Below the pieces are notes generated by a model. It saw only the letters and a list, made by a program, of their open reading frames with translations, did not search any database and was not told the DNA's origin. A stretch of 64,000 nt of DNA from Histomonas meleagridis 2922-C6/04-290x. Its lineage: Eukaryota; Protista; Parabasalia. Positions 1-64,000 of this stretch are shown in pieces; the first letter of the stretch is position 1; each line of letters begins with the position of its first letter. Location of the stretch: contig JAANOX010000087.1 of NCBI GenBank assembly GCA_020184695.1, positions 124,001 to 188,000 on the forward strand. The letters run 5' to 3'. The position numbers and the translations under genes are program-made.

Positions 1-591
1 TTAATAGTATTCGACTGAGTGCATAGTTAAATGAATATGGAAAAAATAAATTAATAAGTTTTATTGTAGATTCAATTGAATCAGAAATATTACTTTCCTC
101 TAAACCAAAAACAATATTATCAAGCGAATTTAATATATGAATGCATTCGCTGCTTGGAATTGATTCAACATTATTTGTGCTCATGGCTCGAAAATTTTCC
201 CTCTCGAAAAAAATTTGAACCCGCAAATCTCGTTTCAATTTTGACGGAAACCGGGGAGTGGTGCTCAGAAATTTGGCCGGTTTTATCGCAGCAATTGAAT
301 TTGGCGTGAATTGTATATCAAAAAGTTCCATCGTCTTTAACTGGCACCAACTTAATTTTGGAGATAAATGTGTTTTATTTTTAGGTGATTATAAAAAATG
401 ACAACTTCTTTCCTAGTGAATACTCTTTGATTGTATCAGGAAAAGGCAATACAGTGATAAACTCGATTCTTTTTATATCTGAAAGTTAATATTATCACAT
501 AATGAATTTTAGCAACATAATTTTATATAATTTTTTATGTCATAAGCTTTATAAATTCATTAAGAATAAAAAATTCGAATCAATACGCTAT

Positions 592-1536
592 TTATGCAAT
601 TGGAACGCAAGCCATTGATGCAACACCACATTGGTTGTTCTTGTCCTTGATCATACGGATGTAGCCATCTTCACCCCATGAAGTGCCCCATGAGTTACGA
701 ACGATCCAATAGTTTGTTGTACCTTCTGTTCCATAGCCAACGCAGCCAACGCCGTGATCGAGTGATGTTGATGAGCAACGTGTTTCATCATAGATACCAC
801 TTGAATAAAGTTGGAAGCTGAAGTGTGAAGCATCGATAGCAATGCATGTTGGGCCATAGTTTGTTACCTTAGCAGCGAGATCTTCTTCATCATATTCAGC
901 AACTTCGACATAGCTTGAGATTGAACCGACAGCCTTTGATGCATCGAATTTGCATGTTCCTTGAACTGCCTTGTATGGATAATCATCTTCAAGCATGAAT
1001 TTACCATCTTGGTATTTGATAACATAATCATATGCAGATGTCATGAGACCGCCATTGCATCCATAGCATGTTGTAACGCAATCAACAAGGTTTTGTTCGG
1101 ATAATGAATGGAGTTTACCTGTCTTTAAGAAGTATGCGCCTTCAGCACCTTGGATAGCAGAGAATGCCCAGCATGAACCGCAGCTAGCTTGATCCTTGAT
1201 ATCATTAACAGCACCTTTTTCACGCCAGTCGAGGGAACCATTGGTCTTGAAGTTTGATTTCTTAGCTTTGCTAGTTTTGATTTGTGGAACAAATCCAAGA
1301 AGTGATTTGTATTCAGATGGTGTATAAGCAGAGAATTTGTTCATTGAGAGCTTGAAGGTAGAGGCTTGGTTGTGTTCTTGAACAAGACGTTGGTTGGCCA
1401 TCCAGACACCAAAACGTGTTTGATATTCATCACCAGTATAGATTTGGTTGGTTGAACGCATCCATGAAACAAAAGATTTTTCTTCGTGTTCTCGGTAATA
1501 AGCTGAGAATGCAGCAGATAAGAGCAAACTTAACAT
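592..1536 (-). CDS. Cathepsin L-like papain-family cysteine protease (signal peptide, I29 prodomain, C1A domain)
   Basis: QASCGSCWAF catalytic Cys, LDHGV His and WIVRNSWG Asn motifs. First ATG at 1536 (MLSLLLSAAFS signal peptide); the ORF-track start at 1560 is a non-ATG codon. Confidence 0.95.
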   Translation of the reverse strand: MLSLLLSAAFSAYYREHEEKSFVSWMRSTNQIYTGDEYQTRFGVWMANQRLVQEHNQASTFKLSMNKFSAYTPSEYKSLLGFVPQIKTSKAKKSNFKTNGSLDWREKGAVNDIKDQASCGSCWAFSAIQGAEGAYFLKTGKLHSLSEQNLVDCVTTCYGCNGGLMTSAYDYVIKYQDGKFMLEDDYPYKAVQGTCKFDASKAVGSISSYVEVAEYDEEDLAAKVTNYGPTCIAIDASHFSFQLYSSGIYDETRCSSTSLDHGVGCVGYGTEGTTNYWIVRNSWGTSWGEDGYIRMIKDKNNQCGVASMACVPIA

Positions 1537-2120
1537 TTTGTGAAGCAAAAAGCCCCTCAACTGGTGCCATCAAAATTTGAACCAAGTGGTTAACTCCCCT
1601 TCATTGAAAAAACAAACCGAAACTATTGAATTTTAGTTATGAAAAAGTCGGATGATATGAAGAATTATCGACACATCGTAATGATTTTTATCTACTGATA
1701 TGGTCTTCTTTAAAGCTTAATAATTATCAACATTTAATTATTACATAAGCACAACATAAAGAGAGGATGAAAATAAACTTTATTATAGTCAAATTATGAT
1801 ACTACTAATAAATATGATTTTATTTACTATGAGAGATTTCATTTTAACTATTGCATCTAAAAGCCTGGATTTGTTAATTTATTACCAAATTGTGATTATT
1901 ATGTTTCTCAACTTTTATCATAAATTTATCATTTAAATTTGGAATATGAAACCAATAAATTAACGTCAATATGAACATTCAAAATATAGGACAAATAATC
2001 GTTTTATCTGCCTTATGAATAATTTTCTTGAAATCCAATTTGATTATGCACAATGACACCACTTAACAAATTAGAATATAATATTTATTGAATTTATTTT
2101 TATTGACATAACTATTACTA

Positions 2121-4646
2121 TTACCACGTTGTTTTCACCATTTCGTTGTACTTATTCAATGTTTTCAACAGCATTGAAATAGCCGAACAAAACACCGTTA
2201 AGCATTGAATGTCAGCCCCAGAAACGATAGAAAACAAATTTTCGTTACTTAACAAAAAGTGGTCAACAAATTTACCCAAACCGTAAATGTGTTTCACTTT
2301 TGTTGACAACAGAACCCACATAACGAACAAGTCGAAACTGATTTTAGTTTCCTCTTTCAAATCTCTCAAAAAGTTGATTGTGTACGATAGATAATATATC
2401 GTTATCGCAATTCCAGAGGTTTGTCTGATGTGGCCCAACGTATCTGCGGCTCTTTTTAGGAACTTTTGGACAAGTTCAAATCCAGCGCCGATCTCATTTT
2501 CGATTTCGGCTAAAATTTTTTTGGAATGTTCATCAATGACTTTTGTCACGATTACAGATCTTTTCCAAAATGTCTTTTCATTATGTAAAAACCTTTTAAG
2601 TGTTATGTGCTCTGTCATCCGATTAAATAGTATCCGTGTAACTTCGAATTGTTGTTCATTTGTTAACTTAATGATGTCTGTTAACGTTTCGGCCATTGTC
2701 GTTACATTTTTGGTAGCACTTGTAAAGATTTTTGGATCAGTTATAAACAACGCGCTGTTGGACATTGAGTTCTTGAATGGTCCATTGATATCGGTTTTAA
2801 TCATCGCGGTTGAAATTGCAATTAATATATGACCTTGGACATTAGCTCTCATTGTTTTAACTATTTCTAACGCCGAATTTAAGCGCTGCATTTGTGTCCG
2901 TAATGAAGAAGTTTTATCTGCTTCATTCATAATCATTTGATTTCGTATATCTGCTGTTGATTTAATGTCTTTAAGTAACTTGTCGAATGAACTTATGTTT
3001 GATATCGCATGATATAACACTGTATCAAATCTAATGAAGTTTTGTTCAGGGACAAAATGATTTAATAACAATCGAATGTAACTTAAAAAAGATGGTACGT
3101 CATCAGAAGGAAACATATTTAATATTTTTTCAAATGACGGTAAGGCAGATATTGTGTCGCAAAAGAATTGCGCGTAATCGTCATTCGTTTTCTCGGGCAA
3201 CTTGCCAGCGGTTATCACCGGTGAATTGCTCGAGAAAAGTGACGACCCAGATGAAGCGTATTGTTTTGCGCTTATTGTAATTTCTTTCTGTCTTTGGAGG
3301 ACTATTCGGAAATGTTCATATGAAAGTTGGTTCTTAGCAATTACATTATCGAGTAATACAATCAATTTTTTTAACTCTGGACTAGCTACAATATCTGGTA
3401 TAGTTAAAATGGCCTTATGAAGATAACGCAAATCGATTCCATTTATAATAATTTCCTTTTGGAAGTTCGGATTAGTACTTAAAAGTTCTTTTTCCATAAT
3501 TAATGTAGTCCTTGGAATCTTATCATCTACTAAAGCATCAAGAAATACATTCATATCAATCGTGGCATATGATGGAAACGAAACTAATATCTTTTCTAGT
3601 GGCTGATAAGTCTTCGTCTTGAATAAATAACAATATTTCGATCGGAATACTGATGTGATATCATGAGTAGGCGACCATTCGGCTGTTCCTGGATTCCATG
3701 GAACTATGCCTAAGATCGATGGGTTATCAAGCGCTTGATTGATGAATGCTTCGAAAAATAGTAAAATGCATTTGTCATTTCCATTTTCGGTTTGCCGAAT
3801 ATATGAAAATAAGCGTGGTACTCCTGCAGGGAGAAGCTCTAGACAACGCATTAATGAGTTAAAACATAATGCAGCGTTATCACAAATGACTCGCCAATAA
3901 TTAAATGACGAAAATAATCGGGTTTCTAAATCAAGTTGAAAGGTATTACGCATATCTCGAAGAGCTGGTAATGAGTTTAAGATGGTTATTACTTGGCTAA
4001 GTGAGTTTTGGAGATATGCAAATGACGAACAATTAAATAGATAGGATGTAACAAAGGATGTGAGTGGCTCCAGGCCAGAAAGAATATACTCAGGAGAAGA
4101 AAGTGGGCTCTTAAGAGAATTTGGTGGATCCTTAACTGTGATTCTTACATTTTTTTCGAATTGAATTTTTGCAAGCTCTATCAAAGTATTGCATAAATAT
4201 TGATCTTCCTCTTGGCACCAACCTTGTTGGAATATACCAGTGAAGGTGGAATAAGCAAATCGTGCAATCTTTTGTGGATAATTTAATGTATAATAATAGA
4301 TGCATTGAGCAAGAATTTGTGGTTTGTATCTGAGTAAGGAAAGGAGATTAACAAAATGATTTAGTTTGTTAGTTTCTATAAAAATTGGACAATATTCAAA
4401 AACTGAAAATTTTAGTCCTTGTAAGTATTGATGATATTTTAACATATCCTTCTTCTTTGAGATGATTTTAGAACGAACAATTGATAATAGTTTTAGTTCA
4501 CATATCAGATTACCAATGCTTGAAATTATGTTCGAAGAAAATTGTTCCTGCTTTGAAAGTTGTGAATCCAAGAGTTGCTCAACAACAAATAACTTTGATT
4601 GGATCTTTGCTAATTTTTGAAGAGATGTTTTTTCATTGGATTCCAT
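2121..4646 (-). CDS. 841-aa protein, possibly GAPVD1/RME-6-like (RasGAP-like N-terminal region, VPS9-like C-terminus)
   Basis: Long ATG-initiated ORF. The domain call rests only on weak resemblance (LLRYKPQILAQ, helical C-terminus). Confidence 0.4.
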   Translation of the reverse strand: MESNEKTSLQKLAKIQSKLFVVEQLLDSQLSKQEQFSSNIISSIGNLICELKLLSIVRSKIISKKKDMLKYHQYLQGLKFSVFEYCPIFIETNKLNHFVNLLSLLRYKPQILAQCIYYYTLNYPQKIARFAYSTFTGIFQQGWCQEEDQYLCNTLIELAKIQFEKNVRITVKDPPNSLKSPLSSPEYILSGLEPLTSFVTSYLFNCSSFAYLQNSLSQVITILNSLPALRDMRNTFQLDLETRLFSSFNYWRVICDNAALCFNSLMRCLELLPAGVPRLFSYIRQTENGNDKCILLFFEAFINQALDNPSILGIVPWNPGTAEWSPTHDITSVFRSKYCYLFKTKTYQPLEKILVSFPSYATIDMNVFLDALVDDKIPRTTLIMEKELLSTNPNFQKEIIINGIDLRYLHKAILTIPDIVASPELKKLIVLLDNVIAKNQLSYEHFRIVLQRQKEITISAKQYASSGSSLFSSNSPVITAGKLPEKTNDDYAQFFCDTISALPSFEKILNMFPSDDVPSFLSYIRLLLNHFVPEQNFIRFDTVLYHAISNISSFDKLLKDIKSTADIRNQMIMNEADKTSSLRTQMQRLNSALEIVKTMRANVQGHILIAISTAMIKTDINGPFKNSMSNSALFITDPKIFTSATKNVTTMAETLTDIIKLTNEQQFEVTRILFNRMTEHITLKRFLHNEKTFWKRSVIVTKVIDEHSKKILAEIENEIGAGFELVQKFLKRAADTLGHIRQTSGIAITIYYLSYTINFLRDLKEETKISFDLFVMWVLLSTKVKHIYGLGKFVDHFLLSNENLFSIVSGADIQCLTVFCSAISMLLKTLNKYNEMVKTTW

Positions 4647-5194
4647 ATTTTTTGCTTAATTGACGCCGTTCTGAAATGTAATCTTTCAAACAACAAAATT
4701 GTAAACCATTTACAAAAAATTCACTGAACTTTGTTCGAATTGCTGTCAGCATCAAAATCGATTATTGAGATAAGAATATTTTTACTAGCATTCAAATACA
4801 ATTAGCAGAAAATATGAAAAAATATTAGCATTATTTTTGTGATCAGAAAATGTTTTTAGAGAAAAAGAAACTTTTGCTGATTATACTAACCGTTGTTGTA
4901 AAAAAATTCAAAATTTGACAACTTATTAACGGTTATGACGAAAATCAGACTAATATTATCTAAAAGTGAATCATTCTATAAAAGAATTTAAGTACCGTTA
5001 AAAGTAACGTCCAGAAAAAATGATATCTATGCAATAATTGAATTTATGAATCTTCGTCTGTAGCAAAGAGAGATCTGCATTTTGATGACAGTTTCATCTA
5101 AACTTGAAAGGATTGCGATGACCATTCGTCGTTTCATTGTTTTTATGCACAGAATTACATTAACTACAAAAACATTTCACATGTTTCAAACTAT

Positions 5195-6907
5195 TTAATC
5201 AAGTGTTGTGTATCCATCGTCGTCATCCACAACTTCATTTTCCATTTCAACATTTGCAGCTGGTGGTGCATATGATACATTTTGTTGCTCATTTTGTACA
5301 ATTTGTTTATGTTCCTTTAACTCGCGTTCGCTCTCCTTAATGGAATTGTATAAATTCGACTTTGCGCCCGTCTTAGTCACAAATGGATTCGGGCGCGGTG
5401 CATCGTCGTCGTCGCTTTCGTCGTCCGCGGGCAGCACAACATTCGCATCAGCATCGTCGTCATCGTCATCATCATCGCCCCAAAAGTCGTCGTCGTCGTC
5501 ATCTGCAATTTCTTCCTTTTTCACTGTTTCATTATTAGTCTTTACGAATGGATTTGGCTTCGGCTGTTCATTATTTGCTTTAGCTGTTTCGTTGTTGGCT
5601 TTGACGAATGGATTTGGCTTCGGCTGCTCATTATTTGCTTTAACAGTTTCGTTGTTGGCTTTGACGAATGGATTTGGCTTCGGCTGTTCGCTGTCATCGT
5701 CGTCGCTTCCCCAGAAATCTTTTTCTTCGTCATCTGATTTATTATTGCTCGTAACTTTCTGCTTTGGTAATTTGTTTTCTTTTTCCTCAGCCTTTTGTGG
5801 TTTCACAAATGGGTTTTGTTTCGGCGTTTCCTTTTTCTCGCTCTCTTCGATGTGCGCACTGCTTCTTCGCGGCTTCACAAGCGGATTTGGCTTCAGAACT
5901 TCTTCGTCACTGTCGTCCAAGTGTGCACTGATTCTCCTTTGCTGCGTAATCGGTTTCGGCTTTGGCTCTTCCTCTTCTTGGCTTTCGTGATGCGCTTGTC
6001 TTCGAACGACTTTTCTTCGAATTACTTTCTTTTGCTTTTGCGGTTGTTGTGTTGTTTCTATTGAGCCATTTGGTGTCTGTTGTTGTTGTTGCTGTTGTGC
6101 TGTTTGTTGTGGATTTGCATTTTGTTGTTTGTGGATTTGTACTGGAACTTTTGGCATGTGCGATGCAGCAGTCTCTGGATCAATGAAATATTGTGCTGAC
6201 GATGCGTAGTCAGCAATTTTGACTTCGAGATCGGATTCAAGGCTTTTGAATAAGTTGTAGTACATGCGCTTCTTGGATGAAATGAGTGGAAGATTTAGCC
6301 ATGAGGCTATCATAGATAAGCCTTGAGATAGTTTAAGACTACCTGGGACATAGAAGTAACGACCAATATATTCTCGAAGTGGAATTGGAATGGTTGGATC
6401 TGAATTATCAACATCCATAAAATTCGAGAAAATAAGTATGGGAATGGATGGTGGGGCTTCCTTGAGAATGTTGACAGCAAGAGTAACAGTATCTGGAAAA
6501 CGATGATCAATCATTATTATTAATCCATCAGCTCGTTTGAAAGTATCAATGGTAGTTGAGTCAGGGCAATCAAACTTTTCATGGGCGTCAACTGGGAGAA
6601 GAGCTTTTTCAACAACATCCCAAGATGTAATATTGACGTTCTCGCCTTGAGGAGTTTTCCATAGAAATTCTGTGGCTTCAAGGTGAGGAGTGGCTGTGTA
6701 TTCTTCATTGAAATCAAGGCCTCTCATGCAAGTGATGAGAGTACTCTTACCAGTTCGCCTCATGCCACGAACTACTATCAATAATTCATGATCTGTTTTT
6801 GGGCGCACGGGCGCAGGCCTTTGTACTGATGGGTTACTTTGAGATTGATTTGGAATACTAGGTTTTTGTTGCTGAATCCCAGCAGCAGTTGATTCTTCGT
6901 TTCCCAT
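5195..6907 (-). CDS. RABL6/PARF-like atypical small GTPase with a long acidic, NPF-repeat tail
   Basis: ATG at 6907 (MGNEES). P-loop-like RGMRRTGKST, ITSWDVVEK switch-like motif, Asp-rich tail, five NPF motifs. Confidence 0.6.
   Translation of the reverse strand: MGNEESTAAGIQQQKPSIPNQSQSNPSVQRPAPVRPKTDHELLIVVRGMRRTGKSTLITCMRGLDFNEEYTATPHLEATEFLWKTPQGENVNITSWDVVEKALLPVDAHEKFDCPDSTTIDTFKRADGLIIMIDHRFPDTVTLAVNILKEAPPSIPILIFSNFMDVDNSDPTIPIPLREYIGRYFYVPGSLKLSQGLSMIASWLNLPLISSKKRMYYNLFKSLESDLEVKIADYASSAQYFIDPETAASHMPKVPVQIHKQQNANPQQTAQQQQQQQTPNGSIETTQQPQKQKKVIRRKVVRRQAHHESQEEEEPKPKPITQQRRISAHLDDSDEEVLKPNPLVKPRRSSAHIEESEKKETPKQNPFVKPQKAEEKENKLPKQKVTSNNKSDDEEKDFWGSDDDDSEQPKPNPFVKANNETVKANNEQPKPNPFVKANNETAKANNEQPKPNPFVKTNNETVKKEEIADDDDDDFWGDDDDDDDDADANVVLPADDESDDDDAPRPNPFVTKTGAKSNLYNSIKESERELKEHKQIVQNEQQNVSYAPPAANVEMENEVVDDDDGYTTLD
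5520..5700 (-). repeat. 60-nt (20-aa) coding tandem repeat QPKPNPFVKANNET(V/A)KANNE, about 3 copies
   Basis: (C/T)TT(T/G)ACGAATGGATTTGGCTTCGGCTG recurs at about 5540, 5600 and 5660. Confidence 0.9.
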
Positions 6908-7163
6908 TATAAATAAACGGTCGTAATGATCGTTCAACGGAAATATAAAAAACAAATTATTAAAATATAAAAAAACATAAATCAAATCATTTTACGCCCA
7001 TGCATAAACATTACTTCCTTCTTTCCTTTAAAAAAGGTGCACTAAAACCTGAAACAATAATAAATGTTACATGTTTAAATTGATTGATGAATCCAGTTTC
7101 AAAAAAAAAGTAATTAAAAAATTATTTTATTAACATCTGTATATTGTTTTTTGGTTGCAAGTC

Positions 7164-7535
7164 CTACTGGCGAAGAAAAAAAACCATTAATAACAGAAGT
7201 GATATTGGAAAAATTGTTAATGCGACATCAAACCACCTATTTTCTTCTGTATTTTCTAAAAGCATTTGAAGTATACTAGGATTTTTTTGTTTTTGTTCAT
7301 TTGCATTATTTAATGGTTTTGGTAAATGCCGTACTTCTTGGTTTGAATCAAATGTATGTCCATATACAGGTGTAAGCATTTCTTCATCAATTTTGGAATT
7401 GCATATTGGACATTTATTATTATATTTTAAATGTCGTGTTATGCACGAACAACAAAAAATATGGCCACATTGCGTTACAACAGGGGACCTTAATGAATTA
7501 TTGCATATTTGGCAGCACCATTTTTTCTTTCCCAT
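7164..7535 (-). CDS. C3HC4 RING E3 ligase with C-terminal TM helix (RNF5/RNF185-like)
   Basis: CQIC...CGHIFCCSC...CPIC and a hydrophobic C-terminus. Confidence 0.8.
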   Translation of the reverse strand: MGKKKWCCQICNNSLRSPVVTQCGHIFCCSCITRHLKYNNKCPICNSKIDEEMLTPVYGHTFDSNQEVRHLPKPLNNANEQKQKNPSILQMLLENTEENRWFDVALTIFPISLLLLMVFFLRQ

Positions 7536-7755
7536 TAGGTCTCCAAATGAAATTAAAACCGCTATTTCTTTTCAAAAAATGATCGTAAATTATTTCAAAA
7601 AGTCATAACTTTTTCAAAAAAGGACAGTTTAAAAAAATTAGAAATTGGTAAATTTACCATTTTGTACAAAGAAAGTTATTAATCTAATTGATTTATCTCT
7701 TAATTTCATTGACTGTTAATGATCTTTAAATTTATAAAAATTATTTTATTAACAT

Positions 7756-8127
7756 TCAAAAATCACCAAAATTAAAATTATCATTAAAAAACAAGTTTTC
7801 CTGATTTTGCTCTTCGAAGGCATCTTCAAATCCATCAAAATTATCATCTTTGCCATTATAATCAATGAAAAAGTCTATTGAAGGTTCTTTATCTTCAAAT
7901 GATTTGAAATCATCAAAATTGTCTTGGAATTGAAAAGGCATAAATTCTGGACTTTTAAGTTTGTTTTCCTTTGCTCTTTTTTCGTTTTTTGTTTCTTTAT
8001 TTTGATCATCTTTTTGAATAATTTCTTTTTGTTCTTCTTCTTCTTCAGCAATGAAATGACATGGTACTCTTCTTTTTTCTGCATATGTTTTTGTATGAGA
8101 GAAACTTCTAAAACGATTCGGTCTCAT
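7756..8127 (-). CDS. Hypothetical acidic protein, 123 aa
   Basis: ATG-initiated ORF with no recognised domain. Confidence 0.5.
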   Translation of the reverse strand: MRPNRFRSFSHTKTYAEKRRVPCHFIAEEEEEQKEIIQKDDQNKETKNEKRAKENKLKSPEFMPFQFQDNFDDFKSFEDKEPSIDFFIDYNGKDDNFDGFEDAFEEQNQENLFFNDNFNFGDF

Positions 8128-8643
8128 TATTGTGAAATGATAACGTGAACCTAATTCATAGTAAAATCTTTAATATAAAATTGAATTGGACAAGATTTTG
8201 GGTTATTTTTTAAAAATTTTGGTATCTCTTGTTTTATGCAGAATAAAGAAAAAGTAAAGTTTAATCAATTTAGCGAAATACATTCAGATAAATGATAATC
8301 AGAATACTGGTAGCATTGTATTATGTTTAATATAAGCTCGAAATATAGTGTTAAAGTAAAATTATTATTGTTGTTCCCCAGTAATATGGCAATTTTATCC
8401 AAAAAGAGTTACACATTAAATATATAATTCAAGATATTTTATAATTCATGATATTCAATTTGAATTTGCTTGGCACGAACCAATGTTATTTACTCATTAT
8501 ACCATGTGTTTAGCTATAAATTTTCTTTCACATTTCAACACTGATAATTATTTTTAAAAAAGATTTATTAATTTAATAATAGAACATTTAAAAGTAGGGC
8601 TCATTGGAAAAAACAAATGTAATATAAAGTACTTAAAATGTAT

Positions 8644-9030
8644 TTACTCTGCATTGAATTTAGCAACAGCTTTTCCTCCTTCTGATACAGCATGCTTAGC
8701 AAGATCTCCTGGAAGAACAAGACGAACAGCTGTTTGTATTTCACGAGATCCAAGTGTGTTTCGATCATTCATATCAACAAGACGGGCACCTTCTCTTGCA
8801 ATACGTTCAAAGATATCAGTAACAAAGTTGTTCATTACTAGCATTGCCTTGTTTGAGATACCAATGTCTGGGTGAACTTGTTTAAGAACTTTGAAAATGT
8901 AAGATGAGAAAGATTCATTTCTCTTCTTATGACGTTGCTTCTTTTCTTTTTCGGTTTCAGCTGGAGCTTCTCCTTCAACGGCTGGCTTCTTTTCTGTTGG
9001 TGTCTTTGATGCTGGTTTTTTAGTTGACAT
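8644..9030 (-). CDS. H2B: Histone H2B
   Basis: [21 protein letters not shown]...[23 protein letters not shown] histone fold. Confidence 0.98.
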
Positions 9031-9174
9031 AATATAAAAATGAAAAATTTTACCCGCGCTTCACCATGATCAATTTTTTCAATGCTGTCGTTTTACTCCT
9101 GCAATATTTCAATACATGCCAAGGGCGCCTTTTTCTGTATGAACCGCGGGAAAAAAATAAGTTCATAATTTTAG

Positions 9175-9576
9175 ATGCCAGCTAAGAAAGGTGTTAAGAA
9201 AACAGCTACAAAGACAGCAGTTGATGGAGAACGTGCTCATCCAAAGACAAGATCAAGTCGTGCAGGTCTTCAATTTCCAGTAGGTCGTTTACATCGTTTC
9301 CTTCGTGAAGGTCGTTATGGAGATCGTGTTGGTGCAGGCGCTCCAGTCTTCATGGCAGCAGTTCTTGAATATCTTACAGTCGAAGTTCTTGAACTTGCCG
9401 GAAATGCAGCTCGCGATAATAAGAAGACAAGAATTTCACCACGTCACATTATGCTTGCAATACGCAATGATGAAGAATTGAACCAACTTCTTTCTAATAT
9501 CACAATTGCATCTGCAGGTGTTGTTCCACATATTCACAAGGTTCTTCTTGGTCAAACAAAGAAGAAGGAAGAATAA
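9175..9576 (+). CDS. H2A: Histone H2A, divergently transcribed from H2B (144-bp intergenic)
   Basis: [12 protein letters not shown]...[30 protein letters not shown]. Confidence 0.98.
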
Positions 9577-9911
9577 ACATGTTTTTCGCCTAATATAGTA
9601 AAAAAATTGGTTGATTATTTGTTGCATATTTTGGTTAACCAAAAGCAGCTTGTAAACATTTTCTTTAGAGTCAGAGTAATCAATTAGAAAAAGTTTTTGA
9701 CTAAGAAATATTAAAAAAAATAATATGATAATCATTTATTAAAATTTGATACTCTGTATAACATAATGCTCAAATTACAACAACTTTTTTTAAAAGAAAA
9801 GAGAATTCTTATTTAGATTTAACAAGTAATTTGTTAAATGTTATTTTAACATATAACTGATTATATTGGTATGAATTCGTTTTCATTTCTGAATATAAAA
9901 ATTTGTTTCCT

Positions 9912-10035
9912 TCAAACTTCATCTAAATTTTCAGTTTCTGTTTTAAATTGTTCTTCTTTGATCTGTTTTTGAAGCTTAAAGTGATAAAATAAGAAACCGC
10001 CTAAGCAACAAATGAAAACCACACCATTAGAAATA
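9912..10035 (-). pseudogene. Orphaned 3' end of the MATE transporter gene (last TM helix and tail), cut off by the mariner insertion
   Basis: Removing the element and one TA restores the frame: ...HSYN-ISNGVVFICCLGGFLFYHFKLQKQIKEEQFKTETENLDEV* (TGA at 9912-9914). Confidence 0.85.
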
Positions 10036-10070
10036 TAGGGTGTTCAAAAAGTCATGACCCCCCCTCCTAT
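10036..10070 (+). repeat. Mariner left TIR
   Basis: TAGGGTGTTCAAAAAGTCATGACCCCCCCTCCTAT. Confidence 0.95.
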
Positions 10071-11307
10071 CTCAATGAATAAACAATTTTAGATATTCTT
10101 GTTTATTTATGTGATATAGTATTCTCCATTGTTTTCTATTATCCACTTCAATCTTTTGATCCATTCCAAGAACACGCTTTGAAGCTCTTCAAAATTGACG
10201 TGTTCCCATGCCGTTAAAATTTGAGTTTTTTTAATTGATTTTTCGATTTTATCTCTTTATCTACCAAATATTTTTTTAAATAACCAAATAACGAAAAGTC
10301 GCATGGGCTGATGTCAGTATAATAAGGTGGGTGCGGGAATGGATTTAAGCTTTATTTGATTTAATTTGTTGATGAATTAAATTTTCTTTGAGAACTTTAC
10401 AATTGTCCATATGAATCATCATTTGATCTAAGTCCAATTGATCCTCATCCTCATTTGTATTTTTAATTATTTCTTCAATAATATTATCGATGAAATAGCG
10501 TTGATTATATTTTTTTTTTTTTTTTATAAAATCAATGCATAATAGGGAATTTCCATTGAAGAACATTGTCAGCATGATTTTTTCACTGTCAATTTTCTTT
10601 TGGGTACGGGTTGGCACTTCATCTCGTGATGCTGCATACATATAAGAACTTTGATAATTAAAATAAAACCATGACTCATCCCCAGTCATTATATTAATGA
10701 AATTTTTCTTTTCCGCTTTTTTTCTAATATTTTTAAAATTGATTTTGTCATATTGTCTCTTTCCAATTTTTTTGTTCTTCCGTCAAATCATGGGGGACCC
10801 ATTTCCTAGTGAAGCGCCTCAACCCCATGTCCTCATAAAGAACTTTTTAATACAGTATTTGAGTCACTGATAATTGCTTTGCAATTAAGCGGGGCTGAAA
10901 TAAATGGTTGCTTTTGAAGAATTTTTTGAAATTGGATGAACAAGATCAGATGGGGGTCTCCCCTGTACGTTCCTCATCAAGGCATGAAAAAGTCACCATT
11001 TTTTTGAATTTTCTACACCACCCTTTTGACTGTACTTATATGAACTGTATTATTTCCCAAGACAGTGAACATTTCTCTGTATATGGCTTTGTATCTTTTT
11101 CTCCTGAGAGGAAGAGAAATTTAATAATGAATCTTTGTTCGACGGCATCCATGAAAAGTGACGGTTCTTCTCAAATTTTTGCGTCACCAAAATTTAAATT
11201 AAATTTTTTTCTCGATATGCAATTAATCAAAAATCACATATTTCACATATATAAGATCTTCATTAACTATATTTTAATATTATATGAATATTTTATTTAT
11301 AAACTAA

Positions 11308-12696
11308 TCACAGCCCATAATAGGAGGGGGGGTCAGGACTTTTTGAACACCCTATATTGTATGAATGCATGACTAACTTTGTGTTTCCTGTTTTTTTAAG
11401 CAATGTAGCTCCAACACAAATCAATACCATTTGAAGCGTAATATTTATAAGACTTAAAATAGGTTTTCCAATTACAATTAAAAACATACATATTATAATT
11501 GAAAGTGCATTTAAAAAAGAAGTATAAAAAGGAATTGGTAAAATTTGACTTGCATAATTAATTGCTTCTTCTGTATTTAAAAACAATTTAATTATTGCTT
11601 TGGGTGAAGATACAACAACAACAGTAAATAAACCAACCCAAATAAATGAAAATAATAATGTCCACCCTAGTAATTTATAAATTCTTTCATAATTTTTGGC
11701 ACCAAATGCATAAGTAGCACCAGAAAGAAAACCACAAAGGAATATACTAACAGCAGCTAACTCAAGAGAAGAAAGAGTACTATATGTTGAATACATAGAA
11801 CCAATTAGATCACTATGATCAGGATCTGCACTTGTTAATGACTTTAATATAATTGACGGTGGAATAATCGCATATAAAAGTTGTAAAGCAATTGGCAATC
11901 CAAGTAGAATACCTTTAAATGTTTCTTTTATTGGTTTCTCTAATAACATTTTAAAATTAAGCTTTAATGAAAATTTGCCTTTATACATAAGTACAAATAA
12001 AATTATTGATAAAAGTATTCTTGAAATTCCAGCAGGATATTTTAAATATTTAGATGTTGTCTTAAATCCAAATACAAATATAACAGTAAGAATTATAGTA
12101 ATTATACTTGTTGCTATACCAACAAGACCGCTAAGAATTGAGCGTCCAATGCTTTGAATATAATTTGTTTCTGCTACAATTAAAGAATAAAATGGAAGTA
12201 AATAAATAACTGGAAGAACATATTCAAATGAATCTTGAAGCGAATCACTAGGGCAATTACAAAATTTAAGGAATGGCTTGATAACAAAAGCATACCCAAC
12301 AGCATAAAATATAGATAAAACAGTTGTAAAACGAACAACATCATTAGTAAGTTTGGCAGCTATATCACGTTTCCCTGCTCCGATTAATTTTGAAGAATAA
12401 GCAGTTATTGCTTGTCCAAAAATTGTTCCAAACGACGTTGCTGGAACAACACATGTAGATGCGAAACCTATTATTTCTGTTACATCTGGTTGAATATTTT
12501 TAAGTCCTTTTGATATAATTATCAAATTTACAGACTCAATTGCTGCAGAAACAAGAGATCCAATCGCACCTAAACTTAAAAATAATAATGTTACTAAAGG
12601 TGAATGACCTGTGAACCTTTCGTTTTCTTTTTCTTCCTCAGTTTCCTTATGTTCAACTGAACTTTCATTTTCATGAAGGGGCTCGTAAATAGACAT
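11308..12696 (-). CDS. MATE-family efflux transporter, C-terminally truncated by the mariner (ends in a TIR-derived peptide)
   Basis: Multi-TM protein with MATE-like motifs (LIGAGKRDIA, ATYAFGAKNYERI). ATG at 12696. The last residues (GCSKSPDPPSYYGL) are read from the TIR. Confidence 0.85.
   Translation of the reverse strand: MSIYEPLHENESSVEHKETEEEKENERFTGHSPLVTLLFLSLGAIGSLVSAAIESVNLIIISKGLKNIQPDVTEIIGFASTCVVPATSFGTIFGQAITAYSSKLIGAGKRDIAAKLTNDVVRFTTVLSIFYAVGYAFVIKPFLKFCNCPSDSLQDSFEYVLPVIYLLPFYSLIVAETNYIQSIGRSILSGLVGIATSIITIILTVIFVFGFKTTSKYLKYPAGISRILLSIILFVLMYKGKFSLKLNFKMLLEKPIKETFKGILLGLPIALQLLYAIIPPSIILKSLTSADPDHSDLIGSMYSTYSTLSSLELAAVSIFLCGFLSGATYAFGAKNYERIYKLLGWTLLFSFIWVGLFTVVVVSSPKAIIKLFLNTEEAINYASQILPIPFYTSFLNALSIIICMFLIVIGKPILSLINITLQMVLICVGATLLKKTGNTKLVMHSYNIGCSKSPDPPSYYGL
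11320..11354 (-). repeat. Mariner right TIR
   Basis: Reverse complement TAGGGTGTTCAAAAAGTCCTGACCCCCCCTCCTAT, 34/35 identical to the left TIR. Confidence 0.95.
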
Positions 12697-13239
12697 TTTA
12701 GATTTGATTTGTGAAGTCAAAGACCACCGTAATAGCTACCCATAGCGTAATTCAAAAGGTTAATTAAATCATTGAAAATTAAAATATTCAGAGGAACACC
12801 ACTTGTTGTTTAAATCCGGTGATAATTGAATTGAGTTATTTTGTTTTTTGGTAATTCAAAAACTTCTATCGTATTATGTCAAAAATTTTTTGCCATTCAA
12901 ATTTGATTAGGTATACGCAAATAGAAGGTTATCATCCCAATGATTAGGAATTGCATCATATGTACGAAAAATAAGTTACCATAAAAGATTCAATTTATGA
13001 AGACAACCTAAAATATGTTGATTCTTGAATAGTAAAAAAACTAGTAGTTATTGCAAAAGCATTCTGAAAACTCTCTCAAATTTATTTTTTTAATGATGAA
13101 GAATCAACATATTTTGATATCTTTATGCAGACATAGTAACAAAAAGACAACAAAACACTGATGGTATATGTTACTGCGATTATTATTTTCTATATTTTCT
13201 TCAAATATGAAAAATAGAGGCAATAAATAAAAAAAATTA

Positions 13240-13257
13240 TTGCTTTGGATGGGGCTC
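13240..13257 (-). repeat. 3' target-site duplication, identical to the 3' end of tRNA-Met
   Basis: TTGCTTTGGATGGGGCTC, identical to 18468-18485, followed on the minus strand by TAATTTTTTTT. Confidence 0.95.
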
Positions 13258-16200
13258 TTTATTTATTTATATGATCCTTCGAGGTTATTATGTTTTCTTC
13301 TATTCGTTAGCAACTCTTCCTTCCGCAGGAACGAGATTACTATGTTTTCTTCGACTTCTTTTCCTTCTTCGTTTTCTGGGACTTTTTCGGTTGGCTTATT
13401 TCTTGATGTACCTCTTCTGATTTCTCTTCTTCTTCCACGTCTGTTTGGTTATTCGGGATTTCTCCTTGAAAGCTTTCTTCTTCGATACTGTCTTCAATTT
13501 CTGTTGATGTTAATGATTCTTCGCCTTCACTTTCATCGGTCTGGACGCCTCTACCTTCATTCACGTTACGATTCCTTGGTTGTGGGTTGATAGCATTCCA
13601 GAAAATTTTCATAGAATGAATTAATGTACATTCACTGCATCTTTTACATGTTTCTGAAGTAATGATTTCATTATTATTACATAATTTTAAGATATCCGAA
13701 TAAGTTTCGAATGGTATTGCTCCAAGAGATGAAATAACAATGATATAGTATTTAACTTTAATTTGATAAGTGTCAGTAATATCTTGAATCAAAGTTTCAT
13801 ATTTCTTATTTTTAATGTAACGACTATAATTTAATGAGTTGGAAATCTCTTCGTCTGGTAATGTGTTAATGTTCGAGATTTCACCATAAGGTATAGTTAT
13901 TTCTGATTATATTAAGATTGCCTTTTTTTGTCATCCAAATACCATATGTCTGGTTTAAGTCTTTTAGATCTATCAGGTAAATGAAAGTCATTAATTTTAA
14001 CTTCTTGTGATCTATGGAAAATAAATTTAGATTTATTTGATTTTTCGATAGATTTAATAATAATTTCACCAACATCATTGTGTCTTCGAGTATATTTGGA
14101 GTATTGAGGAACACAATGATTTAGAATATGTTTCAGTGATTCAATCTCGTTTTGGTTTCTACAATATGGGCAAATTTTGGATGTATTTGGATTCTTTTTA
14201 CTTAAAATTTCCTTAGTAGGTAAGTTATTACATCTTGCATTGATACAAAAACGTTGAATACTATCTGAAGTTTTTCTTGTATAGGTACCGAAAAAAGAGT
14301 TAGAGTATTTAGAGTTTTCAAGAGTAAAAAAAGAGTGACCATGAAGTTTAAATTCTTGAAGTTTATTAAGATGACGTTTTTGAAGTAACGTAATTAACGA
14401 TCTGTTAAAAATTATTGATCGAGTTACATTCAATAATTTCATCATTATCAAGATTCTTCATGGAAAGAGAGTTATTATTAAAGTTGATACCTATATTTAA
14501 TTTACGTGATGCATCGATTGCTCGAATGAATAAATTATTAGTTTTATTCTCTGATTCTTGTGCTATTTGGTTTTCATATTCAGTGATATTGTTAAATCTT
14601 TTGAGTAACTTCTGAGATAATAATTCTTCTAAAATTAATTTCATCTTCTGCCATTTGTTGTATGAAGTGTTTAACTGTTTCATTTTTCGAGTAAAATAAA
14701 GATAAATAAGTTTTAATTTGTAAATAGAGATATCTTTCTTTAAGAGAAGGAATTCCAAGTCCTCCATCTTTCCAATTACAATAAAAGAAATGTTTAGGTG
14801 TACTATTGCTTTTGATATGATTATTAATTAAGTTTCGAATTATTTGATCTAAGTGTTTAAGTTTTGTAAGACTAATTTGTCCATTTATCATAATAAAATC
14901 TAATTGTGGAATTATAAATCGTTTAAGAGCATCTAATTTTTGATTTAATCTTAGTTTTGATTCACCAATTAATTCGATTTTCCTTATAACTTCATTAATA
15001 GTTCGATCTGCGAATTTCATACGTTGTCTTTTAGTAACTGAAATTGCTGAACCTAGATATTGAATATTAGCTAAAACATCATTATTTTGGATTGGGACAT
15101 TATTTATAATCAAAGGTTCTTGTAAAGGAATTCTACGATTACCATCTAAAATGTATGAAAATGATTGGCATTTTTGTGGTGCTAATTGAATTTTAGCATA
15201 ATTACAATATTTTGTTGTAGTATTAATTAATTCTTCCATTTTTTCTCGTTCATCTGAAATTAACATTACATCATCTGCATATACTTGGATTCCCATGTTA
15301 ATATTATCATTTAATTCTTGAATATAGATATCTGTTCCTTTTCGTTCTTCATTAATCTTTCTAATTAGAGGTTCGAGACAAAGATTAAATAAAAGAGGCG
15401 ATAGAGGGCATCCTTGTCTAACTCCTCTTCTTATTCTAATATCATTTGATTTGATTCCATTGATAACAATGTTTGTGGAAATATTTTGATACATAGAATG
15501 AATAATTTCGATTATATTATTGTTAAAGCCTAATTGTTTCATATTATTAAAGATAAATTTATGTGGAATTGAACCGAATGCATTAGCAAAGTCTAGAGTT
15601 GTAATAATAATATTCCTATTTTTCCTATAAGCATCAGATATTAATTCATTGGCTGTGACTGTATGTTCAGTGCAAACCATTACAACCTTTAATGAATCCT
15701 TTTTGTTGTGGTGAGAAAATATGTTTTGATTTGTTTACTATTTGAATACTATCTGCTAATAATGTAGTAAAAATTCTGTAAATTGTATCTGAAATACTTA
15801 TTGGTCTCCAATTCTTTGGTATTGATGGGTCATCTTTTTTGAATATTAAAATAGTTTTGGATTGTTTCCATTGTTCTGGTATTTTTTGAAATTTAATAAT
15901 GTTTTTTTAATAATTAGAGATAATAAAATTGCTGTATCTTTTGCATTACTTTTCCAAACAGAATTAGGAATTCCATCTGGACCACATGCCGATACATTGT
16001 CTTTCTTTTTCATTGTACTAATGCTATTCTTTTTCATCTGTAATATAATCAATAATAAATTTGTTGTCTTCATTAGATAAAAGTTTAGGTAGATACCATG
16101 TATCATCTTCTATAATATGTTCTTTATTAGCCCATTCATTATTAAAATGTTTTTCAAGTTGTTCGATTGGTATATTACATGAAGGTGTTGTATTGGCTAA

Positions 16201-18467
16201 AAGTTTCCATCGGATACATCTTTTAGGATCTTCATCATAAAATTTACGTAGTTTTTTTCACTTCCTTTTATATCATTTGGGTTTAATTTATCAATATAAT
16301 TTCTAAGTATTGTTCTAATCCATTTAAATCTTTCTTCACGATGTTCTTCGTCTTCATTAATTAAATTATCTATATCTTCAACTGATCGAATATTAAATAT
16401 GTTTTTTAAATCATCTTCACTAAATTTACTTAATGATTTGATTAAACCTTCTTTAATATTAGCAATAGCATTTAATGCGTTTTGGTTATTGTTTAAATCT
16501 TCTTGATGTGCATTAATAATATCTATAATTTTATAAATGTAATCAATAATTTTATCGATTTCAATAATTTTAAATTTGATATAAGAATAGTATTTCTTTT
16601 CTTAAGATTTGTTTCTCATCGTATTTAATATTTATTTGATTGAGATTGGGGAATGTATTTGTTAATAGCTTTTGAATTCTATGTGTTGTTTTTAATTAAA
16701 AATCCATCCATAATGTTCCATGTAATGTTATCTTTGTCTAATAAGAATTTAGCTTCTTTTGATAATAATATTTTTAAATAATTCATTGATTTTCGGCTGA
16801 ATAGATTTTCGCTGTGCTTTGTTTAATCTTTTGAAACTAACGTTTTGATTTCGATATTTATTTCTCCATTTGTTACATTTGTCATTATAAAATTGAAGTT
16901 GGTTATTGTTTAACATTTTTAACTGTGTTTTTGGTATTATGATTTAGTTGTTTTTCTTCTTCAATTACTGATGAGATTAGATTCTTCCCTGTTTTGAGTT
17001 TCGATGTTTAATGGATGCAATTCTTCGACTTCTTGAGTTTCTGATTCTTGTTGACTAGTTTCTGTTATGTCTTTAGTCTCTTCTTGATTTATAGTTATAT
17101 GCTCATTATCTGAAGAAGATTCACTTTGTTGTTTTTCAATAGAGCTATCTTCTTCTGAATCTTTATAATTTTGGCTATTTGCGATTTCAATTTCTTTTAG
17201 TGAACCATTGATTATTTGAATTTCTTGGATATTATTTGGTCTAGAACCTCTTATTGTTTGTCTTGAATTGATATGAGTTTGGGAATTATGAAGTCTCATA
17301 GCTTGGACTGAACTAACTATTGTTCCATCATTGCTACATTTAAAACAATCTCTAGGTCTTAATAATTCATAAATTGTAGGTAATGTAGTATTTTCTTTTA
17401 ACATAACTCATAATTAACCCCCAAAAAGGGCCTGCATCTTTCCGCCATTTGACGTAGATTCTATGTTGCTTGTTATAGTGATCATATGCAGATCCTGTTT
17501 TGGTTGTAACATAATTACAGTTATTTATTAAACAAATATTTATATGTCCTAATTTGTTATAAGTATTATTTGTATGATCATATTCATACCACTCAGTATC
17601 TTTTTCTAATAAATATCCAATGATTTCTGATGATAGACAATTGTGTTTTTGATATTGTTCTTGATGAGTATTGAATAAATGTGAATCAATTTGTTGGTGA
17701 TGGTTGGTTCCATAATTGCAGTTATGATATTTACAACAATAAATATAAGGTTGTGGGAACCAGTTCCTCAGAATCATAAGCTGAATTAAATTAAGTTCCA
17801 TTATATCAAAATCTGAATAGTTGTCAAAAACTGATTGGTTGAGCGTATCAATGTATTCTTTAAGTTGTTTGGTATCTGTGATTGTTTTGAGCTTGTTAAT
17901 AACTTTATTTGAAATATCTTCTTGTTCATTGACTTTATCGACTGTCTGAATGTTAACATTAAATTGAATCGGGTTTTCATCGTCGTCGTCTTCTGGATTT
18001 CTAAGGAATTTATCTGTAGATTCTGAAAATTGATCGTTTTGTGGCTGAATCTCGCTGCTATCCGTCTCCTCAAAAGAAAATTCAGAGGAATCATCGGAAT
18101 CTTCAGAATTTATAAGATCAGGGTCAGAAATTTCCGGTTTTCTAAGAAAAAGTCCTTTGAATAGTCTCACATTTGGAAGGTTTTTGAGATGGTCAAAAGC
18201 GGTTTTTATCAGCGGCGTAGATGATGTCTTCTTCCAAAGCTTCGGGGCTAAGTTTTTGGAGATATCGAAGCTCCTAAGGGTGTAGAATGTGCGGGAGAAG
18301 GAGTAGAGTCAACTGGGGTAGGTAAAGTCAAAAGATCTTCTGAATCATCAGATGATAATCGATCTCGTGGATTTAAAATTCGTATCCCTCCTGGCTGAGG
18401 ACTTCTGTTTCCTTCCTGCGAGCACGTAGCTGCATTTTCAGGGGAAAAAAACAAAAAATGATCCATT
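13258..18467 (-). mobile_element. Non-LTR retrotransposon of the RLE (R2/NeSL/R4-like) type, 5.2 kb, full length but frameshifted, inserted in a tRNA-Met gene
   Basis: N-terminal C2H2-like fingers (16961-18170). RT motifs LDFANAFGSI, RGVRQGCPLSPLLF and YADD (14592-15680). CPYC...HILNHC knuckle and KPDIW endonuclease (13912-14451). (TAAA)n tail and 18-bp TSD. Confidence 0.95.
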
Positions 18468-18485
18468 TTGCTTTGGATGGGGCTC
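18468..18485 (-). repeat. 5' target-site duplication (part of the intact tRNA-Met)
   Basis: Exact 18-bp match to 13240-13257. Confidence 0.95.
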
Positions 18486-18541
18486 GAACCCACGACCTCA
18501 GGATTATGAGACCTGCGCTCTGCCGATTGAGCTACCAAAGC
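18469..18541 (-). tRNA. tRNA-Met(CAT), elongator type
   Basis: GCTTTGG/CCAAAGC acceptor stem, CTCATAA anticodon loop, GGTTCGAGCC T-arm, G1-C72 pair, 73 nt. Confidence 0.97.
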
Positions 18542-18611
18542 CTGTTTCCCTCACTTTAATAATGTTATTTAGTATTAAACAGATACTTTTATTGATATTG
18601 AGCATCATCAA

Positions 18612-18639
18612 ACGGTTTTGGGAGTTTGGTCATCCCTTT
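18612..18639 (+). promoter_or_regulatory. Trichomonad M3 (ACGGTT) and M5 (CCTTT)-like promoter elements
   Basis: ACGGTT at 18612 and CCTTT at 18635, 11 nt before the RPL27a ATG. The same pair precedes RPL39. Confidence 0.5.
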
Positions 18640-18645
18640 TGCTTA

Positions 18646-19095
18646 ATGCCAACTCGCTTTAAGAAGTCAAGGAAACTTCGTGGCCAAGAATCTATGGGTT
18701 ACGGTCGTGTTGGAAAACACAGGAAATCACCAGGAGGTTGCGGTAATGCAGGTGGTCAACACCATCAAAGAACTTGGTTCGATCGTTATCACCCAGGTTA
18801 CTTTGGAAAAGTTGGTATGCGCCGCCTCCATATTTTCAAATGCCGTGAATGGGAACCAATCATCAATATTGACAAACTTTGGACATTAGTCCCAGAAGAA
18901 GTTCGCAATCAAGCTGCTTCTAAAAAGCAAGGCGATGCAGTTCCAGTCATTGATTGCGTTGCCAATGGTTATTTCAAGGTTGTTGGCCGTGGCGAGCTTC
19001 CACAAATTCCATTAATAGTTCGTGCCAAAGATTTTTCAAAGTCAGCCGAAGCCAAGATCAAAGCAGCTGGCGGTGCATGTGAAAAAGTCAAGTAA
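18646..19095 (+). CDS. RPL27A: 60S ribosomal protein L27a (uL15)
   Basis: [13 protein letters not shown]...[10 protein letters not shown]...[11 protein letters not shown]. True ATG at 18646. Confidence 0.97.
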
Positions 19096-19350
19096 ACGCA
19101 TAACTTATATCTAATCAATTTATTAAATCTTTTTTAAATAATTTCCAAATAACATTTTGAGATATCAAATTACTAAAACATTGATGGTAATATCAATACT
19201 GTATAATTTCCGAATATTACTTTAGTATTTCAAATTCCATTGATAGACAAAATGTAAAGATTTAAACGTGCTCTTGTTAGAACACTAACTTTTTGATTTC
19301 AAGAACGATTAAAATGCATAGAAAACAAATGCCAGTTCCTCGCTGATCTA

Positions 19351-22300
19351 ATGGATGGCCAACAAAGCATTAACGAATTTAATTTAAACTTATTACAAAA
19401 ATTACAAAATATAATTATAAAGCTAAGTGCAGAAAATATGGAAGAATCTATCCAATCGACAATGAATTTGATTGATTTTGAATTACAACAATCTTTTATT
19501 ATTATCATATGTCATATGGTATTTACATCATTTATCTCACGAAAAAAAGAAGAAGACATATATTTTCAATTTTTAAAAACTATAGAAGAAAAAATTAACT
19601 CCAAAAACAAAACAAAAATAAATATTTTTTCTGTTTTTTATCTATGTATTCTCAAGTTTAAAATACAAGAAACATATTATCTTATTGAAAAGCTGATAGA
19701 AAAAGAATTAATTAGTTCTAAATTATATTTATCATCACCATATTTTGCACATCGAATGACTCAAGAAGAACTTCGCACTTCTTATAAAGAATTGAGTTTC
19801 CGTGAATATAAATTATGTAGATTATTTTTTCACGATCGAAATAATCTTCAAGAAGATAATTGGAAACTTCAAAAAGAGTTAGTTCATAATGGAGTTAATC
19901 CATCAGAAGTATTAACAGCTATTCGAAATAATGATGTAGAAAAACTTCAAGAAATTACATCACGAGAAAAGTTTAACTTTAATCAAATTATTGAACCTTC
20001 TATATATGAAAGATGTTCTTTTATTACAGATGATAAACATCTTCCGACATTAGGTGATTATGCTGCATTTTTCGGCTCTATAAATTGTTTCAAATTCTTA
20101 CAAATGAATGATCCTAATTTTACATGTAATGGAAAATATGCTGTTGCAGGTGGAAATCTTGAAATATTTCGTTTTTGTAGACAAAACAATTCATCGTTTT
20201 CTGGTTCGCTTAATGCAGCAATTGAATTCCATCAAAATGATATCTTTACTTTCCTTTATGAAAATCGATTGGAAAATTTAACGAATTTGGTAAGTGAATG
20301 TATAACTTATGATAATTATGAGATTTTATCATTCTTAGAGAAGAAAAATGTTAAAATTCCAAATTATATTATAAATGAATCTGCAAATATTGGAAATATT
20401 TTCCTTTTAAAACATTTCCATTTAAAATATAAATTACCGAATGAAATTTTAATTTTTGCTCTGAAATCTGGAAATATTGATGTTGTAAATTATGTTTTAG
20501 AGCAAAAAAATGTCGATTTAAATGCAAAAGAAATAAATTCTATATGTTTAAAGTTTGTTTTATAATTTTGATATTTTTAAATAAAATTTGGAATTGATTT
20601 AATTTGTTTACAACTTCACTCATTTTGGCTTCTGAGAATAATTACACATCGATAGTAAAATTTCTTGTTGAAAATGGTGTTGATATAAATGCTGCATCAA
20701 TTTATTTATTTTATTTAAAAATTATTCGAATAATTTGATAATTGTAAATAATATTTGGAATTTAATATAAATATTTTTTAATGGACTTATTATTGCATCA
20801 CAATATGGGTATATAGATATTGTTAAATTCCTTCTTGAACAAAATGATATTGATATAAATTGCGAAACTTTTTATTATTCTAATATAAAGTTTATTCTAC
20901 TAATTTGATATTTAAATATAATTTATGGTTTTAGTTTTGATGATTTTATTCTGCATTAATATATGCAGCTAAAAATGATCATTTTGATATCGTTAAATTA
21001 TTACTTAATCATGAAAAAATCGATATTAACATTAAAAGCATTTCTTTTACAAAGAATTTGTTTCTATTTATATTTTAATGTTTATCTAAATTTCATTTGT
21101 TACCTTTAATCATATGCTCTAAAGGAAATGTGGAAATTCTTAAGATACTTTTTGATAAGTTTCATATTAATCCAAATGCAAAATATGTTCAACAAATTTA
21201 TTTAATTTTTCATATCAATATTTGGCGTTACTTATAATTTATTAAAAATTTACTTATATATTCATGTGGTAAAGATTCCACTGAAATTGTTGAACTTCTT
21301 CTTGAACAAGAAGGAATTAATATCAATTTTAAGTATGTTCTTTGATATTTGTTAATGTTTACTTTTAAAATTTGTTATAACAAAAATTTTTGGAGTTACT
21401 ATCAAAATATTATAACAGCATTAATGAAAGGATGTATGAAAAATAAAATTAATAATGTAAAATTACTTCTTAATCAAGAAAACATTGATATAAACATTAT
21501 GAACATATATTTATTTTATTTAAAGATTCATAATATAATTTGCAATTTCAAAATAATATATAAAATATATTAAATATATTTAAAAATGCTTTAATGATGG
21601 CGTGTGAAAATGGAAATTTGGATATTGTTAAATTACTTCTAGTGAAAGGATGTAAGAATATTAATGCTAAAGATAATTATTTTATATATTTTGTGTTTGT
21701 TTAAATTAAATAATGTTACATATAAATATTTGGTATTTCATTAATGATTTTACGACTGCGTTTATTTATGCATCTAAAGGAGGTTCATTAGAACTTATAA
21801 AGTTTCTTATGGAAAATGAAAAAATTAATATAAATAATCAAAATATTCATAAATATTATTTGACGTTTAATTAATCAAATTTTTATTTAAATTAAATATT
21901 TGGAATTATTTCATATAATATGAAACACCACTTATCTCAGCAGCATCAAATGGTCATTATGATATAGTAAGCTTTCTTCTGGAACAAAAGAAATTAAATA
22001 TTAATATTAAAAATGTTAAATATTTATATTTCGAAATGATGTTTAAAAAGAATAATTGGAATTTCCTTCGAATATAAAAAACAATTTTTATGATTGCAGC
22101 AGAAAAAAATCAAATTGATTTATTAAAGTTACTTCTTCAAAATAAGAAAATTAATATTAATACTAAATCGATATATTTATTTTATTTGATGTTTCTTATA
22201 AAAATATAATATTTCATTAAATTGTATGGGAAATATTTAAATTATTTAGTACTGCACTTATATTAGCAGTTGAAAAAGGTTTAACTGAAATCGTGAGTTT

Positions 22301-23345
22301 ACTTCTTGAACAAGAAGGAATTGATGTAAATGCAAAAACTATTTATTTGTTTTATTTTTGGTTTGTTTTTATGATTTTATCATGTTTCACAATGATATTT
22401 AGTAATTTTTCCATTTGTTTGTAACAGCGCTTATTATCGCATCTCAAAATGGTTATACAGAAATAGTTAAATTACTTCTTGAACAAGAAGATATTGATAT
22501 TAATGCTAAAGATATTTATTTGTTTTATTTAATATTTATTTTAATAATAAAGAATTTCAAATGACTATTCGAAAATTATTTTGATCATTTAATACAGCAC
22601 TTATAATAGCAGCTGAAAAAGGTTATATTGAAATAGTTAAATTACTTTTAGGAAAAGAAGGAATTGATGTTAATATAAAAAATTTTTATTCATTTTATAA
22701 GAAATTTATTTTGATAATTTGAAATTTTAAAATAATATTTGGAATTTACTTAAATTATTTTTCACAACACTTATGATAGCATCTTTATGCGGTTATACAG
22801 TAATAGTTCAATTACTTCTTAATACAGAAAATATTAAAATTAATGCTAAAAATATTTTACAATTTTTGTTGATGTTCATTTTTATAGTTTAATGTATTAT
22901 AATAATTTTTGATATTTCTATAAATTACCCGAAACAGCACTAATGTTAGCATCAATAAGAGGTCATACGCAAATTGTTAAAATGCTTCTTGAACATAAGG
23001 ATATTAATGTAAATGCTAAAAATGTTAATTTGTTTTATTTTTAGTTTAATTTATACTTTTTTTATTTATAAATTAAATTTGGAATTTTTTTAAATAATTC
23101 GAAACAGCACTTATGTACGCAGCAAAACAAGGTTATTTAGGTGTAATTAGCTTACTTGTTGAACATCCTGAAATCGATGTTAATGTTACAGATGCAGATT
23201 TAATAAATTTTTTGTTTTTATTAATTAAATAGTGTTTCAAAATTATATTTGGAATGCATTTGAATTATATAGAACAGCATTTACTTATGCATCTCAATGT
23301 GGTCATCCAGACGTTGTTAGTTTATTAAAAAAATATATAACATAA
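19351..23345 (+). CDS. DUF3447-type ankyrin repeat protein; 963 aa after removal of 65 spacers (the ORF track stops at 20565)
   Basis: N-terminal trichomonad DUF3447-like region (DYAAFFGSINCFKFL, AVAGGNLEIF). Then 17 further ankyrin repeats whose 87-90-nt core segments are free of stops and frameshifts. Final TAA at 23343-23345. 3995 nt minus 1103 spacer nt = 2892 nt = 964 codons. Confidence 0.85.
20533..23273 (+). other. 17 cassettes of 17-nt AT-rich spacers alternating with single codons
   Basis: Cassettes start at 20533, 20700, 20870, 21040, 21187, 21337, 21505, 21675, 21845, 22015, 22171, 22341, 22514, 22684, 22854, 23024 and 23194. 12 of 17 are exactly 80 nt = 4 x (17+3). Confidence 0.9.
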
Positions 23346-24172
23346 TATGAAAATTAATATAATATAAATAATATAATAAAAAACATTTTAATTATATTTA
23401 TGGTTCTGTGAAATTAAAGTATTTATTCTTATCTATACTATTGATGTTTTCTTTCACAATTCAATGTGAAATCATTGTGGAATATATCTTATAAGTTATC
23501 AAGCTTTAAATAAAGTTATAACTATTTTGATTTCAGACATTTTCTAATCGAATCTAAACTACCATTCGAACCATTTAAAGCAATACCATTAAAGATATAT
23601 GCATTAAAATGTTTAATATACTTGAACCTTTGTCACAACGGATTTGTTTTCTGTATATGTCAATGCATTTAATATCATTACTATTCATGAAATGCGTTCA
23701 AATTGGTAAAAATTAACCTTCGATGTAATCATTATTATCAAAATCTTTTTAATGGCTTTTTATTCAGGAAATTCTCGAGTCCATTGATGGTTGATAAATC
23801 TTTACTTCGACATTTCCGTATTTTAAGTTGTTTAAATTCGGTTTTATTCTACGTCATAGTGGAAAAAATATGATTAGCAATAAATCAACTTGAACATATG
23901 TCTGATGTTTTAATGATCTTACTAAATGGTATTAGTAAAATTAATTATTCTAATGTTATAGGTACAATAACATTTCGAATATATAATTCATATAACTAAT
24001 TGAGTACTAATTTCACTAAGTGAAAACCATTTCAGTCTCAAAACACTGTATATCTCCTTCCAACATCACATAGCAAAACATTAAACATAATACATATTCT
24101 TCATAATATAACACAGTCATTCGCAATTCATTTCGAATTAATATTAAACATTATGGATATGAATTCATTTAT

Positions 24173-26743
24173 TTATTCATCCTCGTCTTCCTCTTCGTTT
24201 GTCGCCTCTTTCAGCATTACGAATCCGTGGAACACCTGACCCGTAATTGGTTTATATCTTTTATTAAAGTTCAAGTCTATTCCTGACAATTGGTTCAATG
24301 TAACTCTCGACGGGTTCTTTAGCACTTCTATTTCGTCATCTTCGTCCTCTTCTTCTTCTTCTATTTCCATTTCCTTCTTAATATTTTCTTCTTCATTTGC
24401 AGCCATTTTCTTTGTGATTGATAACACAGCAGCTTTACCGAGTTGAATTTCTTCTTTTTCGCTATCGAACGACGGCGGGTTTGCGTATAACTTTCGACTT
24501 CCTCTACTAAGTATTTCCCAGTCGACGATGTTTAAGTTCTTATCCAATCCGATTACTGCTGTTGGATGAAAAGCTAAAGGCAACATCAATGCCAACGGGT
24601 GCCAATAAAAGTAATTACAGAACAAAGCTATAGCAACTGTTGCGAGAACAGAATTTTCGCCACGTAATGAGTTACAAGAGATCACCACGTTACGTCCGCC
24701 AGCATTTAATATGCCATAAGCTAAACACATACCAAAGACTTGTAAATCATTTCGTTTCTTTGTGATTAATTTCCTTAGATATGCTCTGAACTCTTTCGTA
24801 TACGGAACAGCTTTATCACTTTGCTGTTGTAATACCATCGCCATTGCGATCATTGCGCTTTGCTTGACGAAGTCTTCTAAGTCATTAAGTAATGGCTCGA
24901 GTATATTAATAGCTTCAGTCATCCCTGTGCCTGCACAAGCTATACCTAACGCTAAAGCTGCGCCACTTCGTACATGTGGATGATAACTTTTCGCTAATAA
25001 GTCGACCATTCCTGGAACTTCTTTATAGCTTCGTGATAATACAAATCCGACGCCTATAACTGCAGCTCTTCGTACGTCCGGATTTACGTCACTTACGGCT
25101 AAATGTAATAATCGTTGTAACGCAGTATTAGATGCAGTACCGACATAAGCTAATGCTGTTACCCAAGCAGCACTTTCACGCATTAATGGAATACGACTTT
25201 GTAATAACCTTTCGACTAACTTTTCACTCTTTTCTTCTAAGCCATACATCATTAACGCTAAGCCCATTGCACAACCTCTTGTGATTTTTTCATGTTCTGT
25301 AGTCGACGCTAATTTTTCTAAATCATTTAATTCGTCACATTCTCCACATCCTAACATTATCATTCCGATTGCATAACCTGCCGCTTCTCCTGCTTCTGGT
25401 GATGGTGATAGTGATACTTCTTTAGCTATTCGATAATACTCTTGGTTTTGTGACCCCATAGAGATCAAACCTAATGCTAAACATCCGCCATGTTTAACTA
25501 CAATCGATTGTGAGCTATTCATTAACGTCGTTATCTTGTCGAGTACTGTTTGATTCCATGTATAATTTGCATAGATTAATCCTAACGCAAATAACCCTCC
25601 GCCTAATGCATATTGTGGAGTTGATTTATTTAAAAAGGATTGAAGCACTTGTAACGCGGCCTTCAAATGTCCAATATGAATTGCTCCGACTGCTGCTATT
25701 GTCATAAATAATGCCCAATTCTTACCAGTAGAAAACCATTGTGTATTATTACGATAAAAGTTATCATCACCAGTGCCTGCATACATAAATGAATAAGCCA
25801 TAATTACTGATGAATGAACTAACATGCGCGAATTATTTAATGTGTCTTTTAGTGCAACAATTACATGAATGTCTGTCTTGTTGTTCTTGAATAAAAATTG
25901 TAAATATTGATCTAATAATACTTGACGACAGATAATGTTCTTTAACGTGTCGAATTCGGGATCTTCTGGTAATGAACTATTAACTTCGGAAATGAATTTT
26001 TGTGATGCATTCTCAGCTAACTCAAAACCAATTTGATACGCTAATAACGTGTGGTCATCAACATGACTTTGAATTAATGCAGTAAGGAGATCAGCAACAC
26101 TTTTTGGCTTTTGAAGTGCTTGATATAATTGTGATAATTGAAACTTGTTACAATGACTTTGGGCAAAATTAACAAATTCTTGAAGAAGTTGTTGTCGATA
26201 TGATGAATCTGCAACTGTGTTCATGGTTAAAATTATGGCATGTCCAACTAATGATGGTTGAAGTTGAATAGAACGTTGAACATAGTCTAAAAATCGTGTC
26301 TCAATGGCTATGCATAAGCATTGTGATATTTTATTTTGTTGAATTAAGTCATCTAATAAATTTTGGATAATTCTTTTGAGTGCATCTAGTGGTGTTTGAC
26401 CCGAATTAATAAGCTTAATATACTCTTGAATGGATTGGGATACAACTGTGGACGTATATTCGGATTTATAAGCAGGATTAAATTCTTCTTCTGCTAGTAT
26501 GGCATAATGAACAGCTTCTGCAAGATTACCTAAATGATAAAACATACGAGAGACAAGTAATGCTGCATTTTTATGTGCTACAAAACTTTGATCTTTTGCA
26601 AGTTTTATCAAAAGTAATTCTTGGTCAGCAATTAATGGCCATTCATTCTCCATAATTTGATGAAGCATCTGGAGACCGTAAATCCTAAGATTAATATTTT
26701 TTTCATTCAACATTGCAAGAAAAGCAGGTGCTGATCCCCACAT
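24173..26743 (-). CDS. RPN2: 26S proteasome regulatory subunit RPN2/PSMD1
   Basis: PC repeats, WALFMTIAAVGAIH, LLHLAVSDVNPDVRRAAV. Confidence 0.95.
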   Translation of the reverse strand: MWGSAPAFLAMLNEKNINLRIYGLQMLHQIMENEWPLIADQELLLIKLAKDQSFVAHKNAALLVSRMFYHLGNLAEAVHYAILAEEEFNPAYKSEYTSTVVSQSIQEYIKLINSGQTPLDALKRIIQNLLDDLIQQNKISQCLCIAIETRFLDYVQRSIQLQPSLVGHAIILTMNTVADSSYRQQLLQEFVNFAQSHCNKFQLSQLYQALQKPKSVADLLTALIQSHVDDHTLLAYQIGFELAENASQKFISEVNSSLPEDPEFDTLKNIICRQVLLDQYLQFLFKNNKTDIHVIVALKDTLNNSRMLVHSSVIMAYSFMYAGTGDDNFYRNNTQWFSTGKNWALFMTIAAVGAIHIGHLKAALQVLQSFLNKSTPQYALGGGLFALGLIYANYTWNQTVLDKITTLMNSSQSIVVKHGGCLALGLISMGSQNQEYYRIAKEVSLSPSPEAGEAAGYAIGMIMLGCGECDELNDLEKLASTTEHEKITRGCAMGLALMMYGLEEKSEKLVERLLQSRIPLMRESAAWVTALAYVGTASNTALQRLLHLAVSDVNPDVRRAAVIGVGFVLSRSYKEVPGMVDLLAKSYHPHVRSGAALALGIACAGTGMTEAINILEPLLNDLEDFVKQSAMIAMAMVLQQQSDKAVPYTKEFRAYLRKLITKKRNDLQVFGMCLAYGILNAGGRNVVISCNSLRGENSVLATVAIALFCNYFYWHPLALMLPLAFHPTAVIGLDKNLNIVDWEILSRGSRKLYANPPSFDSEKEEIQLGKAAVLSITKKMAANEEENIKKEMEIEEEEEDEDDEIEVLKNPSRVTLNQLSGIDLNFNKRYKPITGQVFHGFVMLKEATNEEEDEDE

Positions 26744-26907
26744 TTTTTTTAGGTAAACGAGTCAAACAAACTTTCTCAAAAAAGTGTTACAGAGAAACCG
26801 TTAATATAAGTAAAGTTAACAAAACACGTTTAAAGTATTCAAAAGTCATAATATTTTTATTAGTTATTAACAAACAAAGGAATACACACTTAAAATTGCA
26901 AATTAAA

Positions 26908-27417
26908 TCAATTTCCAGTGGACCGGGATTCCCAAAGAAGTGGAAGATTAGTAGTAGATGGACTTGTTGCGGAAATATCTGATATTGTTGTTGTACTCGT
27001 TTTCTGTTCTTCTGGCCTCTCAGTGAATTGAACAAATGCCTTTATTAATTTTTGATGACTGTGATGATTTCCTTCAATTCTTCTATACAAAATGTCTTTG
27101 ATTCTGAGCCTTTCGTCTAATAACACATTTTGGATTGATTTCCTTTTTTTAGCCAATTTAGAAAGCTCGCCTGTTGGATTTTTTTCTTGTATCATATTCT
27201 TATTTTGATGATATATGTACAAATGATCTTCATTTTTTATTCCATAAAACAAGAAAGAAAATGCTCGTGATAAAATGATACCATTAAATATTAGCTGATG
27301 TGAATCTTGAATATTAAGAACATCATTAAGTTTTCCTATGTTGTCATTACCGAAAACTTCTATTTTTATTTCGGTATTCGATGGCATATCATGAACATTA
27401 ATCTTAATCTTGTCCAT
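26908..27417 (-). CDS. Protein with N-terminal ubiquitin-like domain
   Basis: HQLIFNGIILSRAFSFLFYGIKNEDHL ubiquitin-like pattern. Confidence 0.55.
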   Translation of the reverse strand: MDKIKINVHDMPSNTEIKIEVFGNDNIGKLNDVLNIQDSHQLIFNGIILSRAFSFLFYGIKNEDHLYIYHQNKNMIQEKNPTGELSKLAKKRKSIQNVLLDERLRIKDILYRRIEGNHHSHQKLIKAFVQFTERPEEQKTSTTTISDISATSPSTTNLPLLWESRSTGN

Positions 27418-27977
27418 TTTTGATGAATGAAGTGGTTGATCAACTTCATTTTACGTCGGATAACTTTTGAATGCGTTGGATTCATTTGAATTTCAAAGAA
27501 GCCGTTGCAAACAACACAATCAATATGAAAAAATAACTGCTAAGAAATCGATGTTCACTATTGAAACAAGTTTTTCAAACCAATTTGTGTTCAAATTCGA
27601 ACCCACCACAGAAATTTGGGTTTTTTATAGAAAGACGAAGAATTTATCTGAAATTTCAATTCGTGTAATCAGCAGATTCCATAAACAAAAACGAAACATT
27701 GCTCAGTGGTCTTTCTTGGTGAATTTTATCTTATCATGTAAGTCCTTAAAAAAATTCGCCTTTTAGGACAGGACATTATTAAAAATGATAAATGAAAATA
27801 TTATTTTAAAACATAAGTTTGTTTTGAAATTTAAATCTACAAAATTATTTTTAGAATAAAAATCCAACAATTTAATTTTTTGTTTTTTCTCGAAAGACAC
27901 CTTCTTTAAATTAATAAGCAAATAAGCAGATTTTAAAAAATATTTATTAACAAACAAAATCTATTCAAAAAAGGAAC

Positions 27978-28661
27978 TCAGGATGTAAAGTTAAAAAATG
28001 GACTGTCTGTGTGTGTGGCAATTGGTGAAATTAATAATAAAACTTTAACTTGGAGAACAAGATTTAGAATGTCCCAAAGCGTAATAATTAATGAAAGTGC
28101 TTTGTTTATGGTTTCACCAAACCTAATAGCAACAATGGCATAGCCAATTCCAATTATGCCGCTTCCAGGAATTCCAATCACAAAAAAGAAAAACACGAAG
28201 ATAGTAAAAAATTGAAATATTATCAATGCCTTATTTTTTGTGCCTTCGCGTGCTGCATTGTAAATAGGGAAATATTGTCCATAAATTAGTGAAACTGGAC
28301 ATATGATTAAAATGAAAAATGAAAGAATTATCTCGCGCCATCGGTAAATTAAAGATGAATTGATTTTATTGGAAAATATTTGAGCTATAAACATTAGAAG
28401 TATGCTGAAAAAGAAGGAGAAAAAACTAATCAAGCAAAACTTGACTGCATATGAGTATCTTTTTGGAATATCATGTGAAATGTTATGATAAACAACTGGG
28501 AAGAAAAAAGGGAAATTTGGTTTTCTACTTTGTTTAATTTCTGAAACATGAGCTGATATATCTTCATCAACTAATTCACTATTAAATACAACAGGATCAA
28601 TAGACATATCAAATGGATTTGGTAGTAAAGACTTTTCGCTTTCAGGTATATTTTCAGTCAT
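27978..28661 (-). CDS. SCAMP-family secretory carrier membrane protein
   Basis: PNFPFFFPVVYHNISHDIP followed by four TM helices. Confidence 0.8.
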   Translation of the reverse strand: MTENIPESEKSLLPNPFDMSIDPVVFNSELVDEDISAHVSEIKQSRKPNFPFFFPVVYHNISHDIPKRYSYAVKFCLISFFSFFFSILLMFIAQIFSNKINSSLIYRWREIILSFFILIICPVSLIYGQYFPIYNAAREGTKNKALIIFQFFTIFVFFFFVIGIPGSGIIGIGYAIVAIRFGETINKALSLIITLWDILNLVLQVKVLLLISPIATHTDSPFFNFTS

Positions 28662-28986
28662 TCCATAAGTTTGGTGTTGGGGTACCCCTCGAGCAGGTCA
28701 GCATGCGATAATTTTTTAGCAATTGAATAAAATCATCTGATCAGAAACAATTTTTGTAGTTAAGATGATTAAATACTATGAGCTCAAGTTCATACGTTTT
28801 TGTTATAAAATTTTCTTAGAAATGAACATTAAATTTCAATTTCCATACATGAAAATTTTTTCCAATAACTTTATAAATCCATCAAATGATGAATAGCAAT
28901 TACAAGAAAATAAAAAGTTTCACATTTTCTATAAAAGAAAAAATTTATCAACAAATTAAATTTGATTAAAATTAACAAATGTTCAT

Positions 28987-30162
28987 TTATTGTGCCTCTT
29001 TACAATGGTCAATCAGTGGCTCCATCATTGATCTAAATGCGTGCATATCATATATTGTCTCATTCGAATTCATCATTGGTATCACCAATGGATTTCCATT
29101 GAATGAGAACCTCACATAATATTTCTGATCCTTTTCGAATAGCTCAACAGCTATATGAGATGCGTATGGTGGTACAGAGTTAACGTTCTGTCCTAAAGCG
29201 GTTAACATTGCAACAACCGACGTATCGTGTGCTGAGTGAAGTGCGAACTTCACCGGTGAAACTCCGGAAAGTGCCTCATCGATGACGCGGAAAATTTCCC
29301 TCATTCCAGTGGAGAAAGCAATTCCACGTGTTTTGTTATTATCACCGCCGTAAGCTCCAAACATAAAGCTACCAGAAATGGTCCGACATTTGGAAATCAT
29401 TTGAGAGGTAACACTTGGACCTATTTCACGTTCATCACATGATAATGTATTGACCCAATCGCAAACTTTTTCAAGAGAACTTCTGTCGGTAATGCTAATG
29501 TCAAGATATTTGCCTAGTTCGCCAAACATTTCTTGTCCTTCTTTAAGTTGATTCTTAAATGAATCCGTATTTAAAAAATCTGTTTCGAGTTGCTTGATTT
29601 CGGGACAATATGAAGAGGATGGACGGAGAACATCATAGGTGGATCCAATAATGACGGATATTATTTCATCTGGACGGGCTGGTGGATATAAACCATTAAG
29701 AAATGAAATTGCACTTCTGTAGGTACGATCATATGTAGTAGCTCGAACAAACATTTCATCTGGATTGATGTAGTCGGTACTAAGGAATTTCTTGTCAACC
29801 AAATATTTTCGATATGATGCGCCAAGTAGTTTGTGTTGATTCATACCTTCTAAAGTGAGTTCGCCCACAGCACAACTTGGAGGATAATCTGTTAAACGAG
29901 GATCCATTAGATGGCGAATTCTTCTTGGCTTGTTGAGATTTGCAACGTTTATACGGCCTGAAACGGCATCATCTGAATCGCAATTCCATTGGCCTCTTTG
30001 TGTCCGATTTAAGAGGGCATTTAATGGTGATCTAGCACCATGACGAGTTAAAACTTGAATTTGAACTAGCTTATATCCTTCTGGCGGTTCTGGTGGAGTC
30101 GATGTTGATGCTACACATGTTTGATCAAATGAAAACGCAAATGACAACAGGAAGAAAAACAT
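28987..30162 (-). CDS. Secreted/lysosomal histidine acid phosphatase
   Basis: Signal peptide, RHGARSP and SAHDTS motifs. Confidence 0.92.
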   Translation of the reverse strand: MFFFLLSFAFSFDQTCVASTSTPPEPPEGYKLVQIQVLTRHGARSPLNALLNRTQRGQWNCDSDDAVSGRINVANLNKPRRIRHLMDPRLTDYPPSCAVGELTLEGMNQHKLLGASYRKYLVDKKFLSTDYINPDEMFVRATTYDRTYRSAISFLNGLYPPARPDEIISVIIGSTYDVLRPSSSYCPEIKQLETDFLNTDSFKNQLKEGQEMFGELGKYLDISITDRSSLEKVCDWVNTLSCDEREIGPSVTSQMISKCRTISGSFMFGAYGGDNNKTRGIAFSTGMREIFRVIDEALSGVSPVKFALHSAHDTSVVAMLTALGQNVNSVPPYASHIAVELFEKDQKYYVRFSFNGNPLVIPMMNSNETIYDMHAFRSMMEPLIDHCKEAQ

Positions 30163-30250
30163 CTTTGCAAAACGGTTATAAAGAATTTTTCTGTATCGAT
30201 AACCGTTGATCTAACGGTGGTTAAAATTCAACATAAATAAACGTTTTTTC

Positions 30251-31963
30251 ATGGATTTGCTTTCTCAACTCAATGCAGCGTTTAATGAAAAAGATAAACA
30301 AATTGAAGAATTAGAAAATAAAATTAAAGGTATTACAAATGAAATAGCAAAAAATATTGATTTGATCCAACAAAGGGATGAAGAGATTTATCGATTAAAT
30401 GAAGCATTAAGGCAAGCTAAACAACAAAACGAAGCATTAAAAAGTAACGAAGAAAAAATAGAATTAAAAACAAAACGAATTGAGGAAAGATGTCATGAAC
30501 TTGAACAAAGAATATCAGAACATTTGATCGAAAAAGAAAATCTTCAAACAGTTTTAAACACATCTAAATCAGAATTAGAATCTACTCAAAAACAATTTCA
30601 AGAAAACCAACGGAGACTACAAGAAGAAGAATTTAAACGAAATCAAGAATTAGAAGAACGAAAAAATTCACTTATTTATTCAATACAATCCAATGAGCAA
30701 AGTATATTAGAGCTACAAAAAGTTGCCAAGCAAATGCGTGATACCGTTTCTGGAATTCTAAATGAAATGTATTCCAAACATAATTTAGAAATGAATGAAA
30801 TGAATCAAAAAATAAAAGAACTTGAAATTTCAAATGAAGAATTAATTGAATCATTACGTGATGCCCAACAACGTAATCGATCTGAGATCACTGAAAGGGA
30901 GAAACAACTTCAAATATTAATGGAACAAAAAGCGCAAATTCAAGAAGAAGAAAATATATTAATGAAATCGAAATATGAAAAATTAATAAATGAAATTGAA
31001 ACAAAACAAAAACAGAAGAAAACACTTGAAACCGAAATCGAAGAAATTATAACATTACGAAAATCACGTGAAGAGGTGATAGAACAACTTCGATTACGAT
31101 ATGAAGAAATCGAATTAAAATCGAAGAAGCAAAGAGAAAAAATAATGAAAACAAGAAAAGAGCAGAAACAAGAAATAAATTCTCTTAAAGAAAAATTGGA
31201 ACAAGCAAAACAACTTGAAAAAGAACAACAACAAAAAATACAACAACTTCAAACATTAAAATTTAATGGGCAGAAAGAATATATTAAAAATAAAGAACTA
31301 ATCGAAGAACATAAAAAGAAACTTGAAATAGAAGTTAATAAAATTAAACAAAAAACAGAAAACGCAATAATAAAACTTCATGATGCAGAACATATATTAG
31401 AAGAATTAAATGAAAAAGAATTAAACCTAAAAAATAGAGCAAAATCAGCTGCTGAAGAATTACAGAGACAACATAACGAAGCTATGCGAACAAAGAAAAT
31501 TGTTGATGAAAAGAAAGCAGCAATAATTGAAATAAAAACAAATATCGCAAAGATTCGCGCGGAAAGAAAAATGAAAATTCAACAACAAAATAAAATAACA
31601 GTTGTTGAAATGCCATCAAAACAAAATAATGAAATAAAATCTGCAACAAACATCGAATCTGTTTTTGAAATTCCAAATCCTTCAACAGATGTATTCGAGT
31701 TATCGCCAATAAGTTCAATGAATGTAAAAGATGACGACTCAAATGATGAAGTAATTAATGAGTTAAAATCTCAATTGGATGAAATGAAGGAAATTTATAA
31801 TACATATTTAAACCAATTAAAACAAAAAACAGAAATTTATGAAAAGGAAAAAGAAGAACTCGAAGAATTAAAAGAAAAAAACATTAAACTGAAAGAAATG
31901 AAAAAGGAAATGGATCAAATGAAAGAAGATATAAACAAAATGAGACAAGTGAGACATATGTAA
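30251..31963 (+). CDS. Long coiled-coil protein, 570 aa
   Basis: E/K/Q-rich heptad composition. Confidence 0.75.
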   Translation: MDLLSQLNAAFNEKDKQIEELENKIKGITNEIAKNIDLIQQRDEEIYRLNEALRQAKQQNEALKSNEEKIELKTKRIEERCHELEQRISEHLIEKENLQTVLNTSKSELESTQKQFQENQRRLQEEEFKRNQELEERKNSLIYSIQSNEQSILELQKVAKQMRDTVSGILNEMYSKHNLEMNEMNQKIKELEISNEELIESLRDAQQRNRSEITEREKQLQILMEQKAQIQEEENILMKSKYEKLINEIETKQKQKKTLETEIEEIITLRKSREEVIEQLRLRYEEIELKSKKQREKIMKTRKEQKQEINSLKEKLEQAKQLEKEQQQKIQQLQTLKFNGQKEYIKNKELIEEHKKKLEIEVNKIKQKTENAIIKLHDAEHILEELNEKELNLKNRAKSAAEELQRQHNEAMRTKKIVDEKKAAIIEIKTNIAKIRAERKMKIQQQNKITVVEMPSKQNNEIKSATNIESVFEIPNPSTDVFELSPISSMNVKDDDSNDEVINELKSQLDEMKEIYNTYLNQLKQKTEIYEKEKEELEELKEKNIKLKEMKKEMDQMKEDINKMRQVRHM

Positions 31964-32249
31964 GTTTGTTTATGTATTAAAATATAGAGTTAATAATCAT
32001 TTAAATGTTTTTTCATATATAGAATTGCATGATCTGATAAATTGTTTTAATAACATTGAATTGTAATGTTAAATTTTCATAGCTTTATTCATATCGCTTA
32101 TAAGTATGCGCCAAATGCATTGCTAAATATACTGTATAGTATTGAGAAAGGTTATGCGTTATAATAGGTCATGTCACGATATCACATGATTTTTATAAAG
32201 ATAGTCAAGAAAAGGGATATTTCCGATACGCAAACTATTTGGCATCTAC

Positions 32250-34043
32250 TCAACAGTCGTCTCCATTTGATTTCATTTCCTCATTTTTGGCAATTGCTTC
32301 TTGTAGTATCTGATTAAACTCTTGTTTTGTTGTGGCGTTGTTTAATTTGTCGATATACTCTTGTTGCAAATCGCCCAAATTCTCCAACTTTCCGATGTCT
32401 TGTTGTATCGTTTCTTTTTTGTCTATTTTTATTTCTTCATTTTGTGATTGCGCTTTTGCAACAATTTCATTTAATTCTGCTACTGATTTTGCATTTGTTA
32501 TTTGCGCAGTGTAATCCGCTTTGTTTTCTTCACCCAAAAACATTATCTCATCAATTTTATTCTTTGCTAACGCTTTTTTTGCTTCTCTGTTTTTGTTTGA
32601 TGCAGCTTCTGCACTTGAAACAATTTCATTTAATTCTTTTGGAGATTTTGCATTTGAAATTTTCGTAACATTATCCGCTTTGTTTTCTCATCTAAAAACA
32701 TTAATTCATTAATTTTGCTCGATGCTTTCGCTTTAAAATCACCAAGGAAATCGTCGATATCAGAAAATGCCTTTTTCCCACATAATTGAATTGATCCCAA
32801 TTTGTCTCTGCATTTTTCGTATTTAATATTCTTTACATTATAAAATGTGTAATCACCAATAGACGTAACGCCTTCTTCAACCTTAAGATCTGTAATATTA
32901 TCAAAGAAGTTCTTCCACGGAACAAGTTTTTCACTTTCGAAATTGCGCATTGGACCATTTCCTTTAATAGTAAGAAGCCCTTTCTTCAATGTCCATCTAA
33001 GATGCTACCAGAGTCTGTCGCTTCCATTTGATATAATATTAGCTTAATTTTAGGTCCAATAAGTTCATGTTTCTTATACTTATAGTCATAATCAGTCATT
33101 GGTAAGCCCCAATATAATTCGCCACCAGTGTATTTATATTCCTTCTTGTGATATTCAGCTTTGATTCCCATTAAGAACAATCCTTCTCGTGAATTTGTGC
33201 TGTCGAATGCATACCAATCTTCCCCAAGATGGACCCAATTGCATGCGTGTTTACTTGACGTCTCTCCAATTACAGAAAAGCCTTCAACGCCTGCGCGATT
33301 GAAGAAGAGTGTTGCTAGAGCTGAGTAGCCTTGGCATACAGTTTTATTTTTGAAGAGTGCTGTATAGACTGAATTTCCGTTTTGAGGTATCCCGGCATAT
33401 TCAACATTATCACGAATCCACCACCACAAAACAACTTGTTTTTCGTAATCGGTGTGTAGATCATTGTCAGCACAATACCCGGTAAAATTACCTGTTGCAA
33501 ACATTCGATCAACTTCTTGACGAGAAATACGTTCATGGTCATGAGAGAAGCTGTATAGCCCATGTTAATTGTGTAGTAACCTGGATATTGATTATATTGA
33601 TGTTCAGGTTGGAACCACTGACTCGAAAGTGTCGAACCATTACCAGATACTTTTAAATAGCTATAATATGACAAGTCAACTTGTTTCATACATGCGATTG
33701 AATCATTATATGCTCGTGTGAAATATTCTTTCCAGTAATCTCCGGCAACACAAAAATCTACTCCTTCAGGAAGGTTTGTCAATTTAGCATGCTCTTCAGG
33801 AGTCATAGTGAGAGTTATTTTTACATTCATCCTCCATGTCACCAAGTTTCGAAGGAGAAATTCTAAAATTTCATCATACCGATCATGTATATAGTTCAGA
33901 ATGAGAAAATTATTTTATTCTTCGCGGCCTAGGATGTCTATTGACCATAAATCTTCAACAGTATAATTAAGATTTATAACAGAATGAGCATGTGTTGGAA
34001 AAATTATAGATGTGAATATTATCATAAGAATTTTCGTAATCAT
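32250..34043 (-). pseudogene. Disrupted secreted protein: transglutaminase-like domain, BspA/LRR5-type segment, GA-module-like repeats
   Basis: ATG at 34043 with a signal peptide, then an in-frame TAA and frameshifts near 33545 and 32990. Motifs VCQGYS, KHACNWV, AFDST; WTLKKGLLTIKGNGPM...EEGVTSIGDYTF; ENKADYTAQITNAKSVAELNEI. Confidence 0.75.
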
Positions 34044-34218
34044 AGTCAGAAACAATTATAAATTTGAACAATCTCGATTAAATTGGTTTCAAATTCTGAG
34101 GTTTTTGTGAGAATTTCTTGACAAACAAATTTTGCTGGTAGATCTAGCGTTTAGATTCTGAGACCATTACTAAAAAACAGTTTTTGTGTGCGAGGTTTTC
34201 GTGTGATCTACGGCTAAT

Positions 34219-34600
34219 TTAAAACAAGAAGGAATTGACATTAATGCTAAAGATATTTCATATAAAATTAATAATTTTTTGTTTCATAATCATACTTTAT
34301 AATTATTCAAATTATTTAATATAGTACTTATTGAAGCAACTCAAAAAGGTTATAGATATATCTGGAATTTATTTAAATTATGATACACAGCACTTATTTG
34401 TGTATATGAAAACGGTAATTAAATTACTTCTTGTACATAAAGGAATAGATATTAATGCTAAAAATATTTCTATATTTTATTTTGGTTTTATTTATGCATT
34501 TTTATGTCTTTGAATGTTATTTGAAATTGTTTAAACTATTTAAATCTGCGCTTACAATGCACTTAAATTAACTAAATCAGGTTATGTAGAGATAATCAAA
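34219..34600 (+). pseudogene. Decayed ankyrin fragments carrying the same 17-nt-spacer cassettes
   Basis: LKQEGIDINAKD, GGA-[17 nt]-TAC-TAL, KLLLVHKGIDINAKN, then a 79-nt cassette at 34466-34544. Confidence 0.85.
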
Positions 34601-35094
34601 TTGAATACAGAACGCAAATAAACCGAATTTTAAATGTTTCAAAATGTATGTTTCATTTTCAAGAAAAATAAATATAACAAAATATAACAAAATTTTCTAA
34701 ATTAAATCAACTTTGTTTATATTTTTCAAATTTTACTTAATGAATATTATGTTTTTATTAATTCATGTCACAGTACATGAAAAACTTCAGAGTACTTTTC
34801 TCGACTTAACAGAGAAAGTATTTGATACAAATCTTGAAAAATTTACTTCAATAAATTTTGTTCAAAAAGTTTATTAACTTTGATCGTTGTTCAAATTATA
34901 TAGAAAAATCATCTTTGAATTATCTTTAATTATGACAATGGCATGAATTGGTTAATTCGATTTAAAAAGTTACTAAAACTTATTCAAATTATTTATTGCA
35001 TTATCATCGATGAAGAATTTGTTTCTGAGCCTTGTCAATGTGTTGCCAATTTTAATAACTTTGATTGAATATATAATGACAATATAAATTTAGT

Positions 35095-37278
35095 ATGGTC
35101 ATATATATTTTTTTGTTATGTAAATTATCTGGAGAAATTAAACTCGAAGCAAATGTAAATTTAACACTAGGTGAAGGGAAAGGAGGTGTACATCTTCGAT
35201 GGGGTAACAATTCAAAACCCGACCACATATTTTATAGAATATTTCAGAAGTCCTCTGAAAATGATGAATGGCAAACTGTAGGAACCCACAAAAAAGACAC
35301 ATTTATTAATGTTTTGAATATTTATCCAACAAACAGCACAGAAGGTCAAATAAGAACGACTGCGAAAAGTTTCCCCACTTATAATGTTACAATGAGTTTT
35401 GCAACTGATCCAAATGGGCAAGAATATATATATCCTAAATCTGCCTCACTAAAATCATGGATGGAAGGAGGTACTGTTGATGGGATCAATTTCTCACCAA
35501 TAGGTGTTGATATCAATACGAAGCAGCAATTAATGAACATAACACTTAAATCAATTGACGAATTTGAAGTTACAATTAGACAGAATCCATCGTGGATCTA
35601 TCAGTTTGATGTTATTGTCCATGGTTTTTGGGATGCCAATGCTAACTTTTCTTTATCAACAAACAGTTCAAATACCACAATAAGAGATTATATTAATCGA
35701 GGTTATGGATTCATTGCAGGTCATGATATTTTATGTCTTGCATTTGTTAAAGATAAAATTGAACCCACTAGTTTAATAGCAATAAGAGATCTGTTTGGCA
35801 TTAAATTACAACCAATTGATAACGGTAAATTTATGACCATTTATTCAACAAATATATCAATACAAAAAAGAGGCAACATCCTTAAATATCCATGGGACAT
35901 TGATGGCGAAATAAATACTACATATGATATATATAATACACACACAACAAGTAATGCAGCGATTGGAGATGTTTGGTTTTCATTAGGTAATACTGGAGTA
36001 CAATTTGATGGAGAACTTAAACATAATTTTTATCTCACAACATATAATAATACTGCGATGATACAACTAGGTCATAGTGAATGTAATGCAACTGAAACAG
36101 AAATGAAAATCTTAGCAAATACAATTTTTTATCTTAAACAAAGAATAACGGAGGAAGAATTCGATGATTATTTATTTTCAAATGATGTAGTACCACCAAA
36201 AATAGGAAATATTATATTTGATGAAAATAATTATTTGGTTAAAATTAATGCAGAAGATTACGGATCAGAATATACTTATAAAGTTTGCGCTTATAATGAG
36301 AATGGTGATTTGATTAATGAATCTAATAATGTAACTGTAAATGTGATCACAGGAATTATGAAATACATGTATATAATAAATGAAAACGTAAATTGTAATA
36401 TATCGGAATTACTATATGAAACATTTGATGATAATATAAAAATAACAAATAATGAAATTATAAAACAATTGTATGTTCATGTAGCAGCTGTTGATTGTGC
36501 TGGTAACATTGGAGAAATAAAGAGCTTCCAAATGCCAATTATATCTACAAAAACATTCACTGAATCAAATTCTTTCACTAAATCAAATACATTCTCTAAT
36601 TCAAACACATTCACTCAATCAAATTCATTTAGGAACTCAAATACATTTTTTAATTCAAACACATTTACAAAATCAAATTCATTTAGTGACTCAAATACAT
36701 TTACAAGATCAAATTTATTCACTGAATTATTTTCATTCATTTCATCAAATGCGGTTTCAGAGTTTTCACCTGATTTTACATTTTCTTATTCATATTTGAT
36801 AACATATTTAATATCAATTGCCAAAACATTTTTCAACTATACATATATGTCAAATTCTTATACATTTACTTTTATTGGATCTAAAATTACATATTTTAAT
36901 ACAAAGTTTATATACTACAAATATACTATAATATTTTATACCACATATTTTAGTTTTTATTCCGAATTCTTTACCATTTTCCAACAAACATCTCTATTAG
37001 CAAACAAAAGTAAAACAAACGTAATTATTATTTCAATTGTAGTTGCGATTTTAGTTGCAATTATAATAGTTATTGCATTACTTTATGCATTAATTTTCCA
37101 TAATCGAAACATAAAACACACTATTGAAAGTGAAATCACAAGCGAAGTATCTGATCAACAAAATGTTGAAGTTTTGAGTGATTTTACTAGTAAAGTGAGC
37201 GTGCATAACATTGAAGAAGATCCATTTGCAGCTGATTTCCAAGAAGATAAAAATGTGAATAATAACATATTTCATTAA
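35095..37278 (+). CDS. Type I surface protein: DUF5057-like bacterial-type domain, SNTFT stalk repeats, TM helix
   Basis: Short hydrophobic N-terminus, FINVLNIYP...VHGFWDAN...GFIAGHD...KILANTIFYL, 6-aa SN(T/S)FT repeats, TM helix IIIISIVVAILVAIIIVIALLYALIF. The domain name is tentative. Confidence 0.65.
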   Translation: MVIYIFLLCKLSGEIKLEANVNLTLGEGKGGVHLRWGNNSKPDHIFYRIFQKSSENDEWQTVGTHKKDTFINVLNIYPTNSTEGQIRTTAKSFPTYNVTMSFATDPNGQEYIYPKSASLKSWMEGGTVDGINFSPIGVDINTKQQLMNITLKSIDEFEVTIRQNPSWIYQFDVIVHGFWDANANFSLSTNSSNTTIRDYINRGYGFIAGHDILCLAFVKDKIEPTSLIAIRDLFGIKLQPIDNGKFMTIYSTNISIQKRGNILKYPWDIDGEINTTYDIYNTHTTSNAAIGDVWFSLGNTGVQFDGELKHNFYLTTYNNTAMIQLGHSECNATETEMKILANTIFYLKQRITEEEFDDYLFSNDVVPPKIGNIIFDENNYLVKINAEDYGSEYTYKVCAYNENGDLINESNNVTVNVITGIMKYMYIINENVNCNISELLYETFDDNIKITNNEIIKQLYVHVAAVDCAGNIGEIKSFQMPIISTKTFTESNSFTKSNTFSNSNTFTQSNSFRNSNTFFNSNTFTKSNSFSDSNTFTRSNLFTELFSFISSNAVSEFSPDFTFSYSYLITYLISIAKTFFNYTYMSNSYTFTFIGSKITYFNTKFIYYKYTIIFYTTYFSFYSEFFTIFQQTSLLANKSKTNVIIISIVVAILVAIIIVIALLYALIFHNRNIKHTIESEITSEVSDQQNVEVLSDFTSKVSVHNIEEDPFAADFQEDKNVNNNIFH
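36550..36720 (+). repeat. 18-nt coding repeat (SNTFTx) stalk
   Basis: TCAAA(C/T)ACATT(C/T)... units. Confidence 0.8.
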
Positions 37279-37650
37279 AAAATGTTTTTTATCATTCCTT
37301 CGAAATATATGTCAATAAACATTTTTTAGTGTGAAAAATTTGTTTATTCTGTTTTAATAATGTACCAAAACACATTTTTTTGTGACGTTGATTCTAAAAG
37401 TTTTGTTCTGTCAAAATGTAACAAACTCCAAAATAAAGATGCTGTATTCCAAGTATCATTTTACATTCTGAATAAAGGTCAAAAGAAAAATTCAATTGTA
37501 TCTTTTTTCATAAACGCAAAATCTTATCAGATAGAACAGAAATAATATATTTTGACACCACTTAAATTCTTGATCACGTGTTAATAAAAAATTTTATATC
37601 ACATTATTTAAATTCTTAAAAAAAAAATAACTTATAAACTATAGAACCGT

Positions 37651-40600
37651 TTAACACTTAAAGTCTGTATCTGCATCGATTTTCAGTGTCTTCTGGAACG
37701 ATTTATACAATTCTTCAACCGATCCAATCAACTTGTCCAACGCCTTTTTTATCTCAACCTTGTAATCCTCATTTTTTCCCTGTCTATTTTGTGGGAAGAA
37801 CATCAAAAAATTCTTCGAAATTTGTTTTTTGTTCAAGAACTCCTCAATGAACTTAGCGTGCGATTCATAAAACGTCAAATGTTGTAACACCGAAATCGGA
37901 ATCTTCAAGTTCATTGGGTTATATTCGATCAAACTTGATACCATATAAACGATGAATAAACTTTCAGATTCGATATTCGATGTATCCAAAATAATTCTCA
38001 TGACTTTTAATGCTAAGTTATAATAATCATTAACATTTGAACATGCACAAAATTCCAAAATTTCATTTTGATTAAAAACTTCGATAATATCATTAAATGA
38101 AATTTGATGAATATTATCATCCAAATTATTCGGGATATTATTAATCGTAATAAAAATATTTTCGAACAATACTCTAAAAAACTTAAAAATTCCAAACTCA
38201 GTCGATATCATATTAAATATCGAATTCAACAAGTTTGATATATATTTCGATGGATTTATATGGAATTTTAATGAAACGATTTTAAAGAACCATAAAAATT
38301 GTTTAAAAAAGCTCAAGTTAGACTCAAAGATTAATATCAAGAAATTATATACAAAGTTATTCTCAGAGTATTTCAAAAACAAAAATAAACACCAAGGCAA
38401 TGAAAATCGATTACTAATTATTAACTTTTGTTTTGTTTTTAAGTCGTTTAAAACTTCTTTTAGAAAATCTTCTTCAAAAAATTGTGTTAATAATATTAAC
38501 ATTGTTAAATGAAATACATAATGATCAGCTAAAGACATAATTTTAGTTTTGATTGAAAAGAAATCATTTTTCGTAAATAAATCATTTTTACAAAAATCGA
38601 AATTTTTCGAATCATTTAATTTCTTATAAAAAGTATAAAACAATAAATTAAAGTTATTCCTTAACATATTAATAATTACATCAGTTTCGGCTTGACAAAA
38701 AAATGAAAATCCAAGTTCAAGTATTAATTCGTCGTTATTATTTTGTGAGAAGTTTATTACTTCATTAATAATTTCTTCATCAGCAGTTTGAGTGAAAATG
38801 ATTTTAAAGAATTTCCATAAAAATTTTCGATATTTTATATCTTCTTCAGGAATTAATTTTAATATATTTAAAGGATGTAAATATTGTATATATTTAGAGT
38901 TTGTTGCTATAATGTTTAATCCATATTTTGATATTAAACATTGATATAATTCTAAATTTATACTTTTCCAAAAATTTAAATCTAATAAATAATATACGAA
39001 AAAATGTATTTTATATTCTTCTATTTTAAATGTATCAAATAAATTAATGATTGAAGGAATTACTGTTTTATCATAAGCATTCGGATCAACAGATTTAAAT
39101 GAATTAATATAAACATTTAAAGGATTTATAGAAAATATTTTCTTTTCAAGTTTAGGTTGGATATCAAGTATATTCTTTATTAAATTCATAATAAAGATAA
39201 ATGAATTTGGCGTTTTCGTTTTCTTTATAAGTTTTAATAATCCATTTTGTTCAATTAATGTTTGGAATATATTTGTAGCTTGTGAACATATATAACCTTT
39301 CGCATATATGAAATGTGATGTTTTTTGATTAACTAAATTCGACAATATTTGATCCTTATGTTCAAATGGTATCATTTTTAATTCAAGTTGTGCTTCATCA
39401 CCAAAATTCATTGATAATGTTAATCGCGCTTCGATTTTAGAGATTGATATTAAATCATGTTCCAAAATGTTATGTTTAAAGATATATATCGATGATATCA
39501 TTCCATTTAAGTTATGTCCGAAAATTGCTTTTACTTGTTGATCTTTAGGGAATTCAAATGTGGACAAATTTGCTTCTAAATATTTTGCACCACCTATAGC
39601 TGCTGTTAACTTATGATTAAAGATAGAAGAAGCCAAGAAATACCATTTTTGAGTCTTTAAGAATTCGGGTGATTCAGATATTAATTGATTATTTATATAT
39701 AATTGAAGTTTACCTTGATTAACCTTTAAAGAAAATCGTAAATTATTTGGGTTATTACTATTATTATTTGAGTCATTTATATCATCAAATGTAAAGAATT
39801 CATATAACGTTTGATTAGAATGTGAAAAAGAATCAATACAAAATGATATTAATATTGCATGTCGACCATTAATTATATAAGTCGGAATACCTTTTATTAT
39901 AATACCCGATTTTTCTTGACTTAAGAATATAAATGCACGAGGAAATTCATATGATTCACGTGTAATTACATTAGTTAAGATCATTTTAATTTGTTCATCT
40001 GATTGACTTTCAATTAATTCATTAAATACAAATGGTGGAAAGTTCCATTGAAGCATTGGCTTTAAGATACTTAAGAATGATGAAGTTATTGTTGTAACAT
40101 TATGTTCAATAATATATTGATAAGCAAATCGATAAAATTCAGATCGATATACAGTTAATTGATTTTCGAATAATTCATTCACTGCATTAGCTAAAAACCT
40201 AAAAAGAATTTCATGGAAATTATCATTCATTGTAATATAATGTGCTAAACATATCCCATCAACATTAGTAATTAAATGACGCGATATTGGTATATTAGTT
40301 CCATCAATTAAAATCTCTTTATTAAATATTAAATATGTAATTGATTTAATTAAATTAGGAGTGATTTTAATATTATCAAAACTTTCAAAATCAGTTTGAT
40401 AAAAACGAACTGAATTTAATTTCTTTTGGATTTCAGGAAATGTTGATAACGAACCAATCATATGTATAATCGAAAAGACAATTCCTTCTTTTTCAGGATC
40501 TCTTAATATTGTTAATAAATTCGAAATATGATTCGAATCAACAAACAATGATAACAAATCAATGTTTTTATTCTTAATTATTTCATCGAAAATAATTGGT

Positions 40601-42522
40601 AATTGTTGAGCAATTTTAATCCAATTATTAGAATTCGATTTATAATTCGATAATATTCGAATTATAGTTTGAATTAAGTTATTAAATATTGTTGAATTAT
40701 TAATTCTTCCAATAGTTTTTAATAATAACTTTAATATGAACTCATTCATTTCAAAATCAAATAATTTCCGAAATAAATTTTCTACAAATATTATATTAAC
40801 AAAAAAATAATCGACAATTATATCATTTTCAAATAATTTTGTTATTAAATAATAAAATCGTTTTTGTGATACTGTATTTCCATGAATTGAATTACTATAA
40901 AATGTTAATGATTCAACAAATGATTTAGATGGGAAACATTCAGCAAAACGAACACTATTTTCTTCATATAATAAAATCAAAACAGAAATTATTTCATCAC
41001 ATATAATAATATCATTAAATATCGATGCTAATTTCTCAAATAATACATAAGCAATTTCATCTGATAATTGATATAATTTATATGTTAAATTATATAATTC
41101 AAATCGTGCCAAATATGATAATTCTAATTCTTCTCCATTATCTTCAATAGTTAATATATTTGGATGGAACAAAAATGAAAAATCTAATGAATTATCAATT
41201 TTAATATTTATATTCGAAAATATTACAGATATTTCATAAATAATTTCAATAATTTCATTTTTAGTTTTGTTCTGATTATTAATAAATTGTTGCGCAAAAC
41301 TTAATACTGACTTATTAAACTCTCGATCATTTATAGCATTTAATAAGTTATAAAATAAACTAATGCTTGAAACTATTGATTGATTAACTTGATTGTTTGA
41401 TTGGATTTGGAATTTCGGTAGATTTTCATCATAAACAAATGGTTCGCCTTCTCGAAATGAATAATCAAAACTCATGTTTTCCCTTATAACTTTACGACTT
41501 AGAATCGATGAAATATCATGTTTTATTGTCTTAGGCTCATAAAACTTTTGGAAACTCCATAATGGATATAAGATAATTGAAGCACATAAATCACTCATAA
41601 CAAAAACAGAATAAAAATTCTTGTTTTTGTCCCATAAAATTAACCTCTCAAATGCAATTAAGATGTTGTTACAAAGTAATTTTAAGATGTTCTCATTACA
41701 TGGAATAGTAGATAAGTTATTGATAATTAATAAACAATCTTGAATGAAATGTGAAAAAATGTCGTTCTGAGGAATTGCTAAAAGACCATACCCATAGATA
41801 GTAACCTCTTCTAAAAATAATATAATATAGTTATATTCATGTTGATTTAATTGGGAAATTCGTCGACTTAAAAATTCAAAGTAACAAACGGTCAACTGAA
41901 AAAGTGACTTCCTGACTGCTAAATTATCGTGAGTACAAATCTTGGGTTTTATGGTAATTGCAAGAGAAATGTTGAATTCTTTAAGTTTAGGATGCTCAAA
42001 AATTGATGCATCAAATTTACATTGTGGAAGATTTAAAATAAAATCATTTAAAATAAGATTTAAATCTGAAGATGTGATCTCTAAAGCCAATCTTATAACA
42101 GTAATATAACGATTGGTATCAATTAATGAACAAGTATCAATGTTTTTAAGTATATTACGAAAGTAAACAATAAATTGAATAAAAATACGTATGAAATAGG
42201 GAACAAGAAATTGTGTAGCTTTGTGGGTTTTGTGGAATAAAATATGTTTATTGATATCTAAGAATTCAACAAATTTAATTTGTGTTTCTGTTAAACTTTG
42301 ATTTAGTTGAAAGATTTCTATAACGCGTTCTTCATTGTTCAAGTCACTTCTTGATGTTTTTTTCTTGGAAAGTGAAGATTTGGTTGAATATAACTTTTGG
42401 CAAATAAGGGCAAAATCTGGATCCAAATTCGATGTAGAAATCCACGAATCATTTTCTTTTGCCGTGAGATATTTAACCCACAGTTTTAAAGTCGAATAGT
42501 CTTTTTTATCTTTTCTTCTCAT
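37651..42522 (-). CDS. 1623-aa helical protein with a ConA/LamG-like segment, resembling the N-terminal part of BEACH proteins
   Basis: Long ORF with QKWYFLASS...KAIFGHNLNGMISSIYIF lectin-like segment. No BEACH motif seen. Confidence 0.55.
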   Translation of the reverse strand: MRRKDKKDYSTLKLWVKYLTAKENDSWISTSNLDPDFALICQKLYSTKSSLSKKKTSRSDLNNEERVIEIFQLNQSLTETQIKFVEFLDINKHILFHKTHKATQFLVPYFIRIFIQFIVYFRNILKNIDTCSLIDTNRYITVIRLALEITSSDLNLILNDFILNLPQCKFDASIFEHPKLKEFNISLAITIKPKICTHDNLAVRKSLFQLTVCYFEFLSRRISQLNQHEYNYIILFLEEVTIYGYGLLAIPQNDIFSHFIQDCLLIINNLSTIPCNENILKLLCNNILIAFERLILWDKNKNFYSVFVMSDLCASIILYPLWSFQKFYEPKTIKHDISSILSRKVIRENMSFDYSFREGEPFVYDENLPKFQIQSNNQVNQSIVSSISLFYNLLNAINDREFNKSVLSFAQQFINNQNKTKNEIIEIIYEISVIFSNINIKIDNSLDFSFLFHPNILTIEDNGEELELSYLARFELYNLTYKLYQLSDEIAYVLFEKLASIFNDIIICDEIISVLILLYEENSVRFAECFPSKSFVESLTFYSNSIHGNTVSQKRFYYLITKLFENDIIVDYFFVNIIFVENLFRKLFDFEMNEFILKLLLKTIGRINNSTIFNNLIQTIIRILSNYKSNSNNWIKIAQQLPIIFDEIIKNKNIDLLSLFVDSNHISNLLTILRDPEKEGIVFSIIHMIGSLSTFPEIQKKLNSVRFYQTDFESFDNIKITPNLIKSITYLIFNKEILIDGTNIPISRHLITNVDGICLAHYITMNDNFHEILFRFLANAVNELFENQLTVYRSEFYRFAYQYIIEHNVTTITSSFLSILKPMLQWNFPPFVFNELIESQSDEQIKMILTNVITRESYEFPRAFIFLSQEKSGIIIKGIPTYIINGRHAILISFCIDSFSHSNQTLYEFFTFDDINDSNNNSNNPNNLRFSLKVNQGKLQLYINNQLISESPEFLKTQKWYFLASSIFNHKLTAAIGGAKYLEANLSTFEFPKDQQVKAIFGHNLNGMISSIYIFKHNILEHDLISISKIEARLTLSMNFGDEAQLELKMIPFEHKDQILSNLVNQKTSHFIYAKGYICSQATNIFQTLIEQNGLLKLIKKTKTPNSFIFIMNLIKNILDIQPKLEKKIFSINPLNVYINSFKSVDPNAYDKTVIPSIINLFDTFKIEEYKIHFFVYYLLDLNFWKSINLELYQCLISKYGLNIIATNSKYIQYLHPLNILKLIPEEDIKYRKFLWKFFKIIFTQTADEEIINEVINFSQNNNDELILELGFSFFCQAETDVIINMLRNNFNLLFYTFYKKLNDSKNFDFCKNDLFTKNDFFSIKTKIMSLADHYVFHLTMLILLTQFFEEDFLKEVLNDLKTKQKLIISNRFSLPWCLFLFLKYSENNFVYNFLILIFESNLSFFKQFLWFFKIVSLKFHINPSKYISNLLNSIFNMISTEFGIFKFFRVLFENIFITINNIPNNLDDNIHQISFNDIIEVFNQNEILEFCACSNVNDYYNLALKVMRIILDTSNIESESLFIVYMVSSLIEYNPMNLKIPISVLQHLTFYESHAKFIEEFLNKKQISKNFLMFFPQNRQGKNEDYKVEIKKALDKLIGSVEELYKSFQKTLKIDADTDFKC

Positions 42523-42644
42523 TATTTGCTATCGGGGCACCCAAAAAAAATTGATTTTCCAAGGAAAAAAGAAAAAAAAAAACAAGACTATTAAAACAAT
42601 TTTTTTTATATGTAACAACATTAAAAAGAAATTTAAAGAGTGCG

Positions 42645-42923
42645 CTATTCATCATTTGTTGGATTAAAAAAATCAACAAGAATTTTAAGTTGTTCACTAG
42701 GTTTGAGAGGAAACTGAGACCACGAACATAAGGGTGCTTGTAGCGATGGTGAATCCCATGGAATAATTTCATCACTTTCACATTGAGCAATTTCATCTTT
42801 GGTAAAAAATCCGTCTTGGGGAACAAACTGCGTACTTGCATCTGCATGTTCTACATTTTCATTTGGTGGATCGATTTTCTCTTTATGAATGGATAGACGT
42901 ACCTTTTTTAATCCTGCGGACAT
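42645..42923 (-). CDS. Small hypothetical protein, 92 aa
   Basis: ATG-initiated ORF with coding-like composition. Confidence 0.45.
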   Translation of the reverse strand: MSAGLKKVRLSIHKEKIDPPNENVEHADASTQFVPQDGFFTKDEIAQCESDEIIPWDSPSLQAPLCSWSQFPLKPSEQLKILVDFFNPTNDE

Positions 42924-43585
42924 TTGATGTGAAAATAATCTTTATCGCTTAGATAAACTTTGTGGAAGCAATAAAAATAGTTTTACAAAACATCAATCTT
43001 CCAATACATTTTTGAAAATAAATTTGAAGGAACATGTGTATATTAATATTTATCGCAATTTTGATATTAAATTTAGAAATTCTGATTTTATAATTATTTC
43101 ATTTTTGAAAAAGAAAAAAAATGAAATAATGTAAATATTATAAATGAATCAGCAAAAATTAGCAATATATATTTTGATAAATAATATATATTCAGAATTT
43201 TAAGATAAAAATGTTGGCAAAATTTTTTTTCGTGATCGTTAACAATTCAATTAATATTCAATTTTCTAATCGGCAAGAAATGGTTTCATATAACCAAAGT
43301 CCTCCTTCACATAAACATGATATTTTTCGTAAGAAATATTTACAGAAGGAATCATAGCTAATATTTTAATATAGGAGCATAATTACAATACTTGCGACTA
43401 AAGAATTTTAAGGGATTTTCATGATAGAACATTCCCCGCCAAAAAAGTGAACAATAACCGTTGGTTATACCCCACAAACGAAAAAATCGACAACTTTTTC
43501 ATCAAAAACCGCTGCCGTTTGACCTATCGTTGAATGAAGACTTTGTCCGCTGTCCTTTCATGTGGTTTCATTTCACTTCTTTCTA

Positions 43586-44716
43586 ATGGCTGAAGACGAA
43601 GTTCAAACATTAGTTATCGATAATGGTTCCGGTATGTGCAAAGCTGGTTTCGCTGGTGATGAAGCACCACGCTCAGTTTTCCCATCAATTGTTGGTCGTC
43701 CAAAGTATGTCCAAACAATCGCAGGTGGTCAAAACAAGGATACATATGTTGGTGATGAAGCATGCGCTAAGGCAGGTATCCTTATCCTCAAGTACCCAAT
43801 TGAACACGGTATCGTTACCAACTGGGACGATATGGAAAAGATCTGGCACCACACCTTCTACAACGAATTACGTGTTGACCCAGCTGAACACCCAGTTCTT
43901 CTTACAGAAGCCCCAATGAACCCAAAGGCCAACCGTGAAAAGATGATCCAACTCCAATTCGAAACATTCAACGTTCCAGCATTCTATGTTGGTATCCAAG
44001 CCGTTCTTTCCCTTTACTCATCAGGTCGTACAACCGGTATCGTTTTCGATGCAGGTGATGGTGTTTCCCACACAGTTCCAATCTACGAAGGTTACTCCCT
44101 TCCACACGCCATCATGCGTATCAACCTTGCTGGTCGTGATCTCACAGCCTACCTCCAAAAGATCCTCAACGAACGTGGTTACACCTTCACAACATCCGCC
44201 GAAAAGGAAATTGTTCGTGACATCAAGGAGAAGCACGCATATGTTGCTCTTGATTTCGATGAAGAAATGAACAAGGCCGCCACAACATCCGAATGCGACA
44301 TCTCATACACACTTCCAGATGGCAACGTCATCACCATCGCCAACGAGCGCTTCAGGTGCCCAGAACTTCTTTTCAAGCCACACTTCAACGGCTTCGAATT
44401 CGAAGGTATTGACCAAACCCTCTTCAACTCCATCATGGCATGCGATATTGATGTCCGTAAGGATCTCTACGCTAACATTGTTCTCTCTGGTGGTACCACA
44501 ATGTTCGAAGGTCTCCCAGAACGTATGGAGAAGGAAATGGTCCGCCTCGCACCACCAACAATGAAGATCAAAGTCGTCGCTCCACCAGAACGTAAGTACG
44601 CAGTTTGGATCGGTGGCTCCATCCTCGCCTCCCTTGCCACATTCCCACAAATGGTTATCACACGTGACGAATACAACGAAGCTGGACCAGGAATTGTTCA
44701 CCGCAAGTGCTTCTAA
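43586..44716 (+). CDS. ACT: Actin, 376 aa
   Basis: [21 protein letters not shown]...IVHRKCF. ATG at 43586, preceded by Inr-like TCACTT. Confidence 0.99.
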
Positions 44717-45336
44717 ACAATATGAATTTTCAAGTTTTATTTGTTTTATCCCACATGATACGTAATTGAACTGTGGTAAAGATCAAAAGTTTTCAGAATA
44801 ATTTGATATCCTGTCGTGTGTTAAATGAAATGATTGTTGTAAATATTTAATTACTTTTTGAAAATTAAAATTTTGATATTTATTATGATAACGCAGAGTT
44901 TTAAGTTTTTTCCATGTTGTTGAAGAGAAAATCTTCTGACAATATTTTCATTTGAACGATAAATTATTGAAAAATTCTCTCCGTAAAATGATTGGAATCC
45001 ACTTTAGATTTTTTGATTAGTAAAAACTATTTAATATATGATATAAATTAAATATGTACTCATTTGGTAAATGGAATTTTTATTAATATATGAGTTAATA
45101 TTATATTTATGCTTTACATAAAGCAAAGGAATTTGTTTATCATTATTATCAATTTATTTATTTTTGGATGATCAGGTGAAGATGCTTTCATATGTACCGT
45201 ATTAAATAATATGAATAATTTCATAATATTATTTGAAAACATAAAATATAACATCTAAATTTTTTTTTGGAATGATCATCATTTGTTTTAGTTTAATTTA
45301 ATAACTGTATATTAATTATCTAAAATTCATCAGACT

Positions 45337-45410
45337 TCCTCCCTAACTCAGTTGGTTAGAGTGTCAGACTGTTAATCTGGAAGTCGTGTGTTCGAGCCAC
45401 ACGGGAGGAG
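45337..45410 (+). tRNA. tRNA-Asn(GTT)
   Basis: TCCTCCC/GGGAGGA acceptor stem, CTGTTAA anticodon loop, GTTCGAG T-loop, downstream T7 terminator. Confidence 0.96.
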
Positions 45411-45454
45411 ATTTTTTTGTTTTTTTTGTGGATTGATTCATTTCTTTGCTTTAA

Positions 45455-46654
45455 ATGGCGAAAGTTCTTGTAACAAATCCATTTCCATCTCATTATCTTC
45501 AAGAGCTCCAAAATTTTGGCTTAGAAGTAACCCACAAAACAAATTTATCTCATGAAGAACTTTTGAAAATAATTCCTAATTTTTCAATTTTATTATGCAA
45601 CTTAACCGAAATCACTGAAGATGTTATAAATTTAGGAACAAAACTAAATATTATTATACGTTGCGGTACAGGTCCTGGCAAAATTGATATCAAAGCTGCT
45701 TCAAAAAGAGGAATTATTGTTTGTGATACTCCAAATATGTGTGATGATGCCATAGCAGAACTAACTCTTGCCCATATATTAGCTTGTAGTCGGTCAATTG
45801 TACAAAATACAGATCATTTAAGAAGAGGTGAGTGGCGACAAAAATTTTTTATGAACTGTAATGGTCTTTCAGGTCGTGTTGCAGGTTTAATTGGCACTGG
45901 CAATGCTGCAAGAACACTTATTAAACATCTTCAATCCATGAATATGAAAATCAAAGTTTGGGATAAAATCGATTCCAGCTCATCCAACAATATTCAAGGC
46001 GTTGAGTATGTCACTGACTTAAATGACATTGCCAAAACATGTGATGTAATTTCAGTTCATATTGATAATTCAAATAATTCCAATTATCATTTGATCAACA
46101 AAACTTTTTTTGATTTTGTCCAAGAAGATTCTATATTTGTTAACACTTCATGCGCTAGCGTTGTAGATACGCAAGCTTTAATGGGTGCCGTCGAAGAGAA
46201 ATATTTACTCGTTGGCTTGGACACATATGACGAAGAACCAATTGCAACAAACGCTGACTTTTCGCTGACAGAAGTTGCCGAAATAGCATCGAGTGCGACA
46301 TGTCATATTGCATCATATACTAAGCAATCGTTCGAAATGATTGCAAAAGAAGCGACAAAAATTGTTGTTAATTTTGTTAAATATGGGAAAATTTTAAATC
46401 AAATAAATTCGGCAATTGTTAATCAGCAAATGAAAAACATAACTTTAATGATAAGACATAGTGATGCACTTGGAAAAATCGTAAATTGTTGCACGGAAAA
46501 TAAAATTAATATTGTCGAGATTAAAAATTCGAATTTAACAGAGAACGAAGATATTCAAAATTGTTTGTTAACAATTGATGAAAATCAAATAGACTTCCAA
46601 GAAACTATCGGGAAATTGGAAGGAGTAATTGGCGTTGGAATAATAAAGCATTAA
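45455..46654 (+). CDS. D-3-phosphoglycerate dehydrogenase-like protein with C-terminal ACT-like domain
   Basis: IIRCGTG, AIAELTLAHIL, DVISVH, LDTYDEEP, HIASYT motifs. Confidence 0.8.
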   Translation: MAKVLVTNPFPSHYLQELQNFGLEVTHKTNLSHEELLKIIPNFSILLCNLTEITEDVINLGTKLNIIIRCGTGPGKIDIKAASKRGIIVCDTPNMCDDAIAELTLAHILACSRSIVQNTDHLRRGEWRQKFFMNCNGLSGRVAGLIGTGNAARTLIKHLQSMNMKIKVWDKIDSSSSNNIQGVEYVTDLNDIAKTCDVISVHIDNSNNSNYHLINKTFFDFVQEDSIFVNTSCASVVDTQALMGAVEEKYLLVGLDTYDEEPIATNADFSLTEVAEIASSATCHIASYTKQSFEMIAKEATKIVVNFVKYGKILNQINSAIVNQQMKNITLMIRHSDALGKIVNCCTENKINIVEIKNSNLTENEDIQNCLLTIDENQIDFQETIGKLEGVIGVGIIKH

Positions 46655-47002
46655 TAAATAAAGATATTAGTTTACTTTTTAGTATTATGATATATTAATT
46701 CATTTCATTAAATGACATATTTTCAGGAAATTTGAAATATTTAAAAAGTATTTTGGAACTAGCAAATCAGCAATTCAGTCAAAGAAAAAATTATCCAGTC
46801 TTCGTTGTGCGACTTTAAAATATATAATATATTTTAACAAGTGAAAACAAGAAAACATTAATCACAATTTAGAAAAATTGTAGAAAAAATTAACGTTCTC
46901 TTTAGATGACGATCATAATCAATTCAAATATCTGGGTTCAGATTTTTAAAAAGTGCAAAAAATTGTTGGCGGTTAGGTGCGGTTTGTTCGACTAATTATA
47001 AA

Positions 47003-49519
47003 ATGCCCGAAGTTGAACAGGTCCAAGCATCAACAGACGAAATCTTGGTTGCTAAATTACGTGATAATGTTGAAATTTTATGCAAAGGAAATCTTGAAGA
47101 GCGAATTCAAGCAGTTGATTTTCTCATTGATGAATTAAAAAAGTCAACATCATCAATGGCTTCAGTTCCCAAACCCATGAAACACCTTGTTCCTTATCTT
47201 GATGATATGATCAATTCATATAACACATTTTCAAACGATGAATTTAAGAGGAAGTTAGCTGATCTTCTTTCCCTTCTTTCCATTATCAAAATCGAAACCA
47301 GTTATGATATTCTCATTTACCGTCTTGCTTGTCCCATTGAAAACATCGGAAGTTGGGGTCATGAATATGTGAGATGTCTTACACTCGTTTTAACTCGCGC
47401 ATATGATCATCCCGAAGACGTCCCAGCAGGCGTTGATTTAAACCCATTAATTGCCCAAATTGCTAAATATTACATGGATCATAACGATGAACCAGATGCA
47501 TGTGATCTTCTTCTCAATGTTGAAAAACTTGATGACATTATTGCTCTTGTTGATGAAGAATCTCATGTACGTGTATGTACTTATCTTTTACAATGTTATA
47601 ATTATCTTCCAGATCCAGTCAATAGTCAAGTTCTCCATACTGTTGAAAAGATCTATGCCAATCTCCACAAGACTGTTCAAAGCATGGTTATTGCCCTTAA
47701 ATTAAATGATCATGAACTAATGCATGACATATTCACAAATTGTACTGACGAAAGTGAAAAGAAACAATTAGCATTTCTTCTTGCTCGTCAATTAATAGTC
47801 TTTGATGACATGGATAGCGAACTTGTCGACATTGCGACAAACACAGAGCTCTATCGTCGCTTCATTGAAGTGTCAAACCGTTTGGGGCGGTCCAAACCGA
47901 AAACCCCCGATGATGTCCTTCAGCTTCAAGCCACTATTGGGAATCGTAATGCACGCCAAGATAAGACATGGCCAATGCTTGCCAAGTCCTTTGTTGCCGC
48001 CTTTCATAACGCTGGTATCAAAGAAGATTTGTATTATACCACAAACCGAGGTGATGAAAGTATATTACGTAATAGAGGAATATATCGATCGGTACCAGTA
48101 GCAGGCATAGGTATGTTAAACTTATGGGACATTGAAGAAGGACTTAATGTATTAGATAAGTATACTCGCTCAGAAGATGAAAATATTATAATGGGAGCCT
48201 TAACAGGAATAGGTATTATCTCTTCAGCAGTCCGTAGTGAGTTTGATCCAGCGATTGCACTTATTGGAGATTCACTCAAATCAAACAAAGACAATATCTT
48301 AGTTGGCGCCATCTTTGGCTTGGCCATGGCCTATGCCGGGTCGGTACGCCGAGATATCTTTGAATTATTACTACCATTATTACAGTCAGATAATCCCCGG
48401 ATCTATTCATATGTTGCCCTAGCATCCGGCTTAATATTTGTTGGCTCTCCAGATGACGAAGTCTTAAATACCCTGTTAAATATTGTCACAAACATTGAAG
48501 ATGACTCATTTCCATCGAAGTACATTCCATTATTATCGTTAGGCTTAGGCTTAATGTTTATGGGCAAGCAAAGTCAATGTAAGAGCATCATCCAATGCAT
48601 CCAAGCTTCATCCAAGGACACCACTTTATCCAAATTTGTGCAAACCACAATCACAGCGTGTGCGTATGCCGGCACAGGTAATGTCCTCATCATCCAAGAG
48701 TTATTACGCATTTGCACGGGCGAAGATTCGATACAACACTCTGCAGCAGTCTTAGGCATAGCCATGATCGCATTAGGTGACTCAGTCAGTTGCCAAATGG
48801 CGCAACGAATGTTCGAGCACATACTACAATACGGCAAGCCAAGCGCGCGCCTTATGGTGCCCATTGCGTACGCATTGACATCTATCTCTAATCCTTTGCC
48901 TGAATTAGTCGACACGTTACACCGCATCGGCCATGACACTGACACTAACATATGCTGTAACGCTGCGATAGCCATTGGCTTGTTGGCCGCCGGCACGCAA
49001 AACAGCAGAGCGATCAATGTGCTGAGGGCATTAGCTTCGTTCCATAAGAGTAATCAGCAAATTGTTTGCTTGTTACAAATTGCTGAAGGTTTGACTCAAC
49101 TAGGACAAGGATTAATGACACTCGCGCCGACTTATGGTGACTCAACATTGTTACATCCGGTCGCGTTGGGTTCACTTTTGGCTGTAGCATTCTCTTGCAT
49201 AAACACAACAGAGCTGGTGCTGAACCAGGACCCGTTACTGATGTTCTTCGTGGCGCCGGCTATCGGCCAGCGGTTTCTGGTGACGTTAGATGAGGACCTT
49301 AACGTCCTCCCGCTGCAGGTCAGAGTCGGTACAGCTATAGACGTAGTGGGTCAGGCAGGTAGACCAAGGACTATCACGGGATTCCAGACATTGGATACGC
49401 CAGTGATATTGGCATCGGGCCAAAGAGCAGAATTCGTGGACGAGACTTATGAACCATTGTCACCGATTTTGGAGGGATTTGTAATTGTTCGTAAGAGAAC
49501 AAATAGCGCAAAAGAATGA
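47003..49519 (+). CDS. RPN1: 26S proteasome regulatory subunit RPN1/PSMD2
   Basis: SMASVPKPMKHL, WGHEYVRCL, VRVGTAIDVVGQAGRPRTITGFQT. Confidence 0.97.
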   Translation: MPEVEQVQASTDEILVAKLRDNVEILCKGNLEERIQAVDFLIDELKKSTSSMASVPKPMKHLVPYLDDMINSYNTFSNDEFKRKLADLLSLLSIIKIETSYDILIYRLACPIENIGSWGHEYVRCLTLVLTRAYDHPEDVPAGVDLNPLIAQIAKYYMDHNDEPDACDLLLNVEKLDDIIALVDEESHVRVCTYLLQCYNYLPDPVNSQVLHTVEKIYANLHKTVQSMVIALKLNDHELMHDIFTNCTDESEKKQLAFLLARQLIVFDDMDSELVDIATNTELYRRFIEVSNRLGRSKPKTPDDVLQLQATIGNRNARQDKTWPMLAKSFVAAFHNAGIKEDLYYTTNRGDESILRNRGIYRSVPVAGIGMLNLWDIEEGLNVLDKYTRSEDENIIMGALTGIGIISSAVRSEFDPAIALIGDSLKSNKDNILVGAIFGLAMAYAGSVRRDIFELLLPLLQSDNPRIYSYVALASGLIFVGSPDDEVLNTLLNIVTNIEDDSFPSKYIPLLSLGLGLMFMGKQSQCKSIIQCIQASSKDTTLSKFVQTTITACAYAGTGNVLIIQELLRICTGEDSIQHSAAVLGIAMIALGDSVSCQMAQRMFEHILQYGKPSARLMVPIAYALTSISNPLPELVDTLHRIGHDTDTNICCNAAIAIGLLAAGTQNSRAINVLRALASFHKSNQQIVCLLQIAEGLTQLGQGLMTLAPTYGDSTLLHPVALGSLLAVAFSCINTTELVLNQDPLLMFFVAPAIGQRFLVTLDEDLNVLPLQVRVGTAIDVVGQAGRPRTITGFQTLDTPVILASGQRAEFVDETYEPLSPILEGFVIVRKRTNSAKE

Positions 49520-49742
49520 ATAAATTGGAATTTGATCAAATTTTAACGGTCTCTGCAAAAACGAAAGTGAATTTTCTTCGGATTTCTTCGGATGGTATTA
49601 ATGAGACAAATTTTATGAACAAAAACGCAAAGATGTCATATGCAGACGGATGTTTATTGTGAGAAATAAGAAATAAAAAGATGAACATCTCCAAAAGTCC
49701 GTTGTTGGCACGACCGTTTATTTCTGTCTGGCCACTTTTAAA

Positions 49743-51350
49743 ATGTCGCTGGCGTTTGACGAACGTGGTAACCCTTTTATTGTTATCCGAGACCAGGGAA
49801 CAAAGGAACGTCTTAAAGGAATTGAAGCACTCCGTGCAAACATCCAAGCTGCTACAGCCACAACATCAGTTCTCAAAACTTCTCTAGGTCCTCGTGGCTT
49901 AGATAAAATTATTATTACTCCACATAATGAAGTTATTGTAACTAATGATGGTGCTACAATCATGAAAGAAATGGACGTAGAACATCAAGTTGCAAAATTA
50001 CTTGTCGACTTATCTAAATCAATGGATAATGAAATAGGTGATGGTACAACATCCGTTGTTGTTCTTGCTGGCTGTCTTTTAGAAGCAGCTCTTGGTTTAC
50101 TAGATCGTGGACTTCATCCATTACGAATTGCTGAAGGTTTTGAACGTGCATGTGATATAGCAACAAAAAGACTTGAAGAAATTTCAGAAAAATTAGAATT
50201 TACACCAGAAGATCACAGACTTCTTGATGAAGTATGTGAAACTACACTTAACAGCAAAATCGTCTCAAGATTTAGAAACGAACTTGCTGCCATGTCAGTC
50301 GATGCCGTCCTTCGCGTCGCAGACCTTAAACGTAATGACGTCAACCTCGAGCGCATCAAATTGGTCAGTAGGGTCGGCGGCCGTTTAGAGGACACGAAAT
50401 TGCTTAACGGTCTCGTTATCGATAAGACATGGAGTCATTCCCAAATGCCACGTAATCTTGAGAATGCTAAAGTTGCCATTTTGACATGTCCATTTGAACC
50501 ACCCAAACCAAAGACAAAGATCAATGTTACAATATCAACAGCAGAGGAATATGCACAATTACACAAACAAGAGCAAGAATACTTCATACAACAAATTAAG
50601 AAGCTTCAAGAAGCAGGAGCTACAGCTGTTATGTGTCAATGGGGATTTGATGATGAAGCCAATCATCTTTTATGCATGCATCATCTCCCAGCTGTTCGTT
50701 GGGTTCTTGGAGGTGATATTGAGAAGCTTGCCATTACCACAGGTGCCAGGATCATCCAACGATTTGAAGATATTGATTCTTCCAAACTTGGTACAGCATC
50801 AAAGATCACTGAATTATCATTTGGCACCAGTGGCGAACATCTTCTTCTTATCGAGGCAGCCGAGAAAGAGCCATGTGTCACATTTTTGATTCGTGGCGGT
50901 AACAAACTTATGCTTGCAGAGGCCGAACGTTCTATCCATGACTCGTTATGTGTTGCGCGTAACCTCATTCGCGATAATCGTATTGTCTATGGCGGTGGCG
51001 CAAGTGAAATTGCAGCGGCTGCAGCAGTGCGTAAGGCAGCAGAGGCCGACAGCACTATACATCAATACGCAATGCGCGCGTTCGCTAATGCACTCGAAGG
51101 TATTCCACAGGCATTGGCAATGAACTCCGGACTCGCGCCAATCGAAACAGTAGAGAACGTGAAGAAGATGCAGGCAGAGACAGGAAAGACATCGCTCGGA
51201 ATTGACGCACTGTTTACAGGTACAAATGATATGAAAGAACAGAAAGTTATTGAAACATTACATGGAAAATCAGAACAATTCATTTTGGCAACACAAATAG
51301 CGAAAATGGTTCTCAAAATTGATGATGTTATCGAAGACATTCCACTCTAA
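49743..51350 (+). CDS. CCT5: T-complex protein 1 epsilon (CCT5)
   Basis: MSLAFDERGNPFIVIR, GDGTTSVVV, LTCPFEPPKPKTK, CQWGFDDEANHLL. Confidence 0.97.
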   Translation: MSLAFDERGNPFIVIRDQGTKERLKGIEALRANIQAATATTSVLKTSLGPRGLDKIIITPHNEVIVTNDGATIMKEMDVEHQVAKLLVDLSKSMDNEIGDGTTSVVVLAGCLLEAALGLLDRGLHPLRIAEGFERACDIATKRLEEISEKLEFTPEDHRLLDEVCETTLNSKIVSRFRNELAAMSVDAVLRVADLKRNDVNLERIKLVSRVGGRLEDTKLLNGLVIDKTWSHSQMPRNLENAKVAILTCPFEPPKPKTKINVTISTAEEYAQLHKQEQEYFIQQIKKLQEAGATAVMCQWGFDDEANHLLCMHHLPAVRWVLGGDIEKLAITTGARIIQRFEDIDSSKLGTASKITELSFGTSGEHLLLIEAAEKEPCVTFLIRGGNKLMLAEAERSIHDSLCVARNLIRDNRIVYGGGASEIAAAAAVRKAAEADSTIHQYAMRAFANALEGIPQALAMNSGLAPIETVENVKKMQAETGKTSLGIDALFTGTNDMKEQKVIETLHGKSEQFILATQIAKMVLKIDDVIEDIPL

Positions 51351-51972
51351 ACACAAAGAATAATTGAATTTTTGTTTTGGCTTTTTACCGATTTTATCAT
51401 TTTCGTGTACATGAAAATTTGTGTTTTTATTGTTGTTCTAAGTAACAATGCTTATTTAATATTAAGTAATGTTAATTTAAATTAAGAATTACCAAAATGT
51501 ATTCGAAATTAATCGATTTTTCATTTACAAGTTGATTCACCGGATTAATCCTCGTGATGGAAGGAAAAGAGGCAGAATATGCTCACAACAGCACACTCAT
51601 ATGACTACTTCACATTGAGATTAAGCTTTGTGATCTTTTAACAAATTTATGTAATGATAAACTGATTATGATCTCACATAGCCCAAAAAAACTCAATATA
51701 AATAAACTCAAATACCCATAATTATGCAATTTTGGTTGATCTTTTTTTTAAACTTTGAGAATATTGGTGATTTTTTGTGTTTTTCTTTACCAAGAAATTG
51801 GTGGATAGGGGATTAATCCTGTTACAATACCTTTGTGCATAAGATGCTGTATTACAAAACAGTAATGAACATGATAATCTCAAAACGTATGCACATTCTT
51901 CAATCACATGAAGCTGTGATGATGTTTCTGAAGTGAAGGATTTACAAATGCTACGTAATTTATAGAAGACCT

Positions 51973-54900
51973 TTAGTAAAATTCATCAGTTACAAGGAGC
52001 GGCTCGTCGGAATCGGTGTTTTTAGCTCTTCGGGTCTTAATCCTATACACAGTGTATATAACCACCGCAACAAGCACAAAGCCAATTACGCCGACTCCGA
52101 ACATCGTTGACTTCAAGTTGTCGTTTTGCTCGCTTTTGCCGTACCTGCCATAGTTTAGCGTGGCCGTCTCCTTGTCGTCGTCCTTTTCTTTGTCGTCTTC
52201 GTCATCGTCGTCATCGTCGTCATCTTCATCACTTTCTTTGTCTTTTTGCGTTTTTTCTTTGTCCTCTGCATCATTTTCTTTTTGCTTCTTGTTGATTTGA
52301 TCCTGTTCTTTGTCTTTATTATCTTCACCTTCTTTATCTTTCTGCTCTTTCTGTTCCTTATCTTTATCTATTTGTTCATTTTCCTTATCTTCTTTGTCTT
52401 TCTGTTCTTTCTGTTCCTTATCTTTATTCTCTTCATCTGTTTTATCTTTCTGCTCTTTTTTTTCCTTATCTTTATCTATTTGTTCATTTTCCTTATCTTC
52501 TTTGTCTTTCTGTTCCTTAACTTTATCTTCTTTATCTTTCTGTTCTTTCTGTTCTTTCTGTTCCCATTATCTTTATTCTCTTCATCTGTTTTATCTTTCT
52601 GCTCTTTCTGTTCCTTATCTTTATCTATTTGTTCATTTTCCTTATCTTCTTTGTCTTTCTGTTCCTTATCTTTATCTTCTTTATCTTTCTGTTCTTTCTG
52701 TTCCTTATCTTTATTCTCTTCATCTGTTTTATCTTTCTGCTCTTTCTGTTCCTTATCTTTATCTATTTGTTCATTTTCCTTATCTTCTTTGTCTTTCTGT
52801 TCCTTAACTTTATCTTCTTTATCTTTCTGTTCTTTCTGTTCTTTCTGTTCCTTATCTTTATTCTCTTCATCTGTTTTATCTTTCTGCTCTTTCTGTTCCT
52901 TATCTTTATCTATTTGTTCATTTTCCTTATCTTCTTTGTCTTTCTGTTCCTTATCTTTATCTTCTTTATCTTTCTGTTCTTTCTGTTCCTTATCTTTATT
53001 CTCTTCATCTTCTTTATCTTTTTGTTTCTTATCTTTATTCTCTTCATCTGTTTTATCTTTCTGCTCTTTCTGTTCCTTATCTTTATTCTCTTTATCTTCT
53101 TCATCTTTTTGTTTCTTATCTTTATTCTCTTCATCTGTTTTATCTTTCTGCTCTTTCTGTTCCTTATCTTTATCTATTTGTTCATTTTCCTTATCTTCTT
53201 TGTCTTTCTGTTCCTTATCTTTATCTTCTTTATCTTTCTGTTCTTTCTGTTCCTTATCTTTATTCTCTTCATCTTCTTTATCTTTTTGTTTCTTATCTTT
53301 ATTCTCTTCATCTGTTTTATCTTTCTGCTCTTTCTGTTCCTTATCTTTATCTATTTGTTCATTTTCCTTATCTTCTTTGTCTTTCTGTTCCTTATCTTTA
53401 TCTTCTTTATCTTTCTGTTCTTTCTGTTCCTTATCTTTATTCTCTTCATCTTCTTTATCTTTTTGTTTCTTATCTTTATTCTCTTCATCTTCTTTATCTT
53501 TCTGTTCTTTCTGTTCCTTATCTTTATTCTCTTTATCTTCTTCATCTTTTTGTTTCTTGTCTTTATCTTTTTGTTCATTTCCTTTATCTTCTTTATCTTT
53601 CTTTTCCTTATCTTTATTCTCTTTATCTTCTTCATCTTTTTGTTTCTTGTCTTTATCTTTTTGTTCATTTCCTTTATCTTCTTTATCTTTCTGTTCTTTC
53701 TGTTCCTTATCTTTATTCTCTTTATCTTCTTCATCTTTTTGTTTCTTGTCTTTATCTTTTTGTTCATTTCCTTTATCTTCTTTATCTTTCTTTTCCTTAT
53801 CTTTATTCTCTTTATCTTCTTCATCTTTTTGTTTCTTGTCTTTATCTTTTTGTTCATTTCCTTTATCTTCTTTATCTTTCTTTTCCTTATCTTTATTCTC
53901 TTTATCTTCTTCATCTTTTTGTTTCTTGTCTTTATCTTTTTGTTCATTTTCCTTATCATCTTTATCTTTTTTATCCTTTTGTCTCTTATCTTCTTTATCT
54001 TCTTCTTCATTATCTTTTTGTTCATTTTCTTTATCTTCTTTATCTTTCTGTTCTTTTTGTTTCTTATCTTTATTCTCTTTATCTTCTTTGTCTTTTTGTT
54101 CATTTCCTTTATCTTCTTCACTTTCTTTGCCTTTATCTTTTTTATCATTTTTCTTGTCTTCTTCTTCATTATCTTTTTGTTTCTTATCTTTATCTTTTTG
54201 TTCATTTTCCTTATCATCTTTATCTTTTTGTTCATTTTCCTTATCTTTTTGTTTCTTGTCTTTATCTTTTTGTTTCTTGTCTTTATCTTTTTGTTCATTT
54301 TCTTTATCTTCTTCTTCATTATCTTTTTGTTTCTTGTCTTTATCTATTTGTTCATTTCCTTTATCTTCTTCTTCATTATCTTTTTGTTCATTTTCCTTAT
54401 CATCTTTATCTTTTTGTTTCTTGTCTTTATCTTCTTCTTCATTATCTTTTTGTTCATTTTCCTTATCATCTTTATCTTTTTGTTCATTTTCCTTATCATC
54501 TTTATCTTTTTGTTTCTTGTCTTTATCTTTTTGTTTCTTGTCTTTATCTTTTTGTTCATTTTCTTTATCTTCTTCTTCATTATCTTTTTGTTTCTTGTCT
54601 TTATCTATTTGTTCATTTCCTTTATCTTCTTCTTCATTATCTTTTTGTTCCTTATCTTTATCTTTTTGTTCATTTTCCTTATCATCTTTATCTTTTTGTT
54701 TCTTGTCTTTATCTATTTGTTCATTTCCTTTATCTTTTTTATCTTTTTGTTTCTTATCATCTTTATCTTTTTGTTCCTTTTCTTTATCTTCATTGTTATC
54801 TTTTGCTTTACCTTTTTTATTCTCAGTTTCTTTATCTTCTTCACTTTGCTTACCTTTATTTCCTTGATTTACTTCTGTTTCATTTTCTTTGTTTACTTCT

Positions 54901-55649
54901 GTGGCGTTTTCTTTGGTTATATTTATTGTATTTTCTTTACTTACTTCTGTTTCGTTTTCTTTGGTTGTATTTGTTGGTGTGCGTTTCTTGTTGTTCTTTA
55001 CTGTTTTCCTTTTGCTTTCTTTACTTACTTCTGTTTCGTTTTCTTTGGTTATGTTTATTGTATTTTCTTTACTTACTTCTGTTTCATTTTCTTTGGTTAT
55101 GTTTATTGTATTTTCTTTACTTACTTCTGTTTCATTTTCTTTGGTTATATTTATTGTATTTTCTTTACTTACTTCTGTTTCGTTTTCTTTGGTTAACTCT
55201 GTTGCATCATTTTTTTCATTTCTTTTATCTAATTGATTTGTGCTTTCTCCATCTACTTCCGTTGTGTTTTCTTTGTTTAATTCAATTATATCTTCTGTTG
55301 TTAAATCTGTGATGGTTCGAATCCTTTTTCTTTCAGGTAATTGACTTTTACTTTCTCCGTCTATTTCCGTCATATTTTCTTTCTTTATTTCAGTTGTATT
55401 TCCTTCAATTTCTTGCATTTTTTGATTATTAATTGTTTCTGTTGAATTGTGTATTTCACTATTGTTGACTACATTTACACTAGCATTTCCATTATTCTCT
55501 TTTTCCACAGTTGAAATTATTTTCTTTTTATCAAAAACATTTTGGTTATCGTTTTGTTGAGTAGAAGTTTTATTTAATGGGTAAGGCGTTTTTTCATCTG
55601 AAGAAACATTTTGTTGCAGGATGAAAAGAACTCCGAACAACAACAACAT
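51973..55649 (-). CDS. Repetitive K/D/E-rich type I membrane protein, about 1224 aa, with one apparent 2-nt frameshift near 52565
   Basis: Signal peptide at 55649, then N-glycosylation-rich repeats and about 2.5 kb of KDE repeats. After the frameshift the frame continues to a TM helix (GVGVIGFVLVAVVIYTVY) and the tail DSDEPLLVTDEFY* (TAA at 51973-75). Confidence 0.8.
52300..55200 (-). repeat. Coding minisatellite arrays (KDE units; 48-nt KENETEVSKENTINIT units)
   Basis: Visible multi-level tandem repeats. Confidence 0.95.
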
Positions 55650-55747
55650 TGCCTCGTGCCTGAATATATAAATAAACCTATCAATTCATTCAAAAAAAAC
55701 TTCCATTTTATAACCGTTAAAATCTGTGGCCACAAAAGAAACCAGAA

Positions 55748-56392
55748 ATGGTAATAATTTATGTAGTTGAGAATCATACAATATGGGTAGGAAAGGATCA
55801 GTTTGAAAATGAAGAGCTTATTCATTTTTCACAACGTTTTATGGAAGAAACAGGAATAACTCTTATTTGGCATCACGCTGATAAGTATTCTAGTCCCCAT
55901 GCTTATGTTCGTTTAAACCCAGGTGAAACAGTCGTCCCAAAGAGTTTGGCAAATATATGTTGTCAAATTTGTAAAGATGGTTCAATTGAAGGTGTAAAGC
56001 ATCCTGCAATTGATGTAGTTTACACACCTGCTTCCAATCTGATGAAAACAAAAACTATGAATCCTGGTCAGGTTTCATTTCATGACAGGAAGAAAATCGG
56101 TGTTTATAGAGGAGTAAGAAAAGATGCAGCAATTTTAAAGTCACTTGAAAAGATTTATTCAGAAGCTTCAATGAGTGACTTAGAAATAGAACTTCAAGAC
56201 ATTGTTGCCAATAAAAAGAACAAGAGTAAGTCCAAAAAACAAAAAGAAGATTGGGATGATTTCGATGATGATTGGGGAGATGCTCCAGCCAAGCCACATA
56301 CTCAAAACAAAAAGAAGTCGGGTCATATTGACATGTTTGGTGACATACCAAAGGCTGAATTCAATCCAAATATGGAAGATGACTTTATGTAA
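55748..56392 (+). CDS. CCDC25: CCDC25/Jlp2-like NFACT-R domain protein
   Basis: IWVGKDQFENEELI, WHHADKYSSPHAYVRL, NLMKTKTMNPGQVSFH. Confidence 0.85.
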   Translation: MVIIYVVENHTIWVGKDQFENEELIHFSQRFMEETGITLIWHHADKYSSPHAYVRLNPGETVVPKSLANICCQICKDGSIEGVKHPAIDVVYTPASNLMKTKTMNPGQVSFHDRKKIGVYRGVRKDAAILKSLEKIYSEASMSDLEIELQDIVANKKNKSKSKKQKEDWDDFDDDWGDAPAKPHTQNKKKSGHIDMFGDIPKAEFNPNMEDDFM

Positions 56393-56587
56393 TAAAATCA
56401 CAATTGAGTTTTAAATTGTCTTTCAGGTTGCGTTTTTATTTTTTGTTCTAAGAAATTGTTGTGAATACTTTAAATAAATAAAATGAAAAATTATCAGCAT
56501 TTTAAATTTGAGGCACCCTGAAAGTAAATAAACTTTTGAATAAATACACTTTTTAATAAACATCTGATATAAAATTGAATCAAAACT

Positions 56588-56606
56588 GCGGTTTGGTCAA
56601 CCCTTT
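56588..56606 (+). promoter_or_regulatory. M3 (GCGGTT) and M5 (CCTTT)-like promoter elements
   Basis: Upstream of the RPL39 ATG, same order as at RPL27a. Confidence 0.5.
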
Positions 56607-56612
56607 TTCATC

Positions 56613-56768
56613 ATGACAGCCCACAAGACACTGCGCATGAAACGTATCCTTGCAAAGAAGATCAAACAAAATCGCCCAATGCCACAATTCATTAGACAAA
56701 TGACTGGCGTTCGCCATGTCCAAAACCCAATGCGCCGTCATTGGAGACGTAGGAAGTTGAATATCTAA
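56613..56768 (+). CDS. RPL39: 60S ribosomal protein L39 (eL39), 51 aa, below the ORF-track cutoff
   Basis: [51 protein letters not shown]. Confidence 0.95.
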
Positions 56769-56896
56769 AGGGAACTAAACATACAATTTTTCTTTTTATA
56801 ATACCTTTTTTTAGAAACATCTTATTAAAATTTGCTAAATTTATTTTTTATGATGATATCAGAATTTAAAAAAATTAATGTACAAGAAATATGTGT

Positions 56897-57097
56897 TTAT
56901 TGAAGTAACCTTCTTTGTTCGTTAAGTATTTCTGTGAAGTTTTCGACAACGTCATCATCCCAATCGTCAAGATAATCACCTTGTTGTGCATTTGTTATTT
57001 CAGGCTTAACACCAAATCCTACCTTGAAATCTTCGAATTCGTCATCATGTTGGGTATCGAAATCTTGAAATGTATTTTTCTCCTTTTGTTCAGACAT
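56897..57097 (-). CDS. SEM1: SEM1/DSS1 proteasome subunit
   Basis: DDEFEDF and DDWDDDVVENFTEIL motifs. Confidence 0.88.
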   Translation of the reverse strand: MSEQKEKNTFQDFDTQHDDEFEDFKVGFGVKPEITNAQQGDYLDDWDDDVVENFTEILNEQRRLLQ

Positions 57098-57743
57098 TTT
57101 TGAAAATGACCAACTATAAAAGTGTCATTGGTGACTTTTTGTTCGAACAAACATAGTTAATTACAAAAACGTTTTTTATGTTTTGCTAAGATAATTTATT
57201 TTTTCCTTAACATTATTTAATTTTAGAAAACCTTTTTTTCCAAAAGAGTTGAGTATATTGCATAACAATTTACATAGAATAGTTTACACAAAAACTGATC
57301 GCTCTTTTTTTAAAATATGTTTTTGGAAGGAAAAATATGAATCAAAATTTTCGGGGCGAAATGGAAACTTTAACATCACTTGAATAAATAATATTTAATT
57401 CAAATAAAGAAAATATTTCTTATGTATCAAATCTTATGATTCACAAAAATATAAAAATTACCCATTGTCATCAAATATGTTGATCATTGAAATGATTTAC
57501 ATAAACGATATCTTTTGTTATGAAAATTAAAAGACTGTGATCTTTTATAGGAAATAAAAACATTAGAAGATCATAACAAAAGCATTTCCAAAACATATAT
57601 TGTATTGGCAACAAATGTAATGTGTTTGCCTTGAGTAAAACTGCATTTATCTTTGATAATTCTAATTCATTGTTTTTTATATGGGAAAAGAAACATATTA
57701 ACGTACAAAAAAGACGATAAGCCATTTCAATTTACCTGGTCAT

Positions 57744-60447
57744 ATGAAAACTTTAATTGAAGCACCTTCCAAACGAAGAACCTGATCAAAGTCACATAAC
57801 TTATTCAGAAGAATTAGTAGAACATACCATATTCAACGGATCTCCAAAACCATTACCAGCTCCATTTGATTTAGATGATTCTACTCCATTATCATTCGAC
57901 TTCAATTTAGATAATTTTCAAAGAGAATCCATTAAATCTATCAATACAGGATGCACTACAGTTGTTGTTGCAAGCACTTCAGCCGGAAAATCAGTTGTTG
58001 CATATCATGCCATAGCAAAATCAATAGAAAAAGGTAAAATGGCTATATATACAGCGCCTGTTAAATCGCTTGCAAATCAAAAATATGTAGAGCTTTGTGA
58101 AAAATTTGATGATGTTGGATTAATAACAGGAGATGTAACAACCAATCCCACTGCTCAATGCTTAGTTATGACAGCTGAAGTTCTTCGGAATCAGCTTTTT
58201 ACTCAATCACCTAATATATCACAATTTTATTATGTTATTTTAGATGAAGCTCATTACATTCGTGACCCACAAAGAGGATTCATTTGGGAACAAATCATAA
58301 TTCAATGTCCACCAGATGTTAGGTTTGTTTTACTTACAGCTACTTTACCAAATTATTACATTCTTGCGCAATGGATTTATTCAATCAAACAAACACCAGT
58401 TCATTGTGTTTATCAACAAAAACGTCCAGTTCCACTTCGTATATATGGCTTAAGTGATAATAGCCAACCAATTTTACTTAAAGATGGAGACTCTCCCCTT
58501 AATCACAAAGAACTTGCAACACTTTGTGACTTCAAGTACACTAACATTGGGTCACCATATCAAATTTCATCGCTTCCCAAAGATCCACCATATTATATAA
58601 TTTCCAATCATGCAAATTTACTGGTATCCAAAGGAGAGATGCCACTTCTTCTCTTTTGCTTATCACGTAAACGCTGTATGAAAGTTGCGAAGCATCTTGA
58701 CGGCATTCCTGATAGCATTGATGCGTTAACGTTCTTTGATGCAGCCTCTGAAAATTGGGAAAGTGACGTTCTGAATTCAAAGCAATTTGAATTTATTCGA
58801 AACTTAGTTTCGCGTGGCATTGGTGTACATCATAGTGGTATCTTACCAATCATAAGGGAAACAATTGAGTTATTGTTTTCTACTGGTAAATTAGTAGTTC
58901 TTGTAGCTACTGAGACTTTTGCATTAGGAGTTAATGCACCAGCACGATCAGTAATGTTCTCATCAATCATTAAATGGGGTGGAACATCATTTAGATCGAT
59001 AACGACATCGGAATTTCTACAAATGGCTGGTCGAGCCGGTCGAAGAGGCTATGACAAATATGGAAATGTATATATTTACATACCAGAAAACACAGATCCT
59101 AATTTGATCTCAACTATAATTGGTTCGTTACCTGAGAAACTTATTTCCCGATTTCGAATCACGTCATCATTAATTCTTTCATGTATATCGATTAATATTA
59201 ACACCTCCGAATTTATATCGAAGTCATTGTTACTTTATATGAATCAACTTAAGTTACCATATTTAAAGCGGAAACTTGAACAAATCGAAGATGATGAAAC
59301 TAATGGAAATAATAACATTAATGAGTTTGCTAAAATGCTTGAACAACTTAAGAAAATTGCGTTATCACCACAATACATTAAAAGTATACTTGTGCCAGGA
59401 CGACTTCTATATATATCATATAAGAAATTAACTTGGGGATGGTGCTCATTAGTATCATATGAATCCAAAAGTATAACAGTAATTACGACGGCAATTAAAA
59501 ACGAAAATTATCAAAATGTTCCATCGAATGATATTTCGAATTCGTTTATTATTACAATTAAATTCCCAATAAGTTCAATCATTGCAATATCAGAAATTAT
59601 CATCAAAAATCCAATAACTAACTCGGGAACAAGGTCATCATTTTTGATTAGTTTAATTAATCGAATAAAATCAAAATATAATAATAACATTCCATTGCTA
59701 AAGTTTAAGTCATTGATACAAAGTCAATCATTAAAATCTTTAATAAAAAAATTCGAAATCATCGAAAAAAGTTTGGCTAATATAAATAATTTACTTGATA
59801 TTTGCGTAAAATTTAAAAAGCAAATTTTAATCGAAGCTAAAATTAACGAAATTGTAAACCCTTCATTTAATTTCATAATAGAAAATTACTACAAATTGTT
59901 TACTGAATTAAATTATATTAATGATTTAAACGTTCTCCAAATTAGGGGATTAACCGCTGTTTCCTTACATATCGATGACCCGTTACCGGCGGTTGAATTG
60001 TTGTTTAACGGTTTCTTCATGAATTTGGACCCCATCAAAATTTGTGTTGCGGTCGCCGGTTTCATTGAATCGCCACCAAAAGTGAAACAACAAATTTCAA
60101 CCGTCGTAATTGACTTGTGGACTTCTATGAAAAAAAGTTTAGAAAATTTGAATACGAAATTGCAAGAAAACGGTTTGGTTAAATTGGGGTGCCCCAAAAA
60201 ACGTTATTTGCAATTTGTATATACGTTTTTGTTAAAGAAATCAATAGCCGAATCTATAGCAAATATAGATGGGTTGTCTGAAGGAGTTGCAGTAAGAGCT
60301 TTAAAAAGACTTAAGGAATTGTTGATACAATTTGGTAATGCAGCAGTTGCAATGAAAGTACCTGAATTAACTGAAAGGTTCCAAAAGGCAGTGGAAAAAC
60401 TTGACGAAGGTGAAAAGTTTGATGCTTCTTTGTATAAAGTAGAATAG
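57744..60447 (+). CDS. Ski2/Mtr4-like DExH RNA helicase; the likely ATG is one base out of frame with the main ORF
   Basis: ASTSAGKS, ILDEAH, LLTAT, GIGVHHSG, QMAGRAGRRG motifs and DSHCT-like C-terminus. Confidence 0.9.
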
Positions 60448-61223
60448 AGTGTAATCTTTATAAAAATGTTTTAAAATAAATGGTATTTCTTATGTTTTGG
60501 TTTGAATTTCTACTTATCTTTAGTTATAATAACATTTTTAATTCCCATTTTTTTTTTTTCATTATTATTTTCAATTTTATGTTGTTGAAATATTATTCCA
60601 AAATTAATTTGTAACTCATCTTTAAAGAATATTTTGCACAAATGACATAACTTTTTAGCTTATCATATGTGTATTTTTTTACATTCTTCGTTTATTAAGT
60701 TTTTAATGTATGTTTAAGTAAGTTATATCTAAACTTTTACATGAATAGTTACACCATTTTATATATTAACCATAATACTTCGGATCCATTTTTTCGATCA
60801 ATTGAATTGTGCGAACTTTAGACTTTCATTAAAAATTTGGTTCTGTCTTGAATGGATAATTTCTAATGAATGAGTTAAAATTTCCTTAAAGAAAGAACAT
60901 CATTCCCTCTGAAAGGAACTATGTATTCTCGAGTAACTGTAATTGATTCTTTCTCATTTGCATGTACATAAAAATTCCACATCAAAAAGTATGAGTTGCT
61001 TCATTAAAAAATCACTCCAATTCTGTATTACACATTTTCAAATGCTTTTATCAAATAGTATTTTTCAAATTTTCAAAAAAAAGTTTTAATTGTAATAAGC
61101 AATCTTGACACAAACATTGAAATAAGATTATTGTCTTAAATATTTCCTTGTAATGAATTGTTCATATTCTTTTATATCAGAAAATCAGTTTATTATTTAC
61201 TTTCAGATTTATTTAATACTTAT

Positions 61224-62051
61224 TTAGTCATTCGTTGTCAATATTAGTTCTCCGTTGAAGTCAATTGTCGAAAGGATGAGCTGCAAATTCTTTGCATGGT
61301 TTGTGTCTTTCTGTGTTAAAAGGAAGAATCTATATGGAGGTGCCTTCTCTTGGAGTTGAAACACGCTTATTGCGCTTTTCTCCATAAGTGACCGATCACA
61401 AATGCGGTTGTCAAGATCATTCCATTTGACCTTATCGTTTGATCCTTGTAAAACCCAAGACTGTGGGCCTCCGGCCTTTGGAGGCGCTTGGAGTTTGTAC
61501 GATGTCATTGATATTTGAATAAATGGAGGAAATTCAATTAATAAATTTGCATTTGGGAATGGTTTGGATTGGAAAAAATCATTGGGATTTCCTGAAAAAA
61601 GATTAACTAACTTGAAGTTTGGTAATTCCAGCGCACAATTAGAACTAGCAGTGATGATTTGATTTGTCATCGGATTTTCATATTCGTGTCTTCCACCACC
61701 AGTTGCAAGTAGGTAAATAATGTTTTCAAGTTCCGTGTTTATGACATTGCTGGGATTGAAAATTGCATCAATAAATTGAATTAATTTATCTTTTCCTACA
61801 ATTTTACTAACAAATAGATAGGATCGGATTTTGGTAAGATTCTGTTCTTGAATTGAAATCCAACCACGAATGATATCGACATATATATCATCAGGAATCC
61901 AATCACTATCTTCGAAAGTTTCAATTTCATCAAATGATAACTTATTAAAATCAAGGGTTTTGATTTTCTCAACTCCTTCTTCGACAGAGATTTGATTTGA
62001 CTTGACTTTTTCTGATATTTCTTGAAATTGTTCGAGGATTTCCTTGCTCAT
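61224..62051 (-). CDS. Trichomonad F5/8 type C-like domain protein
   Basis: GPQSWVLQGSNDKVKWNDLD...YRFFLLTQ...IDFNGEL. Confidence 0.7.
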   Translation of the reverse strand: MSKEILEQFQEISEKVKSNQISVEEGVEKIKTLDFNKLSFDEIETFEDSDWIPDDIYVDIIRGWISIQEQNLTKIRSYLFVSKIVGKDKLIQFIDAIFNPSNVINTELENIIYLLATGGGRHEYENPMTNQIITASSNCALELPNFKLVNLFSGNPNDFFQSKPFPNANLLIEFPPFIQISMTSYKLQAPPKAGGPQSWVLQGSNDKVKWNDLDNRICDRSLMEKSAISVFQLQEKAPPYRFFLLTQKDTNHAKNLQLILSTIDFNGELILTTND

Positions 62052-62441
62052 TTGCTTGGCATGTCAAAACCGCTCATCGGCCTGAGAAACCGTTTATTAT
62101 GCTTCATTACAATTTTTTCTGCTTCATAATGAAATTTTCTATTTTTTAATAGGTGGATTTATAAAACTAACAGTATAGTTGGCGGTGAATGTGCATCTAA
62201 CCACAAGAACAACATTATATCCAATTTCATTAAATAATATTTAAGCAATTGCTTTATGATAATGCTAAAGATTAATTTGATTTTAAAATTTGTTGTCAAA
62301 AAAGCACAATTTCGAAATTAAGTCGCTAGAGATTTACCAAGAATGAGAAAACGCAATTTGTTTAAACAAATTTATATTGATTGACATTAAATAAATCATT
62401 ACTTATATTTAGGAATAATTTATAGACATGTAAACATAAAT

Positions 62442-63842
62442 TTATTGTTCGAATTTAGCCAAGTTGAACACGAGAGGTGCGCCTTGTTGTGTAATTGATT
62501 CTATTTTGACCACTCCATTTCTTACAGTGCACAAAGCTATGTTTGGCTCGAATTCATTCTGTATACATGTGTCCAAACACTTAATGAAGAGATGTCCCGT
62601 TCGTATGATGAGAAGTGCCTTATCCAAATTTATAGGAAGAAGTTGGCCTGCTAATTCTCTAATTCCATCAGACCATTTCTTTTTGATTATAGTCTCCGCC
62701 ATAACGCGTATCATCCTTCGATGCCCATGCATGTCACGTTTTGTGATTCCGATTTCAAGTGGAATGCGGACCCCTTTGTTTGCTCTTGAGTCCATTTCTC
62801 GAGCAAAGCCAATTTCAGATAGAATCATTGCACCGGTGCAAAGTGATGTACAATACGAAAAAGTGGCAGGAAACGGTTCGCTGTTTGGCGGCTTTCTCAA
62901 ATCGACAATGATCTTACTGACGACCTCCTTGAGTGCATTAAATTCACTAAGATCACGACCTTCAATGAGTTCACAATAGACATTAACGAGTTCGTCTAAA
63001 AGATAGGCGAGTGATGCATCATAAACTATTGGTTTTGAACCAATTTCCGAAAATTCAGTGATCTCTTTCTTGAAATGTGCAAAAGTCATATATTTGGCAC
63101 GCTGGGCTGGAAGAACTTTCTCTAAATTCATTGACCACCTTGACATCATTTGGAGTTTTTCTTTCCTGAGTTGAATAGCTCTTTCTATGAGACGATTGAC
63201 GATTATGGGATGAACTAAATTTGGATTTTGTGAGTATGTTTCGAGAATTAATGTACCACCATTCCCATAAATAGCACACATCTCTAACTGTATCATCGGT
63301 GAAGAAAACGCCGTGCTATCTGCCCCATTTGTCATAAAATATCGAAGTGCATTTGAATTTCTTACAATTTCTATGTCAAGCATGCAATGGCGGTCTTCTA
63401 TTTCTTCGAGAGATTCATTAACTTGAGGTATTATAGCGGTATGTTTCCGAGAATCATCGCTTTGATATTCGCATGCTATCCAATCGTAATTGCATACACT
63501 TCCATCGTTTTTGGACTGCCCCGTTTTCAGCGGTTTCCCAATAGGGTACTCCAATTTTGTGTAGCTTCCTTCTCGTGAATTTGTTTTCCAACCAATAGTA
63601 ATAGGTATGTTTAAAGGATCAAAAATTAATCCAGGAAATTTAGCAGATGAGTATTGTAGTAGTTGACAAAATTTTCTGAGATCATCTGGTTGATATCTTA
63701 GAATTAATGGTATAAATTCATCCATTCGATTTGGAATACCACGTAATCTTAAAAATTCAAAAATCCATTCAAATTCTACAAGATCTTGTTTTGGAGAATC
63801 ATTAGTTGGTGGATCAGGAAATTTAATTCTAGATGGTATCAT
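62442..63842 (-). CDS. Hypothetical protein, 466 aa
   Basis: ATG-initiated ORF with no recognised domain. Confidence 0.65.
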   Translation of the reverse strand: MIPSRIKFPDPPTNDSPKQDLVEFEWIFEFLRLRGIPNRMDEFIPLILRYQPDDLRKFCQLLQYSSAKFPGLIFDPLNIPITIGWKTNSREGSYTKLEYPIGKPLKTGQSKNDGSVCNYDWIACEYQSDDSRKHTAIIPQVNESLEEIEDRHCMLDIEIVRNSNALRYFMTNGADSTAFSSPMIQLEMCAIYGNGGTLILETYSQNPNLVHPIIVNRLIERAIQLRKEKLQMMSRWSMNLEKVLPAQRAKYMTFAHFKKEITEFSEIGSKPIVYDASLAYLLDELVNVYCELIEGRDLSEFNALKEVVSKIIVDLRKPPNSEPFPATFSYCTSLCTGAMILSEIGFAREMDSRANKGVRIPLEIGITKRDMHGHRRMIRVMAETIIKKKWSDGIRELAGQLLPINLDKALLIIRTGHLFIKCLDTCIQNEFEPNIALCTVRNGVVKIESITQQGAPLVFNLAKFEQ

Positions 63843-64000
63843 AAAGTTAGTAATTCTAGATGCAACAGGATTATTGGAGGAATGAATTTTATTATTTAAA
63901 TTTATATTTTGCTTTTTAAAGCTTTTGAATAATTGATGAATAGGATAATTAGAATTTAATATTTTTGTAGCATCATTTTTTGTAATTTTTTGATTGAAAT

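Follow-up and report, generated by a model that had tools for sequence, protein, structure and literature searches.

The element described here is very probably a copy of an R2-like, site-specific non-LTR retrotransposon that, in Histomonas meleagridis, targets a single elongator tRNA-Met gene and nothing else. It lies in strain 2922-C6/04-290x (assembly GCA_020184695.1), within positions 124,001-188,000 of contig JAANOX010000087.1; this stretch of 64,000 nt is the window whose numbering is used throughout, and the element and its features are on the minus strand. The anatomy of the locus, the site specificity of the family and its domain content are demonstrated.

The minus strand reads, in order, a complete tRNA, the element, its TAAATAAATAAA tail, a partial tRNA, AATAA and a T8 run. 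The complete tRNA-Met(CAT) (18469..18541; ARAGORN; Rfam RF00005, 68 bits) is the target gene in its restored, post-insertion form. It is of the elongator type (G1:C72, T54 and C60, without the GGG/CCC anticodon stem) and is identical in sequence to six other genes in the genome. The retrotransposon occupies 13258..18468 (5210-5211 bp, with its start at 18468 or 18467), as delimited by a DNA search of its own genome and a four-copy alignment. Its long reading frame is opened by an ATG (18464..18466) 2 nt past the tRNA discriminator base and closed by a stop codon at 13340-13342, behind which lies a 3' untranslated region of 82 nt (13258..13339) ending in (TAAA)3, the TAAATAAATAAA tail at 13258-13269. 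The predicted fold of this untranslated region was not better than those of shuffled sequences (z = -0.67). The downstream partial tRNA copy (G57 to A73; 13241..13257) is the presumed priming site for reverse transcription, and the T8 run (13229..13236) is the tRNA gene's original terminator, now displaced by 5.2 kb.

Six of the seven identical genes for this tRNA-Met are occupied by the element and one, on C83, is empty. The six copies share 91-100% identity, and each begins directly behind a complete tRNA-Met. The expectation of the initial annotation, that other copies would share this tRNA-Met 3' end rather than lie at unrelated sites as after a chance insertion, was borne out: all six are inserted at one and the same nucleotide of this tRNA-Met gene, in unrelated flanks, and the own-genome DNA search found no family copies elsewhere. 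The element is thus site-specific for tRNA-Met. An older, diverged remnant of it on C62 also begins at the first base past the discriminator. Four copies retain their 3' end, each being followed by the partial tRNA and then by a different flank with a T-run; these T-runs lie at the same place behind the partial copies on C245 and C88 and behind the empty gene on C83. The upstream flanks are unrelated except in C32 and C47, which share about 150 bp and are 88% identical. This pair is a single insertion that was duplicated afterwards. At least five insertions are independent, though the specificity is backed by no more than about five such events.

The exact 18-bp repeat from which the target duplication was first recognised (TTGCTTTGGATGGGGCTC, repeat family D14) is present at this locus, at 13240-13257 and 18468-18485. 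Its two copies are placed as the initial annotation had them, the upstream one as the end of the tRNA-Met called by ARAGORN and Rfam and the downstream one 3' of the (TAAA)3 tail and 5' of the T8 run. The length of 18 bp, however, does not extend to the family, in which the duplication is 17 bp and runs from tRNA G57 to A73 (upstream copy at 18469..18485). The eighteenth base is an A that here is both the first base of the element (base 18468, upstream) and native flank. In copy C88 a T10 run lies directly 3' of the partial tRNA, and in the empty gene on C83 a G lies directly 3' of the tRNA. A chance repeat is excluded, because the 16-mer tail of tRNA-Met has only 11 exact matches in the 43-Mb genome, seven of them in the genes and four in partial copies that all lie at element 3' ends, while the reversed 16-mer, used as a control pattern, has none.

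Protein analysis covered the unbroken reading-frame pieces as they stand. An open piece of 362 aa (14592..15680) carries the reverse transcriptase (RT) domain (Pfam RVT_1, E=2.5e-28), and its best matches among solved structures are R2 proteins (E=3e-35), with L1 ORF2 next. Further along the element lie a linker, a CCHC zinc motif (CPYC...H...C), an RHN motif and the endonuclease KPD motif (13912..14451), which are matched and aligned in R2 structures (phmmer, E=2e-6), and then the remainder of the restriction-like endonuclease (RLE) with an acidic C-terminus (13340..13911), recognised from translations, the alignment of copies and the alignment with R2. This C-terminal RLE piece alone had no phmmer match among solved structures. 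A MAFFT alignment nevertheless pairs CPYC..H..C, RHN, KPD, IIEITIPYG, KNKKY and SSLGA with the motifs of true R2, the RLE catalytic E lying in IIEITIPYG and the K in KNKKY, followed by SSLGA. Pfam RVT_1 and the R2-protein alignment agree on a non-LTR element with RT and RLE, as had been proposed. Pfam found no Exo_endo_phos match of an AP endonuclease in any piece; nor did any piece contain an Ulp1-like protease or other protease family. There are no LTRs, and the sole terminal repeat is the duplicated target. The N-terminal region (16961..18170, in two frame pieces) has an acidic stretch and three C2H2-like fingers that can be read in the translations, two of the form CX4CX12HX4H and one CX2C...HX4H. 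Pfam recognised neither these fingers nor any other N-terminal domain, and the region has weak similarity to the N-termini of metagenome relatives. The fingers are specific to the family and are presumed to be its DNA-recognition module.

No intact reading frame was found among the copies of the tRNA-Met family, and this counts against the explanation preferred here. Among the copies in the genome only that of the window has escaped large internal deletions, yet its frame has been disrupted by small indels, many of them private changes of 1-2 nt in the four-copy alignment; the three other complete-ended copies have deletions of 44-426 bp. In the window copy alone, for example, the A-run at element nt 212 is longer by one A. 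Its IIEITIPYG motif is frameshifted by a private 1-nt insertion and is intact in the three other copies. In copies C62 and C88 the ATG frame continues into the zinc-finger frame. Frames that join up in other copies point to a single long ORF. Many of the frame breaks are homopolymer indels, which could be errors of a Nanopore assembly.

By analogy with R2, the protein would bind the tRNA gene through its N-terminal fingers and make a first nick on the antisense strand, at 56/57 of the tRNA, within the T-loop (B box). The 3' end so released would serve as primer for reverse transcription, which would start at the (TAAA)n terminus of the element RNA, and the sense strand would be cut 17 bp further on, directly behind the discriminator base A73. 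Fill-in of the stagger would duplicate positions 57-73, so that the upstream copy completes the tRNA and an intact gene directly precedes the insertion. Within its first 24 nt the element also carries a T6GT7 run able to end transcription by RNA polymerase III. This run (18445..18458) begins 10 nt past the tRNA end, within ORF codons 4-8 (MDHFLFFS), and is kept in all six copies, with T5GT7 in the older C62 remnant. It probably takes over as RNA polymerase III terminator of the occupied tRNA gene, although, since it lies within coding sequence, the protein and not termination could be what keeps it conserved. If it can terminate RNA polymerase III, the occupied gene should stay usable, which would explain how six of seven genes came to be occupied. 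The target tRNA is left complete, as had first been noted, with a new T-run behind it; the order and position of the nicks, the function of the terminator and continued expression of the tRNA are inferred.

Sister families in the same genome have 34-46% RT identity to the tRNA-Met family and share its architecture, an A-rich tail and a duplicated tRNA-like end, here of 14-16 nt, followed by a T-run. They are bracketed in this way by at least five other sequences that resemble tRNA 3' ends, one of which is confirmed as tRNA-Asn. The tRNA-like tails occur as pairs 6.3-7.1 kb apart around RT matches, with three in tandem on C269, and some of the elements lie head to tail. They also differ from it: the N-terminal ~730 residues of the tRNA-Asn family are not alignable with those of the tRNA-Met family, the putative nick of the tRNA-Met family lies 3 nt further 5' in the T-loop (56/57 as against 59/60), and the (TAAA)n tail is replaced by AATAAACA in a sister family.

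The same element and target could also have acquired the 17 nt from a co-transcript carrying the 3' part of the tRNA at its 5' end. The RNA would begin in or upstream of the tRNA, and its cDNA would pair with the target and so restore the tRNA; in a variant of this scheme, cleavage by RNase Z behind A73 would set the exact 5' end, in the role of the R2 ribozyme. Since all seven tRNA genes are identical, staggered nicks and an RNA-borne tRNA sequence fit the 17-nt duplication equally. A co-transcript would account for the start at the first base past the discriminator in the six copies and in the C62 remnant, and it would suit a frame that opens 2 nt later and leaves no room for a 5' leader of its own. 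An initiator-like TCATT sits 3' of the ATG and thus cannot yield a full RNA, no HDV-like ribozyme was found by Rfam at a permissive threshold (the tRNA being the sole match), and there is a precedent in R2, for which the use of 28S co-transcripts is described (PMC3414825). However, T6GT7 should stop RNA polymerase III, so that read-through by RNA polymerase II from upstream would be needed, yet the upstream sequences, apart from a short AATGT motif 5-9 nt ahead of five of the seven tRNA-Met genes, show no conserved promoter. Long target duplications made by staggered cuts are, moreover, usual in other RLE elements, for example in the CRE/SLACS group. On these grounds a co-transcript seems an unlikely source of the 17 nt.

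A bolder proposal, which we consider decidedly doubtful, is that the element has made the tRNA gene part of its own life cycle. Its exact start, one base past the discriminator, would be set by RNase Z acting on a read-through transcript, replacing the self-cleaving ribozyme of R2; its frame would open 2 nt later on an uncapped RNA; and its F-rich first codons would at the same time serve to terminate RNA polymerase III, so that the host gene goes on functioning. Two distant full-length relatives also have F-rich N-termini (MNNFHFFS.. and MFFD..), which hints at a conserved overlap between start codon and T-run. Were this so, the retrotransposon would be nearly harmless to its target and thus able to saturate a tRNA gene family.

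The tRNA-Met could conversely be cargo of a mobile unit that opens with the tRNA, closes with a tRNA-like piece and inserts at arbitrary sites. A tRNA does stand at the start of every copy, and the AATGT motif is common to five of the seven genes. This is very improbable, however, and largely refuted: there is no duplication around the whole unit from tRNA to partial tRNA, the longest shared words being 5-7 nt of A/T; an identical tRNA-Met gene exists without the element; T-runs lie behind the partial copies as they do behind native tRNA genes; and the sister families repeat this layout with 3' ends that resemble other tRNAs, as suits a choice of target rather than cargo. Finally, one chance insertion beside a tRNA gene that was later spread by segmental duplication, although it would suit the single duplication event seen in C32 and C47, is refuted by the unrelated flanks (on both sides, C87, C245, C88 and C62 lie in dissimilar surroundings) and is at odds with a tail length that varies between copies, with four TAAA units in C62 and a degenerate tail in C88, so that it is almost certainly wrong.

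As an R2-like retrotransposon, the element has the features of the RLE-bearing non-LTR elements (the Repbase R2 group: R2, R4, NeSL and HERO), namely a non-LTR-type RT, a C-terminal CCHC motif followed by a PD-(D/E)-K endonuclease with no AP endonuclease, N-terminal zinc fingers in what is probably a single long ORF, no LTRs, and one specific sequence of a multicopy gene as its insertion site. With R2 of animals (R2Bm, R2Tg; 8gh6, 9dou, 9nl3) it shares one ORF with C2H2 fingers, RT, CCHC and PD-(D/E)-K endonuclease, a multicopy RNA gene as only target and, presumably, target-primed reverse transcription. The target of R2 is 28S rDNA, and the gene is broken, whereas here a tRNA gene is rebuilt by a 17-bp duplication; R2 also has a self-cleaving ribozyme, while none of the HDV-like type was detected by Rfam in the Histomonas element. 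P0021-P0023, which match R2 structures at E=5e-111 to 6e-159 and are true R2, are the only named references in an RT tree rooted at its midpoint. In this tree both R2 types share a branch (support 96/87) that excludes all Histomonas families. By this position and by their tRNA target, these families fall outside the R2 clade proper.

RLE elements specific for tRNA genes have been reported before, and what is new here is the tRNA-Met family. NeSL-1_TV of Trichomonas vaginalis, reported in one sentence as tRNA-Pro-specific (Kojima and Jurka 2015, PMC4640811), is, when compared by description only, also a parabasalid RLE-type non-LTR retrotransposon with a tRNA gene as target, though tRNA-Pro rather than tRNA-Met. 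The initial annotation had proposed a parabasalid family that targets the tRNA B-box region and spares its target; the sparing stands, the tRNA being complete in six copies, but NeSL-1_TV (PMC4640811) precedes it as a kind. Repbase places NeSL-1_TV in the NeSL clade, and its placement in the paper itself is not settled (PMC4640811). The Ulp1-like protease occurs only in nematode NeSL and is absent from most Utopia families (PMC4640811); it is thus optional in the NeSL clade, and its absence here does not exclude membership. Two planarian families of the NeSL/R5 lineage, LIN15_SM (tRNA-Arg) and LIN25_SM (tRNA-Glu), are also tRNA-specific RLE non-LTR elements (PMC4640811). LIN15_SM sits in the middle of its tRNA with a complete gene on neither side (supplementary junctions of PMC4640811, machine-read text), whereas in Histomonas the gene is restored.

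The element is not of the TRE type, since it has an RLE rather than an AP endonuclease and inserts within the last 17 bp of the gene. TRE elements encode an AP-type endonuclease, and the RNA polymerase III machinery directs them to sites about 50 bp upstream of the gene or about 100 bp downstream of it. tRNA genes serve as safe insertion sites both for Dictyostelium TRE5/TRE3 and for the Dada elements (PMC5391098, PMC3706591), the latter being, unlike the Histomonas retrotransposon, DNA transposons.

The published repeat annotation of H. meleagridis, made on the same strain, has only 23 retroelement fragments (2.6 kb; PMC8529796), and is corrected by the tRNA-Met element. The family provides a clean natural case of a retrotransposon that lands safely at a small RNA gene without destroying its target: almost all copies of the target gene are occupied, the 17-bp duplication restores the tRNA, and a terminator-like T-run is supplied by the element. 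Together with its sister families it makes up, within a single 43-Mb genome, a group of related proteins that differ in their DNA target. From this group one could learn how R2-like proteins switch target, a matter of some relevance as R2 proteins are, according to reviews, now under development for site-specific gene insertion.

On the minus strand of the window, a complete tRNA-Met(CAT) gene (18541-18469; ARAGORN, with an Rfam score of 68 bits) is followed by a 5.2-kb insert (18468 to 13258) whose 3' end is the tail TAAATAAATAAA. Next, the final 17-18 nt of the tRNA are repeated (13257-13240), and beyond this partial copy lie AATAA and a T8 run. A G1:C72 pair, T54, C60 and an anticodon stem lacking three G:C pairs, all read from the sequence, mark the tRNA as an elongator. 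A gene judged by translation to encode an L27a/L15-type ribosomal protein (18562-19095, opposite strand) lies intact 20 bp upstream of the occupied tRNA; thus the insertion is within gene-dense DNA and has left its neighbour undisturbed. Elsewhere in the window (52330-55200), a degenerate tandem array with periods of 15, 39 and 138 and an extreme strand skew sits in a 1057-aa minus-strand ORF (52476-55649), probably a gene for a repetitive protein rich in Lys, Glu and Asp.

A search of the assembly (43,133,364 bp, 281 contigs) with the element DNA gave five further copies at 91-99% identity, on contigs C245, C88, C62, C32 and C47. A complete, identical tRNA-Met lies directly before the start of every copy. 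The genome contains seven tRNA-Met genes of identical sequence and six are occupied, the sole empty one (on C83) being followed by GAAAATTTTTTT. The 3' end is kept in four copies, and in each a partial tRNA comes next and then differing DNA: a T-run in the window copy (C87), C245 and C88, and in C62 the remnant of an older element. Genome-wide there are exactly 11 occurrences of a 16-mer from the tRNA-Met tail, in the seven genes and the four partial copies, and none of the reversed 16-mer. The flanks of these four copies are unrelated to each other. The C32 and C47 copies have ~150 bp of upstream flank in common (88% identity) and so are counted as one insertion, duplicated later. The family has thus inserted independently at least five times at a single nucleotide. 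The initial annotation had proposed a retrotransposon specific for tRNA-Met that leaves the tRNA intact; use of the same nucleotide in every copy, the completeness of each tRNA and the absence of family copies at other sites in the whole-assembly search confirm the observation and support its interpretation. The sequence AATGT precedes the tRNA start by 5-9 nt in five of the seven tRNA-Met genes and is absent upstream of the window copy, the empty C83 gene and the tRNA-Asn gene of the window; it may act as an upstream promoter element or reflect an old duplication of the genes.

Repeat analysis upheld the bracketing duplication described earlier as an exact 18 bp in the window, but across the family only 17 bp, from G57 to A73, are duplicated. 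This limit follows from the C88 partial copy, where A73 is last and T10 comes immediately after, from the empty C83 gene, where G comes immediately after, and from the older C62 remnant, which likewise begins right after A73. The 18th matching A of the window is attributable to element or flank alike. Under target-primed reverse transcription, the priming nick would fall on the antisense strand at C56/G57, inside the B box, and the sense strand would be cut at the end of the tRNA gene, both positions being inferred from the anatomy of the element.

The element starts with AAATGGATCATTTTTTGTTTTTTTCC, and an ATG at element nt 3-5 opens a frame, MDHFLFFS..., that joins the finger-containing frame in C62 and C88; it is broken in the window copy, where an A-run at nt 212 has one additional, private A, and in C62, by a private TAG. 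The reading frame begins 2 nt past the tRNA, and its codons 4-8 are a T6GT7 run. T-runs of this kind terminate RNA polymerase III transcription. The occupied gene would thus regain a predicted terminator 10 nt past its end. The diverged C62 remnant keeps an equivalent layout, as T5GT7, and the F-rich N-terminal peptides of two distant full-length metagenome relatives suggest, rather than prove, that the overlap of start codon and T-run is conserved. The 5' end of the element RNA may come from transcription that starts at the junction or from a longer transcript processed after A73. An initiator-like TCATT sits 3' of the ATG and therefore cannot explain the RNA, and Rfam gave no match to a ribozyme family in the 5' region. 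The 7-mer GGATCAT occurs twice on the minus strand, at 18456-18462 (inside the opening 11 nt of the element) and at 13272-13278 (just before the (TAAA)n tail), and likewise in C245, C62 and C88, with a rough chance probability of ~1-2%.

All long frames of the insert lie on the minus strand, split into pieces. The reverse transcriptase (RT) piece (362 aa; 14592-15680, minus strand) matches Pfam RVT_1 (E=2.5e-28) and, among solved structures, R2 proteins best (E=3e-35), with L1 ORF2 behind (E=1e-20). The linker and the CCHC, RHN and KPD motifs (13912-14451, minus strand) align to R2 (E=2e-6). For the restriction-like endonuclease (RLE), C-terminal frames of another copy and sister-family proteins were aligned with P0021 and P0023, true R2 proteins by their matches to R2 structures (E=5e-111 and 6e-159). 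Every motif (CCHC, RHN, KPD, IIEITIPYG, KNKKY and SSLGA) matches its counterpart in the R2 endonuclease, IIEITIPYG holding the acidic catalytic residue and KNKKY the lysine. These motifs and the RVT_1 match bear out the assignment of the element as RT plus RLE. Translations 5' of the RT contain an acidic stretch together with three C2H2-like fingers, the latter with no Pfam score. No AP endonuclease, LTR or protease was found in the insert.

Pairwise identity among the four complete-ended copies is 95.5-98.7%. Deletions have removed 211 and 239 bp from C245, 426 and 222 bp from C88, and 44 and 316 bp from C62; the window copy is without a large deletion and has many private 1-2-nt indels, nearly all within runs of A or of T, and C32 and C47 are 5' parts only. 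No copy of the tRNA-Met family has an intact reading frame; the protein comparisons used the unbroken pieces. The assembly combines Nanopore reads with short-read polishing (PMC8529796), so errors may account for some of the homopolymer indels in repeated DNA. The ~100 bp directly after the C62 partial tRNA (L037:458-560; G000:C62:104457-104560; AAAACGATTACTTTTTGTTTTTTTCTCC...) resemble the element 5' end in strongly diverged form. They look like what is left of an earlier insertion, upstream of which the newer element is stacked in the rebuilt tRNA. At only 71% identity to element nt 303-897, a stretch 3' of the truncated C47 copy (G000:C47:152856-153431; L035:2057-2632) represents a further member, older and diverged, at that locus.

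A six-frame genome search with the RT piece gave 54 matches, more than 20 loci belonging to other families at 34-46% identity. Where they lie within the sequence obtained, the 3' ends of these sister families have an A-rich tail and a T-run, with 14-16 nt resembling the 3' end of a tRNA between them. On C175, C20, C235 and C42 these nucleotides are the final 14-15 nt of tRNA-Asn and match the tRNA-Asn gene of the window; four other tRNA-like tails were seen. Two of these tails, searched genome-wide, occur in pairs on one strand, 6.3-7.1 kb apart and with RT matches between the two members. On C269 (G000:C269:61-12498), the tail TCCCTGCGGGACCA occurs three times on one strand at ~6.2-kb spacing with an RT match in each interval; going by these tRNA-like tails, two sister-family elements follow a single tRNA gene in head-to-tail order. 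The tRNA-Asn(GTT) gene of the window (45336-45411), with T7GT8 directly after it, carries no insertion and offers the tRNA-Asn-specific sister families an empty target site. In an RT tree (midpoint-rooted, with rows containing stops or short matches left out), all Histomonas families cluster with 20 metagenome proteins in a single group (support 93/86), divided from true R2 proteins by a 96/87 branch, and the tRNA-Met family is a separate long branch. Over its N-terminal ~730 residues the Met family is not alignable with the tRNA-Asn family, which fits a family-specific target-recognition module. One relative (P0019, 1035 aa) is filed under a Mycoplasmoidaceae metagenome-assembled genome; its 36-kb contig probably comes from a eukaryote (protist) and was binned with the bacterium.

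Elements of this kind are already known, since NeSL-1_TV of Trichomonas vaginalis is specific for tRNA-Pro and the planarian LIN15_SM and LIN25_SM for tRNA-Arg and tRNA-Glu (Kojima and Jurka, PMC4640811). The Repbase class of NeSL-1_TV is NeSL, its placement between NeSL and HERO being left unresolved in PMC4640811. LIN15_SM inserts mid-tRNA, so that no complete gene remains (supplementary junctions, PMC4640811), whereas the Histomonas element leaves a complete tRNA-Met. No description of tRNA-targeting retrotransposons in Histomonas was found in the literature searched, and the genome paper gives only 23 retroelement fragments (PMC8529796). What is new in this family is that it is specific for tRNA-Met, restores the tRNA through a 17-bp duplication, has its start codon and a T-run at the junction, and comes close to saturating its target gene family.
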